Below the pieces are notes generated by a model. That model was not told the origin of the DNA. It saw only the letters and a program-made list of their open reading frames with translations, and ran no database searches. This document shows positions 1 to 64,000 of a stretch of 64,000 nt of DNA, piece after piece. The first letter of the stretch is position 1; each line of letters opens with the position of its first letter. Position numbers and translations under genes: made by a program. The DNA comes from a virus, in IMG/VR virus record IMGVR_UViG_3300028584_000287, positions 422-64,421 of that record; one strand, written 5' to 3'.

Positions 1-733
1 AAACTTTAGTAGAAATGGATTTAGCTGACTCAAGAATTTTTGCGTTATCTTGTTGCTCTATTAAAGCATCATTAAAAAACTTGTTTACCTTGGCATTACC
101 CTCTTCAGCTTCTTTACCAAAAATAGCTGCAGTAAAGCCTTTAGCATTATCCATAACGCTGTTAGTTAGGTCTGGAAACTTACCTTTCTGCGGAGCTTCA
201 GGAATGGTTAGACTTCTACGCATACCTTCTATAGCAGGTTTTATCGCATTGTCTTGTACACCCTGTAAAAAGCTTAGTGCAAGGTCACCTACCATAGAAT
301 TAGATGGGCGATCAGTTACACGCTCAGGATCTATATTTCTTTGAGCTTTTTTAAGGTTGTATAGCTGTAATTCATCAACTATTAAATTCGCATCATCTGC
401 AGTATAACCTCTCTGTTGAAGACCTTTGGCGAGTACATCGCTAGTGTAATCCGTAGCCAGAGAATCAGCCAGTTGACGGTACTCTGCAGAGCCAAGGGTA
501 CTTAGTACTCTTTCTTTGTTAGCATTCCGTTCAGCGATAGTTTGTTCAGGTGTAGCGTATTGACTTGCCTTACTTTGAGAGGCATTCAAAAGCTCTTGTG
601 CTTTAATTTCGGAGGTTTGTTTTAAAGTCTCAGCCTTCATCTGGCTTGGACTTTTAGGAGATAACTCAAGGAAATTAGGTTCCCCGTCTAACGGTCTTTT
701 TTTATTTAGATCAAGTAAACTTGAATTGGACAT
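1..733 (-). CDS. 5' part of a long ORF running off the window; probable virion-encapsidated RNA polymerase (N4 gp50-like)
   Basis: Not in the ORF track. ATG at 733 (MSNSSLLDLNKKRPLDGEP...) reads open to the window edge. It follows the gp51-like gene in N4 gene order. Identity rests on synteny only; no catalytic motif is in view. Confidence 0.6.
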   Translation of the reverse strand, partial: MSNSSLLDLNKKRPLDGEPNFLELSPKSPSQMKAETLKQTSEIKAQELLNASQSKASQYATPEQTIAERNANKERVLSTLGSAEYRQLADSLATDYTSDVLAKGLQQRGYTADDANLIVDELQLYNLKKAQRNIDPERVTDRPSNSMVGDLALSFLQGVQDNAIKPAIEGMRRSLTIPEAPQKGKFPDLTNSVMDNAKGFTAAIFGKEAEEGNAKVNKFFNDALIEQQDNAKILESAKSISTKV

Positions 734-780
734 GATTGAATCCTGTAATTACTTCGGTATTGAAGTACATACAGCATACA

Positions 781-814
781 ATAAAAAAACCCCCAAAGGT
801 ATCCTTTAGGGGTT
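781..814 (-). terminator. Intrinsic terminator between the gp51-like gene and the putative vRNAP gene
   Basis: Minus strand AACCCCTAAAGG-ATA-CCTTTGGGGGTT followed by a T run; the G.U pair fits the minus strand. Confidence 0.75.
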
Positions 815-830
815 GTTTAGGTATACTAAA

Positions 831-2324
831 TTAGTAGTAACCCATTTCCGTATTACGAGGATCTTCCATATCAATAGGATACAAGTCGCTTTGCCCTCTG
901 TAAACATCTTTAACTGCGCTAGAGGTGGAGAATCTTTTCTTGTTTCTCAAGGCATCCTTTTCTTTCTCTTTTTCTGCATCCTTTTCCGCTAAGATCCTTA
1001 AGTAATCCTTATCAATATTCTCGATTTCCTTTTCCATACTTTCCAGTTCTTTAAGGGTTGATTTATATTTAGCAGCTTCTTTAGCCAACAATTCTACGTT
1101 TATACCGTCATCCAGTAAGTTACCGGCTGGGCTAACAGCTTTTAAAGCCATCTTAAGCTCTAAAGGTGATATTACCGGTAACTCCGATTCCTTAACCCCT
1201 GCAGCTAATTTTAAGCTAGTAGATCCTTTACCTGTACCTGAAGTAGAGGGACTGTAAACTTCTACACGCTTTTTCAAGGCAATCTGGTATGCAACGTTTA
1301 AAGGACTATTACGATCAGTTATAGTATTTAAAATACCTATAGCACCTTCGTTATTACTAGAAGTCCACTTAGGGGATTGAGTAGCAAACTCTTCAGCTAA
1401 AGCAGAGTCTACATTTTTAAGATCAGCCACAAAATCTGATACAACAGCTTCATAGGAGGTTCTACCACTCTTAACCATTGCAGCTTTAGTATCAATTAAA
1501 TCTGTGGGAACTTCCTTATATTTCTCCCGCACAGCTGCTTTCTCATCTTCTCCTGCTTTAGCTAGAACAAGCTTTCTCTGATTAAACTGATTGTCTAATC
1601 TAGTAACTGCTTCATTGTCAGCAGCGCTTAAAGTTTCTGAGTTTGCCCTAAACTTGTCAAAGGTTTCTCTGGCTTGAACCAACACAGTTAGGTCATTTGT
1701 ATCTTTATAGGCTTGGGCAAATTTAGCTTCAGGATCTCCACCTTGAGCGAACACCGCGAAAGCTTGACCAGCTAATTCATTGGCATACTCAGTTTTCTGG
1801 GCCTGTCTAAGTTCTATCTGAGACTTAGCATTTTGAGTAGCAAATGTTGCGTTGGCTTGCTTTTGACGTTCCTCTTCTAAAGCAAGTTCCCGAGTTTTAG
1901 CTTGTTGGTTGAAAGCTTGGTCAGCAGCAGTTAACCCAAGGGTAGCTACATCAACATCACTACGTATTTTACTGGCTTCAATTTGCTGATTATTCTGGGC
2001 AATGTTCGAAGCATTAACCGCACGACTTTCCAGAATAGAACCTTGCTTCAATACAGCGTCATTAATGACGTTGCTATCAATGCTTGGATCTTCCAAGTCA
2101 ATCTTACTCTGGAAAGCACGTAGGGTTTCAGGATCAGTAATACCATAGATCTGATTAGCTAAGGCATTGGTCTTCCCTGCCTTTACCTTAGCTTCTTGTT
2201 CTGTGGTTCGTTTAATCGCACTGCTAAACGCTTGGTTAGCGCTTTGGCTAGACATCTGCATAAACCCAGCTGCATCACCAAAGTTCGCTTGGCCAACGTT
2301 CTGCCACGTTATAGGACCAGCCAT
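831..2324 (-). CDS. Internal virion/ejection protein (N4 gp51 position)
   Basis: 497 aa, Ala/Gln-rich and helical, N-terminus MAGPITWQNVG; synteny with the N4 late operon. Confidence 0.6.
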   Translation of the reverse strand: MAGPITWQNVGQANFGDAAGFMQMSSQSANQAFSSAIKRTTEQEAKVKAGKTNALANQIYGITDPETLRAFQSKIDLEDPSIDSNVINDAVLKQGSILESRAVNASNIAQNNQQIEASKIRSDVDVATLGLTAADQAFNQQAKTRELALEEERQKQANATFATQNAKSQIELRQAQKTEYANELAGQAFAVFAQGGDPEAKFAQAYKDTNDLTVLVQARETFDKFRANSETLSAADNEAVTRLDNQFNQRKLVLAKAGEDEKAAVREKYKEVPTDLIDTKAAMVKSGRTSYEAVVSDFVADLKNVDSALAEEFATQSPKWTSSNNEGAIGILNTITDRNSPLNVAYQIALKKRVEVYSPSTSGTGKGSTSLKLAAGVKESELPVISPLELKMALKAVSPAGNLLDDGINVELLAKEAAKYKSTLKELESMEKEIENIDKDYLRILAEKDAEKEKEKDALRNKKRFSTSSAVKDVYRGQSDLYPIDMEDPRNTEMGYY

Positions 2325-2326
2325 GA

Positions 2327-2662
2327 TTAACCCCCGATACCGGATACTTTGTATTTAGCCATGAAGGTATCAGTTTTCTCCGCATACGGGTTAGTCCGTT
2401 GACGGCTATTCTGACGGGTCTCCAAACGCTCGTTAGTAAGCTTGGCTTGGTTATTTAAGTTGACGGTACTCAACTCCTTGTTGAACTTAAACGCTTCCTT
2501 GGCAAGCTTGTAGTTCTTGCGAGACTGCCACATGTTGAACAGTTCTCCTACTGCGCTAATGCCTTGGGATGTTGCACCCATCCAACCACCTGTAGGATTG
2601 GCATTAGTGTAAGCTGAGTTAGCTGCATCTGCCATACCCAAACCCATGTCATAAAGTCCCAT
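2327..2662 (-). CDS. Small internal virion protein (N4 gp52-like)
   Basis: 111 aa with a Gly/Ala-rich N-terminus then a K/Q-rich helix; synteny. Confidence 0.6.
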   Translation of the reverse strand: MGLYDMGLGMADAANSAYTNANPTGGWMGATSQGISAVGELFNMWQSRKNYKLAKEAFKFNKELSTVNLNNQAKLTNERLETRQNSRQRTNPYAEKTDTFMAKYKVSGIGG

Positions 2663-2664
2663 AT

Positions 2665-4707
2665 CTATCTACCTTCTATTGTTACTGGTAAAGTTAATGC
2701 TATGTCATGATACGCTGAAACCATAGCAAATACAGCTTCTGTCATATCAGTATTAAATAAAGTTCTTCTGTAGTAGTCATCTGATGTCTCATACGGAGCC
2801 AACAAACCAATACTACTCTTAAGCGTATCCAATGTACTAACTGAAGCGAAGGTATCTAATTGAGCTTGGATACTATCTTTTTTCAGATCCAACTCCTTAA
2901 GGAATTGACCTTCTTCTGCTTTCAGCTTGGCCATCTTCTTATCTAGATCTGCACCATACGCTAAGTTTAATCCGGTTGCTGCGTTAAGCAAACTTGTTGC
3001 TTGAGGTAAACTACCGGGCGAATACACTATAGCGGCCACTGTAGCAATTACTGCAAGTATTGCAGCCAGATCACCACCAACCATCTTACCAACGTAGTAT
3101 GCAGCTTTTATGATCAATTTAGCTATTATAATCTGAATAACAATGTTTATTATAGTATTCACTAATAGCGCTGTAATCGTTGCTGCAGCTGCACCAGCTG
3201 GAGGGTAGATAATACTTACCACTATGGTAATTACCATAGCTATCTTCTTCAGAAGTTTACTTCTTTGATACCACTTAATGTACTGAATTGATACTGCATA
3301 AACCACCATGGTTAGAGAGGATTGAGCTACGTCATTTTTCCTCATAGGGTGCATATCATCCAACACGTTTTTCATGATAGGAATGTACAACCCTTGGGCT
3401 TGGTCATTTACCGTGTAAGCAGTATCCAGACTCGATACCACATAGTTGCCTTGGTAAATATCAACCCCTTGCTCTAAACCATGTACCGTGATCCTCCGGT
3501 ACTTATCCTTGGCATACTGATGAACAAATACAAAGCTAGAGCCATTGTAATGCTCACCACTTTTTAACGTGTATTTATCCCCACCGAAGAAATATATCTT
3601 AAGTACTTCACCTGATTTCATAAAGTTAAATGAACCAGTAAATTCCAGTACTTCAATGTAATTCCAAGATAGGATTACGTTGAATGAACCTTCTCTTATG
3701 ATTACACCGTTGTAAGGTGCTGGACCATACTCATACTGTACATGGTTATCGAATATTGCTTTGGTTACTGAACCATTACGCATAGAGTAAAAGTATCTGG
3801 CAAGATACTCATTACATGCTTTGTTATCCGCAGTAATGTTTACACTAAACGTAACAAACACAGAGTCAACTTGATCAGGGTTATTGTCTTCTTCTGTGGA
3901 CATAATACTAGACATTATTCTAGACATATCTAGACCAATCTTACCTAGTAACTTAGTAGTAGTGTTGTACTTAACACTAGGTAAGTTAGCATCTATATTA
4001 ACTTTGTTTAACCTCAAAGGTATTATAGGAAAGTACTGGTTCGCAGGAATCTCTTCATCATCCAACTCTGGATGCAACCCTAAAGTTAGATCTTCAAGAA
4101 TCATAAATGATACATCAGTCTCAGGAGCATTAGCTGTAGTACAGTATTCAACAATAAGATGATTATTGTTTACTGTGTATGGATTAGGACAATACTCGAA
4201 TGTCTTTACTATGTTACCGCTGACATCCTCTTCCCACTCTATGTAAATCTGGGTAGGGTCATTTGTTTTGTAATCTGTAGCAGATAGCTTCTTATTACTT
4301 GCAGGGTAAGTATTAGTTGCAGAGATCCAACCATAAGTTGCTGCTAAATATTTATGAGCTATTACGCTAGGGTTTAGCTTGCTTACAGAATATGACCGTA
4401 TGGTCTTTGGGCCAGCCCCTACGACACGATTTAATACAACCAACACATCTGGGTTAGTTAATTGAAAGTTCAACAGAGTCGATTCTGGTAAGCCTCCTGT
4501 GAAGCCTGATAAACCATACCGGTATGCTGCCATTACCTTGCTATAAAAGCCTCGGGATATCTCTTCCTTGATGGCTCGGGATACACCAACTTCTTGGAGT
4601 ATTGAACCAATGACTGTATTCATCAAAGTCTTTGGATCAGGGTTCTCTGCCAGCTGTACAAACTGCAAAGCTACCGTTATTTGCTCTTTAGTGGAAAACC
4701 ATCCCAT
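2665..4707 (-). CDS. Virion structural protein (N4 gp53-like)
   Basis: 680 aa with a hydrophobic stretch near the C-terminus (IVVSIIYPPAGAAA...), as in gp53-like proteins; synteny. Confidence 0.65.
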   Translation of the reverse strand: MGWFSTKEQITVALQFVQLAENPDPKTLMNTVIGSILQEVGVSRAIKEEISRGFYSKVMAAYRYGLSGFTGGLPESTLLNFQLTNPDVLVVLNRVVGAGPKTIRSYSVSKLNPSVIAHKYLAATYGWISATNTYPASNKKLSATDYKTNDPTQIYIEWEEDVSGNIVKTFEYCPNPYTVNNNHLIVEYCTTANAPETDVSFMILEDLTLGLHPELDDEEIPANQYFPIIPLRLNKVNIDANLPSVKYNTTTKLLGKIGLDMSRIMSSIMSTEEDNNPDQVDSVFVTFSVNITADNKACNEYLARYFYSMRNGSVTKAIFDNHVQYEYGPAPYNGVIIREGSFNVILSWNYIEVLEFTGSFNFMKSGEVLKIYFFGGDKYTLKSGEHYNGSSFVFVHQYAKDKYRRITVHGLEQGVDIYQGNYVVSSLDTAYTVNDQAQGLYIPIMKNVLDDMHPMRKNDVAQSSLTMVVYAVSIQYIKWYQRSKLLKKIAMVITIVVSIIYPPAGAAAATITALLVNTIINIVIQIIIAKLIIKAAYYVGKMVGGDLAAILAVIATVAAIVYSPGSLPQATSLLNAATGLNLAYGADLDKKMAKLKAEEGQFLKELDLKKDSIQAQLDTFASVSTLDTLKSSIGLLAPYETSDDYYRRTLFNTDMTEAVFAMVSAYHDIALTLPVTIEGR

Positions 4708-4735
4708 AAATAAAAAGGAGCATTGCTGCTCCTTT
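4708..4735 (-). terminator. GNRA hairpin plus T tract immediately before the gp53-like start codon
   Basis: Minus strand AAAGGAGCA-GCAA-TGCTCCTTT-TTATTT-ATG. Confidence 0.6.
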
Positions 4736-4769
4736 CCTCATTAGTTATTAGCTGCTACCGCAGTATACT

Positions 4770-5870
4770 TTACAATCCTCGGGCTGTATTCACAATCTGC
4801 CCAATGATTGTAGGGGACATACCGTACAGATCTGGTGTTTCACTGTCAGGGTCTGTAGTACGCATGATGGAGAATACTTCCATTGCCTTACCTGCTAGGC
4901 TTATATCAGCATTACGCTTGAAGCCAACAGTTTGGGCTGTGAGTAAGTCCTTCTGCTTCCCTAGGATACCGGTAACCGTAGCACCATCAACCAAGTCTTT
5001 AATATTGGCTTGCTCAGTAAACGTCTTAGCCTTAGTAAACAATATCTCTTCGTCTGTGCGAAGATTCTGTTTAGTTTGGCCTAAGATTTGAGAGTCAATT
5101 AAAGTCTCTTGTTTAGCCATCAGAGACACATCAGCTTGTAGCTTAGAGATCTCTTCATCAGCTTTTAACAGGTCTTTATCCAGTACCAATAACTGCTTAC
5201 CTAAGATCAATACTTCCGCACGGGTCTTCAGAATGTCGTCAGCCAATTGCTCCGTCTGCTTCTCACGTAAGGTAATCTCACGGATAGCTAAGGTAATCTC
5301 ATGCCCTTTCAACGTAAGCTCTTGAGCCTTGAGTGCAAGCTCTTGGGTAGCCATTTCAACTTGCTTACCTTTAAGCTCAAGTTCCTTGGCCTGCATACGT
5401 ATTTGAGAATCCATCAGAAGTAACTGGCTTTCTTGGATAAGGATTTGCTTATCCTGTAAAACCAATTCTTTCTGTTGAAGCAACAGATCGTTAGCACCTT
5501 TGACCAAACCTTGATCCAACAATAAACCTTGTTTGGTTTCGTTGGCTTTCTGCTCTGCCAGTAAAGCTGTCTGTGCGTTGATACGAGCGGTTTCTGCAGC
5601 AATCTGAGTATTCTGTACTAATACTTGGTTTGCTTGCGCTAGGGTTAAATCTGTGGAGGCTGCGGATTGCTGTCTCTGAAGCTCAAAAGATAATGACTGC
5701 TGGAGCGCAGCAGTCATTAGTTGAACGTAAGCATTGGTATACTCTTGTCCCGTGATACGTCCAGCTACTCTTTCAGTAACCAGATGATCTTTGAGTTCAG
5801 AGATCAACAAGTCAAAGGAACCATCGTCGTTACGATTGGTAACCTTGGATATGTCGATCACTGTGGTCAT
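4770..5870 (-). CDS. Coiled-coil structural protein (N4 gp54-like, tail tube position)
   Basis: 366 aa with heptad-like repeats (ELELKGKQVEMATQELALKAQELTLK); N-terminal DGSFDLL..LK.HL motif; synteny. Confidence 0.65.
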   Translation of the reverse strand: MTTVIDISKVTNRNDDGSFDLLISELKDHLVTERVAGRITGQEYTNAYVQLMTAALQQSLSFELQRQQSAASTDLTLAQANQVLVQNTQIAAETARINAQTALLAEQKANETKQGLLLDQGLVKGANDLLLQQKELVLQDKQILIQESQLLLMDSQIRMQAKELELKGKQVEMATQELALKAQELTLKGHEITLAIREITLREKQTEQLADDILKTRAEVLILGKQLLVLDKDLLKADEEISKLQADVSLMAKQETLIDSQILGQTKQNLRTDEEILFTKAKTFTEQANIKDLVDGATVTGILGKQKDLLTAQTVGFKRNADISLAGKAMEVFSIMRTTDPDSETPDLYGMSPTIIGQIVNTARGL

Positions 5871-5872
5871 TG

Positions 5873-6490
5873 TTAGTCACCTTGTCTTGCTTGCTTGATT
5901 GCTAACAGACCCATTTGCTTAGTAGTTAGTGGGTCCAAGAACTTAATAGAGAACGCTTTGCCCGTCTTAGGAATTTGAACCTTGTTACCGTTAACTACTG
6001 TTTCTACGAAGTACTGGTACACACGTTCTTCTAAGAAGTCAGCAATACACTTTTCAACGTGCCATTCTGTATTGAATGGGACCATACGACGAACAGTGAA
6101 AGCATCGTTGGCTACAGTAATAATTTCACCGTTCCAAGCTTTCTTAAGAGGGTCTAAACATTGTACTTCAACTCGAACCAATTGACGCATTTCTTTGCGC
6201 ACACGGAATAAAGTTTCACGCTCTGTTTCAGGACGTAAACCTACATCTGGATCAGTTGGTACATTGGCAACTAAATTTTCAGAGTCATCTTCACCTTCCG
6301 GTAAATCTTCTTCTTCAGCTGCGATCAATTCGTTGTACTTGGCCAACAGTTTGTCATAGCCAATACTTGGGTGAAATTTCATACCCATAAGGGTAGCTGC
6401 TTGCTTTAATGCGGCAAAAGCTGAGTCTTCGTCACCATACAAAGATTCATCGAATTCTGCGGTCTGGTCTACAGGATTTGTATTGCTCAT
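5873..6490 (-). CDS. Conserved N4 gp55-like protein
   Basis: 205 aa directly downstream of the MCP; LVRVEVQCLDPLKKAWNGEIITV...PFNTEWHVE motif. Confidence 0.65.
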   Translation of the reverse strand: MSNTNPVDQTAEFDESLYGDEDSAFAALKQAATLMGMKFHPSIGYDKLLAKYNELIAAEEEDLPEGEDDSENLVANVPTDPDVGLRPETERETLFRVRKEMRQLVRVEVQCLDPLKKAWNGEIITVANDAFTVRRMVPFNTEWHVEKCIADFLEERVYQYFVETVVNGNKVQIPKTGKAFSIKFLDPLTTKQMGLLAIKQARQGD

Positions 6491-6514
6491 GGTATTTCCT
6501 CTACACTTATTGTT

Positions 6515-6536
6515 AAAAAGCCCCCTTTCGGGGGCT
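6515..6536 (-). terminator. Terminator after the major capsid gene
   Basis: Minus strand AGCCCCC-GAAA-GGGGGCT followed by TTTT. Confidence 0.8.
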
Positions 6537-6561
6537 AGGAGTATCTAGCTTATGCTACTTG

Positions 6562-7989
6562 TTACCAAGGAGCAACTGTTTTGATTACAGCAATACGTTC
6601 TGGGTGCAGAACCATGAAGCCATAGTACCAGTGGATAGAAGCAAAACCAATTTTACCGTATGGGTTGTTACGGTCAGCAGTTGCTTCGCCCGGCTTTTTG
6701 ATGATGATTTTGAACTTGGTTGACTTGCCATCAGTGTTGAAACCGATAGTAGTAAATGCACCGTCACCAACAACTAACATTGGGAACACATCGTACTTAC
6801 CGTTAGTTTCGCGGTAACCTAAGTTACCAGCAGTAGCGGTAGCACCTGCACCAGACCAGTTCATCATTTCTTGTGCTACAACGATACGGAACTCATGTAC
6901 CGAACCGATTTCACCGTTCAACAGTTCTGTTTGACCAGCATAGTGTTTAGCGTCGATAAACGCTGGATCACCATGTAAGTCAGTCATTTCCATGAACAGT
7001 TCTTTTACTTCAGAACCAACGAACATGATACGACCACCGCGAACGGTACGTGTATCGTTCATCAACGAGCCTTTCAACACTTTGGTTGTTTTAGGGCAAC
7101 GGTTGTTATCCAAGTCAGTAGCTAACTTGATTAACGAACGGTACGTTGGTTTAGAAACGTTTCCACCTTCACCAGTGATTTGACCAGTAGCAGTAGCAAC
7201 ACCACCGAAGCGAACTACACCTGCAGCGTTTAACAAGTCGATCTGAAGCATGTCTTCAGTGATTTCGTTAGCAGCCTTGGTACGTTCCATAGTGATATGG
7301 CCTTCCAGCTCCATGTCAGAATCGAAGTCATACGATTCTTGGGTCCATTCATCGAACATACCGAAAGAGTTAAAAGTACCTTCGATAGTGCGACGAGAGA
7401 AACCTACACGGTTCACACGACCACCATGCTCACCAACTACTGGCAGCTTGGCAGAAATATAACCAACGTCTTTAGATGAACCATACAGGTTACCAGAAGA
7501 TTGTACTGCAACGCGGGTGTCATCAACTTTGTAACCTAAAGCGATGGCATTGGTTTTGGCAGTAGCATAATCCGCACCGGTAACTTTCAGTTCTTTGTTC
7601 AGAATGTACAGAGCACGAGCTTGTGCAGCAGTCGTGGCAGCAGCAGAATCTGCACCAGAGCCAACAGCATACTTGTCCATGTATACGTTCTGATTCGTCA
7701 CTGAAGGGGCAGTGATGATAATTGTTTTTTCTTGTTCAAGAGTTGCACCAGCAGCATCAATACCTTGGTCGTTGATGTTTGCATCGTCCAGCATTGGCAG
7801 GTAATGGTAACGAACCATCTTCTTACCGTAATGCTTTGGCATTGTTTCTTGGTCAGCTAATGGAGTGAAGATCTGCTCTTTTGCAGCTTCAGTCAAAGCT
7901 TTCTTGACGTAGTAGTGTGGTTGTAACTGGCCACCACCGATTGAGGCGTTTGCACCAGTACCAAATTGTTTTGCTAAAGCTTCTGCCAT
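6562..7989 (-). CDS. Major capsid protein (N4 gp56-like)
   Basis: 475 aa; MPKHYGKKMVRYHYLPMLDDANINDQGIDAAGA, GEIGSVHEFRIVV and NPYGKIGFASIHWYYG motifs typical of N4-like MCPs. Confidence 0.92.
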   Translation of the reverse strand: MAEALAKQFGTGANASIGGGQLQPHYYVKKALTEAAKEQIFTPLADQETMPKHYGKKMVRYHYLPMLDDANINDQGIDAAGATLEQEKTIIITAPSVTNQNVYMDKYAVGSGADSAAATTAAQARALYILNKELKVTGADYATAKTNAIALGYKVDDTRVAVQSSGNLYGSSKDVGYISAKLPVVGEHGGRVNRVGFSRRTIEGTFNSFGMFDEWTQESYDFDSDMELEGHITMERTKAANEITEDMLQIDLLNAAGVVRFGGVATATGQITGEGGNVSKPTYRSLIKLATDLDNNRCPKTTKVLKGSLMNDTRTVRGGRIMFVGSEVKELFMEMTDLHGDPAFIDAKHYAGQTELLNGEIGSVHEFRIVVAQEMMNWSGAGATATAGNLGYRETNGKYDVFPMLVVGDGAFTTIGFNTDGKSTKFKIIIKKPGEATADRNNPYGKIGFASIHWYYGFMVLHPERIAVIKTVAPW

Positions 7990-7996
7990 GATTTAC

Positions 7997-9109
7997 TTAC
8001 CTTCTTACTATTTTTTGAGAGTTAGTGTAAGCCGCAAATTCTTCATCTGACATACTTAAAAAGTTTGGCGGAGAAGGGTCTACAGGCGAACCATTTGTTT
8101 TTACTGAGCTTGCTGTTGCTTTCGCTGGGTTCGTTTTTGTTTTAGGAGCTACCGTTTTCTTGGCAACCACTGTAGCAGGTTTGGCAGCTTGTTCAGCCAT
8201 TGCTCGACCTACCGTGACATAAGCATCAAGACTAGACATCCGTGCCAGAGACTGATCACCTAACATCCGTCTACGGTCTACTTCAGCTGTTACCTTGTCG
8301 TATGTACCATCTAAAACATGTTCTTGCAGATCTTTTAAGAATTCTGGGCTTTCAAACAAAGCGTTCTTACTTTTCTGGTCGAATCCTGTCACATGTTGCA
8401 TCAGTTTCGCATACGTTGCTGGGTCTGAAGAGCGAAGCTCGCTCGTAACAGTAGCAAAGTCAAACTGAGTGTCACTAACAGAATAATCAGAGCCAGTGTA
8501 AGCATCTGCTTCTTCGTCACCCAATTGATGAGGATGTAAATCCGCATCTTTTAGTAGCTTAGCGATAGCCTTGGGATCTTTCTTATACAGGTCGATTAAG
8601 TAACTTAAATCTTCCGGTTTAGTTAATCCATGCTGCTCAAGCATCTGGTGTGTCTTTAGTAGAGGCTTAATCTGTGTCATCTTCTGAGTGTAATTAGCAC
8701 CCATCTGCATTAAAGATATAGCTTGCTCTACTGATTCAATTTTCAATTCTTTGCCATTCGCTTTGAATGGTGCAAACAATTTGTCTTTGATTGACACTAA
8801 CTCCTGATAATCACTATTCTGGTTATCTTTTTCAGAGTTGTCAACTTCTTCTTCAGATTCTTCTTCTTCAGTACTATCATCAGAAGATTCTTCAGATTGT
8901 TCTTGATCATCAGTATTATCTTCAGACTCTTCTAAAGACATACCTTGTTCATCATCAGTAGTATCTTCTTCTTCCGTTGAAGGTTCTTCTTCTGATGGTT
9001 CATCGAAATCATATTTGGAAATCATTTCTTCAAATGACATTCCAGCTATCTCTTCATCGCTCAAACTTAATGGAGAAGAGATAGCACTTTTTTCAGTGCT
9101 ATCTGTCAT
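7997..9109 (-). CDS. N4 gp57-like protein (scaffold-like, often annotated tape measure)
   Basis: Acidic N-terminus, FKANGKE...MQMGANYTQKM motif, C-terminal LSMSDEEF; lies between MCP and portal. Confidence 0.75.
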   Translation of the reverse strand: MTDSTEKSAISSPLSLSDEEIAGMSFEEMISKYDFDEPSEEEPSTEEEDTTDDEQGMSLEESEDNTDDQEQSEESSDDSTEEEESEEEVDNSEKDNQNSDYQELVSIKDKLFAPFKANGKELKIESVEQAISLMQMGANYTQKMTQIKPLLKTHQMLEQHGLTKPEDLSYLIDLYKKDPKAIAKLLKDADLHPHQLGDEEADAYTGSDYSVSDTQFDFATVTSELRSSDPATYAKLMQHVTGFDQKSKNALFESPEFLKDLQEHVLDGTYDKVTAEVDRRRMLGDQSLARMSSLDAYVTVGRAMAEQAAKPATVVAKKTVAPKTKTNPAKATASSVKTNGSPVDPSPPNFLSMSDEEFAAYTNSQKIVRR

Positions 9110-9127
9110 ACAATACTTCCTAAGTTA

Positions 9128-9475
9128 TTATTCTTCGCTTTGACCAGAGATACGGTATTCTTCCAGCTCTTCCTGATAATCCTTCAAGCTTTGTTCTGCC
9201 ATTTCACCAATGGATTGAATACGCTTGAAGTAACCATGCAGTACAGATACACCAGCGAAATCACGCTGTACTTCGTCGAACTTGGCTTTGTTACCGGAAA
9301 TAACTGGATCAGCTAAAGAGCGAGCCAACTCAGCAGGATAATCACGGAAAAAACCGTTGTTGATAATACGCTGGAATGCGCGGTTACTTTGCAGGCTAAC
9401 TAAGTCATCACGCAATTTGATTTTATCTTTTGCGTCATTGATGCTTAATTCTAAAACTTCAATATTAACTTGCAT
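9128..9475 (-). CDS. N4 gp58-like protein
   Basis: 115 aa; L..NRAFQRII..GFF motif; synteny. Confidence 0.65.
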   Translation of the reverse strand: MQVNIEVLELSINDAKDKIKLRDDLVSLQSNRAFQRIINNGFFRDYPAELARSLADPVISGNKAKFDEVQRDFAGVSVLHGYFKRIQSIGEMAEQSLKDYQEELEEYRISGQSEE

Positions 9476-11624
9476 TGCTATTTCCTTTATTTAGTTGTGC
9501 TTTGGCAAACTCTAATTTGATATTGCCTTCAGCCTGTGCTTGTGATTTTTCTAACTCACGTTGCTGTTTAGTACCAGTTTCTTGTTCTAAGAAATCCAAG
9601 TCATTCAGATCAGCTTCTGTATTAAACTTACGTTGGCGAGCCAACTCAGTCTGTGCAATAGTAGGAGCATTATCTGCATCAGCTTGTTTCTTCGCAGCAG
9701 ATGATAACGTATCTTGTATCTGAGCTTCAAGCAATGCTATCTCTAATTCTGCCTTTTTAACAGCTAAAGGATCAGGTTCTTGTACAAAATTCTCTATTTT
9801 ACGTGCCAAATCTGGCATTTTTCGTAATCTTGCTATTTCTGCAAGTAGAATCTTGCCCATGTCTAAACCAAAAGTATTACCTACTGTCTGTAACATAAAG
9901 CTAAGTTCTTCAGCTTTTTGATTGTCTGTTTCAGCAGTACTAATGGTTAATCGAAGATCAAACTTACCTTGTAAATCTTCTTTCTTAATTGGTACATAAT
10001 CATCATCTGTGATCCGTACAACTTCAGCTTCATCTAAGAACAATGAGTTCATCATCATCATTTGACGGCCAATCTGTACCACACCTTCACCAGCACGACG
10101 TAAGATGTCGCTATCACGTTTTGCCGTGGCATCCATAGCAGAACGTACACCAGTGGCAGTGTTACCTACAGAGTTCCCTGAGATACCACCTGAGAACGAT
10201 TTGATACCGGTAAGAGCTTCCGCTTCAGCAGTATTCATTTCGATCATGAGCATTGCAGACTGTGGAATTTCTGGATACTTCATTTGATGGAACGCTAACG
10301 TTGGATCTACGTTAGGGTTAAATTCGAAATCATCCCCTGCTTTAAGCTTACGACTGTTGGTTGCATCTAAGGCATCCTTACGGTAACCAATCTGTGCGTT
10401 AGCGCTACGACCCATGGAATCAATCATACCGCGTTGAATTGCACCAACCACTGCTTGGTTATCCTTTAACAGTTCTGCGTCAGCTTCCCCGTATACGCTC
10501 TCTTCCAGTGGCATATATGGAACCACTACGAAAGGAAGGTAACCTTCTGGGTACGGGCTTAACTCCAACTGGATTAAGGTATTACCTACCCAAGTGGCAA
10601 CGATAGGAACCAGCAAGCCTGAACCATCAATGTCACGGTAACCCCAGTATTCATAGGCCACGACTTTCTGACGAGCCTCGTCGTTAAACTTAAATGCAAC
10701 AGTAGCACCGCTGTCGTAGTTATCTGGGGAAGCTAATGGACTAGCATTGGCAGTATTAACGTACTCTAAGTTTTTATAGCGACCGTCTGCTTTTAAATCA
10801 CCTAAACAGGTTTCAAACATGTGGATAATAAACTTAGCATCTTGGACATTACCTTTACAGGTAGGATCAATGATTACGTTCTTGTAGTTACATACTGTGA
10901 GTTCTGGATGGTTAGAAGTTACTACTTCAACCATTTCCTCTTTAGTACCTGTAATAACAGGGTAAATAGGAACATTGTTTTCCATAGTCATATTGATAGC
11001 TTCTTCCCATTCAGGAGTAACTAGCTGATCAAAACGATCTGGATCTGACTCAAACAATTCAATCCAAGTAGCTACTTCTTGCTCTTGGAATTTATCACTT
11101 GCTTCAATGAACTCAACTTCGTTGACTTCTTGCTTAACCTTGCCACGACGTTCCTTCCACGAAGTCTTGACGATAGCAGTACCATTGTTCACCAGAGAAC
11201 GAACATAGGTATCGAAGAACCGTACTCGAGAGATCGCAGTATTAAACTGTTGGTTCAGTACCAACTCATTTTGTCGTGCAGCCAACACATCCAAGTGAGT
11301 CATAGGACTTATCTTGAACAAATCCGGTGTACTTAGGAATGGTTCGCTAATCGCAGGATAACGCCATTCACACTGCTTGCGGATAAGCTTAGCGGTGTAA
11401 GTTGAACGAGTTTTAACTTTATCTTTATCACTAGGACGGGTTTCCCGAGATACCGGTCTATTTTGGAGTTCCTTTCTCCATTCCGATACCCGAGCAACCA
11501 TACTTTGGTGATCGGATAAAGCTGTATTCAAATCCTCTGCTAGAACCGTCTGTGTTGGTGCTTTGGACCAACTTGGTTGCAGCGAAGGAGCTTCGTTGGA
11601 TAAACGCTTCTCTTTAGGTTTCAT
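9465..11624 (-). CDS. Portal protein (N4 gp59-like)
   Basis: 719 aa from the ATG at 11624 (ORF track starts 12 codons earlier); PKLIRKQ-like KLIRKQCEWRYPAISEPFLST and AEALTGIKSFSGGISG motifs. Confidence 0.9.
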   Translation of the reverse strand: MKPKEKRLSNEAPSLQPSWSKAPTQTVLAEDLNTALSDHQSMVARVSEWRKELQNRPVSRETRPSDKDKVKTRSTYTAKLIRKQCEWRYPAISEPFLSTPDLFKISPMTHLDVLAARQNELVLNQQFNTAISRVRFFDTYVRSLVNNGTAIVKTSWKERRGKVKQEVNEVEFIEASDKFQEQEVATWIELFESDPDRFDQLVTPEWEEAINMTMENNVPIYPVITGTKEEMVEVVTSNHPELTVCNYKNVIIDPTCKGNVQDAKFIIHMFETCLGDLKADGRYKNLEYVNTANASPLASPDNYDSGATVAFKFNDEARQKVVAYEYWGYRDIDGSGLLVPIVATWVGNTLIQLELSPYPEGYLPFVVVPYMPLEESVYGEADAELLKDNQAVVGAIQRGMIDSMGRSANAQIGYRKDALDATNSRKLKAGDDFEFNPNVDPTLAFHQMKYPEIPQSAMLMIEMNTAEAEALTGIKSFSGGISGNSVGNTATGVRSAMDATAKRDSDILRRAGEGVVQIGRQMMMMNSLFLDEAEVVRITDDDYVPIKKEDLQGKFDLRLTISTAETDNQKAEELSFMLQTVGNTFGLDMGKILLAEIARLRKMPDLARKIENFVQEPDPLAVKKAELEIALLEAQIQDTLSSAAKKQADADNAPTIAQTELARQRKFNTEADLNDLDFLEQETGTKQQRELEKSQAQAEGNIKLEFAKAQLNKGNSNAS

Positions 11625-11667
11625 GGTTAACTCTCTAGGTTGTTTACAGTAGCTTACCACTAAAATG

Positions 11668-11692
11668 AAAAAGCCCTCAACTTTGAGGGCTT
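11668..11692 (-). terminator. Terminator after the holin, upstream of the portal
   Basis: AAGCCCTCA-4 nt-TGAGGGCTT with a T run on the minus strand. Confidence 0.75.
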
Positions 11693-11710
11693 ATTTAGGC
11701 TAAATATTAC

Positions 11711-12127
11711 TTATTTTGTCAAACCCTGCTTCTTTTCCCAAGAGCGCATACCACCTAAACCAAGCAACAATGCTACTAATTCAAATAGTACATCATTGTT
11801 TACTGCAGGCATAACCGCAGTACTTCCGGTATAGGTTAGGTAGGTTTGAACCATTGGATATAGGATGTATTGCCATGCCATAGCACAACCACCTACCCAA
11901 AGGATAAAAGGTCTTGCACCTGCTACAAATATGTTGGAGTGAGCTGCTTCTGTTTTGGCAACATCTGCTTGGGCCAATGCCAAATCACGGGAAACTTCTA
12001 GTTTCTTCAATTCACCATTTTGCTCAAGTTCAATTAAATGAAGCTTGGCTTCTGCAGCTTTTCCTTTGTCAGGTATGACTCGATCAAGGATATCCCCAAG
12101 TAAAGGGATTAGAGCGGCTATGCTCAT
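11711..12127 (-). CDS. Holin, 3TM/GTA-holin-like family
   Basis: 138 aa from the ATG at 12127 (ATGA overlap); FVAGARPFILWVGG..AWQYILYP and LLGLGGMRSWEK motifs. Confidence 0.75.
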   Translation of the reverse strand: MSIAALIPLLGDILDRVIPDKGKAAEAKLHLIELEQNGELKKLEVSRDLALAQADVAKTEAAHSNIFVAGARPFILWVGGCAMAWQYILYPMVQTYLTYTGSTAVMPAVNNDVLFELVALLLGLGGMRSWEKKQGLTK

Positions 12128-12576
12128 TTTACAGTGCTCCGTTCTGCTAACCGTAAGGTAAGCTGTTTTAACTGGCATATACCTTTCGATAATGCAGTAC
12201 GTTGAACGATATTACGCAACTCGTCCGGTTGGGTTGGTTTTGTAACTACATCCACTGAGCCAAGCGTAAAGGCTAAACGCGCTATGTCGTTATCCTTGCA
12301 ACCTGTTTCGGGGGTTATAAACACTATTGGGGTATCCTCCAACTGCGATACTTTTTTCATTTCCAACGCTAAAAGGAAACCATCCTTGGTAGGTAAACCA
12401 ACTGATATAATAATCAGCTGTGGATTAATAACTTTAGCTACGTTAGTAGCTTCGTGAGGTTCGGTACAAACAACTACCTCATCCCCAGCTCGTTTATATT
12501 CCACCATAAGATCGTTTGCAGTCTTAGGGACGTCTTCTACGATAAGTACTATTGTTTTAAGGCTTTTATTAATCAT
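12124..12576 (-). CDS. CheY-like single receiver domain, atypical (pseudo-receiver)
   Basis: 150 aa from the ATG at 12576; VLIVED, PQLIIISVGLPTKDG (Ser at the canonical Asp), PIVFIT, DVVTKP follow the receiver fold pattern. Confidence 0.8.
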   Translation of the reverse strand: MINKSLKTIVLIVEDVPKTANDLMVEYKRAGDEVVVCTEPHEATNVAKVINPQLIIISVGLPTKDGFLLALEMKKVSQLEDTPIVFITPETGCKDNDIARLAFTLGSVDVVTKPTQPDELRNIVQRTALSKGICQLKQLTLRLAERSTVK

Positions 12577-12787
12577 CTGATAAATTCCTGCCTCGGAGTT
12601 TCTCTTCAAAGAGTGCATAACGAGCAACACTCAGGTCATTTTCAATCTTGTGAATAACAGCAACCATCGCTTTTATCCCATCGTTCAAGTCTTTAATCTG
12701 CTGGTCTGTCTTAGATTTGTCATAGAAGAACCAAGCTTGGATGACACCTAATAGGACCATAATTATATCAGTGGCGTTCAATTGCAT
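12569..12787 (-). CDS. Small single-TM plus coiled-coil protein (holin/antiholin-like)
   Basis: 72 aa from the ATG at 12787 with AAGGA RBS; TM IIMVLLGVIQAWFFY then a coiled coil; located in the lysis cluster. Confidence 0.55.
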   Translation of the reverse strand: MQLNATDIIMVLLGVIQAWFFYDKSKTDQQIKDLNDGIKAMVAVIHKIENDLSVARYALFEEKLRGRNLSDD

Positions 12788-12861
12788 TTTAGATCCTTGT
12801 ATTCCCATCCTTGAGGGTTTCCCCAAGTACTGCAGTAATCAGGTTTCCCTAGTGGTAGTAT

Positions 12862-12888
12862 AAATAAAAAACGCCCACAAAGGGCGTT
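12862..12888 (-). terminator. Terminator after the endolysin
   Basis: Minus strand AACGCCC-TTTGT-GGGCGTT-TTTATTT. Confidence 0.7.
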
Positions 12889-12912
12889 AATTTATCTAAA
12901 TGTAACGGCTAA

Positions 12913-13314
12913 CTACTTCTGCCCCCACCATGCTTTCACATTGAACGTAGGACAAGATTTGCCTTCATCAAGATCAGTATGCCCGCATACCTCTGCAGTA
13001 GGATACTTGGTAGTTAGATCTGACACAAGTTTATCTAATGTAGCCCATTGTTTTCTCGTGAAATTACAAGGGTTCTCCCGACCCCGAGCTTTACCGCCAA
13101 CCATACAAATACCGATACTACCGGTATTGTGTCCTTGTACGTGAGCACCTGTAACGTTCTCTTCTCGCCCCTTCTCAATTGAACCATCGCGACGAATCAC
13201 ATAATGGTAGCCAATTCGGTCGAAGCCACGAGTAATGTGCCACTCGTTAATCTCTTTTACACCTATGTCCATATCTGCAAAAGTATCTGCACAATGTACT
13301 ACGATTTTTTTCAT
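12913..13314 (-). CDS. Endolysin, N-acetylmuramoyl-L-alanine amidase (T7 lysozyme-like)
   Basis: IVVHC, GYHYVI, GAHVQGHN, SIGICMVGG, VCGHTD, KSCP Zn-amidase motifs. Confidence 0.92.
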   Translation of the reverse strand: MKKIVVHCADTFADMDIGVKEINEWHITRGFDRIGYHYVIRRDGSIEKGREENVTGAHVQGHNTGSIGICMVGGKARGRENPCNFTRKQWATLDKLVSDLTTKYPTAEVCGHTDLDEGKSCPTFNVKAWWGQK

Positions 13315-14813
13315 GGGTTCACTGCCTCTTTAAGGTAATCCATAATATCAATAGCGTTAGCTAAACTTTGTTCATAAGTGTAGTTAGTATATAAGTTATC
13401 TACATCATAGAACTCTACAGCAGCATCGCCCTGTCTGTAAAGCTTAAGTATTGTACCTGCGGGAACTGAATTAACTGGATCTGTGTCACTATATCCTTTA
13501 TCCCATGTAACCAGCCTATCGTTAACTTTTACACTAATGTCGGTGTACACTGCAGGATATAAACCTATATAAAAAGCGTACATATTAGTAGAATAAACTA
13601 CCCTTCCTCCGAACCTAAGTCGGTTTCTCACCATCTTTTTATGTACAGGATTTACACCAACGTAGCTATCAGTGTCAGTTACAATTACATCAAATATGGC
13701 TACACCGTTTTTTATAAACTCTATCCGTCTGTCTAACCAAGGTGTAGCAGGGTTTGGTACTATTTTTGTGAAACGTAAAATGTAATCCCCTGCTGTTTCA
13801 AATACAGTATAAGGTAGTACCATTGTATGATAAAACCTATCAGCTGAGTTAAACTGATCAAACCCCCCACCTTTAAGAGTTAACAATACATTCTCATAAC
13901 TTCCTTCAGCATTAGAAGGATCTCTTCTAAATGCTAATGAGAATAGCTGACCATCATCACTCCCTGGGGTATAGTCACTTGTAGAGTTATGTTCTGCTAT
14001 TACATGTACATACTGATCGTAGGTAAAATCATTAGTATACGATGTATCCGAACCTATATAAGCATCCTTTAACCGCTTCTCTAACACACATCTAGTTACA
14101 GGTTTGGCTATTGTAAACTTAAGCTCAAAATCGTTATTCTTCATGTTTTCTAATACAGGTCTGTTAGACTCCAGTATTTTAAACATCATGTTGGAACCAT
14201 CTTGAGCATCTTGGTAGGAATACGTTACCTGAAATCTGTTCCCTGTATTCATACCTGAATTCAACAGCCTAAGCCCTAACTGTGTGACCCCTGTGTAATA
14301 TGGAATAGCGTATACATCGCGCTGTAGACGCATGTACGCACTGTTATTCTCAACATAGAAGATTGCCACATCTGACGTTGGATCACTTGTGTTGGCTCTC
14401 CGGTCGAAATCAATCAAAGGTGTCTTGCCGTTGACTGTAATAACCTGCGTGGTCAACTGACCGAGCTGACTATTAAAGTACCATAGCTTCAATATGGTTC
14501 CTTCTGCGTAGAATAGAACTGCTTGGCCAAGGGCATCAAACCCTAGAGCCAAGTCAGTGATCCCTGCAGAAAGCTCTACAAGAAGCGTAGGAGCACCCCA
14601 TACCGTACCGGTAGCTTTGTATAAGTAAACCTTATTGTCTTCGACAGAAGCCATCCAAATAGCTTTGTCTACACGTTCCTTGGAGTCCCCTAACTCAAGG
14701 GGACCAAGTTTAACATCATAAAGGAAAGCGTACCGTTCTGACGGTACAGCAATCCCATTGTAATCGAACTTCTCAGGCTTGCTTTTACAAGCCCATCTTT
14801 CGGTGATGATCAT
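13311..14813 (-). CDS. Tail tip / receptor-binding protein
   Basis: 500 aa, beta-rich; DLALGFDALGQAV, SDVAIFY, MRLQRDVYAIPY N-terminal module; last gene of the tail cluster. Confidence 0.6.
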   Translation of the reverse strand: MIITERWACKSKPEKFDYNGIAVPSERYAFLYDVKLGPLELGDSKERVDKAIWMASVEDNKVYLYKATGTVWGAPTLLVELSAGITDLALGFDALGQAVLFYAEGTILKLWYFNSQLGQLTTQVITVNGKTPLIDFDRRANTSDPTSDVAIFYVENNSAYMRLQRDVYAIPYYTGVTQLGLRLLNSGMNTGNRFQVTYSYQDAQDGSNMMFKILESNRPVLENMKNNDFELKFTIAKPVTRCVLEKRLKDAYIGSDTSYTNDFTYDQYVHVIAEHNSTSDYTPGSDDGQLFSLAFRRDPSNAEGSYENVLLTLKGGGFDQFNSADRFYHTMVLPYTVFETAGDYILRFTKIVPNPATPWLDRRIEFIKNGVAIFDVIVTDTDSYVGVNPVHKKMVRNRLRFGGRVVYSTNMYAFYIGLYPAVYTDISVKVNDRLVTWDKGYSDTDPVNSVPAGTILKLYRQGDAAVEFYDVDNLYTNYTYEQSLANAIDIMDYLKEAVNP

Positions 14814-14815
14814 GC

Positions 14816-15694
14816 TTAAGCCCTGCTAAAGGTATAGCCAAAAGTTAGATCCAACTTGCTAGATTCTGTCTTAAGGATTGGAGGGGTAAACTGAAATTTG
14901 TATACTTCATTCCAAGTAATACAGGATATCCCCGCAGCATGATTAGCTTCTGTTGTAGCCAAAGATAATTTTACTCTCCGCTGCCCAACACCTAAGCCAT
15001 TTAACCCTACGCCTGATTTATTGAATGTTACCCCACCTGATACAGCTGTTCCTGTAGCTCCGAATGTAGGGTTGTTCATGTATACATTCATGTAATCATT
15101 TTGCTCCACCAATCTAGCAAATAACGTAGCGGGACTGGCAACTCTTCTAGCTAATATATTATGCGTAACACCTTTAAGTACAATTTGACTTTGTGCGTCT
15201 AAATCAAAGCATGAAATTGTCATAGTGTACTTAACGGTAAGCTGATCTTCAGCAGCTATTACCAAAGGTGCGGAAAGAACTGCCCTAGTGTGTATTAAAC
15301 CACCTAATGAAGCATCGGTAGATAAACCCATACCTACTTCATTAATAGTTCCTACAAACTCCCCTATATTGTATTTAGCTACTACAGTCATACCACATGT
15401 CCATGTAGTTCCGTTAGTAGTTACTGGAATATATACGTTATCCGCTGTTTGTATATTTTTAGAGCTTAAAGGGTTAACCAAGGCGACTTGTGAATAGCTT
15501 ACAGGGGTAGTGCTTCCACCTATACGCATATACTTACCTACGTTATTGAAGCTGTTACCTCCCCAAGAATATGTCTGCAAACGTACCAGAAAATTATCCA
15601 GTATCGCGTTACCTACGTCTTCATATACACGTTCCTTGTCAGTACCCTCATTGAGAATAAAATCGTACTTACCTGATATACCAAGGTTAATCAT
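14816..15694 (-). CDS. Tail fibre/appendage subunit, paralogue B
   Basis: 292 aa; aligns by eye along its whole length with 15691-16602. Confidence 0.65.
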   Translation of the reverse strand: MINLGISGKYDFILNEGTDKERVYEDVGNAILDNFLVRLQTYSWGGNSFNNVGKYMRIGGSTTPVSYSQVALVNPLSSKNIQTADNVYIPVTTNGTTWTCGMTVVAKYNIGEFVGTINEVGMGLSTDASLGGLIHTRAVLSAPLVIAAEDQLTVKYTMTISCFDLDAQSQIVLKGVTHNILARRVASPATLFARLVEQNDYMNVYMNNPTFGATGTAVSGGVTFNKSGVGLNGLGVGQRRVKLSLATTEANHAAGISCITWNEVYKFQFTPPILKTESSKLDLTFGYTFSRA

Positions 15695-16602
15695 GAAGCT
15701 CTCCCTATGATGTAACCAACTGTCAAACTTAATGTCATATCAGATGTTTTATTTATAGGTGGAGTGAACTCCATCTTACCAGAGTAACCCCACTGTATTA
15801 CTTTAATACCACCAGATAAGTTACCTTCATTAGTAGCAAGAGATAAAATCATCCTACGTTGACCCGGTACAAGTCCGGGTTCGTAATCAGTGGTCATACT
15901 TGCAACTGTTCCTGTTGCTGCTGTACCTGCTGCATTTAAAGCTCCATTACTAGCAGCATAAGCTGCACTTGTAGAACCTGTGTTATTTGTTAACCACTCA
16001 CCTACAGGATAAACGCTGTTCTGTGTACGTCTTGATATATAGTTATGTAATGTACCGTTCAAACTAATACTACCGGTAGTATCTGAATCAGATCCAGACA
16101 AAGTAAGTTTGTAAGTTACAATAAGTTGATCTTCCGCTGTTACAGTCAGAGGTCTAAGTACATTCTGACCATCTTTTATTAAAGCGCGAGAGTGTACAAT
16201 GGATGCTCCAACACTTGAGTTTAAAGCAAAACCTACTTCAGTTATGTTACCCACTACTTGACCTTGGCCAAATGGAAAAGTCATAGTACAGTCACAGGTC
16301 CATGTTGTACCGTTTGTTGTTATACCTGACTCTGCGTACTGACCAGACCCAGCGTACCCTGCGGAACAACTTGCAAGTAAATTGCCCATAACGGTTTGGC
16401 TTTCGACAGGTTCTGCTGTACCTGTACCTACACGTAAAACTTTAAACTGGTTACCGTAATAAACAGCAGAAGTCATACCTTGGATAAAGCTAAAAAACCC
16501 ATCTAACAGTAAGTTATCAAACCAATCAACGGAGTCTTTTACGTTACCGTCCGGTCCTACAACACATGCTCTATATTCGCCTTTTGCACCTGCATTAATC
16601 AT
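15691..16602 (-). CDS. Tail fibre/appendage subunit, paralogue A
   Basis: 303 aa; WFDNLLLDG, LRVGTGTAEP, GNITEVG, LTVTAEDQLIVTY motifs. Confidence 0.65.
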   Translation of the reverse strand: MINAGAKGEYRACVVGPDGNVKDSVDWFDNLLLDGFFSFIQGMTSAVYYGNQFKVLRVGTGTAEPVESQTVMGNLLASCSAGYAGSGQYAESGITTNGTTWTCDCTMTFPFGQGQVVGNITEVGFALNSSVGASIVHSRALIKDGQNVLRPLTVTAEDQLIVTYKLTLSGSDSDTTGSISLNGTLHNYISRRTQNSVYPVGEWLTNNTGSTSAAYAASNGALNAAGTAATGTVASMTTDYEPGLVPGQRRMILSLATNEGNLSGGIKVIQWGYSGKMEFTPPINKTSDMTLSLTVGYIIGRAS

Positions 16603-17048
16603 TACGCTAAACTCCCTGACAATATTGTTACTCCGCTTACTGAAAGCGCATCGGAATTTTCATTAAACCTGATAACTATCTCATTCAAGTTACCGCTTAG
16701 AATAGTAGCACCGGTTACTGTAATAGAGTCCCCAAAAGATTCTGCTATAACGATATCTTTCAAAAGACCTTCTAGCACAGCAGGTACTGTCATCGTCATA
16801 CTTCCAATTTCATCAACTATTGGAAGTGATACTTCGACTAAAGAACCTTCTAAAACCGCTGGTACGGACATTGAGAAAGCATCAACTGTAAGTAGTGCAC
16901 CACTTAGCTTACCTTCCAGTATCGTAACACCGGTGACACTTAGAAAATCATGGCTTCCTTCTAAAGGGTACATTTCTGATAACAAGGCTGCGCGTACTGT
17001 TGTACGCGATCCTTGTCCAATTATTGTAAATAACTTTTGGTTTATCAT
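16602..17048 (-). CDS. Structural protein with internal repeats
   Basis: Five copies of V(T/S/P)(G/A)x(TI/V)L(E/S)GxL in 148 aa. Confidence 0.55.
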   Translation of the reverse strand: MINQKLFTIIGQGSRTTVRAALLSEMYPLEGSHDFLSVTGVTILEGKLSGALLTVDAFSMSVPAVLEGSLVEVSLPIVDEIGSMTMTVPAVLEGLLKDIVIAESFGDSITVTGATILSGNLNEIVIRFNENSDALSVSGVTILSGSLA

Positions 17049-17968
17049 TCAAACCCCAGATTACCTACCAATAACCATTGAGAACTGCTTAACGATTCAA
17101 TCGCAATCGTAGCACCCTTGCTAAATGTATTTGGTACATACCCATCAGGGTACACCAAAGTAACACCGATATCAGGAACCAATTCTACTTCACCATCACC
17201 CATCTGGGTAAAGTAAATTATCGTAGCTTGTTGGTTCAACGTGAAGTTCATTGCACGTTTTACCAGTACTTGAGCTGGTTCCAGTGTGGTAACTAAGTAA
17301 TGGTTATTGCCTTGGGCTTCACCTACCTCAAACGCTAAGCTTGTAGTTGGGATCATGGTTATACCGGAACCTACCTTGGCCAACATACCTGCAAAATCTT
17401 GCACCCGTACAGGCTCTGTAGGGTTTGTAGGTTCAGGTAGATTGAAGATCTTGTAACCGTGCATGTCGATGTTTCCAATAACCTCTGGAAACACTTCAGG
17501 CTCAACCACAGTCGTATATTGGAATACCCAAGTCATATCCCCGTCTACGTCTTTATACAGGTACATAACACCTGTTGCGGAGTCAAACCACATGTGTCCA
17601 TCAAACGAAGGTCCATCAATCCATGCAGGGGCTGCCTCAGCGATAACTACCGGAGCCATTCGGGTACTGATGTTACCTGAACCAAGCACAGAGACACCGT
17701 TGATGCTCTTGATATTTGTTTGCGATATCAGCCTAGTTTGTTTACCCGATAACGCATCCACAAGCCCTGTAATCGCTTCAATAGGATGTTGGTTTATCAC
17801 ATCATTGTTGTTCAACTGTGTATGGTCTAGCTTTGGCCCAAGAAGGTTTGCGAGATCGCGGAGCCAAGGAAGCGCATCCCTAACTTCCTTCACGGTATCG
17901 TAGGCAGTGTTCAGGTGTTGATCCACTACCATTGCATCGGTTTCACAACTTTTGGTTGTAGGTTTCAT
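17045..17968 (-). CDS. Tail fibre / fibre adaptor with an N4-like particle-binding N-terminus
   Basis: VVDQHLNTAYDTVKEV N-terminus; QHPIEAITGL, NIKSINGVSVLGSGNI and FTQMGDGEV...QWLLVGNL fibre modules. Confidence 0.65.
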   Translation of the reverse strand: MKPTTKSCETDAMVVDQHLNTAYDTVKEVRDALPWLRDLANLLGPKLDHTQLNNNDVINQHPIEAITGLVDALSGKQTRLISQTNIKSINGVSVLGSGNISTRMAPVVIAEAAPAWIDGPSFDGHMWFDSATGVMYLYKDVDGDMTWVFQYTTVVEPEVFPEVIGNIDMHGYKIFNLPEPTNPTEPVRVQDFAGMLAKVGSGITMIPTTSLAFEVGEAQGNNHYLVTTLEPAQVLVKRAMNFTLNQQATIIYFTQMGDGEVELVPDIGVTLVYPDGYVPNTFSKGATIAIESLSSSQWLLVGNLGFE

Positions 17969-18663
17969 TCAAAACCCCTTAACGAAAAACGTTTACAAGA
18001 AGTTGAATCACTAAGTACATAGCCTTCTGCTACCAAACGATTCAACTCATTCTGATACTGTGACATGTAATCACCATGTTTAACTTCACTGTCTAAGTGT
18101 GCTCTGCTTAAGTGTGCTTTAGCTACAACAAAGAACATTAAAGCTTGTTTATACACTAAAGGCAGATCTACTTCTTGTGTAAGATCATCATTTTCTAACA
18201 GCTGATCCACACCACTTTGATAGATAATAGTGATAGCATTCTCTGCTTGAGGGTCTGGAACTTGTATAATATCCAAACCAACTAAATGTAAGCTATCGCA
18301 ATCATTATGGTCATTTAATGGTATTTCTTTACCACATTCAGTAAAAGCACTCAAAATACGCAGTAAATTGCCTTTAAAAGGCTCTTCCGGTGAGTCCACA
18401 ATGAACTTAACTTCAGTGCTTAAAGTGTTAGTAAGTGCGTGTTTTGGGTGTAAACGGTAGGTAGTTTTATTAACTATTGGCTGGATATACAGCTCTTTAT
18501 GGCTCAACTTAACCTTGGTATAGATGTCTTGTACACCTTGGTTTATTAAGTTGATTATCAATGGATAATGAATAGGGAATACGCCTTCCTGTGCGGATTC
18601 CCCTAAGTTGAAATGTCTTAGTTCCCCGAATTTCAAACTCGAAATGATCTCTGAAACTTGCAT
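17965..18663 (-). CDS. Head-tail adaptor (N4 gp67-like)
   Basis: LKFGEL...INQGVQDIY, YRLHPKHA and PLVYKQALMFFV motifs; directly downstream of the terminase. Confidence 0.75.
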   Translation of the reverse strand: MQVSEIISSLKFGELRHFNLGESAQEGVFPIHYPLIINLINQGVQDIYTKVKLSHKELYIQPIVNKTTYRLHPKHALTNTLSTEVKFIVDSPEEPFKGNLLRILSAFTECGKEIPLNDHNDCDSLHLVGLDIIQVPDPQAENAITIIYQSGVDQLLENDDLTQEVDLPLVYKQALMFFVVAKAHLSRAHLDSEVKHGDYMSQYQNELNRLVAEGYVLSDSTSCKRFSLRGFE

Positions 18664-18712
18664 GGCTATACCCTTCTATTAAACTAAGACGAGTATAGCC
18701 TTTCTATATTTT

Positions 18713-20347
18713 TCAAACAATGTAACTTTGTAAACTCGAAACCTCTTCCTGTTCTTCGTGTAAGCCCCACATACCACTCACATCCAAAACTTCAAAAGCA
18801 GGGTCGCTCATCGGCCTCCAAGTCTCCAACATACCCAACATACTGACCGTATCAATGAAGTCGTCATTCTTTGATCTAAAGCCTGATGCTGATATCAATG
18901 ATAACTCTTCCATTGCCTCCAACATTTCAATGTCATATCTACGTTGTTCAGGGAAGTGCATTATTCCTGCTTTGAACCAAGGTTCAACAGATTGGAACCG
19001 TACAAACTTGTTCGTGTTTGGACGAATCCCCGGCGTATTATTATTGTTAGATGAAGCCAAATGGAACCAACAATTAAGCTCCAGCATCTTCTCCTGAACA
19101 AAGCTAACAAAACCTTGCTGTTGACCGGTCACTTCAATACCCACAGACATAGGCTTATATTTATGAGCCAATCTGAATAGGTCTTTTATTGAAGCAGACA
19201 AGGTTTGTCTTCTACAAATACCATCTACCCAGAACCAATGACCAAGTGGGTTCAATGCCCAAACACTTATTACACTATAGTCTGCACTATCACGCTCACT
19301 AACCGCAAAGTCGGTAGTAATATAGATATTGTATCGGTCTAAATGACGTAAAACCATTGCTTGGTTGTACCATTTAATATAACTATCTTCAATTAAACGG
19401 TCATCTTCCGACATAATACGCAGCATTAATTCTTGGTTAAAACTGGCTATTTTCCCTTGTTTTAAGGCTTTAACATACCGAGCCATCACAACATCATAAC
19501 CAAACCGATCTGGCCAAGCCCCTTTAAACTCTTCCCTTGTACAAGGAAACTTCTCGCATACAGGGAATACGTTAACTTGCCATGCTCCTGATTCAACTGC
19601 CTTGTACAGTGGATCTCTCGCATTAAACGGTGTACCTGACCACACTATACGTCGATTGGTTGGGTGCAAGGCATGTTCCAGTGCCTTGGTTACCGTGTCT
19701 TCTATCGTGGCTATAACGGTCTCAGAACGTGCATCCTCGTCGCTAATCAAGTCATCGAGTATCGCTAACTGTGGACGAGTACCTTGTTCCTTGGTTCCCC
19801 GTACACCTGTCTTCGCACCGTACCCTTTAACAATGAAAGTCTTACCATCTAGGTTCTTAAACTCCCATCTGATATCAGTAAAGCGTATCTCCGGTATGTA
19901 TTTCATAAGAAACTCAGAGTTCTCTCTACGGAACTCTATATTCTTCCTCATGTTCTTAACACCGTTATCTATACTATCTGAAACATAAATAGCTAGATTA
20001 ACTTTACCTAGTATTGGTAGTTCACCATACACTGCAATGTACAAGAATAAGTATTCACCGAACAATGTAGTCTTTGCAGCACCACGGAATACCATGTTAA
20101 GTACGTCTAAATCCCCTGCAATCAGTTGATCCAACATCTTAAGATGTATTACTGGTGTCTTGTTTTCTTCCCCTCTACCACCATTAACCAGCTTAATAAA
20201 TGCTAGAAATGTAAGGGCAAACTCGGAAGGAACATAATAAGGATCTTCACTGTAATCAACAGAGTTAAGATACTCCACAACGGTCCTTGCCCGTTCAATC
20301 TCACCTGTTGCTGACAGTGTTTGAGGCAGTACGAAACCTACTTGCAT
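18713..20347 (-). CDS. Terminase large subunit (N4 gp68-like)
   Basis: FRGAAKTT Walker A, RPQLAILDDL Walker B, YITTDFA and DDFIDTVSM RNase H motifs. Confidence 0.95.
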   Translation of the reverse strand: MQVGFVLPQTLSATGEIERARTVVEYLNSVDYSEDPYYVPSEFALTFLAFIKLVNGGRGEENKTPVIHLKMLDQLIAGDLDVLNMVFRGAAKTTLFGEYLFLYIAVYGELPILGKVNLAIYVSDSIDNGVKNMRKNIEFRRENSEFLMKYIPEIRFTDIRWEFKNLDGKTFIVKGYGAKTGVRGTKEQGTRPQLAILDDLISDEDARSETVIATIEDTVTKALEHALHPTNRRIVWSGTPFNARDPLYKAVESGAWQVNVFPVCEKFPCTREEFKGAWPDRFGYDVVMARYVKALKQGKIASFNQELMLRIMSEDDRLIEDSYIKWYNQAMVLRHLDRYNIYITTDFAVSERDSADYSVISVWALNPLGHWFWVDGICRRQTLSASIKDLFRLAHKYKPMSVGIEVTGQQQGFVSFVQEKMLELNCWFHLASSNNNNTPGIRPNTNKFVRFQSVEPWFKAGIMHFPEQRRYDIEMLEAMEELSLISASGFRSKNDDFIDTVSMLGMLETWRPMSDPAFEVLDVSGMWGLHEEQEEVSSLQSYIV

Positions 20348-20595
20348 AAATAAGGCGCTCCTGTAGGTTTATACGTTAACCATTGGCCATGCTTTGGGTG
20401 AACCATATACTCGAATGATTTAACTTCATCATCGTTCAAAACCCCTTCAGGGTACAAAATAAGATGAGGTCTTTTACCGTCAACTTTCACCCCTTTGTAC
20501 CGTATCCCTTGGTCTGATGGACGAACCAATACCTTACCTGTTGGAAACAAAATAATTATTGGATCAATTAATTCATGCTCTGGATTATTCGACAT
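20338..20595 (-). CDS. Hypothetical protein between the terminase subunits
   Basis: 85 aa from the ATG at 20595, overlapping both neighbours. Confidence 0.5.
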   Translation of the reverse strand: MSNNPEHELIDPIIILFPTGKVLVRPSDQGIRYKGVKVDGKRPHLILYPEGVLNDDEVKSFEYMVHPKHGQWLTYKPTGAPYLCK

Positions 20596-21409
20596 ACTCT
20601 GCATCCACTATACGAGCCTCTGCAAGCTCCTTGGCACTACTTGAGCCATTAATGATACTTTCCCTTTGCTGGCGTACCAAAGCAGCCGTAGCTTGTGCCA
20701 AGGACTCGATAGCGGTGATACCATCATTACTAATCGTCGCATTGATCTGCATCTTGGCCACATCCGGTTGCTTCAGTGCATTCAACAAACTATTTGCTGC
20801 CTGTGTCTGAACCAATTCACTTGCTGCAGTATTCATCAAACTGGCTTGCTTCATAATAGCCTTGTGAAACACATCCCTGTACAGAAGATGGTTCGGTATT
20901 GATGCCTGCCCTAGCAAGTCAACCACAAGCTTCCCTTTAGCGTATGCACACACATAAGCGCTAATGGTCTTGTCATTCTTCCCCATGTCCCGTAAACGCT
21001 TTACACGCGAAGGAAAGGCATTCTCATAAGCAGCCTTATCGGTCATACCCATGAACTTAAAGCTACAGAAACTAACCGCATCAAGGTAGTTATCAATGGT
21101 GTACTTACCATTCAACAATACCGTCTGGAAGGTAACCAAATTCTCTCGATACATTGCTGCAAACTCATCATCTTGGACAAGATTATTCACATCATCAAGT
21201 AGCTTATTGGTTACTGTACTGTGGAAGTTCTTAGGCAAACATTCCTTCAAACTATCAAGCGTAAACGCAGGAGCCATCATAGAAGTACCGGTACTGATCA
21301 ACTCAATATCATCAGTATCTTCATCATAAACTTCATCTTCTGGTTCTTGGAATGGTACTACTGGTTTAGCGGCAGGTACTAATGGTTCTCTACGGATAGG
21401 TCTTTTCAC
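20585..21409 (-). CDS. Terminase small subunit candidate (N4 gp69-like)
   Basis: YLDAVSFCSFKFMG, AYAKGKLV, SELVQTQAANSLL..LKQP motifs; upstream of TerL. Confidence 0.75.
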   Translation of the reverse strand: MKRPIRREPLVPAAKPVVPFQEPEDEVYDEDTDDIELISTGTSMMAPAFTLDSLKECLPKNFHSTVTNKLLDDVNNLVQDDEFAAMYRENLVTFQTVLLNGKYTIDNYLDAVSFCSFKFMGMTDKAAYENAFPSRVKRLRDMGKNDKTISAYVCAYAKGKLVVDLLGQASIPNHLLYRDVFHKAIMKQASLMNTAASELVQTQAANSLLNALKQPDVAKMQINATISNDGITAIESLAQATAALVRQQRESIINGSSSAKELAEARIVDAEYVE

Positions 21410-21957
21410 TTGGGTTACTCCTAAAGGTTAGTCTTTAGGTAGCATATAGGTATAAATTAACTATTACAAGTAATTAAGTTAAATCCCCCCTCCCCCTTAT
21501 CTACTTACTTATTTACCTTATCATCTTATTTTATACATGTAAATACTTAAGTAAATACTCTCGTATTCTCCTTTCGTAGCTAAAGCTACTACAGTCGATA
21601 CTTCGTATTTACTTAAGTATTTACCATAATAGTCTATTAATATTACATAAATTAGGTAACTTCTTATATAGATAAAATATATTATAATTTTTAGACTAAC
21701 GTAGAGGGGAGTGTAAGAGATATATTGCTTCTTATACATAAGAGATATATTAGGTAATTTAGGTAGATAGATTAGGAGTTAGTAGGTATTAGTAGGAATA
21801 GAGGGGGAGTGAAGTAAATTCTATTAAGGGAAATTATAAAATTCAGTATGAAGGTAGAACCGTACAAATTCAAGAGCAAGAGCGGTATCGCCCCCCCTAC
21901 TTGATTTGGGAAAACTGGAATTGCACTACCCACCCACCTTCGGTGTCTGGTCACACC

Positions 21958-21970
21958 GGTCCTTCGGACC
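21958..21970 (+). promoter_or_regulatory. N4-type vRNAP hairpin promoter
   Basis: GGTCC-TTC-GGACC then TGAA; template loop C-GAA-G; upstream of the first early gene. Confidence 0.7.
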
Positions 21971-22017
21971 TGAATAGATGGCACTTCGCCCATCGTATGC
22001 GTAACAAGGAGACTCTC

Positions 22018-22275
22018 ATGTCTAACGCAACTGTAGTATCTGCTCGTAAACCTATGGGCTTCTTCCGTTCTTTAGCTTCACCTATCTATGCTATCGGACG
22101 GATCTTCTCTGCTGCTGAACGTGCTGCTAACGTAGTGGACATGTACGCTGAACAGCTTGAGACTGAGACTGAGATTGCATTGGTTCCTGCACTCACTCGC
22201 CTTGCTGTATCTCGTCAGCAAATGCAGGCTAACATCGCTGCTGGCAAGTTGGATGATACAACGAAGAATGATTAA
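22018..22275 (+). CDS. First early gene, hypothetical
   Basis: AAGGAG RBS, ATG at 22018, 85 aa. Confidence 0.7.
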   Translation: MSNATVVSARKPMGFFRSLASPIYAIGRIFSAAERAANVVDMYAEQLETETEIALVPALTRLAVSRQQMQANIAAGKLDDTTKND

Positions 22276-22450
22276 CTCTTCGTTATGGAATAGCCTAACG
22301 GCTATTCCTTCTACCATCTGGAGGACTATCAATCCTCCGGTCCATCATACTCTAGAGCCATCGGAACTAGAGTCATTGGAACAATCCAAGCAAAAGCTTC
22401 TTGAAGCCAGAGCTAGGATGCAGAACTACATGGACAACAATTCCCTGTAG
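22268..22450 (+). CDS. Early hypothetical protein
   Basis: 60 aa from the ATG at 22268, overlapping the previous stop. Confidence 0.5.
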   Translation: MINSSLWNSLTAIPSTIWRTINPPVHHTLEPSELESLEQSKQKLLEARARMQNYMDNNSL

Positions 22451-22499
22451 TAACCATGGGAATGCTAACGCATTCCCTTTAACCATTTGGAGTTCTACC

Positions 22500-22610
22500 A
22501 TGTTCTACGCAATCTTCCTTGCACCAACTGATTCCATTGCATTAGCCATTGGACGACTAGCGTTCTCCTATGCGCTTGGCTTTACTACAACAACCCTAGC
22601 TATCTGCTAG
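22500..22610 (+). CDS. Small hydrophobic early peptide
   Basis: GGAG RBS; 36 aa; followed by a CCCTAGC/GCTAGGG terminator-like hairpin. Confidence 0.4.
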   Translation: MFYAIFLAPTDSIALAIGRLAFSYALGFTTTTLAIC

Positions 22611-22947
22611 GGCTTGTTTTTTCACACCTTTCACACCAACACCTTGGAGATAGTACGATTAAGCTAGAAAGAACCATTAGCTAATACGCTCTAGAATCAA
22701 TTCTAAGCCATTCTTAGCCTTACCCTAAGCCATCGCACTACCTACCCTACGATAATTCCACTACGTGAGGAATAAGTGGGTAGAAATTGATAGTGAGCAG
22801 TACAATCTTAACAACTATCCCCTTTCCCTAAACCCTACCATCATTTCCCCTCAATCCTAAACATTCCCTAAACACTAATCCCATTAGTACCTATTACCCA
22901 TACATACATTAGCTAGTACTTATATACAACAAGTATTACCCACTCCT

Positions 22948-22962
22948 AAGTCCTTCGGACTT
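22948..22962 (+). promoter_or_regulatory. N4-type vRNAP hairpin promoter inside a longer inverted repeat (22928-22976)
   Basis: AAGTCC-TTC-GGACTT; flanked by ACAAGTAT/ATACTTGT. Confidence 0.65.
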
Positions 22963-23020
22963 GGAGGGATACTTGTAACTACATCCTGTAGTTGCATAAC
23001 AATTCATTCTGGAGAATGAC

Positions 23021-23353
23021 ATGAGACATGCTGGCCTTGCAGGTAAAGGTTACTACGTTGTAGTAACCAACACTAAACTTTCTACCTTCGGTAAGAAAGG
23101 TTTAGTAGTGTCATCTGACGATGACAAAGCCGTTGTTCTCTTTGAAGACAACAAGAAGATGGAGTACTCCAGAACTTCTGTTCAACTTCTAGAGAAGCAA
23201 ACCTTCTGCACTCTTGTAGTGCATAAGGGTAACGAGTACTTAGTTACTCCAAAGGATACTATCGTATCCTTGAGAACCAATCGGATTATGAAGTGGGGCG
23301 ATGAGCACCCCACTCGTAGGGAAATCTTAAATGATGCCTACATTCCTGAATAA
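23021..23353 (+). CDS. Early hypothetical protein
   Basis: GGAG RBS; 110 aa. Confidence 0.7.
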   Translation: MRHAGLAGKGYYVVVTNTKLSTFGKKGLVVSSDDDKAVVLFEDNKKMEYSRTSVQLLEKQTFCTLVVHKGNEYLVTPKDTIVSLRTNRIMKWGDEHPTRREILNDAYIPE

Positions 23354-23357
23354 TAAG

Positions 23358-23382
23358 AGCACCTTCGGGTGCTTTATTTTTT
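23358..23382 (+). terminator. UUCG terminator
   Basis: AGCACC-TTCG-GGTGCT-TTATTTTTT. Confidence 0.8.
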
Positions 23383-23386
23383 GCAT

Positions 23387-23399
23387 AGCCCTTCGGGCT
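23387..23399 (+). promoter_or_regulatory. N4-type vRNAP hairpin promoter
   Basis: AGCCC-TTC-GGGCT then TGCA, 4 nt after the terminator. Confidence 0.7.
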
Positions 23400-23427
23400 T
23401 GCACTGACATCAAACCGGAGGGAATAT

Positions 23428-23652
23428 ATGTCACGTTACCAAACAGCAGTAGCTCGCAAGCTACATGCTGCATACCTTAAATCAGGTATGACTCCAGTTG
23501 AGTTCTACAACCATATTATATCCACTCGTGGGCATAGTATTGTTAGTGTAAGACTCAATGAACTCTCATTCAAAATACATGTACCAGAATATGGTGATGA
23601 TATTGAATGGTATGGCTGGGATGAACAATCCCAGCTATGGCTGGAACTATAA
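23428..23652 (+). CDS. Early hypothetical protein
   Basis: GGAGG RBS; 74 aa. Confidence 0.7.
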   Translation: MSRYQTAVARKLHAAYLKSGMTPVEFYNHIISTRGHSIVSVRLNELSFKIHVPEYGDDIEWYGWDEQSQLWLEL

Positions 23653-23655
23653 CAT

Positions 23656-23681
23656 GCACTCTTCGGAGTGCTTTGTTTTTT
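23656..23681 (+). terminator. UUCG terminator
   Basis: GCACTC-TTCG-GAGTGC-TTTGTTTTTT. Confidence 0.8.
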
Positions 23682-23686
23682 GGTAT

Positions 23687-23699
23687 GGAGCTTCGCTCC
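23687..23699 (+). promoter_or_regulatory. N4-type vRNAP hairpin promoter
   Basis: GGAGC-TTC-GCTCC then TGAA, directly after the terminator. Confidence 0.7.
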
Positions 23700-23751
23700 T
23701 GAATCGGTGTTGGGTGCATTCGCACCCTCAATTTTATTGGAGACAGTACCT

Positions 23752-24039
23752 ATGTGCACCGTGGTCAATAAATACAAATCTCCGTTCGATGTTTACATTG
23801 GACGAGGTAGTGTATGGGGCAATCCATATCCTATGCAAAGTGAAGCGGATAGAGCCAATGTAATTGAGCTATACCGCAAGCATCTGCACAAACAGATACA
23901 CGAGGGAACCGTAACCATCCCAATGCTATTGGAGTTGGACGGTAAACGCTTAGGATGCTTCTGCAAACCTAAGCCTTGTCATGGTGATGTTATTGTCCGT
24001 GCTGTTGCATGGGCTAAGGAACAAACATGCTCAAACTAA
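23752..24039 (+). CDS. DUF4326-family protein
   Basis: From the ATG at 23752 (GGAG RBS); DVYIGRGSVWGNPY and LDGKRLGCFCKPKPCHGDVI motifs. Confidence 0.85.
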   Translation: MCTVVNKYKSPFDVYIGRGSVWGNPYPMQSEADRANVIELYRKHLHKQIHEGTVTIPMLLELDGKRLGCFCKPKPCHGDVIVRAVAWAKEQTCSN

Positions 24040-24263
24040 TTAATGTGATAGCTCCATGGCATAGCCAAGAGGCTTGGTCATTGCTTATCCATTTAATCAG
24101 CTGCGGGATGCTTCGCACCCAAATCAAAGCTGAAATGGAGAAAGCTGGGTACTATGTACCCGAAGATATGATTGAATGCTTTGATAAGCTATTCGATATG
24201 ACTATTGATCTGGACATCGGATCAAGACAATACGAAGTACCTACTAAGAAGGAACAGGTATGA
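24027..24263 (+). CDS. Hypothetical protein
   Basis: AAGGA RBS; 78 aa; tiles the operon. Confidence 0.6.
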   Translation: MLKLINVIAPWHSQEAWSLLIHLISCGMLRTQIKAEMEKAGYYVPEDMIECFDKLFDMTIDLDIGSRQYEVPTKKEQV

Positions 24264-24433
24264 AATACTATGGACGTAAGACCGTGGGTAGCGTAATAGC
24301 TACCCAATTCTTTATCATTGGTGTTGTTGGAGTTGATCTATGAATATATTCATGGCAATTGTATCTGTCATTATTATGGCCGTGCTCGTAGGCTTAATTG
24401 CCTACGCAGCAATAACTACAGGGAACAACTAAC

Positions 24434-24727
24434 ATGCTAGAAAAAGTATTCTGGTATTGTATCGCAGCTATCTTAACTATTTCATTGTTACAAACAATAC
24501 AGAATAGTTTAGATGAAAGACCACAATCTACAGTTCATTCAGACCAAGTTATATTACTTGTAATGGATGGACTGAGGGCTAATAACCCTAATGTGGGTGA
24601 AACATGTATTGTAGTAGCTGCTAATTTATTAGTAGGTGACTACAATACTGTAGAGCACATGATGCCAGTACATGGCAAGTGTGCTACTAAACTAATTGGT
24701 ATGTACGTAAGTAAGGACCAACTATGA
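24434..24727 (+). CDS. Hypothetical protein with an N-terminal TM segment
   Basis: 97 aa; hydrophobic N-terminus. Confidence 0.55.
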   Translation: MLEKVFWYCIAAILTISLLQTIQNSLDERPQSTVHSDQVILLVMDGLRANNPNVGETCIVVAANLLVGDYNTVEHMMPVHGKCATKLIGMYVSKDQL

Positions 24728-24915
24728 ACATTACTTTAAAGTACCAACCAGTAACATACAAAGCTGGTTGGGATTGTAATGGAGTATGGGCATTACATGT
24801 GAACCTATCTGATAATTCATTCATGTTCCTGTTCTATACTAAACCAACAGCTAGACAGATACGTCGCACTGTTAAACGTGCAAAACGTAAGGTATGGAGA
24901 TACGATTCATTATGA
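24724..24915 (+). CDS. Hypothetical protein
   Basis: AAGGA RBS; ATGA overlaps at both ends. Confidence 0.6.
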   Translation: MNITLKYQPVTYKAGWDCNGVWALHVNLSDNSFMFLFYTKPTARQIRRTVKRAKRKVWRYDSL

Positions 24916-25271
24916 AGCTAATCATAGCTGGAGGGCGTGATTTTGTTGATATGTCATACGCTATTGAGTGCATCAATAGACTGATAGATCAAGGCAAGAT
25001 CAAAGAAGAAGGCTTGGAGATTGTTTCAGGTATGGCCCGTGGGGCTGATACCGTAGCAATCAACATAGCTAAGTCTAACAACCTTACATTGCATGAGTTC
25101 CCAGCTGATTGGGACAAGCATGGTAAGGCCGCAGGATATCTGCGGAACATAGATATGGCCAAGTTCTCAGATGCTCTTGTAGCATTCTGGGATGGCCAAT
25201 CTAAGGGTACTGAGCACATGATTCAAACCATGCGCTCGAAAAACAAACCGGTATATGTATTCCGGTACTGA
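24912..25271 (+). CDS. SLOG-superfamily protein (DUF2493/YspA-like)
   Basis: MKLIIAGGRDF, IVSGMARGAD, FPADWDKHGKAAGYLRN, VAFWDGQSKGT motifs. Confidence 0.85.
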   Translation: MKLIIAGGRDFVDMSYAIECINRLIDQGKIKEEGLEIVSGMARGADTVAINIAKSNNLTLHEFPADWDKHGKAAGYLRNIDMAKFSDALVAFWDGQSKGTEHMIQTMRSKNKPVYVFRY

Positions 25272-25284
25272 AAGCTCCGCTTTC
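25270..25284 (+). promoter_or_regulatory. N4 P2-like hairpin
   Basis: GAAAGC-TCC-GCTTTC; the core AAGCTCCGCTT matches the N4 P2 core as recalled. Confidence 0.65.
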
Positions 25285-25292
25285 ATTTATGA

Positions 25293-25319
25293 AAGACACC
25301 TTTATGGTGTCTTTTTTTT
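25293..25319 (+). terminator. Intrinsic terminator
   Basis: AAGACACC-TTTAT-GGTGTCTT plus T run. Confidence 0.8.
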
Positions 25320-25349
25320 GCTATAGCTAGTATCACTGCTTCGCTCTTT

Positions 25350-25362
25350 GCCCCGTCGGGGC
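25350..25362 (+). promoter_or_regulatory. vRNAP-type hairpin with a variant loop
   Basis: GCCCC-GTC-GGGGC then TGTA. Confidence 0.5.
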
Positions 25363-25397
25363 TGTAAAGACAATCCTGTCAATCTTGGAGGTTAATC

Positions 25398-25499
25398 ATG
25401 GCATTCACTGCGTATTATGTAACTAAGAACCAAGTATCAAAACTTGGTAAATACCCAACTAAACAGGCTTGTATCCGCAAGCTACTGGGTAGCAAATGA
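25398..25499 (+). CDS. 33-aa basic early peptide
   Basis: GGAGG RBS; below the ORF track cut-off. Confidence 0.5.
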   Translation: MAFTAYYVTKNQVSKLGKYPTKQACIRKLLGSK

Positions 25500-25634
25500 A
25501 TCTGATTGCTTTAATCATTCTGTTCTTCCTTATGTTCCTGAACATGAAGAACAAACAATTGGACAATGTTGATAAATCATTCTCCATAGTATTGCTATCA
25601 GTTCTGATTATATTGGAACTGTTGGCATTGTAAT

Positions 25635-25647
25635 GTCCCTTCGGGAC
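25635..25647 (+). promoter_or_regulatory. N4-type vRNAP hairpin promoter upstream of the gp2-like gene
   Basis: GTCCC-TTC-GGGAC then TGAA. Confidence 0.7.
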
Positions 25648-25702
25648 TGAAAAGAAACAATCCCGCCTCAATTGAGGCTCCTACCATAAAGGAAACATAG
25701 CC

Positions 25703-26035
25703 ATGGGCTTAGTAGCACAAGAAGCACAACCGCAAGTTAAGAAACCACGTACTCCAGCAAAAGGCAAAACAACTACTGCTGCTGAATATACCAAAGCAAC
25801 AGCTTGGCTGAATATGAACATTGTCCGTAGTGATAAGTCCACATTCAAAATCAAGCGTGGAACAGCCATTGTTCCAACAGAAGATATGGTATTAGACGCA
25901 TTAGAGAAATCTGAGCGTAAATACCGTGACGAGTGCGTTGCAAAGGGTATTCCCTATGTAGCGCGTAAAATCCATATCGAAGCTACCGTACAACTGGTTG
26001 ATGCTCCAGCAGAGATTCCAGATCTGTTCGAGTAA
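25703..26035 (+). CDS. N4 gp2-like ssDNA-binding RNAPII activator (tentative)
   Basis: KATAWLN motif resembling gp2 KAQFWLN; early gene directly before RNAPII. Confidence 0.5.
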   Translation: MGLVAQEAQPQVKKPRTPAKGKTTTAAEYTKATAWLNMNIVRSDKSTFKIKRGTAIVPTEDMVLDALEKSERKYRDECVAKGIPYVARKIHIEATVQLVDAPAEIPDLFE

Positions 26036-26043
26036 ATACCAAA

Positions 26044-26075
26044 AGAACCCAGCTAACGCTGGGTTCTATTTTTTT
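26044..26075 (+). terminator. Intrinsic terminator
   Basis: AGAACCCAGC-TAAC-GCTGGGTTCT plus T run. Confidence 0.8.
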
Positions 26076-26091
26076 AACCGGAGGATAGTAT

Positions 26092-27003
26092 ATGAGTCTG
26101 GTACAAAAGCAGATAGAAAACGAAGAGAAGTATTCTCGTCGTAATATCCAAAAGTGGATAAAAGAAGTAATTATGCAAGAGGAAACTCTTGTATATGCCA
26201 TGGCTATGGCACATCAAGATATAACCGAGTACATGGTACAGGATTACTATCCTAGTAAAATGATACGTTATGCCCTGTTCAATGAATACAATGACCTTGA
26301 ACCAATAATGTTAGAGGTCATGATAGAGGTGCTTAAAGCACCTAACGGTACAATTATATTCCAGCAAATAGCTGGAAGAGTTGCACAGTTCGTTAATGGT
26401 ATGGAGTACATTGATGCACTTAAGACAGTATCAGATATTATGGGACTTATGTGCCATGCTGATCTGTTTGATGTTATTCAACCTGCTTTAGCAGATGAAG
26501 GTGTATTGACTATTCAATCTCCGCTTAGTTTAGATGAGCCTATGTTACAGAGGATTGCTAATACTAAGTATCTACCACCAATGCTAGTTCCACCTAGCGA
26601 TGTAAAAGAGAACAAAGGTAATCAATACCTTACGTTCAAGACTTCTTTAATCAAGAAGCCTTACAACTTCCATAATGATTATTTAGCTTATGACGTAATT
26701 AATATATTGCAGTCATACGAATTATCATTAGATGAATTTGTAGTACATCAAGAGATTGAGAGTCCAAAGAATGAACTTGATACTCAAGAGAAGGTTGATA
26801 ACTTCAACCGTATGGTATTGGCATCTAAAGCCACATACTTGGAAATCTTAGAAGCTGGTAACAAGTTCTTTGAACCTTGGTCGTATGATAAACGAGGCCG
26901 TAGTTATATGGACGGATATCATATTAATTACCAAAGTTCACAATACAAGAAAGCCCTCATCAATATTAACCCATTGAAGGTGAGTCAATGCGTAATAGTT
27001 TAA
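26092..27003 (+). CDS. RNA polymerase II subunit 1 (N4 gp15-like)
   Basis: KYLPPMLVPP and WSYDKRGRSYMDGYHINYQ motifs. Confidence 0.9.
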   Translation: MSLVQKQIENEEKYSRRNIQKWIKEVIMQEETLVYAMAMAHQDITEYMVQDYYPSKMIRYALFNEYNDLEPIMLEVMIEVLKAPNGTIIFQQIAGRVAQFVNGMEYIDALKTVSDIMGLMCHADLFDVIQPALADEGVLTIQSPLSLDEPMLQRIANTKYLPPMLVPPSDVKENKGNQYLTFKTSLIKKPYNFHNDYLAYDVINILQSYELSLDEFVVHQEIESPKNELDTQEKVDNFNRMVLASKATYLEILEAGNKFFEPWSYDKRGRSYMDGYHINYQSSQYKKALININPLKVSQCVIV

Positions 27004-27170
27004 GTGCTTCTGAATTAAAGAAGCTGTTGCCTTTAGTGCAACAACATGAACCATCATTTGTATATCTATTCGAACCACAGCCTAAGTTAGCTGCGGTCGA
27101 AAAACAATACCGCGAATTTCTTCGCGGTGAAGTAATCAAACGTCTTAAATCCCTTAGTATAGAGGTGTAA
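26988..27170 (+). CDS. Hypothetical protein between the RNAPII subunits
   Basis: 60 aa; tiles the gap. Confidence 0.5.
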   Translation: MRNSLSASELKKLLPLVQQHEPSFVYLFEPQPKLAAVEKQYREFLRGEVIKRLKSLSIEV

Positions 27171-27171
27171 C

Positions 27172-28359
27172 ATGCAATATTTCACTGGTGAAGAATACCT
27201 ACGTATTATGGTGGCAAACCACATGGGCCTAGATAAGAGCCTATGGGAAGAGCGCATTGACTTCACCATGGGAAAGTCCATTGACGACCTTTGGAAAGCC
27301 TCTTGGGAGGCTGAAGAAGGCATCCTAATGCGTAAGGCTATACGCAATCTAGAAGCCTTCTACCAAGGCAAACCGGTATCAATGCCAGCAGCATTAGATG
27401 CTACAGCATCAGGTGTACAACTCCTGTCATGCTTATCTGGCTGTACAAAGTCCGGTGACATGGTTAACCTAGTTGACCCAACCAAACGTAAGGATCTGTA
27501 CTGGGAAGCAGCACAGAGCACTGGAGGCATCTTAAGTCGTGAAGACTTGAAGAAGCCAACCATGACTACGTTCTATGGCTCTAAAGCACAGCCTAAGAAG
27601 GTATTAGGTGAGGGTAGCCCAGAATATGAGGCTTTCTACGATATGTTAGAAACAGAATTACCGGGAGCCTACAGCTTAATTGCTGATATCCAATCGTGTT
27701 GGCAACCACATACATTAGCCCATGAATGGGAAATGTTTGATGGCCATAAGGTATTCATTCCTGTAATGCAGCCTGTCGATACGAAGATCGAAATTGATAC
27801 CTTGAATGGTATGAGCTATACCCATCGTCACCTCATCAATGAGGGAACCGATACCGGTATTAGCTTAGCTGCCCATGTAACCCATGGAACAGATGGATAC
27901 GTGGTACGGGAAATGGTGCGTAGAGCATCATACAACCTGCCACGAGTAGAATATCTGGCTAACCTATTCGCTAGAATAATGGGCAAACCTGATATGGATA
28001 ACGTATGTCCAATGGACATTACCCGAGTAATCTCTACTGATAGACTGTACGCCTTAATTGGCAAAGAGTCATATCGTGAGTTTACTGAAGGTGAACTACA
28101 TCATATCAATTGGAGACTTCACAGTATGCTGAGAACACAGCCATACAAAGTACTTCCAATACATGATTCGTTCGCACAGCACGTAAATTTCTGCAATAAA
28201 ACTAGGCAGAATTATGCAAATATTCTGACTGAAATTGCATGTACTGATTCACTTCAGTTCATTCTGAGACAAGTCACAGGTAACTATGATTTGGTATATC
28301 AGAAGGATGACGGAGAACTTTGGAAGCATATCCAAGGTGCAAACTACCAGTTATCATAG
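27172..28359 (+). CDS. RNA polymerase II subunit 2 (N4 gp16-like, T7-family)
   Basis: Motif A LDATASGVQ, motif B KKPTMTTFYGS, motif C IHDSF. Confidence 0.93.
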   Translation: MQYFTGEEYLRIMVANHMGLDKSLWEERIDFTMGKSIDDLWKASWEAEEGILMRKAIRNLEAFYQGKPVSMPAALDATASGVQLLSCLSGCTKSGDMVNLVDPTKRKDLYWEAAQSTGGILSREDLKKPTMTTFYGSKAQPKKVLGEGSPEYEAFYDMLETELPGAYSLIADIQSCWQPHTLAHEWEMFDGHKVFIPVMQPVDTKIEIDTLNGMSYTHRHLINEGTDTGISLAAHVTHGTDGYVVREMVRRASYNLPRVEYLANLFARIMGKPDMDNVCPMDITRVISTDRLYALIGKESYREFTEGELHHINWRLHSMLRTQPYKVLPIHDSFAQHVNFCNKTRQNYANILTEIACTDSLQFILRQVTGNYDLVYQKDDGELWKHIQGANYQLS

Positions 28360-28365
28360 TTTAAT

Positions 28366-28382
28366 AGAAGTCTCCGACTTCT
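28366..28382 (+). promoter_or_regulatory. N4 P2-like hairpin
   Basis: AGAAGTC-TCC-GACTTCT (7-bp stem). Confidence 0.6.
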
Positions 28383-28436
28383 GACTTGAGAAGTATAACC
28401 TAAATACTAAATGGTAGAAAAAGTACAAATAAGACT

Positions 28437-28467
28437 AAAGCTACCTAAAGGTAGCTTTGTTTTTTTG
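28437..28467 (+). terminator. Intrinsic terminator
   Basis: AAAGCTACC-TAAA-GGTAGCTTT-GTTTTTTT. Confidence 0.75.
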
Positions 28468-28537
28468 TACAGATAGTATATCTCTTAGTAATTACGAGAT
28501 AGACTGATATTTTACCTAACCACTAACGAGATAGACT

Positions 28538-28762
28538 ATGTATTTAGCATTACCCACTAACGCTAATTTAGATGAATTATTAGCCAACGAACAACCGTAT
28601 AAACTGAACGCTGGAGAGTGTGCAGGATTATCAGATGATATCCACTACACACATTCCCGTGAGATTAAGGACACATCCTTTGATAAGGATGCTGCCAAGC
28701 AGTACTTCCGAAGGAAGGAACTAACCTTCGAATACAACCTAGGTGATGACCTAGATAACTAA
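28538..28762 (+). CDS. Hypothetical protein
   Basis: 74 aa; followed by a CCCTGC/GCAGGG terminator. Confidence 0.6.
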   Translation: MYLALPTNANLDELLANEQPYKLNAGECAGLSDDIHYTHSREIKDTSFDKDAAKQYFRRKELTFEYNLGDDLDN

Positions 28763-28810
28763 CTTAAAAGCCCTGCATTCGCAGGGTTTCTTTTTTATAG
28801 GAACTATAAA

Positions 28811-29893
28811 ATGTCTGAGAAAATTAAAATCAAAGCAACCTTGCATGATGGCGATACTTACACTGTACGGGGTACAAGTGTAGTACATGCTCTTGCTACT
28901 TTCATCAGTAATCGTCTTACCAAAGACGAAGTAGATATACTACAAGGTATCTTGAAGGTAAGCGAAAAGTTTTCCAAATCCTTGAATACAGTGCCTTCAA
29001 ACTCTGCTGCAGAACCAACCCCTAGCTCTAATGCTGTATTGGCAGAACGTATTGTAGAATTAGACAGAAAACTGAGCCAATATATGGTAGCTGCCAAAGG
29101 CCAAACTAATACCATTGATAACCTATTGGCTGAGATAGATCGACTTAAAGCAGTAAACAATGATCTTCAAGTAGAGTTGGTGGGTGTAAACAGAAGCAAT
29201 ATGAACCTTGAAAAAAGTGTTCTAATTACTCAAGGTGATTGCAGGGCTTTAAAGGAATCCAACGAAGCATCCAGTAAACAGATCTTTGAGTTACTAGCAG
29301 AAATCAAAGCCCTAGAAACCCACAAACTTGATAGCGGGCATGTTATCGAAAACTTCCGTAAGAAAACCCATGGCATGGAAGATGATCTCGCTACTTATGA
29401 GAAGCGTCACGCTGCTATGCAGGCTAAGGTTTTAGAGCTTCAAGAAGAAAACCGTGTAATGGATAACTTGATTGCTGTTAAGCAAAAAGACTTGGCTCAT
29501 TATACAGAAGTAATTGCTGATCTTAAGCATATATGTAGTGGCTACAGTGGCAAGATAGATGCACTTGAGAAGCAAGTAGCTTTACAAAGTTCACATGCTG
29601 CTTCGCTTGAGAACCAGCTTGTAGATAGAGTTCGTGCTTTAGACATTCAATCTTCCAATGTAGCAAGTTTAAATCGTAAGTACTCAAGTGTATGTCAGTA
29701 CTTAGTTAACTTTAGGGACGCATTTAACCGCTATACCGGATCTGTAGATGGTTCAGAGTTCCAAAGAAATGCTGTAGCCAATCTACAAAAATTACTTGCC
29801 ATGTACCCTGAAATTGTTGAAACCGATTCAGATAAAACTACATCTGCGGTTGAATGGCAAGCACCTGCTGAACGTGGAACAGAAGGATATTAA
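28811..29893 (+). CDS. Long coiled-coil hypothetical protein
   Basis: AGGA RBS; 360 aa with heptad periodicity. Confidence 0.7.
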   Translation: MSEKIKIKATLHDGDTYTVRGTSVVHALATFISNRLTKDEVDILQGILKVSEKFSKSLNTVPSNSAAEPTPSSNAVLAERIVELDRKLSQYMVAAKGQTNTIDNLLAEIDRLKAVNNDLQVELVGVNRSNMNLEKSVLITQGDCRALKESNEASSKQIFELLAEIKALETHKLDSGHVIENFRKKTHGMEDDLATYEKRHAAMQAKVLELQEENRVMDNLIAVKQKDLAHYTEVIADLKHICSGYSGKIDALEKQVALQSSHAASLENQLVDRVRALDIQSSNVASLNRKYSSVCQYLVNFRDAFNRYTGSVDGSEFQRNAVANLQKLLAMYPEIVETDSDKTTSAVEWQAPAERGTEGY

Positions 29894-29895
29894 TC

Positions 29896-30231
29896 ATGAA
29901 ACAACCTCATGTACATGCTGAGCTTATCAAAGCTTGGGCAGATGGCGCTGAAATCCAAGTTCGTACTTCTAGAAGTAAGAACCCTGAATGGCTTGACGTA
30001 GAAACGCCAAGATGGGAGCAACAAATGGAGTACCGTATCAAACCAGAACCAACTGATTTTGATATTCATGGTGTTGAAGTTGGTGACATTTGGAAAATCC
30101 TACCTGATGATACAGTTATAGCAGTGCGTTATATAAGAAGCACCAATGTAATGAGTTTAACCGGAATTGACCACGATTTGACTTCTTTAAACCGTTTACT
30201 ATTCCGTCGTGGTGAGGTAGATAAGCTATGA
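29896..30231 (+). CDS. Hypothetical phage protein
   Basis: PHVHAELIKAWADGAEIQ...YRIKP motif common in phage accessory genes. Confidence 0.7.
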   Translation: MKQPHVHAELIKAWADGAEIQVRTSRSKNPEWLDVETPRWEQQMEYRIKPEPTDFDIHGVEVGDIWKILPDDTVIAVRYIRSTNVMSLTGIDHDLTSLNRLLFRRGEVDKL

Positions 30232-30479
30232 AAAATTACATAGCTCAAGTGTTATTCCAAGCAATGGCAAGCATCCCTGATGCAGTTACCACAATGGAAA
30301 CAATAGACGAAAGCAGTAACGTTAAGTTACTGCAAGAAGTCTTTCCTTTGTTGGATAAGCAACATACCAAACCCCGTAAAGATCGTGGTTTTAGCAATGC
30401 TGAATGGGACAGATATTATAAATCTGTCTCTAAACCAAAACGTGCTCATAAGGATCGCCATAAGAAAGGCAAGCCTTAA
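30228..30479 (+). CDS. Hypothetical protein
   Basis: GAGG RBS; ATGA overlap. Confidence 0.6.
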   Translation: MKNYIAQVLFQAMASIPDAVTTMETIDESSNVKLLQEVFPLLDKQHTKPRKDRGFSNAEWDRYYKSVSKPKRAHKDRHKKGKP

Positions 30480-30496
30480 ACCAAGGAACTATTGGT

Positions 30497-30823
30497 ATGA
30501 AACCAAACGTCGTACAACGAGTTATAGCAGTAGCTGGTGAAAACTTTGATAGTAGAGGTTGTCGTGTGACAAATCCCTACATAACCGCAAGAGAGAGCAT
30601 TGAGCTTGGGGATTACATTGTTGCCTTGGAAGAGGAAAACAAAAAGTTAAACTCAAGGCTTGTTGCAATAACCCGAGCCATCGAAGTTATCCAAGATCTG
30701 AACCCACGTAAGATCCCTTTGGTTGATACCGCTCTTACTGGTGCAATCGAAAAACATCGAATGGAGCGTAGGCTCTGGGATAAGTTAAACGAAGTTCTAT
30801 CAAACAAACCGGAGTCAACATGA
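30497..30823 (+). CDS. Hypothetical protein
   Basis: AAGGA RBS; 108 aa. Confidence 0.6.
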   Translation: MKPNVVQRVIAVAGENFDSRGCRVTNPYITARESIELGDYIVALEEENKKLNSRLVAITRAIEVIQDLNPRKIPLVDTALTGAIEKHRMERRLWDKLNEVLSNKPEST

Positions 30824-31005
30824 TTGATTTAATCTATCAAGTAACACAAACCTTAGCGTTAATAACATTGTTAATGATGGTAGCAGGTAAAGTAGGTGCT
30901 TTCGATCAAGTACCTGAAAACACCTTCCTATGGGTTGCAGGATCAATACTTGCAGTAACCGTTATCATGCTTTTCATTTCAGGTCTTTTACTCGTCTGGA
31001 GTTAA
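30820..31005 (+). CDS. Two-TM membrane protein
   Basis: Two hydrophobic helices in 61 aa; GGAG RBS. Confidence 0.6.
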   Translation: MIDLIYQVTQTLALITLLMMVAGKVGAFDQVPENTFLWVAGSILAVTVIMLFISGLLLVWS

Positions 31006-31010
31006 ACCAA

Positions 31011-31622
31011 ATGGCAAAGAAACAACGTCCACCTCGTATAGGTGACTTCCTAAAAGCAGGTATCCAAAGTCCTACCTTACGACAAGTACCGGACTTTCGT
31101 TTACCTGACCCAATCCGGTACAACTCATCTGAGGCCACTACGATACTTGGTATGAATGCTTCTCTTGCAGTTGAAGATGCTTTTGAGAAGATGGTTATCC
31201 AAGGAAAGTCTGTACTTGTTTATGACCCAGAGGCATATAGCATGCTTCAAAGTCTACAGAAAGACTACTTAAACACTCTTGATCAAATAAATGCAGAGGA
31301 AAAGGTAACTGCTGTAAAGCTTAACCAAGTGTATATCGACCATGAGAATAAGTACTTCACCGAAGATGATGTTAAGACCTTATTGGTTCAGAACAAATCT
31401 CTAAAGTTGTTGCTTGAAATAGAGAAAGGAAATTCATCTGAGCAGCGGTATATGAAAGATCTTGCTCGTAAGCAGAGGGATAAAGTAACCAAGCAGCTTA
31501 GTGAAGTTACCCAAATACTCGAGTTTTATAAGAAAGGTCTTGATATCGGTATAGAACAAGATCTGGAATGTACCTCTGTCAAAAAGGGTATTGAAGGCTT
31601 CATGAAGTCTCTGGAGAAGTAA
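31011..31622 (+). CDS. Coiled-coil hypothetical protein
   Basis: GGAG RBS; ATG at 31011. Confidence 0.65.
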   Translation: MAKKQRPPRIGDFLKAGIQSPTLRQVPDFRLPDPIRYNSSEATTILGMNASLAVEDAFEKMVIQGKSVLVYDPEAYSMLQSLQKDYLNTLDQINAEEKVTAVKLNQVYIDHENKYFTEDDVKTLLVQNKSLKLLLEIEKGNSSEQRYMKDLARKQRDKVTKQLSEVTQILEFYKKGLDIGIEQDLECTSVKKGIEGFMKSLEK

Positions 31623-31966
31623 TGAAAAAATTCAGAATATGGAACAATATAGACAAAGGTTTTGTAGATGAAAGCACTATAAAACTTATACCTATCCTCT
31701 TAGGTAAAGTTCTACATGGACTCAACTATGAGGACATTGCGGATATGTACTTAGGTATTACCGATATCAAAGGTGTTGAGATATTTGAAAACGATATTGT
31801 GACAATCCCCGGTACTGGTATCTGTAAAGTAGAGTGGTCCCCTCATCTAGGGGTAATATACCGCCCTGCTAATGGGGATTATGTAGATCATCATGACTGC
31901 GTAGCTGAGAATGATCATCCAACAATCATAGGCAATATCCATCAACATAAGGATCTCTACAAATGA
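31622..31966 (+). CDS. YopX-family protein
   Basis: KFRIWN, GITDIKGVEIFENDIV, IIGNIHQH motifs. Confidence 0.8.
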   Translation: MKKFRIWNNIDKGFVDESTIKLIPILLGKVLHGLNYEDIADMYLGITDIKGVEIFENDIVTIPGTGICKVEWSPHLGVIYRPANGDYVDHHDCVAENDHPTIIGNIHQHKDLYK

Positions 31967-32130
31967 AAATAAACAAGGTTGTTTTCATTTTGTTAGCAGG
32001 TGCTTTAGGGGTAATCATAGACGAATGGTGTATGTCTTTCGGAACACCTGAGTTCTTAGGTATGACGGTATTTATAATCGGTCAAGCTCTAGGAGCAGTA
32101 ACCACTGCTGTCCAATCAAACAACGAATAA
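31963..32130 (+). CDS. Small two-TM protein
   Basis: 55 aa, hydrophobic; ATGA overlap; below the track cut-off. Confidence 0.5.
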   Translation: MKINKVVFILLAGALGVIIDEWCMSFGTPEFLGMTVFIIGQALGAVTTAVQSNNE

Positions 32131-32143
32131 TAGGAAATACTCT

Positions 32144-32614
32144 ATGAGTATGCACAAGAAACCTTTAACACCTTTGGAAGAAGAAGGCTTACGTGTTCAT
32201 CATCTGACTATCGGTGCTCCAAGCCAACTATCTGATGCCTTCAGAATCGGTATGGCTTGGGCGCAAAGAAACTCACAAGCAGAACGTGAATTAAATACTC
32301 TGGTGTCGAAAATATCTAAAGTTCGTAATTATTGTGAATTACACAATATAGGCGAATGGGGTAGCTTTTGCACAGAAGAATTAATTAAACATTGTGATGC
32401 TTTAGTAGCGCAGGTTGCAGCATACAAAGAGAGATCATCCCAACTTAATAAATTGTGCGATGAACTTATCGACCATCTTCGCTACAACAAAGCTGAACGT
32501 GATGATGTATTGAATAGCTTCTGGGCTAAACAAGAAGCTATCAAGCATGTGCCAAGCGATCCACAACAATGTATAGCAAAAATCTGTAAGGGTGAATCAA
32601 ATGAACCTAAGTAA
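32144..32614 (+). CDS. Mosaic hypothetical protein
   Basis: AGGA RBS; PSQLSDAFRIG and PQQC modules. Confidence 0.65.
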   Translation: MSMHKKPLTPLEEEGLRVHHLTIGAPSQLSDAFRIGMAWAQRNSQAERELNTLVSKISKVRNYCELHNIGEWGSFCTEELIKHCDALVAQVAAYKERSSQLNKLCDELIDHLRYNKAERDDVLNSFWAKQEAIKHVPSDPQQCIAKICKGESNEPK

Positions 32615-33227
32615 AATTTTATGGGACTTGCATCATAGCAGTGATGTAGGTAATGCAGTAGAAGGCTTAGCTGAATTAGCTGTAGCTTTAGAAAATGAGC
32701 GTGATGCTTTAAGCGCTCAAAACAAGACTTTCATAGATTTTTTAAAAGGTCTAAGTGAATTGCATACCTACGGTGCTGATGAAGCAAAAGAACTACTTGC
32801 AGGGAATTCAGAACAAGATCTACCAATTCACAAAGCAAATACAGACAAGCTGGCAGAGTTAGCCTTGTACTGTGTACAACGTAAAATTGGTCGTGGTGGT
32901 CAAGAAGCACACGAAGCAATAATGCTTTATTGTGATGTTTTGACTGCACAGCTTGAGCTAATGCACCAAGGAGTTTTATCTTACCTGAACAATTCCATAA
33001 CTTCGAGGGATGAAGAAGTTAACTGGAAAAAGTTAGTACGTATACTGGAATCAAACCCTCAACAATGCCTCACAGAAATTAAGGCAATAGCTATTGAAGA
33101 AGCAATCGGTGAATGCTTATCAGCCATTGATGACAATGCAGCTATTAAGCTTGTCCCCTTTGGTTATTTGTTATCAGAAAAATGGTTACTCCATTACGCT
33201 GAGAAAGTCCGTCGAGGTGATGAGTGA
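32601..33227 (+). CDS. Mosaic hypothetical protein
   Basis: Shares a PQQC(I/L) module with the upstream gene. Confidence 0.6.
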   Translation: MNLSKILWDLHHSSDVGNAVEGLAELAVALENERDALSAQNKTFIDFLKGLSELHTYGADEAKELLAGNSEQDLPIHKANTDKLAELALYCVQRKIGRGGQEAHEAIMLYCDVLTAQLELMHQGVLSYLNNSITSRDEEVNWKKLVRILESNPQQCLTEIKAIAIEEAIGECLSAIDDNAAIKLVPFGYLLSEKWLLHYAEKVRRGDE

Positions 33228-33487
33228 TTAAACTACTTAAATCTTTTGCTTGGTTATTTGTCCTAACCTTGGCAGGTTGTGATACGTATGAACAAGTACC
33301 AATGAATGTAACCGAAAAAGCTAATGAGCTTTGCTCAACCATGGGGGGAGTTAAACAGTTATACGTCAAGTCTTGGTCAGATAATCCAAAAGTATCCAGT
33401 AGTCCGATGAATACCAAACTACTTGTGACCTGTAGAAAGCATAATGCTGAGGTATCAAGTACATTTCAATGGGAAAGAGAATTATGA
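33224..33487 (+). CDS. Lipoprotein
   Basis: Signal peptide MIKLLKSFAWLFVLTLAG-C with an LAGC lipobox. Confidence 0.75.
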   Translation: MIKLLKSFAWLFVLTLAGCDTYEQVPMNVTEKANELCSTMGGVKQLYVKSWSDNPKVSSSPMNTKLLVTCRKHNAEVSSTFQWEREL

Positions 33488-33684
33488 TCAAACTAACCTT
33501 ATCAGGGGACAGAGGTACTATCCTTCTGAACCCTAGACACATTCTTAGTATTACTGAAGGTCATTCTAGAAATGTTGTAGTAAGGCTTATAGATGGTATC
33601 TCGTATGAAGTACGCGAGCCACTCTTAAATATTCAACAGATGTTATACAAAGGGATAGCTGCAAATGGCAACCAAACAAACTAA
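33484..33684 (+). CDS. Small beta protein, FlbD/SwrD-like pattern
   Basis: MIKLT...ILLNPRHILSITE...VRLIDG.SYEVRE. Confidence 0.45.
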   Translation: MIKLTLSGDRGTILLNPRHILSITEGHSRNVVVRLIDGISYEVREPLLNIQQMLYKGIAANGNQTN

Positions 33685-33964
33685 CCGTATGAAGTTCCAA
33701 ATGTGGACACCTAACCTCAATATCAAATCAGAAGGTTCTCTGGTAGGTGGTGTTGTACACGCATTCGATTTTCTATCAATCGAACAGAAAGAAGTAGCTT
33801 TAAAAAAGATGAGTGAACGTCTTCTTAAAGCCAAGGCTAAAGCTGAAGGTTTATCTGTGGTAGATGTACCGGTATCTAAAATGTCTCTTGAAGACTTGGA
33901 AGGTAACGTACTTGATCGCACCTCAGCAGTAACTATTGAAACTTCTTCATCAGAAGGACAGTAA
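33665..33964 (+). CDS. Hypothetical protein
   Basis: 99 aa; tiles the operon. Confidence 0.6.
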   Translation: MATKQTNRMKFQMWTPNLNIKSEGSLVGGVVHAFDFLSIEQKEVALKKMSERLLKAKAKAEGLSVVDVPVSKMSLEDLEGNVLDRTSAVTIETSSSEGQ

Positions 33965-34109
33965 ACTATGTCTGATGAAAAACCTGATAAAGGTCCACTA
34001 TCTAGTAGTGAGAAGTTAGCACTGGAATTTACCTTAATATCCTTCTGCTTACTTCTATCTACTGTAATGTTATCCGGTGCTTACTGGGTAGTAATGTGGG
34101 TACTCAATT

Positions 34110-34496
34110 ATGAGTTCTGAACCTTGTAAAACATGTAACTACTATTTAGACACGGCTAACGTACAGTGTCGTACTCATGGGCTTGTAAATGCCCGTAAAG
34201 ATGAAACTGATATGGAGAATGTTATGCTCCGTAAGCAAGTGACTGTATTACTTGAATGTGTGAAACGGTGTCTGTACGGTCATGTTATAGATGCAGAAGG
34301 TAACAGGGATGAAGATGGTTATACAGCATTCCCTGATCATAAAGGTATTGAGGCTTGTCTTAGGACAACATTAGTACAAGTAAAACAACAATCAGACTAT
34401 TACAGACCTAAGTTGGATAAGCTTGCCGCTGTAAGTCTTAAACATCAAAAGAGGCTAAAGAAACTATGCCAACCAAACAAGAAGAATTCCGGTTAA
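34110..34496 (+). CDS. Hypothetical protein with an N-terminal Cys cluster
   Basis: CKTC...CRTH. Confidence 0.55.
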   Translation: MSSEPCKTCNYYLDTANVQCRTHGLVNARKDETDMENVMLRKQVTVLLECVKRCLYGHVIDAEGNRDEDGYTAFPDHKGIEACLRTTLVQVKQQSDYYRPKLDKLAAVSLKHQKRLKKLCQPNKKNSG

Positions 34497-34813
34497 CTGA
34501 GTCCAAGTTAATGGAAGATATCCGGTCACTTGAAATGCAAATCCAAGAACGACGTGCTTATTTATATAAGATTCGTGCAGAGTACTCAGAATCTGTTTGC
34601 CCCTTAAAAATAGGAGAAGTTATAAAAAATACTGGCCCTGTTCATTGGGGAAAAATGGTACGTATAGTGCGCTACATTCCAACCGATGGGTATTGGTTTC
34701 GTTCTTTTAGTAAACCTAATAACTGGGGTGTTCTAGCCACTGTCCTTAAAAAGGATGGTTCTGAATCAAGTTCAACGGTAGAAATCCATGGGTACGCAGA
34801 ACCTCAAAACTAA
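34466..34813 (+). CDS. Hypothetical protein
   Basis: CPLKIGEVI motif; 115 aa. Confidence 0.6.
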   Translation: MPTKQEEFRLTESKLMEDIRSLEMQIQERRAYLYKIRAEYSESVCPLKIGEVIKNTGPVHWGKMVRIVRYIPTDGYWFRSFSKPNNWGVLATVLKKDGSESSSTVEIHGYAEPQN

Positions 34814-35141
34814 GATCATGAACCTTATTGAACAAGGTTTTAATAATGATCAAATCGAAGAACAAACTGGAGCATCAAAAAGTCATATCGTCCATACCCG
34901 TATGGAGTATAACGAAGTTGTGCCACAAGATATGCGTAAACCCTCAGTACCAAAATTGACTGCTCCAAAAGAGGGTACAGAAAGACGTATCGTTTACGAC
35001 TATATGATGCTGTACCCTAACTCAAGATTTAGCGAAGTAGTGCAAGGAACAGGCTTACCAGCTGGTACAGTTGGTTCTGTACGTCACCGCTACTTCTCAC
35101 CTAAAGCCATAGAACAAAGGGCAAACCAATGCAATACTTAG
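34788..35141 (+). CDS. Putative double-HTH protein
   Basis: FNNDQIEEQTGASKSHIV and FSEVVQGTGLPAGTVGSVR HTH-like segments. Confidence 0.5.
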   Translation: MGTQNLKTKIMNLIEQGFNNDQIEEQTGASKSHIVHTRMEYNEVVPQDMRKPSVPKLTAPKEGTERRIVYDYMMLYPNSRFSEVVQGTGLPAGTVGSVRHRYFSPKAIEQRANQCNT

Positions 35142-35326
35142 TAAAAATTATTGAGCGAGGTTCTAAAGAAGCAGTAGAGTCGCTCGGTCCCATGTCTCAC
35201 AACGCTGCTATACGTGTTGAGCGTGGGGTAAATATCAACCTTAACCATGGTGGCTATATCACTGAAATTGTAGAGGTCGAAGATGAATCCAACGGAGAAC
35301 AAGATACGGTTAATCCTTCTGAATAA
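35129..35326 (+). CDS. Hypothetical protein
   Basis: 65 aa; tiles the operon. Confidence 0.55.
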   Translation: MQYLVKIIERGSKEAVESLGPMSHNAAIRVERGVNINLNHGGYITEIVEVEDESNGEQDTVNPSE

Positions 35327-35582
35327 AAAACTGAGAAAGATTGTACAAGACCTGATGTTAACTCAAGGGGATGACCATCTAATGGAAATCTTGGCTACTG
35401 GGGCCAATACAACATCCCTTGTATCAGATGTCTTAGGTTCCAGTGTACAAGCCATTTCAGCTCGTCTAAACAAGCTCTACTACAAAGGGTATGTCAGTAG
35501 AGAACGGAGGCTTCAGGACTCCGGTGGATATGAATGGGTTTACTCATTAATTGACCACAAGAAGGAACCGTCCGATGAATAA
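35283..35582 (+). CDS. Winged-helix DNA-binding protein
   Basis: TTSLVSDVLGSSVQAISARLNKLYYKGYVSR...GGYEWVY. Confidence 0.65.
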   Translation: MNPTENKIRLILLNKKLRKIVQDLMLTQGDDHLMEILATGANTTSLVSDVLGSSVQAISARLNKLYYKGYVSRERRLQDSGGYEWVYSLIDHKKEPSDE

Positions 35583-36159
35583 CGAATGTGATGACGACAG
35601 GATCACCTGTGGGCACTGTGGAAGACGAAACTACCCAGAGGTAGGTATGAGCTTATGCGAATGCTTCTGGGAGCGTAGAGGACAGCCAAATCAACAACCC
35701 TGTAGTGAAGAAGACCTACGGAAAGAAATTGCTTATATGCAAAAAGAGGTCAATTCCTTTTTCAGAGAAACAGAGGAATTTATGAATGATGATCAAGAAT
35801 TAAATTGGGGGTGTCAAACCATCCTAGGAAATGGGAATTTTCTTACTTGCCTATGCCCTCAATGTATAGAAGAGAAGAAAGCTTACTATGAAAAATTCCA
35901 ACGTAGGCATTCCCAAAACCAGACAAGTAAGCGTGGTACAAAGTTCCAAGGTGCTTACGTACACCAGCGTCAATTTGTTAAAGAAAAATCTCCGAACAAT
36001 GTAACTCCAATTCCGGTTGAACCTAAGTTCCCGAAAGAAGATGAGTTATTCCAAAGGCTCAATGCTGTAGTCTCCGACTACTCCGGTGAGCTATCACTTG
36101 TAGCAACCGTTGGAGTTTTAGAACTCCTAAAACTAGCCATTATCGAGCGTACAAAATGA
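35575..36159 (+). CDS. Cys-rich hypothetical protein
   Basis: CGHC, CEC and CLCPQC; AAGGA RBS. Confidence 0.55.
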   Translation: MNNECDDDRITCGHCGRRNYPEVGMSLCECFWERRGQPNQQPCSEEDLRKEIAYMQKEVNSFFRETEEFMNDDQELNWGCQTILGNGNFLTCLCPQCIEEKKAYYEKFQRRHSQNQTSKRGTKFQGAYVHQRQFVKEKSPNNVTPIPVEPKFPKEDELFQRLNAVVSDYSGELSLVATVGVLELLKLAIIERTK

Positions 36160-36410
36160 GCCAATTTATTCCATGGGAACCGTTTGAAAATTACGAAGAA
36201 TCTCAATTTAGTCAATTCGTAATGGAGCACTATATGTCAGTGCTCTCCGTACTAAAACAGCTTACTTCTGATGAAGCTTTAGCTGAAACCAGAGCAGCCG
36301 AAATTGTTGTAGGGCATTTCTTTTCAGGGATACCTGAAAATATGTCATACCGCGAAGCTTTTGATTTATGGCGAAGCCTGCCTGATAAAAGGGATCTTAT
36401 ATGCAATTAG
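36156..36410 (+). CDS. Hypothetical protein
   Basis: ATGA overlap. Confidence 0.55.
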   Translation: MSQFIPWEPFENYEESQFSQFVMEHYMSVLSVLKQLTSDEALAETRAAEIVVGHFFSGIPENMSYREAFDLWRSLPDKRDLICN

Positions 36411-36928
36411 AAATCACTCATGCTACAGACCTGAGTAAGGTTCTGACTACGTATTACAAAGCGTATATTGAACCATCTCCAGAGGGTATCACTTTACGTT
36501 TTATGGAGTATTACGAATTACACAGTACTCCGTGCTACTCCTTCTGCTTACAAGATCACATGATCTATGGCCGTAGAAATATCGAAGATCTCTATGATGA
36601 AGCCAAGCGTTGTGGTTGGAAGATACACCGTATCCATAAGCAAGCAAGTCGCTTTGCTTTCCCTACCAAAGAGCAAGCTTACGAACACTTCATTATGATG
36701 AAGTTCCGTCAAGAAGGTCATTTAATCCGACAATTAAGATTCCTTAAATTGTTCTTGGATAACATCAGAGTAAAACACTCAGCTTCGAATACACATTTTG
36801 AATTTACCAGTCAATTGAAGTTAGAAGATCTAACTGTCAAGACAGAAAACTTTATGGGTAAACGTGATGTTTACCTTATTCCTAATACAGAGGAAAAAAT
36901 AAATGACATCTACAGTTTCAACTGGTGA
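36401..36928 (+). CDS. Hypothetical phage protein
   Basis: RFAFPTKEQAYEHF motif. Confidence 0.6.
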   Translation: MQLEITHATDLSKVLTTYYKAYIEPSPEGITLRFMEYYELHSTPCYSFCLQDHMIYGRRNIEDLYDEAKRCGWKIHRIHKQASRFAFPTKEQAYEHFIMMKFRQEGHLIRQLRFLKLFLDNIRVKHSASNTHFEFTSQLKLEDLTVKTENFMGKRDVYLIPNTEEKINDIYSFNW

Positions 36929-37181
36929 AATAGTTATCCGCCCTGATAAAGAATTTCATTCAACAACTAAGCCAACTACGTTGGTTCAGGAAGATGAGAT
37001 TAAAACCATCCAAAGTATTTACGATGTCCGGTCAAATGTATCCAAGATACAAAACATGTCTGACTCGTTAAAATCTCAAATTTACAATTCATTGTTTGAA
37101 GCTGAACGATTGATCAATACGCATATTGGTCGTCGAGCGGTACACATGCACCGTATCAAAGAACGGATGCAAACTAAATGA
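36903..37181 (+). CDS. Hypothetical protein
   Basis: GAGG RBS. Confidence 0.55.
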   Translation: MTSTVSTGEIVIRPDKEFHSTTKPTTLVQEDEIKTIQSIYDVRSNVSKIQNMSDSLKSQIYNSLFEAERLINTHIGRRAVHMHRIKERMQTK

Positions 37182-37447
37182 GTACTTTAATTGAAGTACC
37201 TCTATGGGCCTTTCTGATCCTAATTGTTGTTTCATGGCCGGGGTTTTCTTACCTAGGTAATTTCTTCGGTAGAAACATACTTGGTCCTATCCTGCTGTAT
37301 GGGTATTTATTTTTCATAGGGCAGAAGATTTACAGCATAGATAGACACGGAAACAGAACTTATACAAGAGTTCGTTGGTTCCGGTCTATCCACATCTTTC
37401 ACATTCTCGAACGTATTCGAAAAGGTATAAAAAATGAGCGTAGTTAA
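37178..37447 (+). CDS. Membrane protein
   Basis: Two hydrophobic segments. Confidence 0.55.
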   Translation: MSTLIEVPLWAFLILIVVSWPGFSYLGNFFGRNILGPILLYGYLFFIGQKIYSIDRHGNRTYTRVRWFRSIHIFHILERIRKGIKNERS

Positions 37448-37994
37448 AACTTACTGGGCTTTGTCTGAAGAAGCCTCAGTTCCATTCGAGCAAATGGCTT
37501 GTCATTACAACGTAAACCGATTTCAGGCTTATCTAGAGCTTCAGGAGAAGGTTGGTTGTGACTCTATAAACACAAATACCAATGGTTCTATTCTGCTTTC
37601 ATACAATGAAAAGCAAGATCAACCTTGGTTAACTAAACGTCCTGCTTACACTGCAGGAGGGATGTATCATTACTTCCCTAAAGCCAAAACCCCTCAATAT
37701 GATTGGGTTAAAAAAGCTCGGGAAAAAACAAAGGAAGTCCCTGAATTCCAAGCCTACTGTAAAGAGCAGTTCCCTGATTCTGAAGTGTCAATCTTAGGTG
37801 AAGCTCAATCCGGTTCAGGCTTTGCACTGTACCGTACAGCCTTTGGTGTATTAAAAGGTCAATTAGTTATGGTGTTTCCGGTGTTGGTTGAAGATCCAGA
37901 TTACAGCAAAGTACCTGCTGGGTTTGTTGAGCTAACAAACTCACAATACGCTGCCCTTAACAAGGATACTGAAGATGATCCACGGTCTGAATAA
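37434..37994 (+). CDS. Hypothetical protein
   Basis: 186 aa; AAGG RBS. Confidence 0.6.
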   Translation: MSVVKTYWALSEEASVPFEQMACHYNVNRFQAYLELQEKVGCDSINTNTNGSILLSYNEKQDQPWLTKRPAYTAGGMYHYFPKAKTPQYDWVKKAREKTKEVPEFQAYCKEQFPDSEVSILGEAQSGSGFALYRTAFGVLKGQLVMVFPVLVEDPDYSKVPAGFVELTNSQYAALNKDTEDDPRSE

Positions 37995-38439
37995 CGTAGG
38001 GGATAAAGAGCACATTTATCGCCAATATGGTTACACAACCGGAGCCTCGGTAAAACAGTACACCATATCCATGGGTAAAATTTCCATTGGTGCGCCAAGA
38101 AACATAATCATGGAAGATCGTACATGTCCTGTAAGAATTGCCCCTGACGAATTCTTTGACCAACATTCACGTTGTCCCAAGGAATGGATCTATGTACCTG
38201 ATCACATGAACCAAGCAATTAAAATTGGTTCTCCAATGTCCTTTACACCTACAATTACTTTCTGGTGTTTAGCTAAGTACAGTGATGAAGCTCTGCAATG
38301 GGCTTACCAAATCATTGTACAAAACATTGAAGCAAAGTTAGAAGAGGTACGTAATCATAGTGATGATCTCAACACTTACCTAGGAGAATGTAATGCGGAA
38401 CTCTCTCGTAGACTATCTCAACAGCCTTCCGTGGTTTAA
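37975..38439 (+). CDS. Hypothetical protein
   Basis: 154 aa; tiles the operon. Confidence 0.55.
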   Translation: MIHGLNNVGDKEHIYRQYGYTTGASVKQYTISMGKISIGAPRNIIMEDRTCPVRIAPDEFFDQHSRCPKEWIYVPDHMNQAIKIGSPMSFTPTITFWCLAKYSDEALQWAYQIIVQNIEAKLEEVRNHSDDLNTYLGECNAELSRRLSQQPSVV

Positions 38440-38638
38440 AGTCACTGCTGTTGTATTAGATGACAAGCAAGTAGTAGTTAGAGTTACTTGTAATCACTGG
38501 AAAGACAAAGAAGGAAAGTTTATCACCTTTAGATACCCAGAATATCAACCTCACGAAGCCCTCTACAGTAGTCATACAGAGCAGTGGCTTAGTAAGTTAA
38601 CAGGGTATCAGCAAATTACTATCTGGTCCCAGAAGTAG
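38393..38638 (+). CDS. Hypothetical protein
   Basis: GGAG RBS; 81 aa. Confidence 0.55.
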   Translation: MRNSLVDYLNSLPWFKVTAVVLDDKQVVVRVTCNHWKDKEGKFITFRYPEYQPHEALYSSHTEQWLSKLTGYQQITIWSQK

Positions 38639-38692
38639 ATATAAAATGAACCTCCGGTTCCAAAATTGGAACCTCCAAACAGGAAAGTAAAA

Positions 38693-39637
38693 ATGGCAAT
38701 TCAAAATCCTCTTGCTGCTCAGCAAGAAATTACCGACCGTATTCGTCGGTTACTCAATGCTTATATCATGAGCAATTCAGTAATTCGCCCACACTTCTTC
38801 TTAACTGGCCCATCTGGTTCAGGTAAGACAGCGGTAATGGAAATGCTTACCCTTGAGCAGAATATCAAGCTGATCGAAATTAACGCAGCTGCATTGACCA
38901 AGGAAGGCTTATCCGGTAACAGTCTAAGCAAAGCCTTAGCCCCTATCCGTGAAATCCCTGCTGATGGTTTTGGCGTTGTATTTGTCGATGAGTTCGACAA
39001 GTTGTTTATCTCTGGTAATACCAATGGTGAATTGGCTCACGAGTCAACCAATGGTGTACAGAACGAGTTCCTTACTGTTCTGGAAAAAGGTTATACCGCG
39101 ATCTTCGGTGACTATGGTAAATACGTAGAAATGCCTGTAGGTCATTTACTGTTCGTGTTCGCTGGTGCGTTTAACAACGAAACCGGTATCAACCATGAGT
39201 GGTTGCGTAAAGTAGGTGTCAAGACCGAGTTCCTTGGCCGTGTACCGCTAATCTACAATTTACCAAAAATCGAGTTAGCTGACATTTTGGCATTGGTAGA
39301 CAACTACGAGCTGCTGTTACAATACTTCGAGCTGGAAGATACAAGCCCTGCAGATCAGGCTCACATCATCCAAGCTTTAAAGGATAAGCTGACAGCTGAT
39401 TACGAAGTCAATAACCTTGGCATTCGTTACTTAAGTTCGCTTGTACATCAATACTTCATTAATGGAACTTTCGATGATTCCGTTCAAGCTAAAAAACCTA
39501 TCACAAAAGGTTCGTTCAAACGTCCCGCAGCGGCTTCCTCTGCAAAAGATAGTACTGGATCTAAAACTGATGGAGCGAACGCCCCAAGTGATAAAGCTCC
39601 ATTACGCAAACGACTTTCAAAAACACCTAAAGAATAA
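38693..39637 (+). CDS. ClpX/HslU-like AAA+ ATPase
   Basis: GPSGSGKT Walker A, VFVDEFDKL Walker B, GVQNEFL, LFVFAGAF, EFLGRVP. Confidence 0.85.
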   Translation: MAIQNPLAAQQEITDRIRRLLNAYIMSNSVIRPHFFLTGPSGSGKTAVMEMLTLEQNIKLIEINAAALTKEGLSGNSLSKALAPIREIPADGFGVVFVDEFDKLFISGNTNGELAHESTNGVQNEFLTVLEKGYTAIFGDYGKYVEMPVGHLLFVFAGAFNNETGINHEWLRKVGVKTEFLGRVPLIYNLPKIELADILALVDNYELLLQYFELEDTSPADQAHIIQALKDKLTADYEVNNLGIRYLSSLVHQYFINGTFDDSVQAKKPITKGSFKRPAAASSAKDSTGSKTDGANAPSDKAPLRKRLSKTPKE

Positions 39638-39640
39638 GTG

Positions 39641-40043
39641 TTTGTTCCAATGCCATAGCTTTGTAGAAGGTCGGGTACATATACTCGACCTTACTACATT
39701 AGCTGTAAGGCCATTGGATAAATGGGAATTTAATGCCTTTGTGCTATTACCACTTCCCTACGAAATCGTTAACGTAGTCTTTGCAGTAAGACCCAAATCC
39801 AAGACACCTCTACAGCTTGCCTACAGCATCACAGCAATTACCGAACCAACGGTAATAGAAGATGTTGGGGCTGCTGTAAAGCCTCTGTGTGCTGAATTGT
39901 ACGACACTGCCTTCCCTTCATCTAACCAGATCAAAGGGAATGGCCAACTCACGTTTATAAACCAAGATTGTGAAGTAGCTACTGATGACTTCATCTTCAA
40001 CGTGTTCAAAAAATTTAACGCTTGGAGCCAAGCAAATGAATAA
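39641..40043 (+). CDS. Hypothetical protein (start uncertain)
   Basis: Open frame fills the gap between the ClpX-like gene and dUTPase; no clear ATG. Confidence 0.45.
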
Positions 40044-40752
40044 ATTATCCCTTGCTCAAATGACCGTTATGTTGGATCTCCAATATAAATTAAACACTTT
40101 GTCATACCCTAAATGGGTTGAAGATGCCCCAGATTACCTGTTAGCAGGTGCTGTCGAACTCCTTGGCGAAGGTATCGAATATACCCCATGGAAATGGTGG
40201 AAAGCAGGTACGTTACAAAAAGATCGTCTGTTCTTGGAACTGATTGATGCTCTGCACTTCAACATGAGTTCTATGCTGGTTCGTTACAGACAAAGACCTG
40301 CAATAGGTGAAACAGGTCAGGAAGTTACTGTGCGTGTTACTGCTGACCAAATGAGCATCAACAATGATGATTCAGGGCCATTAGAAGATTTCAAAGAAGC
40401 TTGGATACCTCAAGTAATTAAAAGCATTACTCGTAACTTTCTTTCGGAAAGTACCAATACCGGTATGAATTTGCTTTTAAACCTGCTGTACACTCTTGGC
40501 TATACCGGTGACGATATCTTTAAATCGTACATTGGCAAGAACGTGCTCAACACATTCCGTCAAGCCAATGGTTACAAGGCTGGAACCTACGTCAAGATCT
40601 GGGATACCAATCCTGAAGATCCACAGGAAGATAATGACTTCCTTCAGAAGTTCCTTGCCTCAAGTCCTGTAGCACCAGAAGAAATTTATTCTGCTGCTTA
40701 TAACTACTTGACCGTGCGTTACCAGAAGGTACTTGGAAATGAAATCGTTTAA
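40036..40752 (+). CDS. Dimeric (all-alpha) dUTPase
   Basis: PWKWWK, ELIDALHF, YIGKNVLNTFRQANGYKAGTYVKIW motifs. Confidence 0.88.
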   Translation: MNKLSLAQMTVMLDLQYKLNTLSYPKWVEDAPDYLLAGAVELLGEGIEYTPWKWWKAGTLQKDRLFLELIDALHFNMSSMLVRYRQRPAIGETGQEVTVRVTADQMSINNDDSGPLEDFKEAWIPQVIKSITRNFLSESTNTGMNLLLNLLYTLGYTGDDIFKSYIGKNVLNTFRQANGYKAGTYVKIWDTNPEDPQEDNDFLQKFLASSPVAPEEIYSAAYNYLTVRYQKVLGNEIV

Positions 40753-41377
40753 AGTACCTATCGGTAAAGGTAAATTCCGTTGGGTATCTATCTTCAGAGA
40801 TGAAGAGAAATACCCTGACAAAGAGATTGTATTTATTACTTCTCATTCTCTGGAAGTATTAAGCAATACTAATACTCCTGAACTTGATCATGAGATAGAG
40901 AAAGCAGTAAAAGCAAACTCTACTGAAGTTAACTTGGTACATACTACTAATCGTATGTACCAAGAGGTTCAGTCAAGTATTGTATTGGATAAAGGTTACG
41001 TACTAGATATATTACAAGGTACGCTTTATATCTATTTAAACGGGCAAGTATTCTACTTGTCTTTGTTAGTACCTAACATGATGCTAACTACTTTCAAAGT
41101 ATCCCAGTCAACATTGCAAAAGTTTGGTCATCAATGTAGAGTTGCTTCGTACCCTGAAGGAACTTCAATAGTTCTAGATGGTTACGAACCTGAAGACCCA
41201 ATGCCAATGGAAAAAGCCATAGATAAGCCTGTAGATATGAATTATTTTGAACAACTTGTAGCACGCAAGTTTCAAGAGTGTCTCGCATCAAACAGCTTAG
41301 ATCAAGCTTTAACATTGGCAGCAATCTGGGAAAAGCTTCAAGTAATTACAGCCAACAAAATTACCAAAGGAGAGTAA
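40739..41377 (+). CDS. Hypothetical protein
   Basis: About 212 aa; tiles the operon. Confidence 0.6.
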   Translation: MKSFKVPIGKGKFRWVSIFRDEEKYPDKEIVFITSHSLEVLSNTNTPELDHEIEKAVKANSTEVNLVHTTNRMYQEVQSSIVLDKGYVLDILQGTLYIYLNGQVFYLSLLVPNMMLTTFKVSQSTLQKFGHQCRVASYPEGTSIVLDGYEPEDPMPMEKAIDKPVDMNYFEQLVARKFQECLASNSLDQALTLAAIWEKLQVITANKITKGE

Positions 41378-41378
41378 A

Positions 41379-41687
41379 TTGGTTACATCTGATACGTTCT
41401 ACGTTGTAATAACATTAGTTGCACTTGCAGCAGCTTTCTACTACACAATCCATGTACGTAAGCAAAGTGTTGGTTTAGTGGAAAGTATGTGTGGTGCTAC
41501 AATGGAATTGGTTAAATCCATCGACATTCTTGAAGGCAAAATTGCCAGCATTGCTGTCGTCAATCAACGTCAGATCCAGAATCTGGAAACATCGTTGGAA
41601 GCTGCCAAGAAACGAGCCAATGCAGCAGAGTCTAAACTTGCTGCGTTATATTCTGAGAATCCTCAATTGAAAAGAAGACGTTCATGA
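41379..41687 (+). CDS. TM plus coiled-coil protein
   Basis: GGAG RBS, TTG start, N-terminal TM segment. Confidence 0.55.
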   Translation: MVTSDTFYVVITLVALAAAFYYTIHVRKQSVGLVESMCGATMELVKSIDILEGKIASIAVVNQRQIQNLETSLEAAKKRANAAESKLAALYSENPQLKRRRS

Positions 41688-42136
41688 CCCAAGAAGTTGA
41701 ACTTAAATTTGAAGCTCCACAACCGGAGCAGATCGCTAAAAGCATTCGTGAAGGTGTTATGAACAACTTCATCGAACAGCTTGATGTAGCAATTGCTGCC
41801 AAGAGTCCATTCATGGATGCCTTGGTGCAAAGCGGTAACATTACCGTGGGACCAGACAACAAGGTGCTTACTGTATCTGAATACCTTCAGAACGTAATGC
41901 ACACAAGCGTTGACGAAGTTACCTCTAAGATTGGTTTCTGCATGGTGCGTAATGCTCACATGTTTAATATCACTCCTGAAGGTAGTATGGCCCCTGTAGA
42001 AGTTCGTGATGTACTACGAGCTACTTCAAAAGACGGTATTACTAAATACGTAACCGCCAAACTCGTACTAACTGTTGAACCTTCCACCGAAGAAGAAACA
42101 GCTATGGCCGAGAAACGTAACGCAGTGGTTTCTTAA
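41684..42136 (+). CDS. Hypothetical protein
   Basis: 150 aa; ATGA overlap. Confidence 0.65.
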   Translation: MTQEVELKFEAPQPEQIAKSIREGVMNNFIEQLDVAIAAKSPFMDALVQSGNITVGPDNKVLTVSEYLQNVMHTSVDEVTSKIGFCMVRNAHMFNITPEGSMAPVEVRDVLRATSKDGITKYVTAKLVLTVEPSTEEETAMAEKRNAVVS

Positions 42137-42349
42137 CTACGTTGCAATGCCTGTAACCTTATGCAATACTTCTTGCGCGGTTACAGGCAGCATCTACACT
42201 AACTCTAAGTCCCAGACAACTTAACGAGTTCCCCAGTGCCAGTAGGTGTAGATTAGTGGGTTAACAGGTACAATAATTGATAGGTGTGACTTCCTACACA
42301 GCTTTAGTTTTTGCGTTGTCCCTAAAGCAACCTAGGCAATTATCCTAAG

Positions 42350-42378
42350 AACCCTTCCCTAATAAGAAGGGTTTTTTT
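42350..42378 (+). terminator. Intrinsic terminator
   Basis: AACCCTTC-8 nt-GAAGGGTT plus T run. Confidence 0.7.
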
Positions 42379-42385
42379 GTCTTTA

Positions 42386-42398
42386 CCCACTCCGTGGG
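42386..42398 (+). promoter_or_regulatory. vRNAP-type hairpin in front of the ncRNA array
   Basis: CCCAC-TCC-GTGGG, 7 nt after the terminator, the same layout as the early units. Confidence 0.5.
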
Positions 42399-42413
42399 CT
42401 TTTGTGAGAAATA

Positions 42414-42499
42414 CAATCTATTGGTTTGGTGTTTACTCACCTCGACTGTACCAGCTAACGCGCAGCTATCAGGATGTAGACACCAAAGCCAATGGGTTG
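42414..42499 (+). ncRNA. Stem-loop element A of a three-member hairpin array
   Basis: CAATCTATTGGTTTGGTGTTT (42414-34) pairs with AGACACCAAAGCCAATGGGTTG (42478-99). Confidence 0.65.
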
Positions 42500-42584
42500 A
42501 ATACCCAAACATGGCGAATTGCTGGAACTAAACCTCCAGCCAACGGTTGTAGGTGACGATGGTAGATACGGGAACCTTCACTTT

Positions 42585-42712
42585 TAATTCATTAGTCTGG
42601 TGTTTCAGCCCTCGCTTAGGGGCCATAAAAAAGCTTTATCCACATTTAGCAATGGTCGCAACATTCTGTGGTTACATCAGTCTTTATAAGAAACATCAGA
42701 ACTAATGAGTTG
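42585..42712 (+). ncRNA. Stem-loop element B
   Basis: TAATTCATTAGTCTGGTGTTTC (42585-606) pairs with GAAACATCAGAACTAATGAGTTG (42690-712). Confidence 0.65.
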
Positions 42713-42815
42713 AATGCGGCTAAGCGCACGTTGTCGGTTTATGGCCCGCGCTATATAGAACAACAGTAACGTATAACCGTATCGTTACACTGAGAGGCAC
42801 TCAGCAACTCATTAC

Positions 42816-42903
42816 TTAATTCATTAGTTTGGTGTTTTGCTTAGGCGCTTACGGCTTCATTGCGACGGAACCGATAAGCGAGACACCAAAACTAATGAGT
42901 TAA
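42816..42903 (+). ncRNA. Stem-loop element C
   Basis: TTAATTCATTAGTTTGGTGTTTTGCTTA pairs with TAAGCGAGACACCAAAACTAATGAGTTAA. Confidence 0.65.
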
Positions 42904-43281
42904 AAGCCCACAGGTGTCCAGTGAATATTGGACTAATTCATTAACTGGATGACTACGCATCGTAACCAGTATAAACAAAAAGATATGGGACCAGTTTTTT
43001 GGTATGTCCCAAGTACCCCACGGAGGGTAGAGTGGATGTGTAATGCTCTAACGAGCTATGCTTATGCAGCTTCTGCTAAAAACTCTAAAACCAATTTACG
43101 GGGTGGCATGGTGCAGTGTGGCACATTTGGGTTCGATTCCCTTTACCGGTAACATGGCTTTGCAAGGCTATGGCAGACCTATACTAGGAATGGAATGCTG
43201 CTGGTATCTTCTGGCGTGAGACTGCTTAACACTTACGGTTCGAGTCCGTACACTTCACCTTTATTTAACTAAGGAAATCCT

Positions 43282-43458
43282 ATGGTTCCCGAAGATATAA
43301 AACAATGGTATTTATCTAGGGAACCTCAAGATAAAACCGATGAAATCATTGTAGAACTGATCGAAGAAATTCAAGCTCTCGCTGAAGCACTTAAAGAGGC
43401 TAACGAAAATACTGTTATTTGGAAAAAACGATATCAAGAATTTTCATCAAAAATTTAA
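43282..43458 (+). CDS. 58-aa coiled-coil protein
   Basis: AAGGA RBS; MVPEDIKQWYL...; below the track cut-off. Confidence 0.6.
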   Translation: MVPEDIKQWYLSREPQDKTDEIIVELIEEIQALAEALKEANENTVIWKKRYQEFSSKI

Positions 43459-43472
43459 TTAAAGGTGTATCC

Positions 43473-43961
43473 ATGAAAATAGACTGGAAGGTCGTAAGCC
43501 AGTCTGCTGGCTACATTTCAATCAAGAAAGCTTATGCTGCTCAACTATCCAGTGCTAACAGATCTAACCAGAAATGGAAGCACGATAAAAGTTGGAATCT
43601 CGAAGAAGCAAAGAAACGATTTGCTTGGATCATAGCTAGAGCCGTCCATTACGCTTACCACAAGCAGACTACTGTAGATGTTATTCTTAACCAATGGGAA
43701 GAGAAAAGAACGTACAGTTGGGGAAGTTACTACGGGGATCAAACATTTCCTAAGCTTGATAAAAATAGTGAACATGTTGCTCAAAGATCAGCCAAAAGCT
43801 GGGCTTTAAAAGAGTACCCTAACGATCCTGTAAAAAGAAAAGAAAGATATTTTTCTTATCTTTTGAGAGAAGCCCGAGATAAACGTAAGCGTAAGGGTTC
43901 AAAAGCTCGCTGGGATAAATCAACTAGAGAATACCGCAAGCTTATTAAAAGAAGTCCGTAA
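43473..43961 (+). CDS. Basic hypothetical protein
   Basis: AAGGT RBS, ATG at 43473 (MKIDWKVVSQS). Confidence 0.65.
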   Translation: MKIDWKVVSQSAGYISIKKAYAAQLSSANRSNQKWKHDKSWNLEEAKKRFAWIIARAVHYAYHKQTTVDVILNQWEEKRTYSWGSYYGDQTFPKLDKNSEHVAQRSAKSWALKEYPNDPVKRKERYFSYLLREARDKRKRKGSKARWDKSTREYRKLIKRSP

Positions 43962-44337
43962 GTCATTAGCTCGAAGGGAAAACGGGATTCTACGCATCGT
44001 GTTGTGACGATGTACGAATTTCAAGTACTCGATTAGGGGAGGAAGTTACGTTAAACACAAATAATACGTAACTATGCCTCTTAGTGCTGACCCCAAAACC
44101 ATCCTGCCCGTCAACCCGAGGGGCTAACGAGACATCTGTTCTAATGACAGGGTTGGGCAGGATACCTATTAATTACGAGGTAAAAAGTAATGATACATGA
44201 AAAGTTATTAGAAGAATTTGATCAGATAGATGAGGAAATGTTTAATCATTCCACCAAATATTTACTAGAGGTGATTAACTCCAGTAAATACTCATCTAGT
44301 TTACGCGAATGGTTTTAAAACCCAACCTATTATCTAC

Positions 44338-45312
44338 TTGAATAAACTGGAACAATCTAAGGTAGAAGATCTGTACGATGCGCTACCTCATCCAACTGAA
44401 GTAGATGATAAACTGCGTACTCCTGTAAGCTATAAAACATCAGTAATACCTTATTCTCAACAAAAGCCCGGTTTCGGTAAACTTTGTTTAGTTAGAATTT
44501 TCTACTACGGGTTGGATTATTTTATCCAACAAGATGTACCTCTTACTTGGAAAGGGTTTACTTCCCATTTAGAAAAAGAAGCACCATCGTATCCACTAGA
44601 TAAGCTTCCTTTCCTCAATTACGAGTACCACCCTGATACCATAGCTGCAGCCCAACAAGCAGTGGGAGAATGGACTTCAGACCATAACTACTACATAAAT
44701 GTAGAGAACTGGTTTAAGAAGGGAAAGTATAAAACTTTCGTTATGCGTGAAAGAGGTAATATTCTTAGGGAGTTTCCTTCCAAGCTTGATACCAATTTTG
44801 CAACTTGGCGTAGTTATAGCCCTAAAGAAGATTGGGATGGCTTTTCCGAGTTATGCTGTCAAATGGCTTTCAACTATTACGCTGAGGAATTCCTTAACCT
44901 GTTACTGCCATTCGATCACAACATAAAACGTAAGCACGATCCAAAAGAACATGCCCATGAACTCGCCATGATTATTGGGGTAGATATGTCTAATACCCCA
45001 GACGAATCACTTTTAATTCAAATTAACCAGCATTTTGAAAATGCTAACATTCACTTTAGAAAGGTAGAAAACGATATGAATACTTTAGACGCATACAAAG
45101 ATGTTCCTTCAGCTCAAGTACAACTGATCCATGGTAAGCCAGCGGATAAGTACACTGAAGCTGAGCTGATGAGCCTTATCCGTAACGCTCGCAAAGCTCA
45201 AGACGATATTCGTGATCTGGTTAATACCAGTGCCCGTGTCAAAGCGAAGCACGAAGCTCTTGAAGCAAACATCGTAGTATATGTAGCTGCTTTAGACGCA
45301 TTGGCTGAATAG
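44338..45312 (+). CDS. Hypothetical protein (start uncertain)
   Basis: 324 aa open frame; weak TTG start. Confidence 0.55.
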   Translation: MNKLEQSKVEDLYDALPHPTEVDDKLRTPVSYKTSVIPYSQQKPGFGKLCLVRIFYYGLDYFIQQDVPLTWKGFTSHLEKEAPSYPLDKLPFLNYEYHPDTIAAAQQAVGEWTSDHNYYINVENWFKKGKYKTFVMRERGNILREFPSKLDTNFATWRSYSPKEDWDGFSELCCQMAFNYYAEEFLNLLLPFDHNIKRKHDPKEHAHELAMIIGVDMSNTPDESLLIQINQHFENANIHFRKVENDMNTLDAYKDVPSAQVQLIHGKPADKYTEAELMSLIRNARKAQDDIRDLVNTSARVKAKHEALEANIVVYVAALDALAE

Positions 45313-45322
45313 CCTTTGCAAC

Positions 45323-45398
45323 GCTCCATAAGCTAATGTGGTAATAGCATTCGACTCATAATCGAAAGGACAGAGTTCGATTCTCTGGTGGAGCACCA
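45323..45398 (+). tRNA. tRNA with anticodon CAT, probably Ile2 (lysidine type) rather than Met
   Basis: 76-nt cloverleaf: GCTCCAT/GTGGAGC acceptor, TTCGA-CTCATAA-TCGAA anticodon arm, GTTCGATTC T loop, encoded CCA; C4-G69 and C5-G68 present. Confidence 0.92.
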
Positions 45399-45408
45399 TT
45401 TCCAAACT

Positions 45409-45433
45409 AAGCTGCTTAATTGCAGCTTTTTTT
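45409..45433 (+). terminator. Terminator after the tRNA
   Basis: AAGCTGC-TTAATT-GCAGCTT plus T run. Confidence 0.75.
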
Positions 45434-45458
45434 CATTTAACTTTAACTAGGAAAACAC

Positions 45459-46556
45459 ATGTCTACTTTAACAGATGATTCATTATCAGTAGAAGTGTCT
45501 CCTGCTACAGCACGACAAATGTTTGTCCGTGTTATTGAAGCAGGACACGTACCGGTATTACACGGTGCTCCGATGACTTCTAAGTCGTCTATCGCTCGCT
45601 CTGTAGCGAATGAGTTCAATCTTGAAATTATTGACTGTCGATTAACGACAAAGGATACCGTAGATATCTCCGGTATGATCCAAGTTTCTGACAAAGAAAA
45701 AGATGCTAAAGGTAATGTTAAGCCTCAACAAGCTTATTACGTTGCCTTCGACTTCCTGCCTATTGAAGGTATGCCATTACCTAAAGGCAAAGATGGTTGG
45801 CTGTTATGGTTAGATGAGATCTTCTCAATCAATCCATCAATGGAAGTAGCTGCTTATCAGCTTATTCTTGACCACATGGCTGGTATGTATAACTTGCATG
45901 ACAAGTGCTACATAGCTGCTGCTGGTAACGACCCTAAACATGGTGCTGTATCCCGTGTTCAAGGTACTGCTGCTAAGACACGTATGGTACACATCTTCGT
46001 AAAACAAGATGTAAACGGTTGGATTAATAACTGGGCTTATGCCAATAAAGTTAATCCACTGATTATCGGTTTTGTTCGTGAGTATCCACAACATTTAACT
46101 GATTTTGAGCCTAAAGCAGGTGCAATTACTTACTGTGGTTCACGTACTCTGGAAATGCTCAATGACCTGTATCCTACAGGTACTCCGGTTACATACGATG
46201 AGCTTCCGCTAATTGCAGGAACCATCGGATTAACTGCTGCCAACGACTTCCTTACTTTTGTGAATGTATATTCTCAACTGGAAGACTTCGATTCATTGAT
46301 GGCTAACCCTGCCAAAGACCGTAGCAATTTAAACGCTATCCATCAGTTCATGCTAGTAGATAGACTAATTGCAGGTGTTACAACAGTTCAGCAATTAGAC
46401 TCGTCTATTCGCATTACAGAAGCCTTTGGCCCAGAATATCCGGTGCTTTTACTCCGTGGTGTAATGGAAGCCAAACAGCTGCAAATGTCCAGTGTCAAGG
46501 CACACCCAAGAGTTCGGGAATTGGTTAACGACTACAAAAAGTATTTTCAGGTGTAA
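45459..46556 (+). CDS. MoxR-like AAA+ ATPase (N4 gp24-like)
   Basis: GAPMTSKS Walker A variant, LWLDE, AYQLILD, AAGN motifs. Confidence 0.85.
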   Translation: MSTLTDDSLSVEVSPATARQMFVRVIEAGHVPVLHGAPMTSKSSIARSVANEFNLEIIDCRLTTKDTVDISGMIQVSDKEKDAKGNVKPQQAYYVAFDFLPIEGMPLPKGKDGWLLWLDEIFSINPSMEVAAYQLILDHMAGMYNLHDKCYIAAAGNDPKHGAVSRVQGTAAKTRMVHIFVKQDVNGWINNWAYANKVNPLIIGFVREYPQHLTDFEPKAGAITYCGSRTLEMLNDLYPTGTPVTYDELPLIAGTIGLTAANDFLTFVNVYSQLEDFDSLMANPAKDRSNLNAIHQFMLVDRLIAGVTTVQQLDSSIRITEAFGPEYPVLLLRGVMEAKQLQMSSVKAHPRVRELVNDYKKYFQV

Positions 46557-46558
46557 AA

Positions 46559-47722
46559 ATGAGCGTCAATCAGACAACAGAGAATTTAGTAACACAAACT
46601 CGATTAACCTTAATCCGTGATCCAAAAGTATCTTGGCTAATGTCGTTGCTGCTTGGAAGTGTTACCAAAGTAGCTGATGTAACTGACTGCGGCCAAAGAA
46701 ACCCTACGTTGTGCGTTACCTCGAAAACCTTCTATATCAATGGAGAGTACTTCACAGGGCTTGCCCCCTTAGTAAGATGCTCTGCATTGCTACATGAAGC
46801 ACTTCACTTAGCTCTTAAGCATGTGGTCCGGTATGTAGATTTTCCTGACCATAAACGCTTTAACTATGCTTGTGATTACATCGTAAACCCTATGATTCAA
46901 AGCCTAGGGTATCCGTTACATCCGACATGGTTATACGAAGAAAAGTACCTAAATAAAACTTTAAAGTTTATTTATGACGATCTAGAAGAGTCCGGTGAAG
47001 ATGAAGGTGATGATGATTCAGGTGGAGGGCTTGGGCAGTGTATGTTCGAGCCTACCCCAATTGATGATATCCCAGATATTGTTGGCCGTGTCCACACAGC
47101 AATGGAGATACTGAAAGGTAACCCAACTGCTATGGGTGCGGTAAGCAAGGTACTTGATTACGTCCAACAAGCTGCTAACCCACCTTTACCATTCAAGACT
47201 GCTTTGTCAGATTACTTGAATATGTTAAGTATGGATGAACGTACATGGAGATACCCTAATCGACGTATGTTCGCTGCAGGTATCCTAAACAAAGGTTATG
47301 GTTATGGATCTCTACGTTCCGCAATCGTAATCTTTGATGGCTCCGCATCCATGAACGATAAGCTAAGAGCTTTAGCTATTGAACAGATTGAGTACATGCG
47401 GGATGCACTGAAGATACAGGAACTTACAGTTATTGTATTCAGTGACGAAGTGAACCAAGTAATTACCATTTATGAAGGTACTCCTATCACTAATGAAGAT
47501 CTGTACGGTGGAGGTGGAACCAACATGCAAGCTCCATTCGATAAAATCGAAGAGCTTCAGCTAACCCCTGAAATTGCTATGGTATTCACTGATATGGAAT
47601 GGACCCTTCCCCCTAAGCCTAATTATGATGTGCTTTGGGTAGGTATCCATACCAATCCTTACTGGTTACAAAGACACACAAACGATCCGTTATTCTACGG
47701 TAAATATCTGGAGTTAATCTAA
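46559..47722 (+). CDS. Metallopeptidase-VWA protein (N4 gp25-like)
   Basis: LLHEALH HEXXH, FNYACDYIVN, DGSASM MIDAS, GGGGTN. Confidence 0.88.
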   Translation: MSVNQTTENLVTQTRLTLIRDPKVSWLMSLLLGSVTKVADVTDCGQRNPTLCVTSKTFYINGEYFTGLAPLVRCSALLHEALHLALKHVVRYVDFPDHKRFNYACDYIVNPMIQSLGYPLHPTWLYEEKYLNKTLKFIYDDLEESGEDEGDDDSGGGLGQCMFEPTPIDDIPDIVGRVHTAMEILKGNPTAMGAVSKVLDYVQQAANPPLPFKTALSDYLNMLSMDERTWRYPNRRMFAAGILNKGYGYGSLRSAIVIFDGSASMNDKLRALAIEQIEYMRDALKIQELTVIVFSDEVNQVITIYEGTPITNEDLYGGGGTNMQAPFDKIEELQLTPEIAMVFTDMEWTLPPKPNYDVLWVGIHTNPYWLQRHTNDPLFYGKYLELI

Positions 47723-49083
47723 TGTCTAAGCCCTTCAGTCTGACCTTGAATGAAGGGCAGCAAGCTGGTTTAAATCTTCTAGAAAATTGGTTATCTGATC
47801 CACATGCCCCAAAAGTATTTCGCTTACGGGGCAGAGCAGGTACAGGTAAATCCGCTTTAATCGGTGCATTTTACGATTCAGTAAAAACACTGAACCAAGT
47901 GTTAAACACTTTCAGCCTACCTCCGGTAGAGCTATTCATTACTGCAACTACTAACCAAGCTGCGGAAGAGTTAAACAAGAAAGTCACCGAACCAAAGGTA
48001 ACTACTATTTACACTTTACTAGGCCTTACCATCAGAGAAAGTGAAGGTGAGTCTGAACTAAGCCGTCGTAAGAATACCGATATCATTGATGCAATTAGAG
48101 ATAAGACAGCTTTCAATGAGGCTACCCCGGTTGTAATCATTGATGAAGCTTCTTATGTAAGCCCAGATCTCGCAATATATATTGATATTGCTATGAACAG
48201 ATTACCTGATTTACGTGTAATCTTTGTTTATGATGATAAACAGATATTACCTGTTAACTACGATAGCTGTTACGTAGATGAAATATGTGATGAGTCTAAC
48301 TCTGTATTACATGAGTTGACCCAGAACGAAAGATTCTTATCACATGGAGATTCTGCAATTGCTAAAGCAGCAGACTCTTTGTGTAAAGTTATTGGCAATG
48401 ATGATCTCGAAATTGAAGAGATGGTAGAAGGACCAGACTTACAGTTTATCACTAAGCAACAAGCCTTGGAATTATCTCTTTGTCATCTTAGAGGCCACGA
48501 GTATATGTGGAATCTAGATCACTTCGTTTACTTGGCACATACCAATAACAATGTACAAGACTCCAATGATTGCTTGTATAGAGAAATCCATGGTAACAAG
48601 AACTACCTTGAAGTTAATGGTATCCACTTAACAGTAAACAGTCTGGTTAAGAACTCTGTACAGACTAACTTAGTCAACTTACGTAACAATCAAAAGGTTA
48701 CGTTACTTAGTGCTACGCATGAAGGCCCAAGCTGTGTTACCACATACGATGTAGCTCTTAGAGAAGTCTATCTTCGTAGACAGTTTGATGACCAAGATAC
48801 CTGTGCATTTGTTCCAGTAGATTGGAGCCAATACCGTAAAGAAATGAAGGATGCAGCTGACGAGAGAGATTGGAAGAAATTCTATTTTCTCAAAGACTGT
48901 GTGGCAGATCTTCGGTTATCCTACTGCTCCACTGTGTACAAAGCACAGGGAAGGTCGTGTAACTATGTAGTAGTTGACGTAGATGACATCCTGCAAAAAT
49001 CCGCTTCATTGGATCAAGCAAAGCGTCTGATATACGTCGCTATCACAAGAGCACGTAAGAAAGTTTACCTAATGATGGATTAA
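47722..49083 (+). CDS. SF1B DNA helicase (RecD/Dda-like)
   Basis: GRAGTGKS, IIDEAS, TVYKAQG, YVAITRA. Confidence 0.92.
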   Translation: MSKPFSLTLNEGQQAGLNLLENWLSDPHAPKVFRLRGRAGTGKSALIGAFYDSVKTLNQVLNTFSLPPVELFITATTNQAAEELNKKVTEPKVTTIYTLLGLTIRESEGESELSRRKNTDIIDAIRDKTAFNEATPVVIIDEASYVSPDLAIYIDIAMNRLPDLRVIFVYDDKQILPVNYDSCYVDEICDESNSVLHELTQNERFLSHGDSAIAKAADSLCKVIGNDDLEIEEMVEGPDLQFITKQQALELSLCHLRGHEYMWNLDHFVYLAHTNNNVQDSNDCLYREIHGNKNYLEVNGIHLTVNSLVKNSVQTNLVNLRNNQKVTLLSATHEGPSCVTTYDVALREVYLRRQFDDQDTCAFVPVDWSQYRKEMKDAADERDWKKFYFLKDCVADLRLSYCSTVYKAQGRSCNYVVVDVDDILQKSASLDQAKRLIYVAITRARKKVYLMMD

Positions 49084-49087
49084 CCCC

Positions 49088-49618
49088 ATGAACATAAAAG
49101 AACTATCCAAAGCCTCCAAGCAGTACTTGGTTGCAGAGATAGAGCAGCATCTATACCCTGTTCTATTCCCTGAACTCCTTCAAGACGTTAAGGCCGCTAC
49201 CGGATTGAATGCTGAAGCTACTCTAGGCTTCGCCCAAGAAATTGGCACAGTAGTCGCAGGAGTGCGTTACCATCCTGTTTTAATCAAGCCACTTGACCCA
49301 ACCAAAGGGACTTACCTTCCTTTGCATAAAACCCAGATGTCTATGTTCGGGGAGTTCCTTACCAAGCACCGTGATACCATTGCAGCGTTCTCTACGGTAC
49401 GTAATATGCTGCTTAAGGCTACCACAGTGGCACGATCTTACGGTGACCTGTGTAGACTGACGACTATACCTATGGATACTCTCAGGGACCGCACAGATTT
49501 GCAGTACACGTTGAGCCTTTCAGAGATAGGGGAATTCCAGTCAGACCATAAGAAGGCCATTGATTCGGTAGCTTACTACACTACCTACTCACATCTGTTT
49601 GGTGATATCCAAGAATAG
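49088..49618 (+). CDS. N4 gp38-position protein
   Basis: 176 aa between helicase and polymerase; synteny only. Confidence 0.55.
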   Translation: MNIKELSKASKQYLVAEIEQHLYPVLFPELLQDVKAATGLNAEATLGFAQEIGTVVAGVRYHPVLIKPLDPTKGTYLPLHKTQMSMFGEFLTKHRDTIAAFSTVRNMLLKATTVARSYGDLCRLTTIPMDTLRDRTDLQYTLSLSEIGEFQSDHKKAIDSVAYYTTYSHLFGDIQE

Positions 49619-49626
49619 GAGTACCT

Positions 49627-52236
49627 ATGGAAATCCTTTCTTTAACTGACAGTACCACCCCCAAGTCAAGTGCAATCCTGATTAAGGAAAGCACTTGTAA
49701 ACCTAGTTCAGTCTATACCGGATACCACAATTACTTTGGTGACAAAGAAGTAATGGACTCGGTTGCTTTAGCACCACTGTACTATGCACCGAATAACAAG
49801 GTAACCGCTGCTGATGCAAGGCAATACATATTGGAACTGCTTTCCCATCTAGCCGTCCAAAATATCATGTTGCTTTATGTAGCTGATTCTACCTACTTCA
49901 AGGTGCTTACTGGTAAATCCAAAAGCGATCCTTGGAGAGGTTACGTGTTACCTTGTACCCTCAAGGGATTCGAAAATTTCAAAGTAGTGCTTGGGTACAA
50001 CTACAACGTACTGTTCCACAACCCAAACTATGAGCCGTACATTCTGACCTCTATTGATGCTTTTGTAGCGGCAATGACAAGTCAAGAGTTGGCCTATACC
50101 AAGTTTAAGTACAAAGAGCATCAGTTCGTTGACGTACACAAAAGTACATTTAAGTACCAAAATTGGATGGATTTTTTATTATCCAAGCCAACGATTGCGC
50201 TAGATATAGAAGCATTCTCGCTTAAGTTCTACGATGCAGGTATTGCTACTGTAACGTTTGCTTGGTCAGAGACTGAAGCCATTACGATGAACGTAGATCT
50301 TACGTACAACAAGGTGTATAAACACCCTGCTATATCCCGTAATGAGATAGCTTTCGAATTCTTAAGGGAGTTTCTGTACTCGTACAAAGGTAAGCTGTTA
50401 TTTCATAACGCATCTTACGACGTTAAGGTATTGATATTCGAAATCTTCATGAACAGAGACTTCTTTGATTATGAAGGTATGCGATTAGGTATCGAAACCC
50501 TATGTCGTGACTTTGAAGACACTAAGCTTATAGAGTACTGTGTAAGTAATAACGCAGTCTCAAACAAGCTGTCATTAAAGGAATCTGCCCATGCCTATGT
50601 AGGCAACTATGCTCAAGAAGAAATCAATGACGTTACCCAAATTCCTTTAGGAGATCTGCTTACCTACAACGGTACAGATGGTGTAGCTACATTCTGGGTA
50701 TGGAAAAACAAATATCCATTAATGGTAAAAGATGACCAAGAGGGTGTGTATAACACCATTCTTAAACCATCGGTTAAGCTGTTCCTTCAAGCAGAGCTTG
50801 TTGGCATACCTTTGGACATGGATCGTGTTGACGAGGTTATAGCCCTCTGTGAAGCGGATAAAGCTGCTGCAGTAAACAAGGTTCTCAACAGTCCATTGAT
50901 GGCTGATTATAAGGAACTCAAGGCTACTCACGAGTTTGACAACCAGCATATTCGCTGGAAGAAGAAACGTGAAACCATGCAGTTCTTCCGTGATGAGTTT
51001 GAGTTCAACCCTAACTCCAATGACCAAGTAGCGGATTTCCTTTACGAGTACATTGGGTTTGAGGCTATCGAGTTCACTGATACCGGTAAACCATCGACCA
51101 GTAAAGATGCACTGGCCCCACTTAAATTCCAGACAGACGACAAGGATATGCTTGAAATTCTTGAAGGCTTGGCAGAGTTATCTGAGGTAAATATTATCCT
51201 CACTAACTTCCTGAGTAGCTTCAAGGAAAAGAGTATTCTCAAGTCTGACGGAGTATGGTGGCTCCATGGATCACACAATATCGGTGGGACCAAATCAGGG
51301 CGCTTAAGTAGTAGTGACCCTAACCTTCAGAACATGCCTGTTCGTGGTAAGTACGGTAAGCTTGTAAAGAGCTGTGTAGTTGCCCCTAAAGGCTGGTTAT
51401 TAATCGGTGCTGACTTTGCTTCACTAGAGGATCGTATTGATGCTTTGCTTACCAAAGATACCAACAAAATTAAAGTTTATACTGATGGTTTCGATGGACA
51501 TAGTTTACGCGCTGCTTATTATTATTCTGACCAATTACCACAGATAGATCCTAACTGTGTTACCTCGGTCAATAGTATTAAAGAAGTTGCCAATGAATTA
51601 CGTGATGCCAGCAAGCCAATCACATTCGCTCTAACGTACTTAGGTACGTGGACAACTATCCATAGAAACTGCGGTATTCCAAAAGAGAAAGCCAAGGAAA
51701 TCGTATTCCGATACCATGAGCTTTACAAGGAATCTGACGAGTACAAAGATGCCCGTTTACTGCAGGCTTCTAAAGATGGCTATGCCACGTTAGCATTCGG
51801 TTTGCGTATACGCTGTAAGGTATTGGCTAGTTCCATTTTTGGAAGTAAGCGAATGACTTCAGCTGCACAAGCTGAAATGCGAACCATCGGTAATGCTTTC
51901 GGGCAATCATACGGTATGTTGAATAACCGTGCTGGTATTGCTTTCCAGAGAACAGTGTTTAAACACCCTGTCTATTGGGATAAAATACTACCAATCATGC
52001 ACATCCATGATGCACAGTACTTCTTAATTATTGATGACCTTAAAGTACTTCACTTCTGTAACGAGCACATTCCGAAAGAAATGTCTTGGCAAGAACTACC
52101 TGAAATCCAGCATGACTTGGTTAAATTAGGTGGTGAAGTTGACGTATTCATACCATCTTGGGAAGAGAAAGTCACAATACCTAATGGTGCAACCCTTCAA
52201 CAAATTAAAGAAATTGGAGATTCGATTGATGTATAA
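49627..52236 (+). CDS. Family A DNA polymerase with 3'-5' exonuclease
   Basis: ALDIEAF, FHNASYD, GRLSSSDPNLQN, GADFASLEDR, SKPITFALTY, IHDAQY. Confidence 0.96.
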   Translation: MEILSLTDSTTPKSSAILIKESTCKPSSVYTGYHNYFGDKEVMDSVALAPLYYAPNNKVTAADARQYILELLSHLAVQNIMLLYVADSTYFKVLTGKSKSDPWRGYVLPCTLKGFENFKVVLGYNYNVLFHNPNYEPYILTSIDAFVAAMTSQELAYTKFKYKEHQFVDVHKSTFKYQNWMDFLLSKPTIALDIEAFSLKFYDAGIATVTFAWSETEAITMNVDLTYNKVYKHPAISRNEIAFEFLREFLYSYKGKLLFHNASYDVKVLIFEIFMNRDFFDYEGMRLGIETLCRDFEDTKLIEYCVSNNAVSNKLSLKESAHAYVGNYAQEEINDVTQIPLGDLLTYNGTDGVATFWVWKNKYPLMVKDDQEGVYNTILKPSVKLFLQAELVGIPLDMDRVDEVIALCEADKAAAVNKVLNSPLMADYKELKATHEFDNQHIRWKKKRETMQFFRDEFEFNPNSNDQVADFLYEYIGFEAIEFTDTGKPSTSKDALAPLKFQTDDKDMLEILEGLAELSEVNIILTNFLSSFKEKSILKSDGVWWLHGSHNIGGTKSGRLSSSDPNLQNMPVRGKYGKLVKSCVVAPKGWLLIGADFASLEDRIDALLTKDTNKIKVYTDGFDGHSLRAAYYYSDQLPQIDPNCVTSVNSIKEVANELRDASKPITFALTYLGTWTTIHRNCGIPKEKAKEIVFRYHELYKESDEYKDARLLQASKDGYATLAFGLRIRCKVLASSIFGSKRMTSAAQAEMRTIGNAFGQSYGMLNNRAGIAFQRTVFKHPVYWDKILPIMHIHDAQYFLIIDDLKVLHFCNEHIPKEMSWQELPEIQHDLVKLGGEVDVFIPSWEEKVTIPNGATLQQIKEIGDSIDV

Positions 52237-53188
52237 CGCATCTATGGTTCAAGCCTCAACTTATCGAGGCCAAAGTATCTTTACCTTAGATATCACGTTT
52301 CCCCGTGCTGCTTTAGCTGAGTTCCTGACACATCGGGTATTCTCTAAAAACACTGCGAGTACTCGTGCTATCCCAGTTAAAGATCACATTAAGCATATCC
52401 GTGAAAACTTCTACACCCCTCAGTGGACGAAGAATCAATCTGGTATGCAAGGTGGTGAATTGACCGGTGAGTACGTACAAAATGCTACCGATACCTTAAT
52501 GGTTATGTTTGACCAAGTGGTCGATGCCGTTGAGTATCTTGCAGGTGATCAAGAGTTGGGTAACTGCGGTGTCCATAAACAAGACGCTGGGCGCTATTTA
52601 GAGCCATTCAGTTACATTACCCTACGCTTCACTACGACCCAGTGGAAAAACTTCGTATGGCTTCGTGTAGACGATGCAGCATACCCTCCGATGCAACGTA
52701 TCGCTGGTTTGATTCATGAAGCAATCCTGAAAGCAGATCCAATGGAACTGAAGGCAGGTGAGTACCATGTACCTTCAATCCGTCGTGTACGTGATCCGGT
52801 ATCCGGTAAGCTTCATTACTTTTCGCCAGAAGGTGACGAGCTAACACTGGAAGAAGCTATTGCTTTGTCTATGAGCCTTTGTGCTCAACAGTCATTCCGC
52901 AAAGCTGACCCAAGCGAAAAGAAAACCAAGACTGTGTTGGGCAAGCTGTTCAACGGTAATAAGGTTCACGCCTCACCATCTGAACACCAAGCCACACCTA
53001 TTGATACAACCATAAACCGTGTCGGTTTTGTCCGTGAAGACGGTAAAAATCTACCGTATGTAGATACTTCTGCTTGGCCATTGGGCGTTACCCACATGGA
53101 CAGACAGGGTGCTTTATGGTCTGCCAACTACAAAGGTTGGATTCAACATCGTCAACTGTTACCGAACCATGATGCAGAACTGATGTAG
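52229..53188 (+). CDS. thyX: FAD-dependent thymidylate synthase
   Basis: AEFLTHRVFSKNTASTRAIP, HKQDAGRYLEPF, HASPSEHQA motifs. Confidence 0.9.
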   Translation: MYNASMVQASTYRGQSIFTLDITFPRAALAEFLTHRVFSKNTASTRAIPVKDHIKHIRENFYTPQWTKNQSGMQGGELTGEYVQNATDTLMVMFDQVVDAVEYLAGDQELGNCGVHKQDAGRYLEPFSYITLRFTTTQWKNFVWLRVDDAAYPPMQRIAGLIHEAILKADPMELKAGEYHVPSIRRVRDPVSGKLHYFSPEGDELTLEEAIALSMSLCAQQSFRKADPSEKKTKTVLGKLFNGNKVHASPSEHQATPIDTTINRVGFVREDGKNLPYVDTSAWPLGVTHMDRQGALWSANYKGWIQHRQLLPNHDAELM

Positions 53189-53201
53189 CAAGCTCCGCTT
53201 G
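53189..53201 (+). promoter_or_regulatory. N4 P2-like hairpin in the replication module
   Basis: CAAGC-TCC-GCTTG directly after the thyX stop. Confidence 0.5.
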
Positions 53202-53232
53202 TAGTATTGGTCGATCAACCAAAGGAAACTTT

Positions 53233-54204
53233 ATGAAATTTACTAATACTACAGGCATCCCTCCTTTATTGGCGGGATGGTTATCTATTGATGAGTATGA
53301 TTACTCAAAAGAAGATAAGACCATTAGTACAACTACTCTGATGAAGCCAATTCGTCAGATGATACTGTCTAAGCGTTACAAAGCATTACCGTCAGCACAG
53401 ATAGACGTATCTACTTTAGTAGCATCTTCTGTAGGTACTGCTGTACACGATTCAATTGAAAGGATTTGGAAATCTCATTTACCTCAAATTCTTTTAAACC
53501 TCAACATACCCAATGCACTGCATTCTAAGTATGTAATAAATCCTACTGAGCTTAAGAAAGGTGACAGACCTGTCTACCTTGAGAATCGTAGAGCACGTAA
53601 AGTAGGTGAGTGGACTGTATCAGGTAAATATGATGCTGTCCTAGATGGTCAATTAAATGACTTTAAGTTTACTAAAACTTACAGTTACATGTCTGAGTCT
53701 AAAGGCGAAGACTACGCTATTCAAGGTAGTGTATACCGCTGGTTAAATCCTGACATCGTTACTAACGATTACATCAAGATTAACTTTATTTTCGGTGACT
53801 TCGATAAGAAAGAAACTTATCGTACTGGTTATCCACCAGCTCCTGCTGCTTATAAAGAATATCAACTGTACGAGTCAGATGATACCGAACAATGGATCTC
53901 TGAACGTATCACTGAAATCAATCGCTGCATGGATCTACCTGAAGCAGATCTACCGGAGTGTACTCCTGAAGAATTGTGGATGGCTCCTTCGACATTCAAG
54001 TACTACAAAAATCCTGAGAACCGTAAACGTAGTACAGGCAATTTCGATACATTCGATGAAGCTCTGTCACGTAAGGTTGCTGATGGTAACGTAGGTGTTG
54101 TCGTAGAAATCCAAGGTGAACCTAAAGCATGTGTGCATTGCGAAGGTGCTGCTCTGTGTAAACAGAAAGACAAGTACATTGCCCAAGGCATTCTGAAATT
54201 GTAA
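53233..54204 (+). CDS. PD-(D/E)XK nuclease (N4 gp42-like)
   Basis: GTAVHDSIE, VSGKYD..LDGQLNDFK, YAIQGSVYRWL, C-terminal CxxC...C. Confidence 0.85.
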   Translation: MKFTNTTGIPPLLAGWLSIDEYDYSKEDKTISTTTLMKPIRQMILSKRYKALPSAQIDVSTLVASSVGTAVHDSIERIWKSHLPQILLNLNIPNALHSKYVINPTELKKGDRPVYLENRRARKVGEWTVSGKYDAVLDGQLNDFKFTKTYSYMSESKGEDYAIQGSVYRWLNPDIVTNDYIKINFIFGDFDKKETYRTGYPPAPAAYKEYQLYESDDTEQWISERITEINRCMDLPEADLPECTPEELWMAPSTFKYYKNPENRKRSTGNFDTFDEALSRKVADGNVGVVVEIQGEPKACVHCEGAALCKQKDKYIAQGILKL

Positions 54205-54212
54205 GGACCAAG

Positions 54213-54533
54213 ATGAAAAAATTTAATTTGCGTGATCGTTTGGCTGCATCTGGTAAGCTACACGCCCCTGAAAAACCTATCAAGTCTAAAGCTCGTTCAA
54301 AAGCTAAGGACGAAGACGGTGATGGGGATACTACTGTGCTTTCAGATGAGCAGCGTGATCATGTTAAGTCACGTTATTTGGAAGTACATGAGGCCAACCA
54401 GTTGTTGACACCTGACCACGCAGATTATGTTACCCAAGACATGCTGCGTGACGAGTTCAACGCAGAGTTTGGTGTATCAAAGTCCATTCGATCTTACTAC
54501 AGGATTTGGAGCGAAAATGATTCCGATTATTGA
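54213..54533 (+). CDS. Hypothetical protein
   Basis: AGGA RBS; 106 aa. Confidence 0.6.
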   Translation: MKKFNLRDRLAASGKLHAPEKPIKSKARSKAKDEDGDGDTTVLSDEQRDHVKSRYLEVHEANQLLTPDHADYVTQDMLRDEFNAEFGVSKSIRSYYRIWSENDSDY

Positions 54534-56682
54534 AATGCAGCATGACCCGTTAGCTGAAAAGCTAACCCGAGTCTTCTGTGCCAAAACGCAAAATGATAGC
54601 CCTTCTTTTTACCGACTGCTTGTAGCTTACAACTTCTGTAAAGTGGCATCTATGATGCGGGTATCAATCAATACCCATGACCGTGGAATTATACCGGTAA
54701 ACTGTTACGCCATTAACCTTGGCTCATCAGGTTTCGGTAAAGGCCACTCAACCAATATCATGGAAGACATGGTACTTGGCGAGTTCCGTGAAACATTCTT
54801 AACAGATGTTTTCCCACTTGAAGCAGAAATGAGCTTACGTCGTCTTGCTACTAAGCGAGCCATCAAGAATAGCTCTGAAGAAGAAGACGAGCTAGAAAAG
54901 GCTATGACAGAGTTTGACGCTCTGGGGCCACTACCTTTCGCCTTCGATAGCGGAACAGCTCCTGCTTTGAAACAGATACGTCAAAAGCTACTTATGGCCA
55001 ATGCTGGTGCATTGTGTCTTGAGATGGACGAGCTTGGAACCAACTTAGTAGGTAATGCTGAACTGTTCGGACCACTCCTTGAGTTGTATGACGTAGGTAA
55101 GATCAAACAAAAAATTACCAAACAGACATCAGAATCTAAACGTTCTGAAGATCTGAACGGTAAAACTCCTGCCAACATGATGCTGTACGGTACTCCGTCA
55201 AAGTTATTTGATGGTGCTAGTACTGAACGCTATTTCATGGAGTTCGTTGAAACTGGTTTCGGTCGTCGTTGCTTCTTTGGCCTGTCGTACATTACCAAAG
55301 ATTTAACCAACATCACTGCAGAAGATTTGTATAACAAGCTTACTGCTATTGATGCTGACCAAGTATTAACTGAAGTATCCGCTCGATTAGCTACCTTAGC
55401 TGATCCAGTAAACTTTGGTGCTGTAATTGAAATGAGCCGTGAAGTAAACATCATGGTTCTGGACTACAAGCTTCAGTGTGAACGTACTTCATTGACGTTA
55501 CCGGAGCATGAAGAAATGAAGCGAGCAGAAATGCAGCATCGTTACTTTAAAGCTCTTAAATACGCTGGTGCACTGGCTTTCGTACACAACAGTAGTGAGA
55601 TATTACCTGAGCATTTATATGCTGGTATACGCCTTGCAGAGGACTCTGGTGACGCATTTGCCCGTATCCTTAAGCGTGAACGTAACTACATTCGTTTAGC
55701 CAAGTATTTGGCTGAGAAAGATGAAGAGGTTACCCACCCAGAACTGTTGGAAGATTTATCTTTCTATCCATCAGGTGCAGGTGCTCGAGCAGAAATGCTT
55801 AACCTTGCAATCTCATGGGGATACAAGAACAACATCGTTATCCGCAAACGTTACAGTGAGCAGATTGAGTTCCTTAAAGGTGAAGCTCTCAAGCATACCG
55901 ATATGAACGATATGATTGTTGCTTTCAGTGATGACTACGCAGCCAACTATGGTGCAGCTACGCTGCCATTTGTGAAGGATAATGAAGATTCAATTCTGAC
56001 ACTTGTTCAGGAACATGGACTTCACTTCACGAATCACTATATGAAGAATGACCATCGTAAATTAGAGAACGTCATTCCGGGCTTTAACATGGTAGTGTTT
56101 GATGTAGATGGTACTGCATACTTACAGGATGCAATAACCCTGCTAGATAAGTATAACTACATTATCTACACAACCAAGTCACACACAGACGAAGCACACC
56201 GTTACCGTATTGTGTTACCTATCTCCCACGTATTACACTTAGACCGCGAAACATATTTGCAGTTCATTAAGAACATCGTAGATACGTTACCGTTTGAAGT
56301 AGATACCGCAAGCCAACCTGAACGTAAGTGGGCTTGTAATCGTGGCGATGTATATTACCAAATGGATCGTGAGCTATTTGATGTTATGCCATTCATACCG
56401 GACACAAGCCGTAATGAACAACGTCAGAAGTACATGGCTTCAGAAGGTAACCTGACCAATCTGGAACGTTGGTTCGTTAACAACACTGGTGATGGTAATC
56501 GCAATAACCAATTGTACAAGTTTGGCGTAGCCTGCTTGGATATGGGCTATGCAATCCAAGATACCAAAGCTGCTGTTGCTGAGCTTAATAGCAAACTGAA
56601 AGATGCTATTACGCTATCAGAGCTAACGAAAACAATTTTCAAATCGCTTGATGCCAAAGCTAAATCATTAGGAATTGTATGA
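54517..56682 (+). CDS. Primase/replication protein (N4 gp43-like)
   Basis: SGFGKGHS, FDSGTAPALKQ, FDVDG, YTTKSHT, HRYRIVLP, GNRNNQL. Confidence 0.88.
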   Translation: MIPIIEMQHDPLAEKLTRVFCAKTQNDSPSFYRLLVAYNFCKVASMMRVSINTHDRGIIPVNCYAINLGSSGFGKGHSTNIMEDMVLGEFRETFLTDVFPLEAEMSLRRLATKRAIKNSSEEEDELEKAMTEFDALGPLPFAFDSGTAPALKQIRQKLLMANAGALCLEMDELGTNLVGNAELFGPLLELYDVGKIKQKITKQTSESKRSEDLNGKTPANMMLYGTPSKLFDGASTERYFMEFVETGFGRRCFFGLSYITKDLTNITAEDLYNKLTAIDADQVLTEVSARLATLADPVNFGAVIEMSREVNIMVLDYKLQCERTSLTLPEHEEMKRAEMQHRYFKALKYAGALAFVHNSSEILPEHLYAGIRLAEDSGDAFARILKRERNYIRLAKYLAEKDEEVTHPELLEDLSFYPSGAGARAEMLNLAISWGYKNNIVIRKRYSEQIEFLKGEALKHTDMNDMIVAFSDDYAANYGAATLPFVKDNEDSILTLVQEHGLHFTNHYMKNDHRKLENVIPGFNMVVFDVDGTAYLQDAITLLDKYNYIIYTTKSHTDEAHRYRIVLPISHVLHLDRETYLQFIKNIVDTLPFEVDTASQPERKWACNRGDVYYQMDRELFDVMPFIPDTSRNEQRQKYMASEGNLTNLERWFVNNTGDGNRNNQLYKFGVACLDMGYAIQDTKAAVAELNSKLKDAITLSELTKTIFKSLDAKAKSLGIV

Positions 56683-57407
56683 ACCCAAACATAATTCTAA
56701 TTGGGGGCGAATCAGGGGCAGGTAAATCTGCCTCTCTTCGTAATATCCCTGAACCAGAAGGTGTAATGTTCTTGAACGCAGAGGCCAACAAGTCTCTGCC
56801 ATTCAAAGGTGGTAAGAAGTTCTGGGCTATCACTATCACAGACCCTTACCAGATCCACGAAGCTTTCTTAGCTGCGGAAGAAGATGAAACTGTTCATACC
56901 ATTGTGTTGGATACCATCACAATGACAATGGATATGTTTGAGACTATCTACGTTAATGGTGCTCATGATACCCAGAAACAATGGGGCGAGTACCATCAGT
57001 TTTTCTTAAAGCTGATGAACGATTACGCAGCTAAGTCTACCAAACGAATCATCGTATTGGCTCACGTAGATCCAGTTATCAATGAAGAGAAAGGTATTAC
57101 CGAAACCAAGGTTCAGGTAAAAGGTGCTTTAAAAACTCGTGGAGTAGAGGCATACTTTAACACGATAGTCTTTGCTAAGTGTATGCCTGTCAAAAAACTT
57201 GCCAAGTACCAAAATGATCTTTTGAGGATCACGGAACGGGAAGAGATTGACGGGTTCAAGTACGTTTTCCAAACCCAAAAAACGAAAGAAACAACAGGTG
57301 ATCGCATCCGTGCTCCAATGGAAATGTGGGAACCTAGTGAAACATACATTGATAACGATGTGGAATTAGTTTTCACACGTATCGCTGAACTCCAAGAATC
57401 TGATTAA
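56679..57407 (+). CDS. Sak4/AAA_24-like ATPase (N4 gp44-like)
   Basis: GESGAGKSASLRN, IVLDTIT, GVEAYF. Confidence 0.85.
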   Translation: MNPNIILIGGESGAGKSASLRNIPEPEGVMFLNAEANKSLPFKGGKKFWAITITDPYQIHEAFLAAEEDETVHTIVLDTITMTMDMFETIYVNGAHDTQKQWGEYHQFFLKLMNDYAAKSTKRIIVLAHVDPVINEEKGITETKVQVKGALKTRGVEAYFNTIVFAKCMPVKKLAKYQNDLLRITEREEIDGFKYVFQTQKTKETTGDRIRAPMEMWEPSETYIDNDVELVFTRIAELQESD

Positions 57408-57426
57408 TTAAACAAGGTAATTCCAA

Positions 57427-58272
57427 ATGTCATTATTAAACCGCGTTAAACGTTCTAACACTGCTGTTGTTGAAGAGAAAGACTCATTAGGTGGTCGTAA
57501 GGTATTTGAAACTAACGTTTACCCGTTAGAGATCAAAGAAGCTTTCATCTTCGTTAACGACAATGGTTCTACCGGTGTCACTGTATCTGGTAAGTTTGAG
57601 TCAGGTGACTCATACGAAACTACCCTGTGGATTGGCGACAAGAAGGGTAACAACTTCTACGTTGACAAGAAAACCAAACAGGAAAAACTGTTACCAGCTT
57701 ACATCCAGTTCAATACCATGTGTGAGCTAATCGTAGGCTTCGGTCTAGAAGACGAAGACAATGAACTGGCTACAACTGAAAAAGTTGCCAAGATGGGTGA
57801 CAAAAACCGTACAGTCGAATACATCGACGACTTTGCTGGTGCGACCATTCTGATTGCTTTAGAAAAGCAGAAGAAAAACAAATCAGTTAAAGTTGGCGAA
57901 GGTAAAGCTGCCAAGTACGAACCAACGGCTGAGATCGTGTTCGAAAACGAACTGGTTAAAGTGTTCAGTGCTGACAAGGACTCATACGGTTACACACTGA
58001 ATGAGTCACTGGCTGAAGCCCCTGAAGCTGAGTTCATGGCCAAGTGGTTAGAGAAGAACCAAGGTAAAGAAATCGACCGTTACAAGCCTGTAGCAGGTGA
58101 CGCAGGTGGTTCTGCAGTTCCAGCTAAAACTGGTTTAGCTGCCCGTCGTCCAATCACTAAAGCTGCTCCAGCAGCCGCAGCTGACGAAGACGAAGTGGAA
58201 GAAGAACAGGAAGAAGAGCAAGAAGAAGCTCCAAAAGCTGCACCAGCTCGTCGTACCTTCACTCGCAAGTAA
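57427..58272 (+). CDS. Single-stranded DNA-binding protein (N4 gp45-like)
   Basis: EEKDSLGG N-terminus, acidic tail, basic C-terminus RRTFTRK; synteny. Confidence 0.82.
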   Translation: MSLLNRVKRSNTAVVEEKDSLGGRKVFETNVYPLEIKEAFIFVNDNGSTGVTVSGKFESGDSYETTLWIGDKKGNNFYVDKKTKQEKLLPAYIQFNTMCELIVGFGLEDEDNELATTEKVAKMGDKNRTVEYIDDFAGATILIALEKQKKNKSVKVGEGKAAKYEPTAEIVFENELVKVFSADKDSYGYTLNESLAEAPEAEFMAKWLEKNQGKEIDRYKPVAGDAGGSAVPAKTGLAARRPITKAAPAAAADEDEVEEEQEEEQEEAPKAAPARRTFTRK

Positions 58273-58290
58273 TAGTAATTTCTGAAATAC

Positions 58291-58316
58291 TAGCCCTCTT
58301 TATGAGGGCTTTTTTA
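58291..58316 (+). terminator. Terminator after SSB
   Basis: AGCCCTC-TTTAT-GAGGGCT plus T run. Confidence 0.75.
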
Positions 58317-58329
58317 TTGAGGAAATTCT

Positions 58330-58899
58330 ATGTCGGAAATAATCATATTAGGTGTTGACCCTGCATTATCCAATGTTGGCATTGCCATGGCATCTATTAA
58401 CTTAGATGACAGTACGTTGGAAATGGAGCGTATTCACTTAGTACAAACTGAGTCAACCAAAACTAAATCCGTAAGGGTTAACAGTGATGACTTAGAAAGA
58501 GCAAGAGTAATCTGGAAAGATCTTAAACCGTTTGTAGATCTTGCTGATGTAATAGCAGTAGAGTTACCTGTAGGTTCTCAATCTGCTAGAGCAATGGCTA
58601 GTTACGGTATATGTATCGGTTTGTTTGCTACGGTGAATAAACCTTTAATCCAAGTTACTGCGAAGCAGGTAAAGTCAGTGACAGGTAATCCTAATGCTTC
58701 TAAAGCACAAATGATTAAGTACGCTAGTACTGAATTCCCTGAGTTACCATGGCTTACCAAAACACAAAAAGGTGTAACAACCTTAGTAGATAAGAATGAA
58801 CATATAGCAGATGCTATAGGTGCAGTCTTAGCTTCCCTTGAAACCGATGAGTTTCGTTTAATTGAAAATTCCAGAAACCCTGTAAGGAAGAACAAATGA
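58330..58899 (+). CDS. RuvC-like Holliday junction resolvase
   Basis: ILGVDPALSNVG, VELPVGSQ, ASKAQMI, NEHIADA. Confidence 0.88.
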   Translation: MSEIIILGVDPALSNVGIAMASINLDDSTLEMERIHLVQTESTKTKSVRVNSDDLERARVIWKDLKPFVDLADVIAVELPVGSQSARAMASYGICIGLFATVNKPLIQVTAKQVKSVTGNPNASKAQMIKYASTEFPELPWLTKTQKGVTTLVDKNEHIADAIGAVLASLETDEFRLIENSRNPVRKNK

Positions 58900-59318
58900 A
58901 GATCACTTTAACAAACGCTGATGTAACCGTAGCTATCCAAGACTATATCAGCAAACAATTGCCTGCCCTTGCTTCACAAGAAATCGCTTTGGAATACACC
59001 TTATCTCGCGGTGTAATGCCACAGTTAAGCATCGACCTGCATATTGGTGCAGATGCCCAAGTATTCTTGGACAGCCGTACTAAAGCAGCTGTAGGTACTT
59101 CTGAAGTAGCACCAGCTCCAACAGCTTCGGTTGTACGCAGCCCACGCACTGTTGCCCCTAAAGTTAAAGCTGAAGAACAGCTTGATTTGGAAGTGGACGT
59201 AGATGCTGATGAACCAGCTGAAGAAACTATCGAAGCTGATGATACCGTTGCACAAGCTGAGCCAGAAGTAGAAGTTGAGGTTGTAAAACCTAAACGTACC
59301 TTCGCTCGTAAAGTCTAA
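58896..59318 (+). CDS. Hypothetical protein with an acidic tail
   Basis: MKITLTNADVTVAIQDYI; C-terminal PKRTFARKV similar to the SSB tail. Confidence 0.65.
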   Translation: MKITLTNADVTVAIQDYISKQLPALASQEIALEYTLSRGVMPQLSIDLHIGADAQVFLDSRTKAAVGTSEVAPAPTASVVRSPRTVAPKVKAEEQLDLEVDVDADEPAEETIEADDTVAQAEPEVEVEVVKPKRTFARKV

Positions 59319-59328
59319 GGGGAATTCC

Positions 59329-59778
59329 ATGCTAGGTTTCTTTAAAAAGAAAGTCGTTAAGCAGATGGACCAGATCAAAAAGTTTGAGCGTAAAGATCTG
59401 GCAGAAGCAGCTATTGGTGCAGCGGTATTATTAGCTGCCGCAGACAATGGTGTATCTGATGAAGAAGTGATTACTATTATGGGCTTGGTCCAGAATATGG
59501 ATCAGTTCAAACATCACCAATCTGAAATTGAAACAATGATTACCAAGTACACCGGTCTTCTGAAATCGGGCTTCTTAGTTGGTAAAATTACCATCATGCG
59601 CGAAATCGCAGATGTTAAAGGCAACGAAGAAGAAATCGAAGACGTACTTGCTATCGCTGTAACCATCGCTGGTTCAGATGGTGAATTCTCTGATAAAGAA
59701 GTTGCTTTGTTGAAGGAAATTGCTAACAAGCTTAATTTCCCTCCATCTAAGCTTGCTGCTTTCGGAGTACCTGCGTAA
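59329..59778 (+). CDS. TerB-like (tellurite-resistance family) protein
   Basis: AAVLLAAADNGVSDEE and VTIAGSDGEFSDKEVALLKEIA duplicated AxDG..E motifs. Confidence 0.82.
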   Translation: MLGFFKKKVVKQMDQIKKFERKDLAEAAIGAAVLLAAADNGVSDEEVITIMGLVQNMDQFKHHQSEIETMITKYTGLLKSGFLVGKITIMREIADVKGNEEEIEDVLAIAVTIAGSDGEFSDKEVALLKEIANKLNFPPSKLAAFGVPA

Positions 59779-59987
59779 TGAAACGAGGCATAGGTTTACT
59801 CTTATGCCTCGCTGTTGTCTTCATTGACTTCACGAGCAGATTTTTAAGCATCGCTGTAGACGCTGTATTTATGATTGCGGCCTTTTATTTATTAAATGAG
59901 TCCATTCTATCAGCCCCTAAAAGCTTCTCTACTAAGAAGGATACAGACAGTGGAAAATCAACATCGACTGATCAAGACGTACCGTGA
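59778..59987 (+). CDS. Small membrane protein following TerB
   Basis: Two hydrophobic segments around IDFTSRFLS. Confidence 0.6.
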   Translation: MKRGIGLLLCLAVVFIDFTSRFLSIAVDAVFMIAAFYLLNESILSAPKSFSTKKDTDSGKSTSTDQDVP

Positions 59988-60249
59988 CTTGAGCCAAGAA
60001 GAAATTGACCTGATGAACCAAGCTAAAACCTTGGAAGCACAGGTAGCACAATTTCATGCTAAGATCGTAAGACATGTAGAAGATACTAAGCTCACAAGCT
60101 CTCGAGAAGAGTATGAGCGTTTAACTGAAGCATGTCCTGACCGGTGGTTAGCAATTTCTCAGACACACTTTGACCAAGCATTTATGGCTATGGTTCGTGC
60201 TGTAGCTCAACCACTTCGCCCAACCTTTGAACAAAGTACAGGTGAGTAA
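59950..60249 (+). CDS. acb2: Anti-CBASS protein 2 homologue (cyclic oligonucleotide sponge)
   Basis: GTG start at 59950 with AAGGA RBS; ENQHRLIKTYRDLSQEEIDLMN...RWLAI.QT...AFMAMVRAVAQP matches the recalled PaMx33 Acb2 pattern. Confidence 0.85.
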   Translation: MENQHRLIKTYRDLSQEEIDLMNQAKTLEAQVAQFHAKIVRHVEDTKLTSSREEYERLTEACPDRWLAISQTHFDQAFMAMVRAVAQPLRPTFEQSTGE

Positions 60250-60681
60250 ATGCAAACTTACGTAGGCACTAAAATTGTTAATGCAGCCCCTATGTCCCGT
60301 GAAGAGTACAACGATTTACAGGGATGGGAAATGCCTAAAGGTCAAAATGGTGCAGATGAAGGCTACTTAGTTGAGTACGTCGGATCTGCCCCAAACCATG
60401 ATGACTTTGATAGCTATATCTCTTGGTCACCAAAAGAAGAGTTTGATAAGGCTTACCTGATTCTGAACACAGAATTAGAGCAGGATTATCAAGTTCGTAT
60501 GGTTGCAGAGTTAACCCAGCTGGAAGCCAAAGTACAAAAACTTGGTGCTTATATTACCAGCGATAAGTTCGGTGAGCTTGATCCACGTAAGGCAGACCTG
60601 TTACGTCGTCAGATGGACTACATGAATATGTATACCAGCATCCTGACGCAGCGTGTAGGCTTGGAACAGTCTGAAGAGTAA
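60250..60681 (+). CDS. Two-domain protein (YxGTK domain plus helical crAss001_48-like domain)
   Basis: N-terminal YVGTK..A.PM..EYN...GW...DEGYLVEY...YISWSPKEEF; C-terminal DYQVRMVAELTQLEAK...LLRRQMDYMNMY..IL..R. Confidence 0.65.
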   Translation: MQTYVGTKIVNAAPMSREEYNDLQGWEMPKGQNGADEGYLVEYVGSAPNHDDFDSYISWSPKEEFDKAYLILNTELEQDYQVRMVAELTQLEAKVQKLGAYITSDKFGELDPRKADLLRRQMDYMNMYTSILTQRVGLEQSEE

Positions 60682-60685
60682 TCTG

Positions 60686-60982
60686 ATGAAAACCAATGTA
60701 TCTAAGCCCATAGCATTCGAAATAGAGCACCGGAACACTGAGCAAGTAAATAACCCATACCAAAAATGGGTTCTTACGCTTGATGGTCAGATTGCTGTTA
60801 TTGATGCTTACGTAATCTGTAATGCTTATCACTTCTCCGCCCAAGTAGATCACAGTATCAAAAAGCTGTTAGCTCTTGGTGTGCGTAGTGGTGGGAAGTC
60901 TATTATTCAAGATCTGGTTGAAGCACGTAATCAATTGGATATGGAAATTACTAGACAGACTGCCTTACAAGAAGTGCGGTAG
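60686..60982 (+). CDS. DUF3310-like helical protein
   Basis: IDAYVICNAY...DHSIKKLLALGVRSGGKSIIQDLVEA. Confidence 0.6.
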   Translation: MKTNVSKPIAFEIEHRNTEQVNNPYQKWVLTLDGQIAVIDAYVICNAYHFSAQVDHSIKKLLALGVRSGGKSIIQDLVEARNQLDMEITRQTALQEVR

Positions 60983-60988
60983 AAAAAG

Positions 60989-61011
60989 GAATGCCCCTTT
61001 ACGGGGCATTC
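60989..61011. terminator. Bidirectional terminator between the converging operons
   Basis: GAATGCCCC-TTTAC-GGGGCATTC flanked by AAAA. Confidence 0.7.
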
Positions 61012-61331
61012 ATTAACAAAGTTATATTTGCATCCCTGCTAGGTCCAACTATCTCAGTACCTTCAGGTGCAGTAGCAGTAAAGATAATTACCTTCACATC
61101 ATACTTCCCCTCTGGCAATTCCAGTTTACCTAGTTTCATCATAATTTTGTTAGAAGCAAAACTAACATCAGTAGTGTCACTAGATATACTAGCCCCACCT
61201 GCCTTTACTTCCACCCTTGTAGTATTATTTTCAGCAAAAATAAAATCAGTAGTGGTCTGTGTAATCGGATCAGTTTCAGTAACACTAATCGACTCAATGT
61301 TACCTCTTCCACGGGTAGCCACTACCTTCAT
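60999..61331 (-). CDS. Small Ig/BppU-like structural protein
   Basis: 110 aa, beta-strand pattern, PEGKYDVKV; last gene of the fibre module. Confidence 0.5.
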   Translation of the reverse strand: MKVVATRGRGNIESISVTETDPITQTTTDFIFAENNTTRVEVKAGGASISSDTTDVSFASNKIMMKLGKLELPEGKYDVKVIIFTATAPEGTEIVGPSRDANITLLMNAP

Positions 61332-61332
61332 G

Positions 61333-61728
61333 TTACACCGCCGTCAATTCACGTACAAATGCCACCAGTGCAGGAATATTTACTGTATCACCGGTTTCGT
61401 TAGTGATAACACGGTTAACCGCATCCTGAACAATATAAACCTTTTGGGTTGTTGTACTGTACACAGCAACACTTAGATCGTCACCAATTACCGCTGTACC
61501 TGCCGGATCAATACCAGACTTGGCAGCTACAGTTACCTGTAGATCTTCACCTGAAGCAGCGAAAGTAATATCTGCAGGAGCAATAGCAGTGTCTGCGATA
61601 ACCTTGGTTAGAAAGGTTGCATAGCTGTCAGCTTTGACAGGGTTCTTTACTAAACCAATACGGTTAGCATCGGTAAATAGTACGTTAGGACCATAACGTT
61701 TGTAATCTGAGTGGGTAAAGTTACTCAT
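61333..61728 (-). CDS. Virion appendage subunit
   Basis: 131 aa; VTVAAKSG...G...AV.....KVY.......V....GDTVNIPA pattern. Confidence 0.55.
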   Translation of the reverse strand: MSNFTHSDYKRYGPNVLFTDANRIGLVKNPVKADSYATFLTKVIADTAIAPADITFAASGEDLQVTVAAKSGIDPAGTAVIGDDLSVAVYSTTTQKVYIVQDAVNRVITNETGDTVNIPALVAFVRELTAV

Positions 61729-61741
61729 TGAAAATCACCTT

Positions 61742-63166
61742 TTATAAATTGATACCAATAATTTTTGTTGAACTTCGTACATTAACTTGCTTGGTTACTT
61801 GTTTGATTGTAAAGCTTGGGCTTAATAATGTCACCCTTAGTTTACTCAAGTCAGCTATTCTAGTACCCACCAACAGACAATTTGTATATTGTTCTGCTTC
61901 TCTAGATACGACTGTTACAGTTGACCCTACCCGAACAGCTACCGATTCGTTTAATTGATTTACATCCACCAAACTTATTGACTGGCTATCAGGTAAATCC
62001 AATTCAACTTCTACGATCACCGCTTCCGTAGCTTGCTCTATATCGAGCATAGCTATTTCAATTTCCTGCAGTACCGCTAAGGTGGTTACGTTTAAACGTT
62101 CCTCAACAGGTGCTACAGCAATATTGTAGCCACTTCCTACACTTACCCCAACTCCTTTTAATAAACTCTCTGCGTTGCTTGTAACGATATCCTGCGGCAT
62201 CCCTGAAACCGCTAGTGGAGCTTCCCCTTTAGTTTGTGCGATATTTACAGCTACAACCTGAAGCCCAGATACTGCACCTACCGGTGAGTTACCTACTGTC
62301 TTTGATGTTGGAACTGTCACAGCTTCTTTCAGCAATACGGTACTTACCGAACCATTGGTTAAGGTATTCCCCTGACTCACACCGAAGCTTTGTCCATACA
62401 CCAATGTAACCGTATTACTTTCTAACGAAGTACTTACAGAACCTGCTGCAGACTGTTGTACACAGGCCAGTGAAACTTGCTGTCCTTGTTCTACAATTTG
62501 AACTGAGTTACCGGTAACTGTTTGCCCTAACTTAACACTTCCTAGTTCGGTTTGATGCAGTTCTTCAACAACTACACTTCCAGTACCAAACCCTTGAGTA
62601 GTACTTACACCAGAAGCATTTACAACGGTGCTTACATTAACAACTTGCACAGGTTGTTCTGTTACCGTAGCAGTATCTAGTACTATAGATACTTGTTCAG
62701 CCTCTACCGCCCCAGTTACAGAAACACAACTAACAATACTTATTGATACAATGGGTACGCTAACAGAACTATCTATGGTATTTGCAAAAAGTACTTCTAC
62801 TGTTTGACTACCATTTATAGAATGATTGCTTCCTTCAACAGCCTCACTTGTACTTGGTACATATAAAAGTTGCTGTTTAGCTATATTACCTACAACACCA
62901 TCTACTAGAGTATTTGAAGAGGTGGTTGTTATACTTGTTAATGTACTAACACTTACAGTATTTGAATTACTTACCGAGTGTACAGAGCTTACTGTTGTAT
63001 TTTGTAAACACTCTACCGATACTACAGAAGAGCTTTGTACTGCAATTTGAGCTTGGCCTACGAGTACATCTTGCGATGCACCGTTGCTCTCAGTAGCCTG
63101 ATAGGTGTAGGCTACCCCGTAAGGTAGCCCACCGAACGGACCTAGACCGTACATTGCAGCGCCCAC
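61742..63166 (-). CDS. Low-complexity V/S/T/Q-rich repeat structural protein
   Basis: 474 aa of short beta-like repeats; N-terminal MYGLGPFGGLPYG. Confidence 0.6.
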   Translation of the reverse strand: MGAAMYGLGPFGGLPYGVAYTYQATESNGASQDVLVGQAQIAVQSSSVVSVECLQNTTVSSVHSVSNSNTVSVSTLTSITTTSSNTLVDGVVGNIAKQQLLYVPSTSEAVEGSNHSINGSQTVEVLFANTIDSSVSVPIVSISIVSCVSVTGAVEAEQVSIVLDTATVTEQPVQVVNVSTVVNASGVSTTQGFGTGSVVVEELHQTELGSVKLGQTVTGNSVQIVEQGQQVSLACVQQSAAGSVSTSLESNTVTLVYGQSFGVSQGNTLTNGSVSTVLLKEAVTVPTSKTVGNSPVGAVSGLQVVAVNIAQTKGEAPLAVSGMPQDIVTSNAESLLKGVGVSVGSGYNIAVAPVEERLNVTTLAVLQEIEIAMLDIEQATEAVIVEVELDLPDSQSISLVDVNQLNESVAVRVGSTVTVVSREAEQYTNCLLVGTRIADLSKLRVTLLSPSFTIKQVTKQVNVRSSTKIIGINL

Positions 63167-63633
63167 AGGTCAGGGAGTAACTCGTACTGACCTTCATCTG
63201 GAAATGCTTTAACCAAGTCTTCAACACGATCACGCTCCCCTTGCATAAGAGAATAGTAATCCGAGAAGGCTTCAGACTTGGCCAGTACTTTCGCAATTAG
63301 GGTTTCCACAGGAATACCTCTTCTTTGGGCAATACCCAATAACATGCGTAAAGGCTTTACTCCTGTAGCTTCATCTACCTGAATAGACCAAGAAGTTTGC
63401 TCACTCTTAGGAATGGAGCTAAGAACTAGCTGTAGTTGGTTCTCCAACCATTCATTAATTTCAGCTAACTTAGCAGCCTTTTCTACAGGCCATGGGTTAT
63501 ACGACGCTATAAGAGTATTTACTTCCTCATCGGATTTGTTACAAATCCACACACCATCCCTTTCTTCTAAATAGCATTGCTGCGATGTAAGAAAATCATA
63601 CAAACTATTACCTTTATTTATGTAATTAATCAT
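63142..63633 (-). CDS. Tail fibre assembly chaperone-like protein
   Basis: PKSEQTSWSIQVDEA...LLGIAQRRG....LIAKVLAK motif; follows the fibre gene. Confidence 0.7.
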   Translation of the reverse strand: MINYINKGNSLYDFLTSQQCYLEERDGVWICNKSDEEVNTLIASYNPWPVEKAAKLAEINEWLENQLQLVLSSIPKSEQTSWSIQVDEATGVKPLRMLLGIAQRRGIPVETLIAKVLAKSEAFSDYYSLMQGERDRVEDLVKAFPDEGQYELLPDLWALQCTV

Positions 63634-64000
63634 ATTGCATTACCTTGTAAGTACACAGCAGGAGGGTTTTGGTTGGCAATTTGAGTTAATGCCCCAAATG
63701 TATTGGCAGGTAGTGCTGTGAAGTTTGCTGCATCAGCTCCCTGTTGTAACATTGCTATAGGGTCACCTATACCACCACTACCTAATATTAGACCACTACC
63801 TACAATATATTGTGAACCGTGAGCTAATAGAGATGGTGCACCATTGCTAATTGTTGCAAATAGGTACGCACCTTCCGGTAAATAAAAATCAGTTGTAATT
63901 GATTTAACTCCGACCGATCCTGAATCTACAACACCAAAATCTTGTGCTAATGTGAAATAAGTATCGTATGTTTGTCCATTATCTGGTTGACGTATTAAGT
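63630..64000 (-). CDS. 3' end of a tail fibre / receptor-binding gene (partial)
   Basis: Open from the window edge to a TGA overlapping the chaperone ATG; ...DSGSVGVKSITTDFYLPEGAYLFA...PPAVYLQGNAI; absent from the ORF track. Confidence 0.6.
   Translation of the reverse strand, partial: LIRQPDNGQTYDTYFTLAQDFGVVDSGSVGVKSITTDFYLPEGAYLFATISNGAPSLLAHGSQYIVGSGLILGSGGIGDPIAMLQQGADAANFTALPANTFGALTQIANQNPPAVYLQGNAI

Follow-up and report, generated by a model that had tools for sequence, protein, structure and literature searches.

A receiver domain without its phospho-accepting aspartate, paired with a small membrane protein in the lysis cassette of an uncultured N4-like phage

Gene content of the lysis cassette

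The window is a 64,000-nt stretch of a viral record (IMGVR_UViG_3300028584_000287, positions 422 to 64,421). The source is an uncultured freshwater N4-like phage, and the record is 64.9 kb long and 87% complete. A lysis cassette lies on the minus strand between a tail-fibre-like gene and the portal gene:

13311..14813, minus strand: tail-fibre-like gene, 500 aa (phrog_4950 tail fiber, E 1.5e-22); context only
12913..13314, minus strand: endolysin, N-acetylmuramoyl-L-alanine amidase, 133 aa (PF01510 Amidase_2, 64.3 bits; phrog_822 amidase, E 1e-60)
12870..12888, minus strand: intrinsic-terminator-like hairpin in the gap between the amidase and the following trio (7-bp stem, 5 GC pairs, T-run tail; TTTTATTTAT)
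12569..12787, minus strand: 72-aa membrane partner, no known family
12124..12576, minus strand: 150-aa single-domain aspartate-less receiver, or pseudo-receiver (PF00072, predicted fold, residue states)
11711..12127, minus strand: GTA_holin_3TM holin, 138 aa (PF11351, 71.6 bits against a cut-off of 24.8; phrog_3427 holin, E 5e-31)
11671..11692, minus strand: intrinsic-terminator-like hairpin closing the trio operon (9-bp stem, 5 GC pairs, T-rich tail)
9465..11660, minus strand: SU10/N4-type portal gene (PF23899, 417 bits); context only

The minus-strand order amidase, 72-aa TM protein, 150-aa receiver, 3TM holin was given by an earlier, sequence-only reading; the order, lengths and overlaps were all reproduced. 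The trio of partner, receiver and holin lies between two terminators, at 12888..12870 and 11692..11671; the amidase therefore belongs to the preceding tail-fibre operon. The stop of the tail-fibre gene and the start of the amidase gene share an ATGA at 13314..13311. Within the trio, the receiver gene begins at an ATG in ATGATTAA, where it overlaps the 72-aa gene, stop included, by 8 nt, and the junction between receiver and holin is another ATGA overlap. A Shine-Dalgarno-like AGGA/GGAG precedes all three genes, at a distance of 6-9 nt. Longer GTG, TTG or ATG starts in the list of open reading frames (168, 85 and 155 aa) were rejected; the ATG starts fit the lengths of homologues and the ribosome-binding sites. 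The overlapping genes between two terminators, in a position conserved in relatives, place the receiver in a lysis cassette and indicate its co-expression with a holin, as is the case for the antiholin/holin-regulator class.

The holin has three hydrophobic segments (about 1-18, 66-83 and 105-122) and a dN/dS of 0.12. The record has no recognisable spanin: the lipobox scan picked out nothing but an early-region lipoprotein, and neither DUF2514 nor Phage_lysis matched. A blastn search of the region against phage records returned weak endolysin matches only.

The receiver and its membrane partner

The 150-aa protein is a receiver by profile (PF00072, 49.2 bits against a cut-off of 30.2) and by predicted structure. 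AF2 gives a (beta-alpha)5 fold running from b1-a1 to b5-a5 with pLDDT 84 and pTM 0.81 (E9-13/H17-29/E33-37/H40-50/E54-58/H66-74/E84-88/H95-104/E107-112/H117-148). The top 50 Foldseek matches are mostly receivers, the FrzS receiver among them; the best have target TM-scores of 0.8-0.9 (maximum 0.90). The family profile matches PleD, CheY and RR468 at E 1e-16 to 1e-20. Helix a5 is lengthened by a 30-residue extension to residue 148 and carries a conserved Cys134-Gln135; C37 is the other conserved cysteine.

The replacement of the phospho-accepting aspartate by serine, which the sequence-only reading had noticed, is borne out by the alignment and the structure: Ser58 (codon TCA) closes strand b3 (54-58) and aligns with Asp53 of PleD. 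The acidic pair, the Thr and the Lys-Pro are kept, as that reading also had it (E14-D15, T88, K113-P114), and are invariant in the window's clade, clade A. This retention of E14, D15, T88 and K113 is left unexplained by a purely structural adaptor role, and so counts against the lysis-control module proposed below. The aromatic switch residue of Y-T coupling has gone from position K-3, which is Val110 in the window, Val or Leu across clade A, and Phe in clades B and C. The protein is thus computed as a receiver and has no Asp phosphorylation site, which is how aspartate-less pseudo-receivers are defined (PMC12632262). HATPase_c, HisKA and Hpt gave no match across the 64.9-kb record (87% complete), so that the kinase or Hpt by which a two-component system is recognised is not found encoded alongside.

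The receiver family is monophyletic and found only in phages, with about 23 sequence clusters. It has three clades: one with the canonical Asp, one in which Asp is replaced by Ser (clade A), and one without the acidic pair, Thr and Lys. Canonical clades keep all of the DD-D-S/T-K quintet, with an aromatic at K-3, and their members are probably phosphorylatable. The Ser form is a derived state within a family of otherwise canonical receivers. Ser58 is fixed in all nine clade-A members, and its TCN codons are two to three steps from GAY. The two degenerate clades are separate in the tree, which indicates that phosphorylation chemistry was lost twice, independently. The receiver nevertheless remains under strong purifying selection (dN/dS 0.083). 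The phosphorylation-independence suggested by the sequence-only reading gains support from the fixed Ser58, from the lost K-3 aromatic and from the independent catalytic losses of the second clade. The aspartate-less and degenerate clades of lysis-cassette receivers are new here.

The family has no bacterial copy among the genome contigs scanned, where all matches were generic cellular receivers (a cyanobacterial hybrid kinase). Family-profile matches 263-278 aa long were considered as fusions and rejected, being ordinary tandem receivers. Among viral contigs, scans with a single receiver or with the small-protein alignment gave no match, and the scan with the receiver alignment gave two loci.

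The constant companion of the receiver is a membrane protein of about 70 aa, not the 3TM holin. The pairing is obligatory: in every locus read, the receiver gene lies directly downstream of the partner gene, and the two overlap in all loci but one (L012). The partner family also has 23 clusters, with a dN/dS of 0.09. Its members have a short N-terminal hydrophobic segment (about residues 8-22, 15-16 residues) followed by one long helix; AF2 predicts a single helix over residues 5-69 (pLDDT 66). G14 and Q17 are invariant in the family alignment. Prediction of a complex between the receiver and partner residues 23-72 scored 0.01, a value that speaks neither for nor against their contact. The short hydrophobic stretch makes the partner's topology ambiguous, and a periplasmic C-terminus, by excluding contact with the receiver, would also count against the proposed module.

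Recurrence of the pair in other phages

Homologues are tightly linked to lysis genes: in the loci read, the pair lies within N4-like lysis cassettes, and the receiver family adjoins four different endolysin types. One gene order is DUF5675, the pair and a 3TM holin; another is Peptidase_M15_3, the pair, Rz/Rz1 and a 2TM holin; in a third order, the pair follows a 2TM holin-SLT-DUF2514 spanin-DUF1353 series. None of the computable results that the sequence-only reading had named as refuting it (a fold other than a receiver, homologues away from lysis genes) was obtained. Tail-fibre genes flank the cassette in the window and in relatives. In clade B the pair lies at the edge of the cassette, with a structural gene after it. 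This position counts against a lysis-control module, as does the fact that the borders of lysis cassettes are hot spots for unrelated 'moron' genes.

The cassette of N4 itself consists of gp63, the gp62 holin, the gp61 GH108 endolysin and the gp60 Rz-like spanin, with the portal gp59 adjoining. N4 belongs to the same phage family as the window phage, and its cassette occupies the same slot, between tail genes and portal. However, N4 has no receiver and nothing homologous to the 72-aa protein, its holin and endolysin are of other families, and no spanin is recognised in the window record. Delayed lysis is typical of N4-type phages.

Analogous pairs lie beside lysis genes in five lineages of cultured Alteromonas phages. 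The orders are TM121-RR-GH108 in R9Y (sipho), holin-TM98-RR-membrane protein in R8W (T7-like), amidase-gp29-RR-Rz-like-2TM in V22 (myo), coiled-coil/TM-RR-M15 peptidase-GTA_holin_3TM in PB15 (sipho), and TM93-degenerate RR in V19 (N4-like). Lysis-cassette sites thus recur in many lineages. These receivers resemble the window's in being single domains of about 150 aa, with a small membrane or coiled-coil gene upstream and lysis enzymes adjacent, and they group weakly with the window family in the tree; A5, like the window phage, is an N4-like schitovirus. They differ in their identity of about 28-33% and in keeping the Asp in all but the PT11-V19 copy. V22 gp29 and the 72-aa family have in common a juxtamembrane WF(W/F)YDK motif (hhalign 85%). 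Homology is not claimed between the 72-aa family and the PT11-V19 partner, or between the window's 3TM holin and R8W gp49; in both cases the profile comparison was not significant.

To our knowledge, none of the Alteromonas-phage receivers has been characterised, nor has any pair of a membrane protein and a receiver. V22 gp30, A5 gp11 and the P24 gene have been published as 'CheY-like class II AMG' and R8W gp48 as 'PhoB'; they were read in terms of host metabolism or a host-recognition module, not of lysis (PMC7289586, PMC10579305, PMC8228385). The CheY-like gene of V22, A5 and P24 moves with tail-fibre and chaperone genes, and Alteromonas phages swap tail-fibre and lysis regions as blocks (PMC10579305); because of this exchange, the lineages are not fully independent, which also counts against the proposed module.

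Possible functions and known systems

A tentative reading, which we put at slightly below even chances, is that partner and receiver form a two-protein lysis-control module, a membrane-tethered and phosphorylation-independent regulator of holin triggering. The 72-aa protein, receiver and holin would be made together from one late operon. The partner would span the inner membrane, probably N-out/C-in, and extend as a long cytoplasmic helix that tethers the receiver at the membrane, probably via its a4-b5-a5 face and extended a5. The pair would then modulate the time of triggering, with the holin as its presumed target. The effect would most likely be antiholin-like restraint, for which RI and the cytoplasmic RIII of T4 offer a functional precedent by analogy. 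In canonical clades, phosphorylation of the Asp by donors from the host (acetyl phosphate, a kinase or Hpt) could toggle the contact. In the window's clade, the switch may be hard-wired by Ser58 in place of Asp and by the lost aromatic switch residue, and the effect would follow protein dosage through translational coupling, not phosphorylation. Two clades dropped the phospho-chemistry yet kept the gene, the partner and the place, which argues that the core function is protein contact and that phosphorylation only modulates it. A bolder version, which we regard as rather unlikely, makes the pair a widespread phage lysis clock tying holin triggering to the phosphorylation or energy state of the host. 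The window's clade would be hard-wired, or Ser58 might itself be phosphorylated; phospho-Ser in the intact Mg/Thr/Lys pocket would then be a stable latch replacing the labile acyl phosphate.

Receivers normally partner kinases, and since the phage record encodes none, any phospho-partner would have to come from the host. The receiver might interfere with host signalling and rewire host physiology, as a late decoy docking a histidine kinase, Hpt, phosphatase or response-regulator target of the host; the canonical clades would be a possible phosphate sink, and the genes would lie by lysis genes only because the border tolerates insertions. The published AMG labels of the relatives agree with this (PMC7289586, PMC10579305, PMC8228385), and the Ser clade holds its metal-binding pair, Thr and Lys under selection, as if the active-site face still docked. 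However, kinases dock mainly to helix a1, and the three clades do not share a single identical position there, which weakens a kinase decoy. So does the clade that has lost Lys and the metal-binding acidic pair; as another clade is without the Asp, the function that the family conserves can be neither a phosphate sink nor a shared way of docking through the active site. Lysis is suggested by the obligatory membrane partner, by the translational coupling to the holin and by the way the pair persists in cassettes whose other genes are swapped; interference with host signalling is considered unlikely.

It is distinctly improbable that the pair is a sensor for lysis inhibition or superinfection that leaves normal timing alone, relaying an envelope or superinfection signal that delays lysis, or excluding secondary phages. 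The architecture parallels that of membrane-tethered RI and cytoplasmic RIII by analogy, the partner's short, Gly/Gln-rich segment is reminiscent of releasable signal-anchor domains, and delayed lysis would suit such a role; but no likeness to RI or RIII is seen in the sequences, profile searches match receiver families only, and N4 lacks the pair. The tail-fibre genes around the cassette, and the company of tail-fibre and chaperone genes in V22, A5 and P24 (PMC10579305), could also mean that the pair is a passenger of a tail-fibre or host-recognition block, serving virion assembly or host recognition, or having no lysis role, and inherited with its structural neighbours. Yet a papain-like amidase, an Rz-like spanin and a 2TM protein all belong to the V22 group, so this portion of the 'host recognition module' is in itself a lysis cassette. 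The R8W pair has a holin on one side and terminase genes on the other, and the receiver is cytoplasmic, without virion-protein features. The passenger explanation is very improbable.

Lysis timing sets phage fitness. Few of its regulators are known, and those that are (antiholins, RI/RIII, dual-start holins) come from model coliphages. If the lysis-control module is real, receiver domains, which are the universal phospho-switch of bacteria, would form a new class of lysis regulator in the cassettes of podo-, sipho- and myophages and give host physiology a way into the lysis decision. The 'CheY-like/PhoB AMG' labels in marine phages might then be re-read as components of lysis cassettes.

In T4, the antiholins RI (membrane-tethered, with a periplasmic functional domain) and RIII (cytoplasmic) jointly restrain holin T. 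The likeness is by analogy only, in that small membrane-anchored and cytoplasmic proteins are encoded with lysis genes; there is no relationship in sequence or fold, and control of holin triggering is a proposal here. CheY, Spo0F, DivK and CpdR are single-domain response regulators that work by protein contact. The window receiver resembles them in size, fold and lack of an output domain; unlike them, it cannot take a phosphoryl group on Asp, has no cognate kinase or Hpt in the phage, and has the 30-residue a5 extension and a small membrane partner. Among atypical response regulators, pseudo-receiver classes (ALR and PsR) have been defined, including redox-regulated PsRs (PMC12632262). Like H. 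pylori HP1021 and HP1043, S. pneumoniae RitR and Myxococcus FrzS, the window protein has a PF00072 fold without the phospho-accepting Asp and would be expected to act without phosphorylation; C37 and C134 recall the redox-regulated PsRs (PMC12632262). In contrast to these proteins, it is a phage-encoded, stand-alone domain of 150 aa without a DNA-binding or output domain, paired with a membrane protein in a lysis operon, and it keeps the other four active-site residues.

The lysis locus

The virus record, of which the window is the larger part, is 64,855 bp long, uncultured and estimated to be 87% complete. The virus is N4-like: it encodes both N4-type RNA polymerase II subunits and the N4-type primase, polymerase, terminase and major head protein; the portal is of the SU10/N4 type. 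Near-identical DNA is found in 11 studies of lake, freshwater, runoff and wastewater metagenomes.

Genes and terminator-like hairpins of the lysis locus
14813..13311, minus: tail-fibre-like gene, 500 aa
13314..12913, minus: Amidase_2 endolysin gene; its start overlaps the stop of the tail-fibre-like gene (ATGA, 13311-13314)
12888..12870, minus: terminator-like hairpin between the amidase and 72-aa genes
12787..12569, minus: gene for the 72-aa membrane partner
12576..12124, minus: 150-aa receiver gene; 8-nt overlap with the 72-aa gene (ATGATTAA)
12127..11711, minus: 138-aa holin gene; ATGA overlap with the receiver gene
11692..11671, minus: second terminator-like hairpin, between the holin and portal genes
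11660..9465, minus: portal gene

These coordinates agree with the sequence-only reading, which had placed amidase, 72-aa protein, receiver and holin in this order on the minus strand with 8-nt and ATGA overlaps. The two hairpins are the best two terminator-like sites in a 5.7-kb scan (14 sites found, 4.2 expected by chance). Since they flank the 72-aa, receiver and holin genes, this trio is a small operon of its own and the amidase gene belongs to the preceding one. The ATGA overlap with the tail-fibre-like gene and the terminator before the trio thus put endolysin and holin in different transcription units. The one convincing lipoprotein of the window is encoded in the early/middle region by an 87-aa ORF (33224-33487, plus strand) with the lipobox L-A-G-C, a classic lipoprotein signal; it may act in superinfection exclusion or be an o-spanin that has been displaced.

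The receiver and its family

The 150-aa protein matches PF00072 at 49.2 bits (threshold 30.2), and the profile of its family matches solved receivers (PleD, CheY, RR468, YycF) with E values of 1e-16 to 1e-20. The AlphaFold2 model (pLDDT 84, pTM 0.81) has five strand-helix units, as in receivers, with helix a5 extending to residue 148; all top Foldseek matches among solved structures are receivers. Strand b3 ends with Ser58, which is aligned to Asp53, the phosphoacceptor of PleD. The claim of a receiver fold with an Asp-to-Ser phosphoacceptor therefore holds, as does that of a retained acidic pair, Thr and Lys-Pro: Glu14-Asp15 (the metal-binding pair), Thr88 and Lys113-Pro114 are all present. 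The aromatic switch position, three residues before Lys113 (K-3), is Val here. By published definitions (PMC12632262), the protein is a pseudo-receiver of the aspartate-less subclass.

Sequence searches gave a family of about 23 clusters (90% identity) of 138-162-aa proteins. Scores drop from 184 to 128 bits between the family and ordinary receivers, the 128-bit matches being tandem receivers. No bacterial copy was found in a genome scan. The family falls into three clades.

Active-site residues of the clades (acidic pair / phosphoacceptor / Thr or Ser / Lys-Pro)
Clade A, 9 sequences including the window's, 59-97% identical: E-D / S / T / K-P; Val or Leu at K-3
Clade B, about 10 sequences: D-D / D / S / K-P; Phe at K-3; fully canonical
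Clade C, 5 sequences: H-N / D / Y / T-(D/E); Asp kept; metal site, Thr and Lys lost

Clade C thus has His-Asn for the acidic pair, Tyr for Thr/Ser and Thr-Asp/Glu for Lys-Pro (L013:4203-4625 and L015:4170-4631, two loci of relatives, and also proteins P0187 and P0190-P0193). In both loci the receiver gene lies between Peptidase_M15_3 endolysin and spanin genes.

In a maximum-likelihood tree with 44 other receivers, the whole family is one group (100/90), as are clade A (100/99) and clade C (100/100); the latter is nested beside a canonical member. Because the outgroups and clade B are canonical, phosphorylation chemistry was lost twice, by different routes. Residue 58 is encoded by TCA or TCT in clade A versus GAT or GAC in the other clades; the Asp-to-Ser change is therefore old and fixed. 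Comparison with a relative of 91% identity gives dN/dS values of 0.083 (receiver), 0.09 (72-aa gene) and 0.12 (holin); the receiver is not a gene in decay. The best-conserved parts across clades are b3, the a3-b4 loop, b4, the end of a4 (L-A-F-T) and, in the a5 extension, an amphipathic pattern around Cys/Tyr134-Gln135.

The membrane partner and the changing cassettes

The 72-aa protein has no Pfam or PHROG family match; it defines a family of 23 clusters. Its hydrophobic segment is short, at about 15-16 residues; Gly14 and Gln17 are invariant in it, and an invariant Asp-Lys follows. The remainder is modelled, at low confidence (pLDDT 66), as a single long helix. The segment is preceded by no positive charges and followed by lysines, which favours an N-out/C-in topology. 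The receiver gene lies directly downstream of the partner gene in every locus read, with an overlap in all but one. Among N4-like relatives, the pair invariably lies within a lysis cassette or at its edge. The other genes of the cassette vary; four endolysin types, counting the window's amidase, are found beside the pair.

Lysis cassettes of N4-like relatives
DUF5675 / pair / 3TM holin
Peptidase_M15_3 / pair / i-spanin with overlapping lipobox gene / 2TM holin-like gene
2TM holin / SLT / DUF2514 spanin with embedded lipoprotein / DUF1353 / pair

DUF2514-type spanins occur in the cassettes of clade B and C relatives, whereas no i-spanin/o-spanin pair was recognised beside the window's lysis genes or elsewhere in the 87%-complete record. 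The DUF5675 protein (phrog_1501; L001:5293-5682, L003:5327-5719) occupies the exact slot of the relatives' Amidase_2, Peptidase_M15_3 or SLT endolysins, and may therefore represent an unrecognised endolysin family. In clade B cassettes, a conserved 110-aa DUF1353 protein separates the spanins from the pair (L009:3567-3899, L012:1413-1745, L007:3334-3666).

Analogous pairs are found in cultured Alteromonas phages.

Receiver loci of Alteromonas phages
Siphophages R9Y1-3: TM121, canonical receiver, GH108 lysozyme; all overlapping
T7-like R8W and H4: class II holin, TM98, receiver, membrane protein
Myophage V22 (L019, MN877442.1 24959-27038): papain-like amidase gp28, gp29, CheY-like receiver gp30, gp31, gp32
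Siphophage PB15: coiled-coil/TM protein, receiver, M15 peptidase, GTA_holin_3TM
N4-like PT11-V19 (L018:3498-3950, OP751378.1): TM93, receiver

V22 gp31 matches a PHROG of Rz-like spanins, and the two hydrophobic segments of gp32 resemble those of a class II holin. The PT11-V19 receiver falls just below the Pfam threshold (29.9 vs 30.2 bits) and, by eye, is without the Asp, Thr and Lys positions; with TM93 as its partner, it would add a third case of degeneration, separate from clades A and C. V22 gp29 and the 72-aa family have a juxtamembrane motif in common (hhalign probability 85%). In the tree, a weak branch (31/88) places the Alteromonas receivers with the family, so a common origin is possible. 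Because recombination may have spread modules among the lineages, these do not count as fully independent.

Interpretation and comparison with known phages

What stays constant is the pair of membrane partner and receiver, and its address, the lysis cassette. Phosphorylation chemistry is dispensable in two clades. The simplest reading, which we hold tentatively and at somewhat less than an even chance, is a membrane-tethered adaptor: the partner would hold the receiver at the membrane, and the lysis machinery would be affected through protein contacts. Canonical members would have phosphorylation as an optional input, which clade A would lack. Delay as the direction of effect is the least secure part of this adaptor reading. 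The invariant Glu14/Asp15, Thr88 and Lys113 around the Ser of clade A leave room for metal or ligand binding, partner docking on that face, or phosphorylation of the Ser.

No kinase or Hpt domain is encoded in the phage record (64,855 bp, 87% complete). Among the main rival readings, interference with host two-component signalling is unlikely; in helix a1, usually the kinase-docking helix of receivers, the three clade consensuses agree at no position. A relay for lysis inhibition or superinfection is rated a little lower still, and it is improbable that the pair is a passenger of the tail-fibre block.

In N4, the corresponding slot between tail genes and portal holds gp63, the holin gp62, the GH108 endolysin gp61 and the Rz-like gp60, and it contains no receiver gene. 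Full-text literature searches returned no paper in which a receiver domain is connected with a phage lysis cassette. The R8W receiver was published as a 'PhoB' AMG for low-phosphate adaptation (PMC8228385). In V22, A5 and P24, the gene is called a 'CheY-like class II AMG' in a shared 'host recognition module', where gp29, gp31 and gp32 are termed unknown (PMC7289586, PMC10579305). The neighbour annotation (amidase, Rz-like, 2TM) suggests that part of this module is a lysis cassette.

What the first reader, a model, noticed from the sequence alone, without database searches (positions are those of the whole stretch)
42386..42945. Array of three long RNA hairpins with a conserved, covarying stem and variable cargo, behind a vRNAP-type promoter
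Seen: about 560 nt without a credible ORF hold three stem-loops (42414-42499, 42585-42712, 42816-42903). Their ~21-bp basal stems are homologous: 5' arm (T/C)AAT(T/C)(C/T)ATT(A/G)GT(T/C)TGGTGTTT, 3' arm A(G/A)ACA(C/T)CA(A/G)A(A/G)C(T/C)AATG(A/G)GTT. The interiors (about 30-83 nt) are unrelated. Differences between copies keep pairing: position 1 C-G vs T-A, position 5 C-G vs T-A, position 10 G-C vs A-T, position 13 C-G vs T-A. All copies keep a U.G pair at position 4 and one bulged A on the 3' arm. The G.U pairs only work on the plus strand. The array sits just after a terminator plus CCCAC-TCC-GTGGG hairpin, the same layout as the early transcription units. Inference: a polycistronic small-RNA cassette in which a constant dsRNA stem is a processing signal (RNase III-like) or a protein-binding decoy, possibly made early by the vRNAP as an anti-defence RNA. 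I recognise no named family for it.
Basis: partly seen in the sequence, partly recalled or inferred. Interest (0 to 1): 0.88.

Follow-up and report, generated by a model that had tools for sequence, protein, structure and literature searches.

The report
Phage small-RNA cassettes with shared stem
The three long hairpins are real, strand-specific RNA-type structures from a previously unnamed family found in about 30 uncultured phages and two prophages; a conserved 21-base-pair stem frames exchangeable inner sequences beside tRNA genes and tRNA-shaped small RNAs, and their function is untested.

Summary
Observation confirmed. Three hairpins (42414-42499, 42585-42712, 42817-42902) share a 21-bp stem around unrelated interiors. 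They fold 8-10 kcal/mol better on the + strand.

The family extends well beyond this window. A covariance model finds 36 units in 27 viral contigs, including three N4-like phages, lambdoid-type phages and a Rheinheimera soli prophage. It finds none in cultured phages, and Rfam has no match. The helix is paired in 98% of cells, and 10 of 21 pairs show changes on both sides. Some units replace the whole inner stem and still pair.

Close relatives in lake and wastewater runs keep the arms of hairpin 2 but replace its interior exactly at the stem boundaries.

The hairpins are only half of the array. The outer 3' arm also pairs with a covarying complement 30-200 nt downstream, closing a second module. 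In the window that module (42700-42817) is homologous to the core of the prophage sRNA STnc100, as seen in phage P1. In relatives, real tRNAs follow the hairpins, and some interiors are tRNA-shaped.

Best reading: a polycistronic small-RNA and tRNA-like cassette array. The stem would be a processing and scaffold helix, probably cut by RNase III. Anti-defence is unsupported.

This scan has noted similar hairpin-plus-STnc100-like arrays before on other phage DNA.

The parts
42347..42381 (+). Intrinsic terminator ending the upstream transcription unit
   Evidence: 11-bp stem followed by a T-run
42386..42398 (+). CCCAC-TCC-GTGGG hairpin (5-bp stem, 3-nt loop). It could be an N4-type vRNAP promoter or a second small terminator.
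   Evidence: It is the only such sequence in the window. Five hairpins of the same layout lie at 21958, 23387, 23687, 25350 and 25635. The scan also flags it as terminator-like.
42414..42499 (+). Hairpin unit H1. 5' arm 42414-42434, 3' arm 42478-42499, interior 43 nt.
   Evidence: Fold -37.2 kcal/mol, z -5.5. CM R1 gives 64.9 bits on + against 31.4 on -. The interior is 80% identical to the first element of the L012 array.
42500..42584 (+). Spacer module S1: a small variable hairpin plus a highly conserved 41-nt core (42539-42579)
   Evidence: 75% identity over 116 nt to L156. The core is 88-90% identical to intergenic DNA just after tRNA-Asn in Xanthomonas phage JGB6 and Pseudomonas phage HU1.
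42585..42712 (+). Hairpin unit H2. 5' arm 42585-42605, 3' arm 42691-42712, interior 85 nt.
   Evidence: Fold -41.9 kcal/mol, z -5.7. R1 gives 51.8 bits on + against 27.7 on -. Relatives replace the interior at 42605/42691 or 42593/42700.
42700..42817 (+). Module M2: an STnc100-core-like, tRNA-shaped domain. It is closed by helix P2 (42700-42712 with 42805-42817), so it shares the outer 3' arm of H2. It contains the GCGGCUAAGCGC hairpin and the CUGAG-AGGCA-CUCAG hairpin (42790-42804).
   Evidence: Inverted repeat I6. P2 covaries across units.
42817..42902 (+). Hairpin unit H3. 5' arm 42817-42837, 3' arm 42881-42902, interior 43 nt.
   Evidence: Fold -39.8 kcal/mol, z -6.8. R1 gives 62.4 bits on + against 38.3 on -. 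Relatives show a 42837/42881 U-A to C-G change.
42893..42943 (+). Tail module. The outer 3' arm of H3 (42893-42902) pairs with TAATTCATTA (42934-42943). This encloses AAAGCCCACAGGTGTC and a small hairpin (42916-42933).
   Evidence: Repeat D3, third copy. A homologous tail with a covarying hairpin follows the last hairpin of L011.

Best explanation
The region is one co-oriented transcription unit of small structured RNAs: H1, S1, H2, M2, H3 and a tail module.

Each H unit is a cassette. Its conserved helix of about 21 bp holds an exchangeable interior. In several relatives that helix is a leader:trailer extension of a tRNA-like acceptor stem.

The outer 9-12 nt of the 3' arm can pair in two ways. 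It can pair with the 5' arm, using two or three G.U pairs, or with a perfect complement downstream that closes the next module. The two folds are predicted to be nearly equal in energy.

Inferred mechanism: the full hairpin forms first during transcription and is cut as dsRNA, most likely by host RNase III. The weak outer duplex then falls apart. The freed strand closes the downstream STnc100-like or tRNA-shaped module, and separate stable small RNAs result.

The conserved arms also act as short homology handles, at which phages of different families swap interiors.

Shown here: the structure, its strand specificity, covariation, family distribution, the second helix, the STnc100-core homology of M2 and the interior swapping. 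Inferred: transcription, RNase III cleavage, refolding after the cut, and any downstream function.
For: Folds and strand asymmetry: where the correct strand scores 20-35 bits above its reverse complement.

Covariation: 31 units, 98.3% of cells paired, 10 of 21 pairs with changes on both sides, 0 of 500 shuffles as high, and slid controls at most 51% paired. The inner stem is replaced wholesale with pairing kept in L156b, L011a, L338 and L340. More compensations occur in L321, L323 and in the metagenomic relatives.

Distribution: 36 units in 27 contigs, none in 28 control loci. Three carriers are N4-like and the others are not.

Second helix: exact complements average 6.8 nt against 2.6 nt for shuffled arms, and the helix covaries (AAUGAGCUG/CAGCUCAUU, AAUAAGCUG/CAGCUUAUU, AAUGAGUUG/CAACUCAUU). 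The two conformers differ by about 2 kcal/mol at the median.

RNA context: real tRNAs lie directly after H or M units in 7 loci. The interiors of L146, L063 and L340 are tRNA-shaped, with T-arms. The L052 array ends in an intrinsic terminator.

M2 and STnc100.

Interior swapping at the arm boundaries.

Precedent for RNase III and RNase E release of a prophage sRNA from a polycistronic transcript: PMC5069750.
Against: There is no transcript evidence. The runs that hold the sequence are assembled contigs, mostly DNA.

RNase III needs helix length, not sequence. The near-identity of the arms across unrelated phages is therefore more than a processing signal requires. It suggests either sequence-specific recognition or frequent horizontal exchange.

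A leader fully paired to its trailer would hinder RNase P, so the tRNA-like reading of the stem does not predict easy maturation.

The promoter assignment is only a resemblance.

The energies of the two conformers are predictions.
Confidence: 0.5

Rival explanations
1. The conserved stem is a sequence-specific binding site for a protein, and the array acts as a decoy, sponge or guide scaffold. The protein could be a host RNA chaperone, a nuclease, a defence sensor or a tRNA enzyme. The variable interiors would supply specificity, possibly for anti-defence or host takeover early in infection.
For: The arms are about 90-100% identical across contigs whose neighbouring genes are unrelated. That is more conservation than structure alone needs. 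The U.G pair and the central AUU/AAU are nearly invariant. Interiors differ between near-identical strains, as expected under diversifying selection. In the window the array may be made by the injected vRNAP.
Against: No candidate partner is encoded nearby. There is no TROVE or DUF2828 domain and no family is shared by more than 5 of 27 loci. The inner half of the stem can be replaced entirely, so only the outer half is sequence-constrained. That half is already constrained by pairing with two partners. The interiors have no antisense matches in the phage's own genome above shuffled controls.
Confidence: 0.2
2. The units are tRNA-derived frames. The inner stem would be an acceptor stem and the outer helix a leader:trailer pairing. 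RNase P and the 3' trimming enzymes would release tRNA mimics that engage tRNA-binding enzymes or tRNA-targeting toxins.
For: ARAGORN draws the L146 unit as a cloverleaf with a canonical T-arm. L063 and L340 also have a T-arm beside the 3' strand. The bulged A lies roughly where a discriminator base would, and many 3' arms read ACCAAA-R-CCA. The units sit in tRNA arrays.
Against: The three window units, and most others, have interiors too short or not cloverleaf-like. ARAGORN and the Rfam tRNA model do not detect them. The CCA is CUA in two window copies, where pairing is kept instead. The register of the L146 T-arm does not place the CCA at the 3' end. A paired leader and trailer disfavours RNase P.
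Confidence: 0.15
3. This is a DNA-level element. The inverted repeats would fold as single-stranded DNA hairpins or act as recombination sites, attC-like or as short homology linkers. They would mobilise small cassettes, and the RNA structure would be incidental.
For: Interiors are exchanged exactly at the arm boundaries between close relatives. The architecture resembles integron attC arrays: conserved imperfect inverted repeats around a variable centre, with strand asymmetry and an extrahelical base. A tyrosine recombinase lies 3.7 kb away in the R. soli prophage.
Against: The attC core GTTRRRY is not kept, since most units read GCTGAAT. No integron integrase is present, and no recombinase is shared among carriers. 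The 'cassettes' are tRNAs and structured RNAs on the same strand, with their own covarying helices. A second RNA helix shares the arm. One array ends in a terminator.
Confidence: 0.1

Closest known systems
STnc100 (Rfam RF02076) and PasD, Hfq-associated sRNAs of lambdoid prophages (bioRxiv 10.64898/2026.05.13.724894)
   Same: Module M2, next to hairpin 2, has the STnc100 core plan. This is a closing stem, then AAU, then a GCGGCUAAGCGC-type hairpin, a variable middle, and a CYGRG-AGGCA-CYCRG hairpin abutting the closing strand. It aligns with the phage P1 copy that Rfam scores at 33 bits. Both are phage-borne and lie near tRNA genes.
   Different: The flagged hairpins themselves are not STnc100. 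Rfam reports no STnc100 match in the window even at E up to 10. M2 has no terminator of its own and sits inside an array. Hfq binding and seed pairing are untested.
dicBF operon of the E. coli Qin prophage: DicF released by RNase E and RNase III from a polycistronic transcript (Faubladier 1990, as cited in PMC5069750)
   Same: A phage-derived early operon in which small RNAs are cut out of a long transcript at structured sites. P1's homologous leader carries a 'dicF-like region' ahead of its tRNAs.
   Different: No sequence similarity to DicF was found here, and cleavage of these hairpins has not been shown. The 21-bp stem conserved across phage families and its exchangeable interiors have no counterpart in dicBF.
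Bacterial and phage Y RNAs (YrlA/YrlB, Rfam RF02553; PMC4201824)
   Same: RNAs of 80-130 nt with a long stem formed by the two ends and a variable or tRNA-like interior. They are sometimes in tandem and also occur in phages.
   Different: No Ro60/TROVE or DUF2828 gene is present in the window or the carriers tested. The Rsr motif GNCGAAN0-1G is absent from the stems (read), and there is no RF02553 match.
Integron attC sites
   Same: Arrays of imperfect inverted repeats of 57-141 nt with conserved outer arms, a variable centre, strand asymmetry and an extrahelical base. Cargo is exchanged at the repeats.
   Different: There is no GTTRRRY core, no IntI and no ORF cassettes. The intervening units are tRNAs and structured RNAs.
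Engineered 'tRNA scaffold' RNAs (PMC3753655) and the stable non-tRNA species of the T4 tRNA cluster (the latter from my own knowledge)
   Same: A constant helical or tRNA frame protects an arbitrary RNA insert and directs its processing. Small stable RNAs of unknown function are co-transcribed with phage tRNAs.
   Different: This is analogy only, with no sequence relationship. Here the frame is a 21-bp leader:trailer helix shared with the next module.

Membership tests
STnc100 (RF02076) / PasD | Match to the Rfam covariance model at or above the gathering score (47 bits) | tested here: not met
   There is no STnc100 match in window 42000-43600 at E up to 10, nor in 7 related loci at E up to 1. 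P1's copy reaches 33 bits.
STnc100 (RF02076) / PasD | Core architecture: closing stem, AAU, first hairpin, and a terminal AGGCA-loop hairpin next to the closing strand | tested here: met
   This holds for module M2 (42700-42817) only, not for the flagged hairpins. Alignment A2 with P1 15081-15200 shows invariant AAT.CGGCTAAGCGCACG and CACYGRGARGCACYCRG, with covarying closing stems.
STnc100 (RF02076) / PasD | Hfq-associated, trans-acting sRNA with its own terminator | not testable with these tools
   M2 has no terminator after it, because H3 follows directly. Hfq binding needs an experiment.
Y RNA / YrlA (RF02553) | Encoded next to a Ro60/Rsr (TROVE) or Ro-like gene | tested here: not met
   PF05731 is absent from the window record and four carrier records, and PF11443 is absent from the window.
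Y RNA / YrlA (RF02553) | Rsr-binding motif GNCGAAN0-1G in the stem, and a match to the Rfam model | tested here: not met
   The motif is not present in any arm (motif taken from PMC4201824). There is no RF02553 match.
tRNA | Cloverleaf with D, anticodon and T arms, detected by ARAGORN or Rfam RF00005 | tested here: not met
   The window units are not detected. Only the relative L146 is drawn as a tRNA-like cloverleaf.
Integron attC | R''/R' core sites (RYYYAAC / GTTRRRY) and an associated IntI integrase | tested here: not met
   Most 3' arms end in GAGCTGAAT. No recombinase is shared among carriers.
RNase III processing hairpin | Continuous dsRNA helix of about two turns (20 bp or more) within a polycistronic transcript | tested here: met
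   There are 21 conserved pairs plus interior extensions in all units.
RNase III processing hairpin | Staggered cleavage in the helix that depends on rnc | not testable with these tools
   This needs RNA end mapping or an in-vitro cleavage assay.
N4-type vRNAP early promoter | Hairpin with a 5-7 bp stem and a 3-nt loop upstream of the start site, recurring at early units | tested here: inconclusive
   42386-42398 has the right shape, and five similar hairpins lie at 21958-25647. Its loop and downstream bases differ from those five, and it also fits a terminator pattern.

The most novel reading that the evidence does not exclude
The conserved arms could form a portable small-RNA cassette system shared by unrelated phages of one host group. 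The same 21-bp helix would do two jobs. As RNA, it would be a cut-and-refold switch: its cleavage releases the interior RNA and lets the next module close. As DNA, it would be the homology handle through which co-infecting phages trade interiors. The interiors would then be a fast-evolving repertoire of tRNA mimics and other small RNAs used in phage-host or phage-phage conflict.
Probability: 0.22. Interest if true: 0.8.

Novelty: new variant of a known kind. Interest (0 to 1): 0.6.

Why it matters
Phage tRNA islands and early leaders are usually annotated as empty. Here they hold an organised set of structured RNAs.

One of them is a 21-bp helix kept almost letter for letter in N4-like, lambdoid-type and other phages, while its contents change between strains. 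If the cut-and-refold reading holds, it is a simple natural design for releasing several stable small RNAs from one transcript.

It would also link the little-understood STnc100/PasD prophage sRNAs to a wider modular system.

A cultivable carrier exists, the Rheinheimera soli strain 4138 prophage with two units and a tRNA-Arg, so the question can be tested directly.

Tried and rejected
Rfam, at gathering and permissive thresholds, gave only noise for the hairpins.

Y-RNA/Ro reading: there is no TROVE or DUF2828 gene and no Rsr motif.

Finding relatives through neighbouring proteins failed. The 180-aa ORF and the ATPase gave no IMG/VR loci. All cultured Schitoviridae are at most 33% identical in the ATPase.

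The exact window-type 5' arm in IMG/VR gave only chance matches without a 3' arm.

The 14-nt 3'-arm pattern and the genome-contig scan returned mostly chance matches and had to be filtered for the second arm. 7 of 120 and 1 of 120 loci survived.

The apparent enrichment of CCAATRARCTG in the R. soli chromosome, 55 against 7 in the control, turned out to be scattered coding-sequence matches and not elements.

Cultured phages have no H arm. CM R1 finds nothing in P1, JGB6 or HU1.

Antisense targets of the interiors in the phage's own genome do not exceed shuffled controls.

No neighbouring protein family is shared by more than 5 of 27 loci.

Coding was rejected. The small ORFs overlap the arms and are broken by the interior replacements in relatives.

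A 10-nt complement between 42394-42403 and 42902-42911 could close the whole array, but about 0.4 such matches are expected by chance. It would also lie upstream of a vRNAP start site, so I left it open.

Full report
**What is in the window.** Positions 42137-43418 lie between + strand genes ending at 42136 and starting at 43419, and hold no credible ORF.

An intrinsic terminator (42347-42381) comes first, then a CCCAC-TCC-GTGGG hairpin (42386-42398). After these come three long hairpins: H1 at 42414-42499, H2 at 42585-42712 and H3 at 42817-42902.
- Their 5' arms match one degenerate 20-mer. It occurs three times in 64 kb against 0.08 expected by chance.
- Each folds as a single long stem at -37 to -42 kcal/mol, with z-scores of -5.5 to -6.8.
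- The reverse complements are 8-10 kcal/mol weaker, because U.G pairs become C.A mismatches.

**The genome.** The window is nearly all of a 64.9-kb IMG/VR contig, estimated 87% complete.

Its ATPase, VWA-like protein, Dda-like helicase and DNA polymerase place it among N4-like phages. It is no more than 33% identical in the ATPase to any cultured one.

Five more GC-rich hairpins (5-bp stem, 3-nt loop; TTC in four, GTC in one) lie at 21958-25647. This is where + strand transcription begins, and two of them follow T-runs directly. The vRNAP-promoter reading of 42386-42398 is therefore reasonable. However, its loop and downstream bases differ from those five, and it also fits a terminator pattern.

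**The family.** Rfam has nothing for the hairpins.

A gapped pattern built from the arms found true homologues in IMG/VR. A 17-nt 5'-arm pattern then found about 30 units that also carry the matching 3' arm.

An alignment of 31 units (A1) gives these figures:
- a 21-bp helix paired in 98.3% of cells;
- changes on both sides at 10 of 21 pairs;
- no shuffle out of 500 reaching the observed values;
- at most 51% pairing when the partner strand is slid.

U.G is kept in 28 of 31 units at one position, and is common at two others.

The covariance model R1 finds 36 units in 27 contigs. It finds exactly three in the window and none in 28 control loci that share only the 5' arm by chance. The right strand scores 20-35 bits above its reverse complement.

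A scan that fixed only the outer arms recovered units whose inner stem is entirely different yet still paired. These are L338 and L340, joining L156b and L011a.

**Who carries it.**
- Three carriers are N4-like: the window, and the complete genomes behind L052 and L156, with polymerases 37-55% identical.
- Others are lambdoid-type early regions. One is a prophage of Rheinheimera soli strain 4138, where two units and a tRNA-Arg sit upstream of a DHH-like gene, replication protein O and a DnaC-like loader.
- Only 2 of 121 sampled genomes of that bacterial family hold a unit. It is therefore phage cargo, not a host element.
- No cultured phage in the collection has it.
- Sequencing runs that hold the window's stretch or its parts come from lake water, freshwater and wastewater.

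**The hairpins are half of a larger design.** In about 18 of 31 units the outer 9-12 nt of the 3' arm have an exact Watson-Crick complement 30-200 nt downstream. The mean longest match is 6.8 nt, against 2.6 nt for shuffled arms.

This second helix (P2) covaries: AAUGAGCUG/CAGCUCAUU, AAUAAGCUG/CAGCUUAUU, and in the window AAUGAGUUG/CAACUCAUU.

P2 closes a multi-hairpin module. In the window that module is M2 (42700-42817). It aligns with four IMG/VR modules and with the phage P1 sequence that Rfam scores as a sub-threshold STnc100 (33 bits).
- The blocks AAT.CGGCTAAGCGCACG and CACYGRGARGCACYCRG are invariant.
- The closing stems covary.

M2 is thus an STnc100-core-like domain, although Rfam does not report it here.

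The outer 3' arm cannot pair with both partners at once. Constrained folds put the two alternatives about 2 kcal/mol apart at the median.

After H3, a short tail module is closed in the same way (42893-42902 with 42934-42943) and is conserved in L011.

**The link to tRNA.**
- Genuine tRNAs follow H or M units within a few to about 100 nt in seven loci.
- ARAGORN draws the L146 unit itself as a cloverleaf, with the inner stem as acceptor and a canonical T-arm. L063 and L340 also carry a T-arm beside the 3' strand.
- In those units the conserved outer helix is a leader:trailer pairing around a tRNA-like body.
- The window's units, like most others, are plain hairpins or irregular folds.
- Spacer S1 (42500-42584) has a 41-nt core that is 88-90% identical to DNA just after tRNA-Asn in Xanthomonas phage JGB6 and Pseudomonas phage HU1.

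**Interior exchange.** I laid contigs from four public runs on the region.
- Close relatives match the flanks at about 90-99%.
- They replace the H2 interior exactly at 42605/42691, with 85 nt becoming 94 unrelated nt in two runs.
- In a third run the replacement is at 42593/42700, giving 73 nt.
- The H3 interior is heavily altered while its arms persist, and 42837/42881 changes from U-A to C-G.
- Short contigs from other genomes match only H1.

The arms are therefore the boundaries of modular exchange.

**Mechanism.** The evidence shows a strand-specific, covarying RNA-type structure embedded among tRNAs and tRNA-shaped RNAs. In L052 the array is closed by an intrinsic terminator.

The rest is inference. 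I think the array is transcribed as one RNA. The full hairpin forms first and is cut as dsRNA, most likely by RNase III. The G.U-weakened outer duplex then separates, and the freed strand closes the next module. The precedent is DicF, which is released from the dicBF prophage transcript by RNase E and RNase III (PMC5069750).

The strong sequence conservation of the outer arms is partly explained by their pairing with two partners. The arms may also be kept uniform because they serve as recombination handles.

A sequence-specific protein partner remains possible, but none is encoded nearby. Anti-defence is speculation.

**Rivals.**
- A tRNA-mimic reading fits a few relatives but not the window units.
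- An attC-like DNA element fits the architecture and the swapping. It fails on the core sites, the integrase and the nature of the cargo.
- Y RNA fails on every defining feature tested.

**Earlier notes of this scan.** Unchecked AI notes from this scan describe long hairpins paired with STnc100-like, tRNA-shaped modules in P1-like and other phages. One note concerns the alternative pairings on this same stretch.

I used them as leads and checked the following myself: the STnc100-core homology, the AGGCA hairpin, the alternative pairing, and the absence of a Ro-like gene.

The specific stem family described here is not found in P1.

**Limits.**
- No raw RNA reads were available, so transcription, RNA ends and cleavage are untested.
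- The pattern scans favour conserved arms, so sequence conservation is somewhat overestimated.
- E-values from R1 are rough.

Noticed in passing
L146 (oriented) about 12585-12630; L156 about 565-625; L318 (phage P1) 13930-13990: Arrays in relatives and in P1 carry a tmRNA-like tag module, AAAUGC(A/U)AACGA..., with short frames reading ANDTEYRQVA*, ANDDMFRAVA* and ANDDLMMVAA*. The stop codon lies in a CCUAAGAA hairpin loop. Rfam gives weak tmRNA and permuted-tmRNA matches (E 0.07 and 0.03). No such module was seen in the window.
   Followed up: partly
window 42539-42579: A 41-nt core, CAACGGTTGTAGGTGACGATGG..GATA..GGAACCTTC, is nearly identical in four unrelated phages. In two of them it follows tRNA-Asn directly. 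There is no covariation, no Rfam family and no convincing ORF, and its function is unknown.
   Followed up: partly
window 43085-43155: There is a tRNA-like remnant: a T-arm-like TTGGGTTCGATTCCCTT followed by ACCGGTAA, which can pair with TTACGG upstream. ARAGORN and Rfam do not call it. It lies inside a doubtful 67-aa ORF (42949-43152).
   Followed up: no
window 42137-42345: The 209 nt between the stop codon of the upstream gene and its terminator are also ORF-free. They contain further stems, for example CCTGTAACC...GGTTACAGG, and may be more RNA modules at the end of the upstream unit.
   Followed up: no
window 42394-42403 and 42902-42911: A perfect 10-nt complement (GTGGGCTTTT / AAAAGCCCAC) brackets the whole three-hairpin array. 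About 0.4 such matches are expected by chance in this region. It could close the array only in read-through transcripts.
   Followed up: no
window 43419-43961: A 180-aa protein of unknown function (phrog_24749) lies downstream of the array. It has a 47%-identical homologue 1.5 kb downstream of the array in the N4-like phage behind L052. The other carriers lack it.
   Followed up: partly
L012, L154, L170 (oriented), just upstream of their first RNA module: Arrays in carriers that are not N4-like begin after a shared GTGGTAGTATTTGTTTTG element. It looks like an extended -10 promoter, which suggests an independent sigma-70 transcription unit.
   Followed up: no
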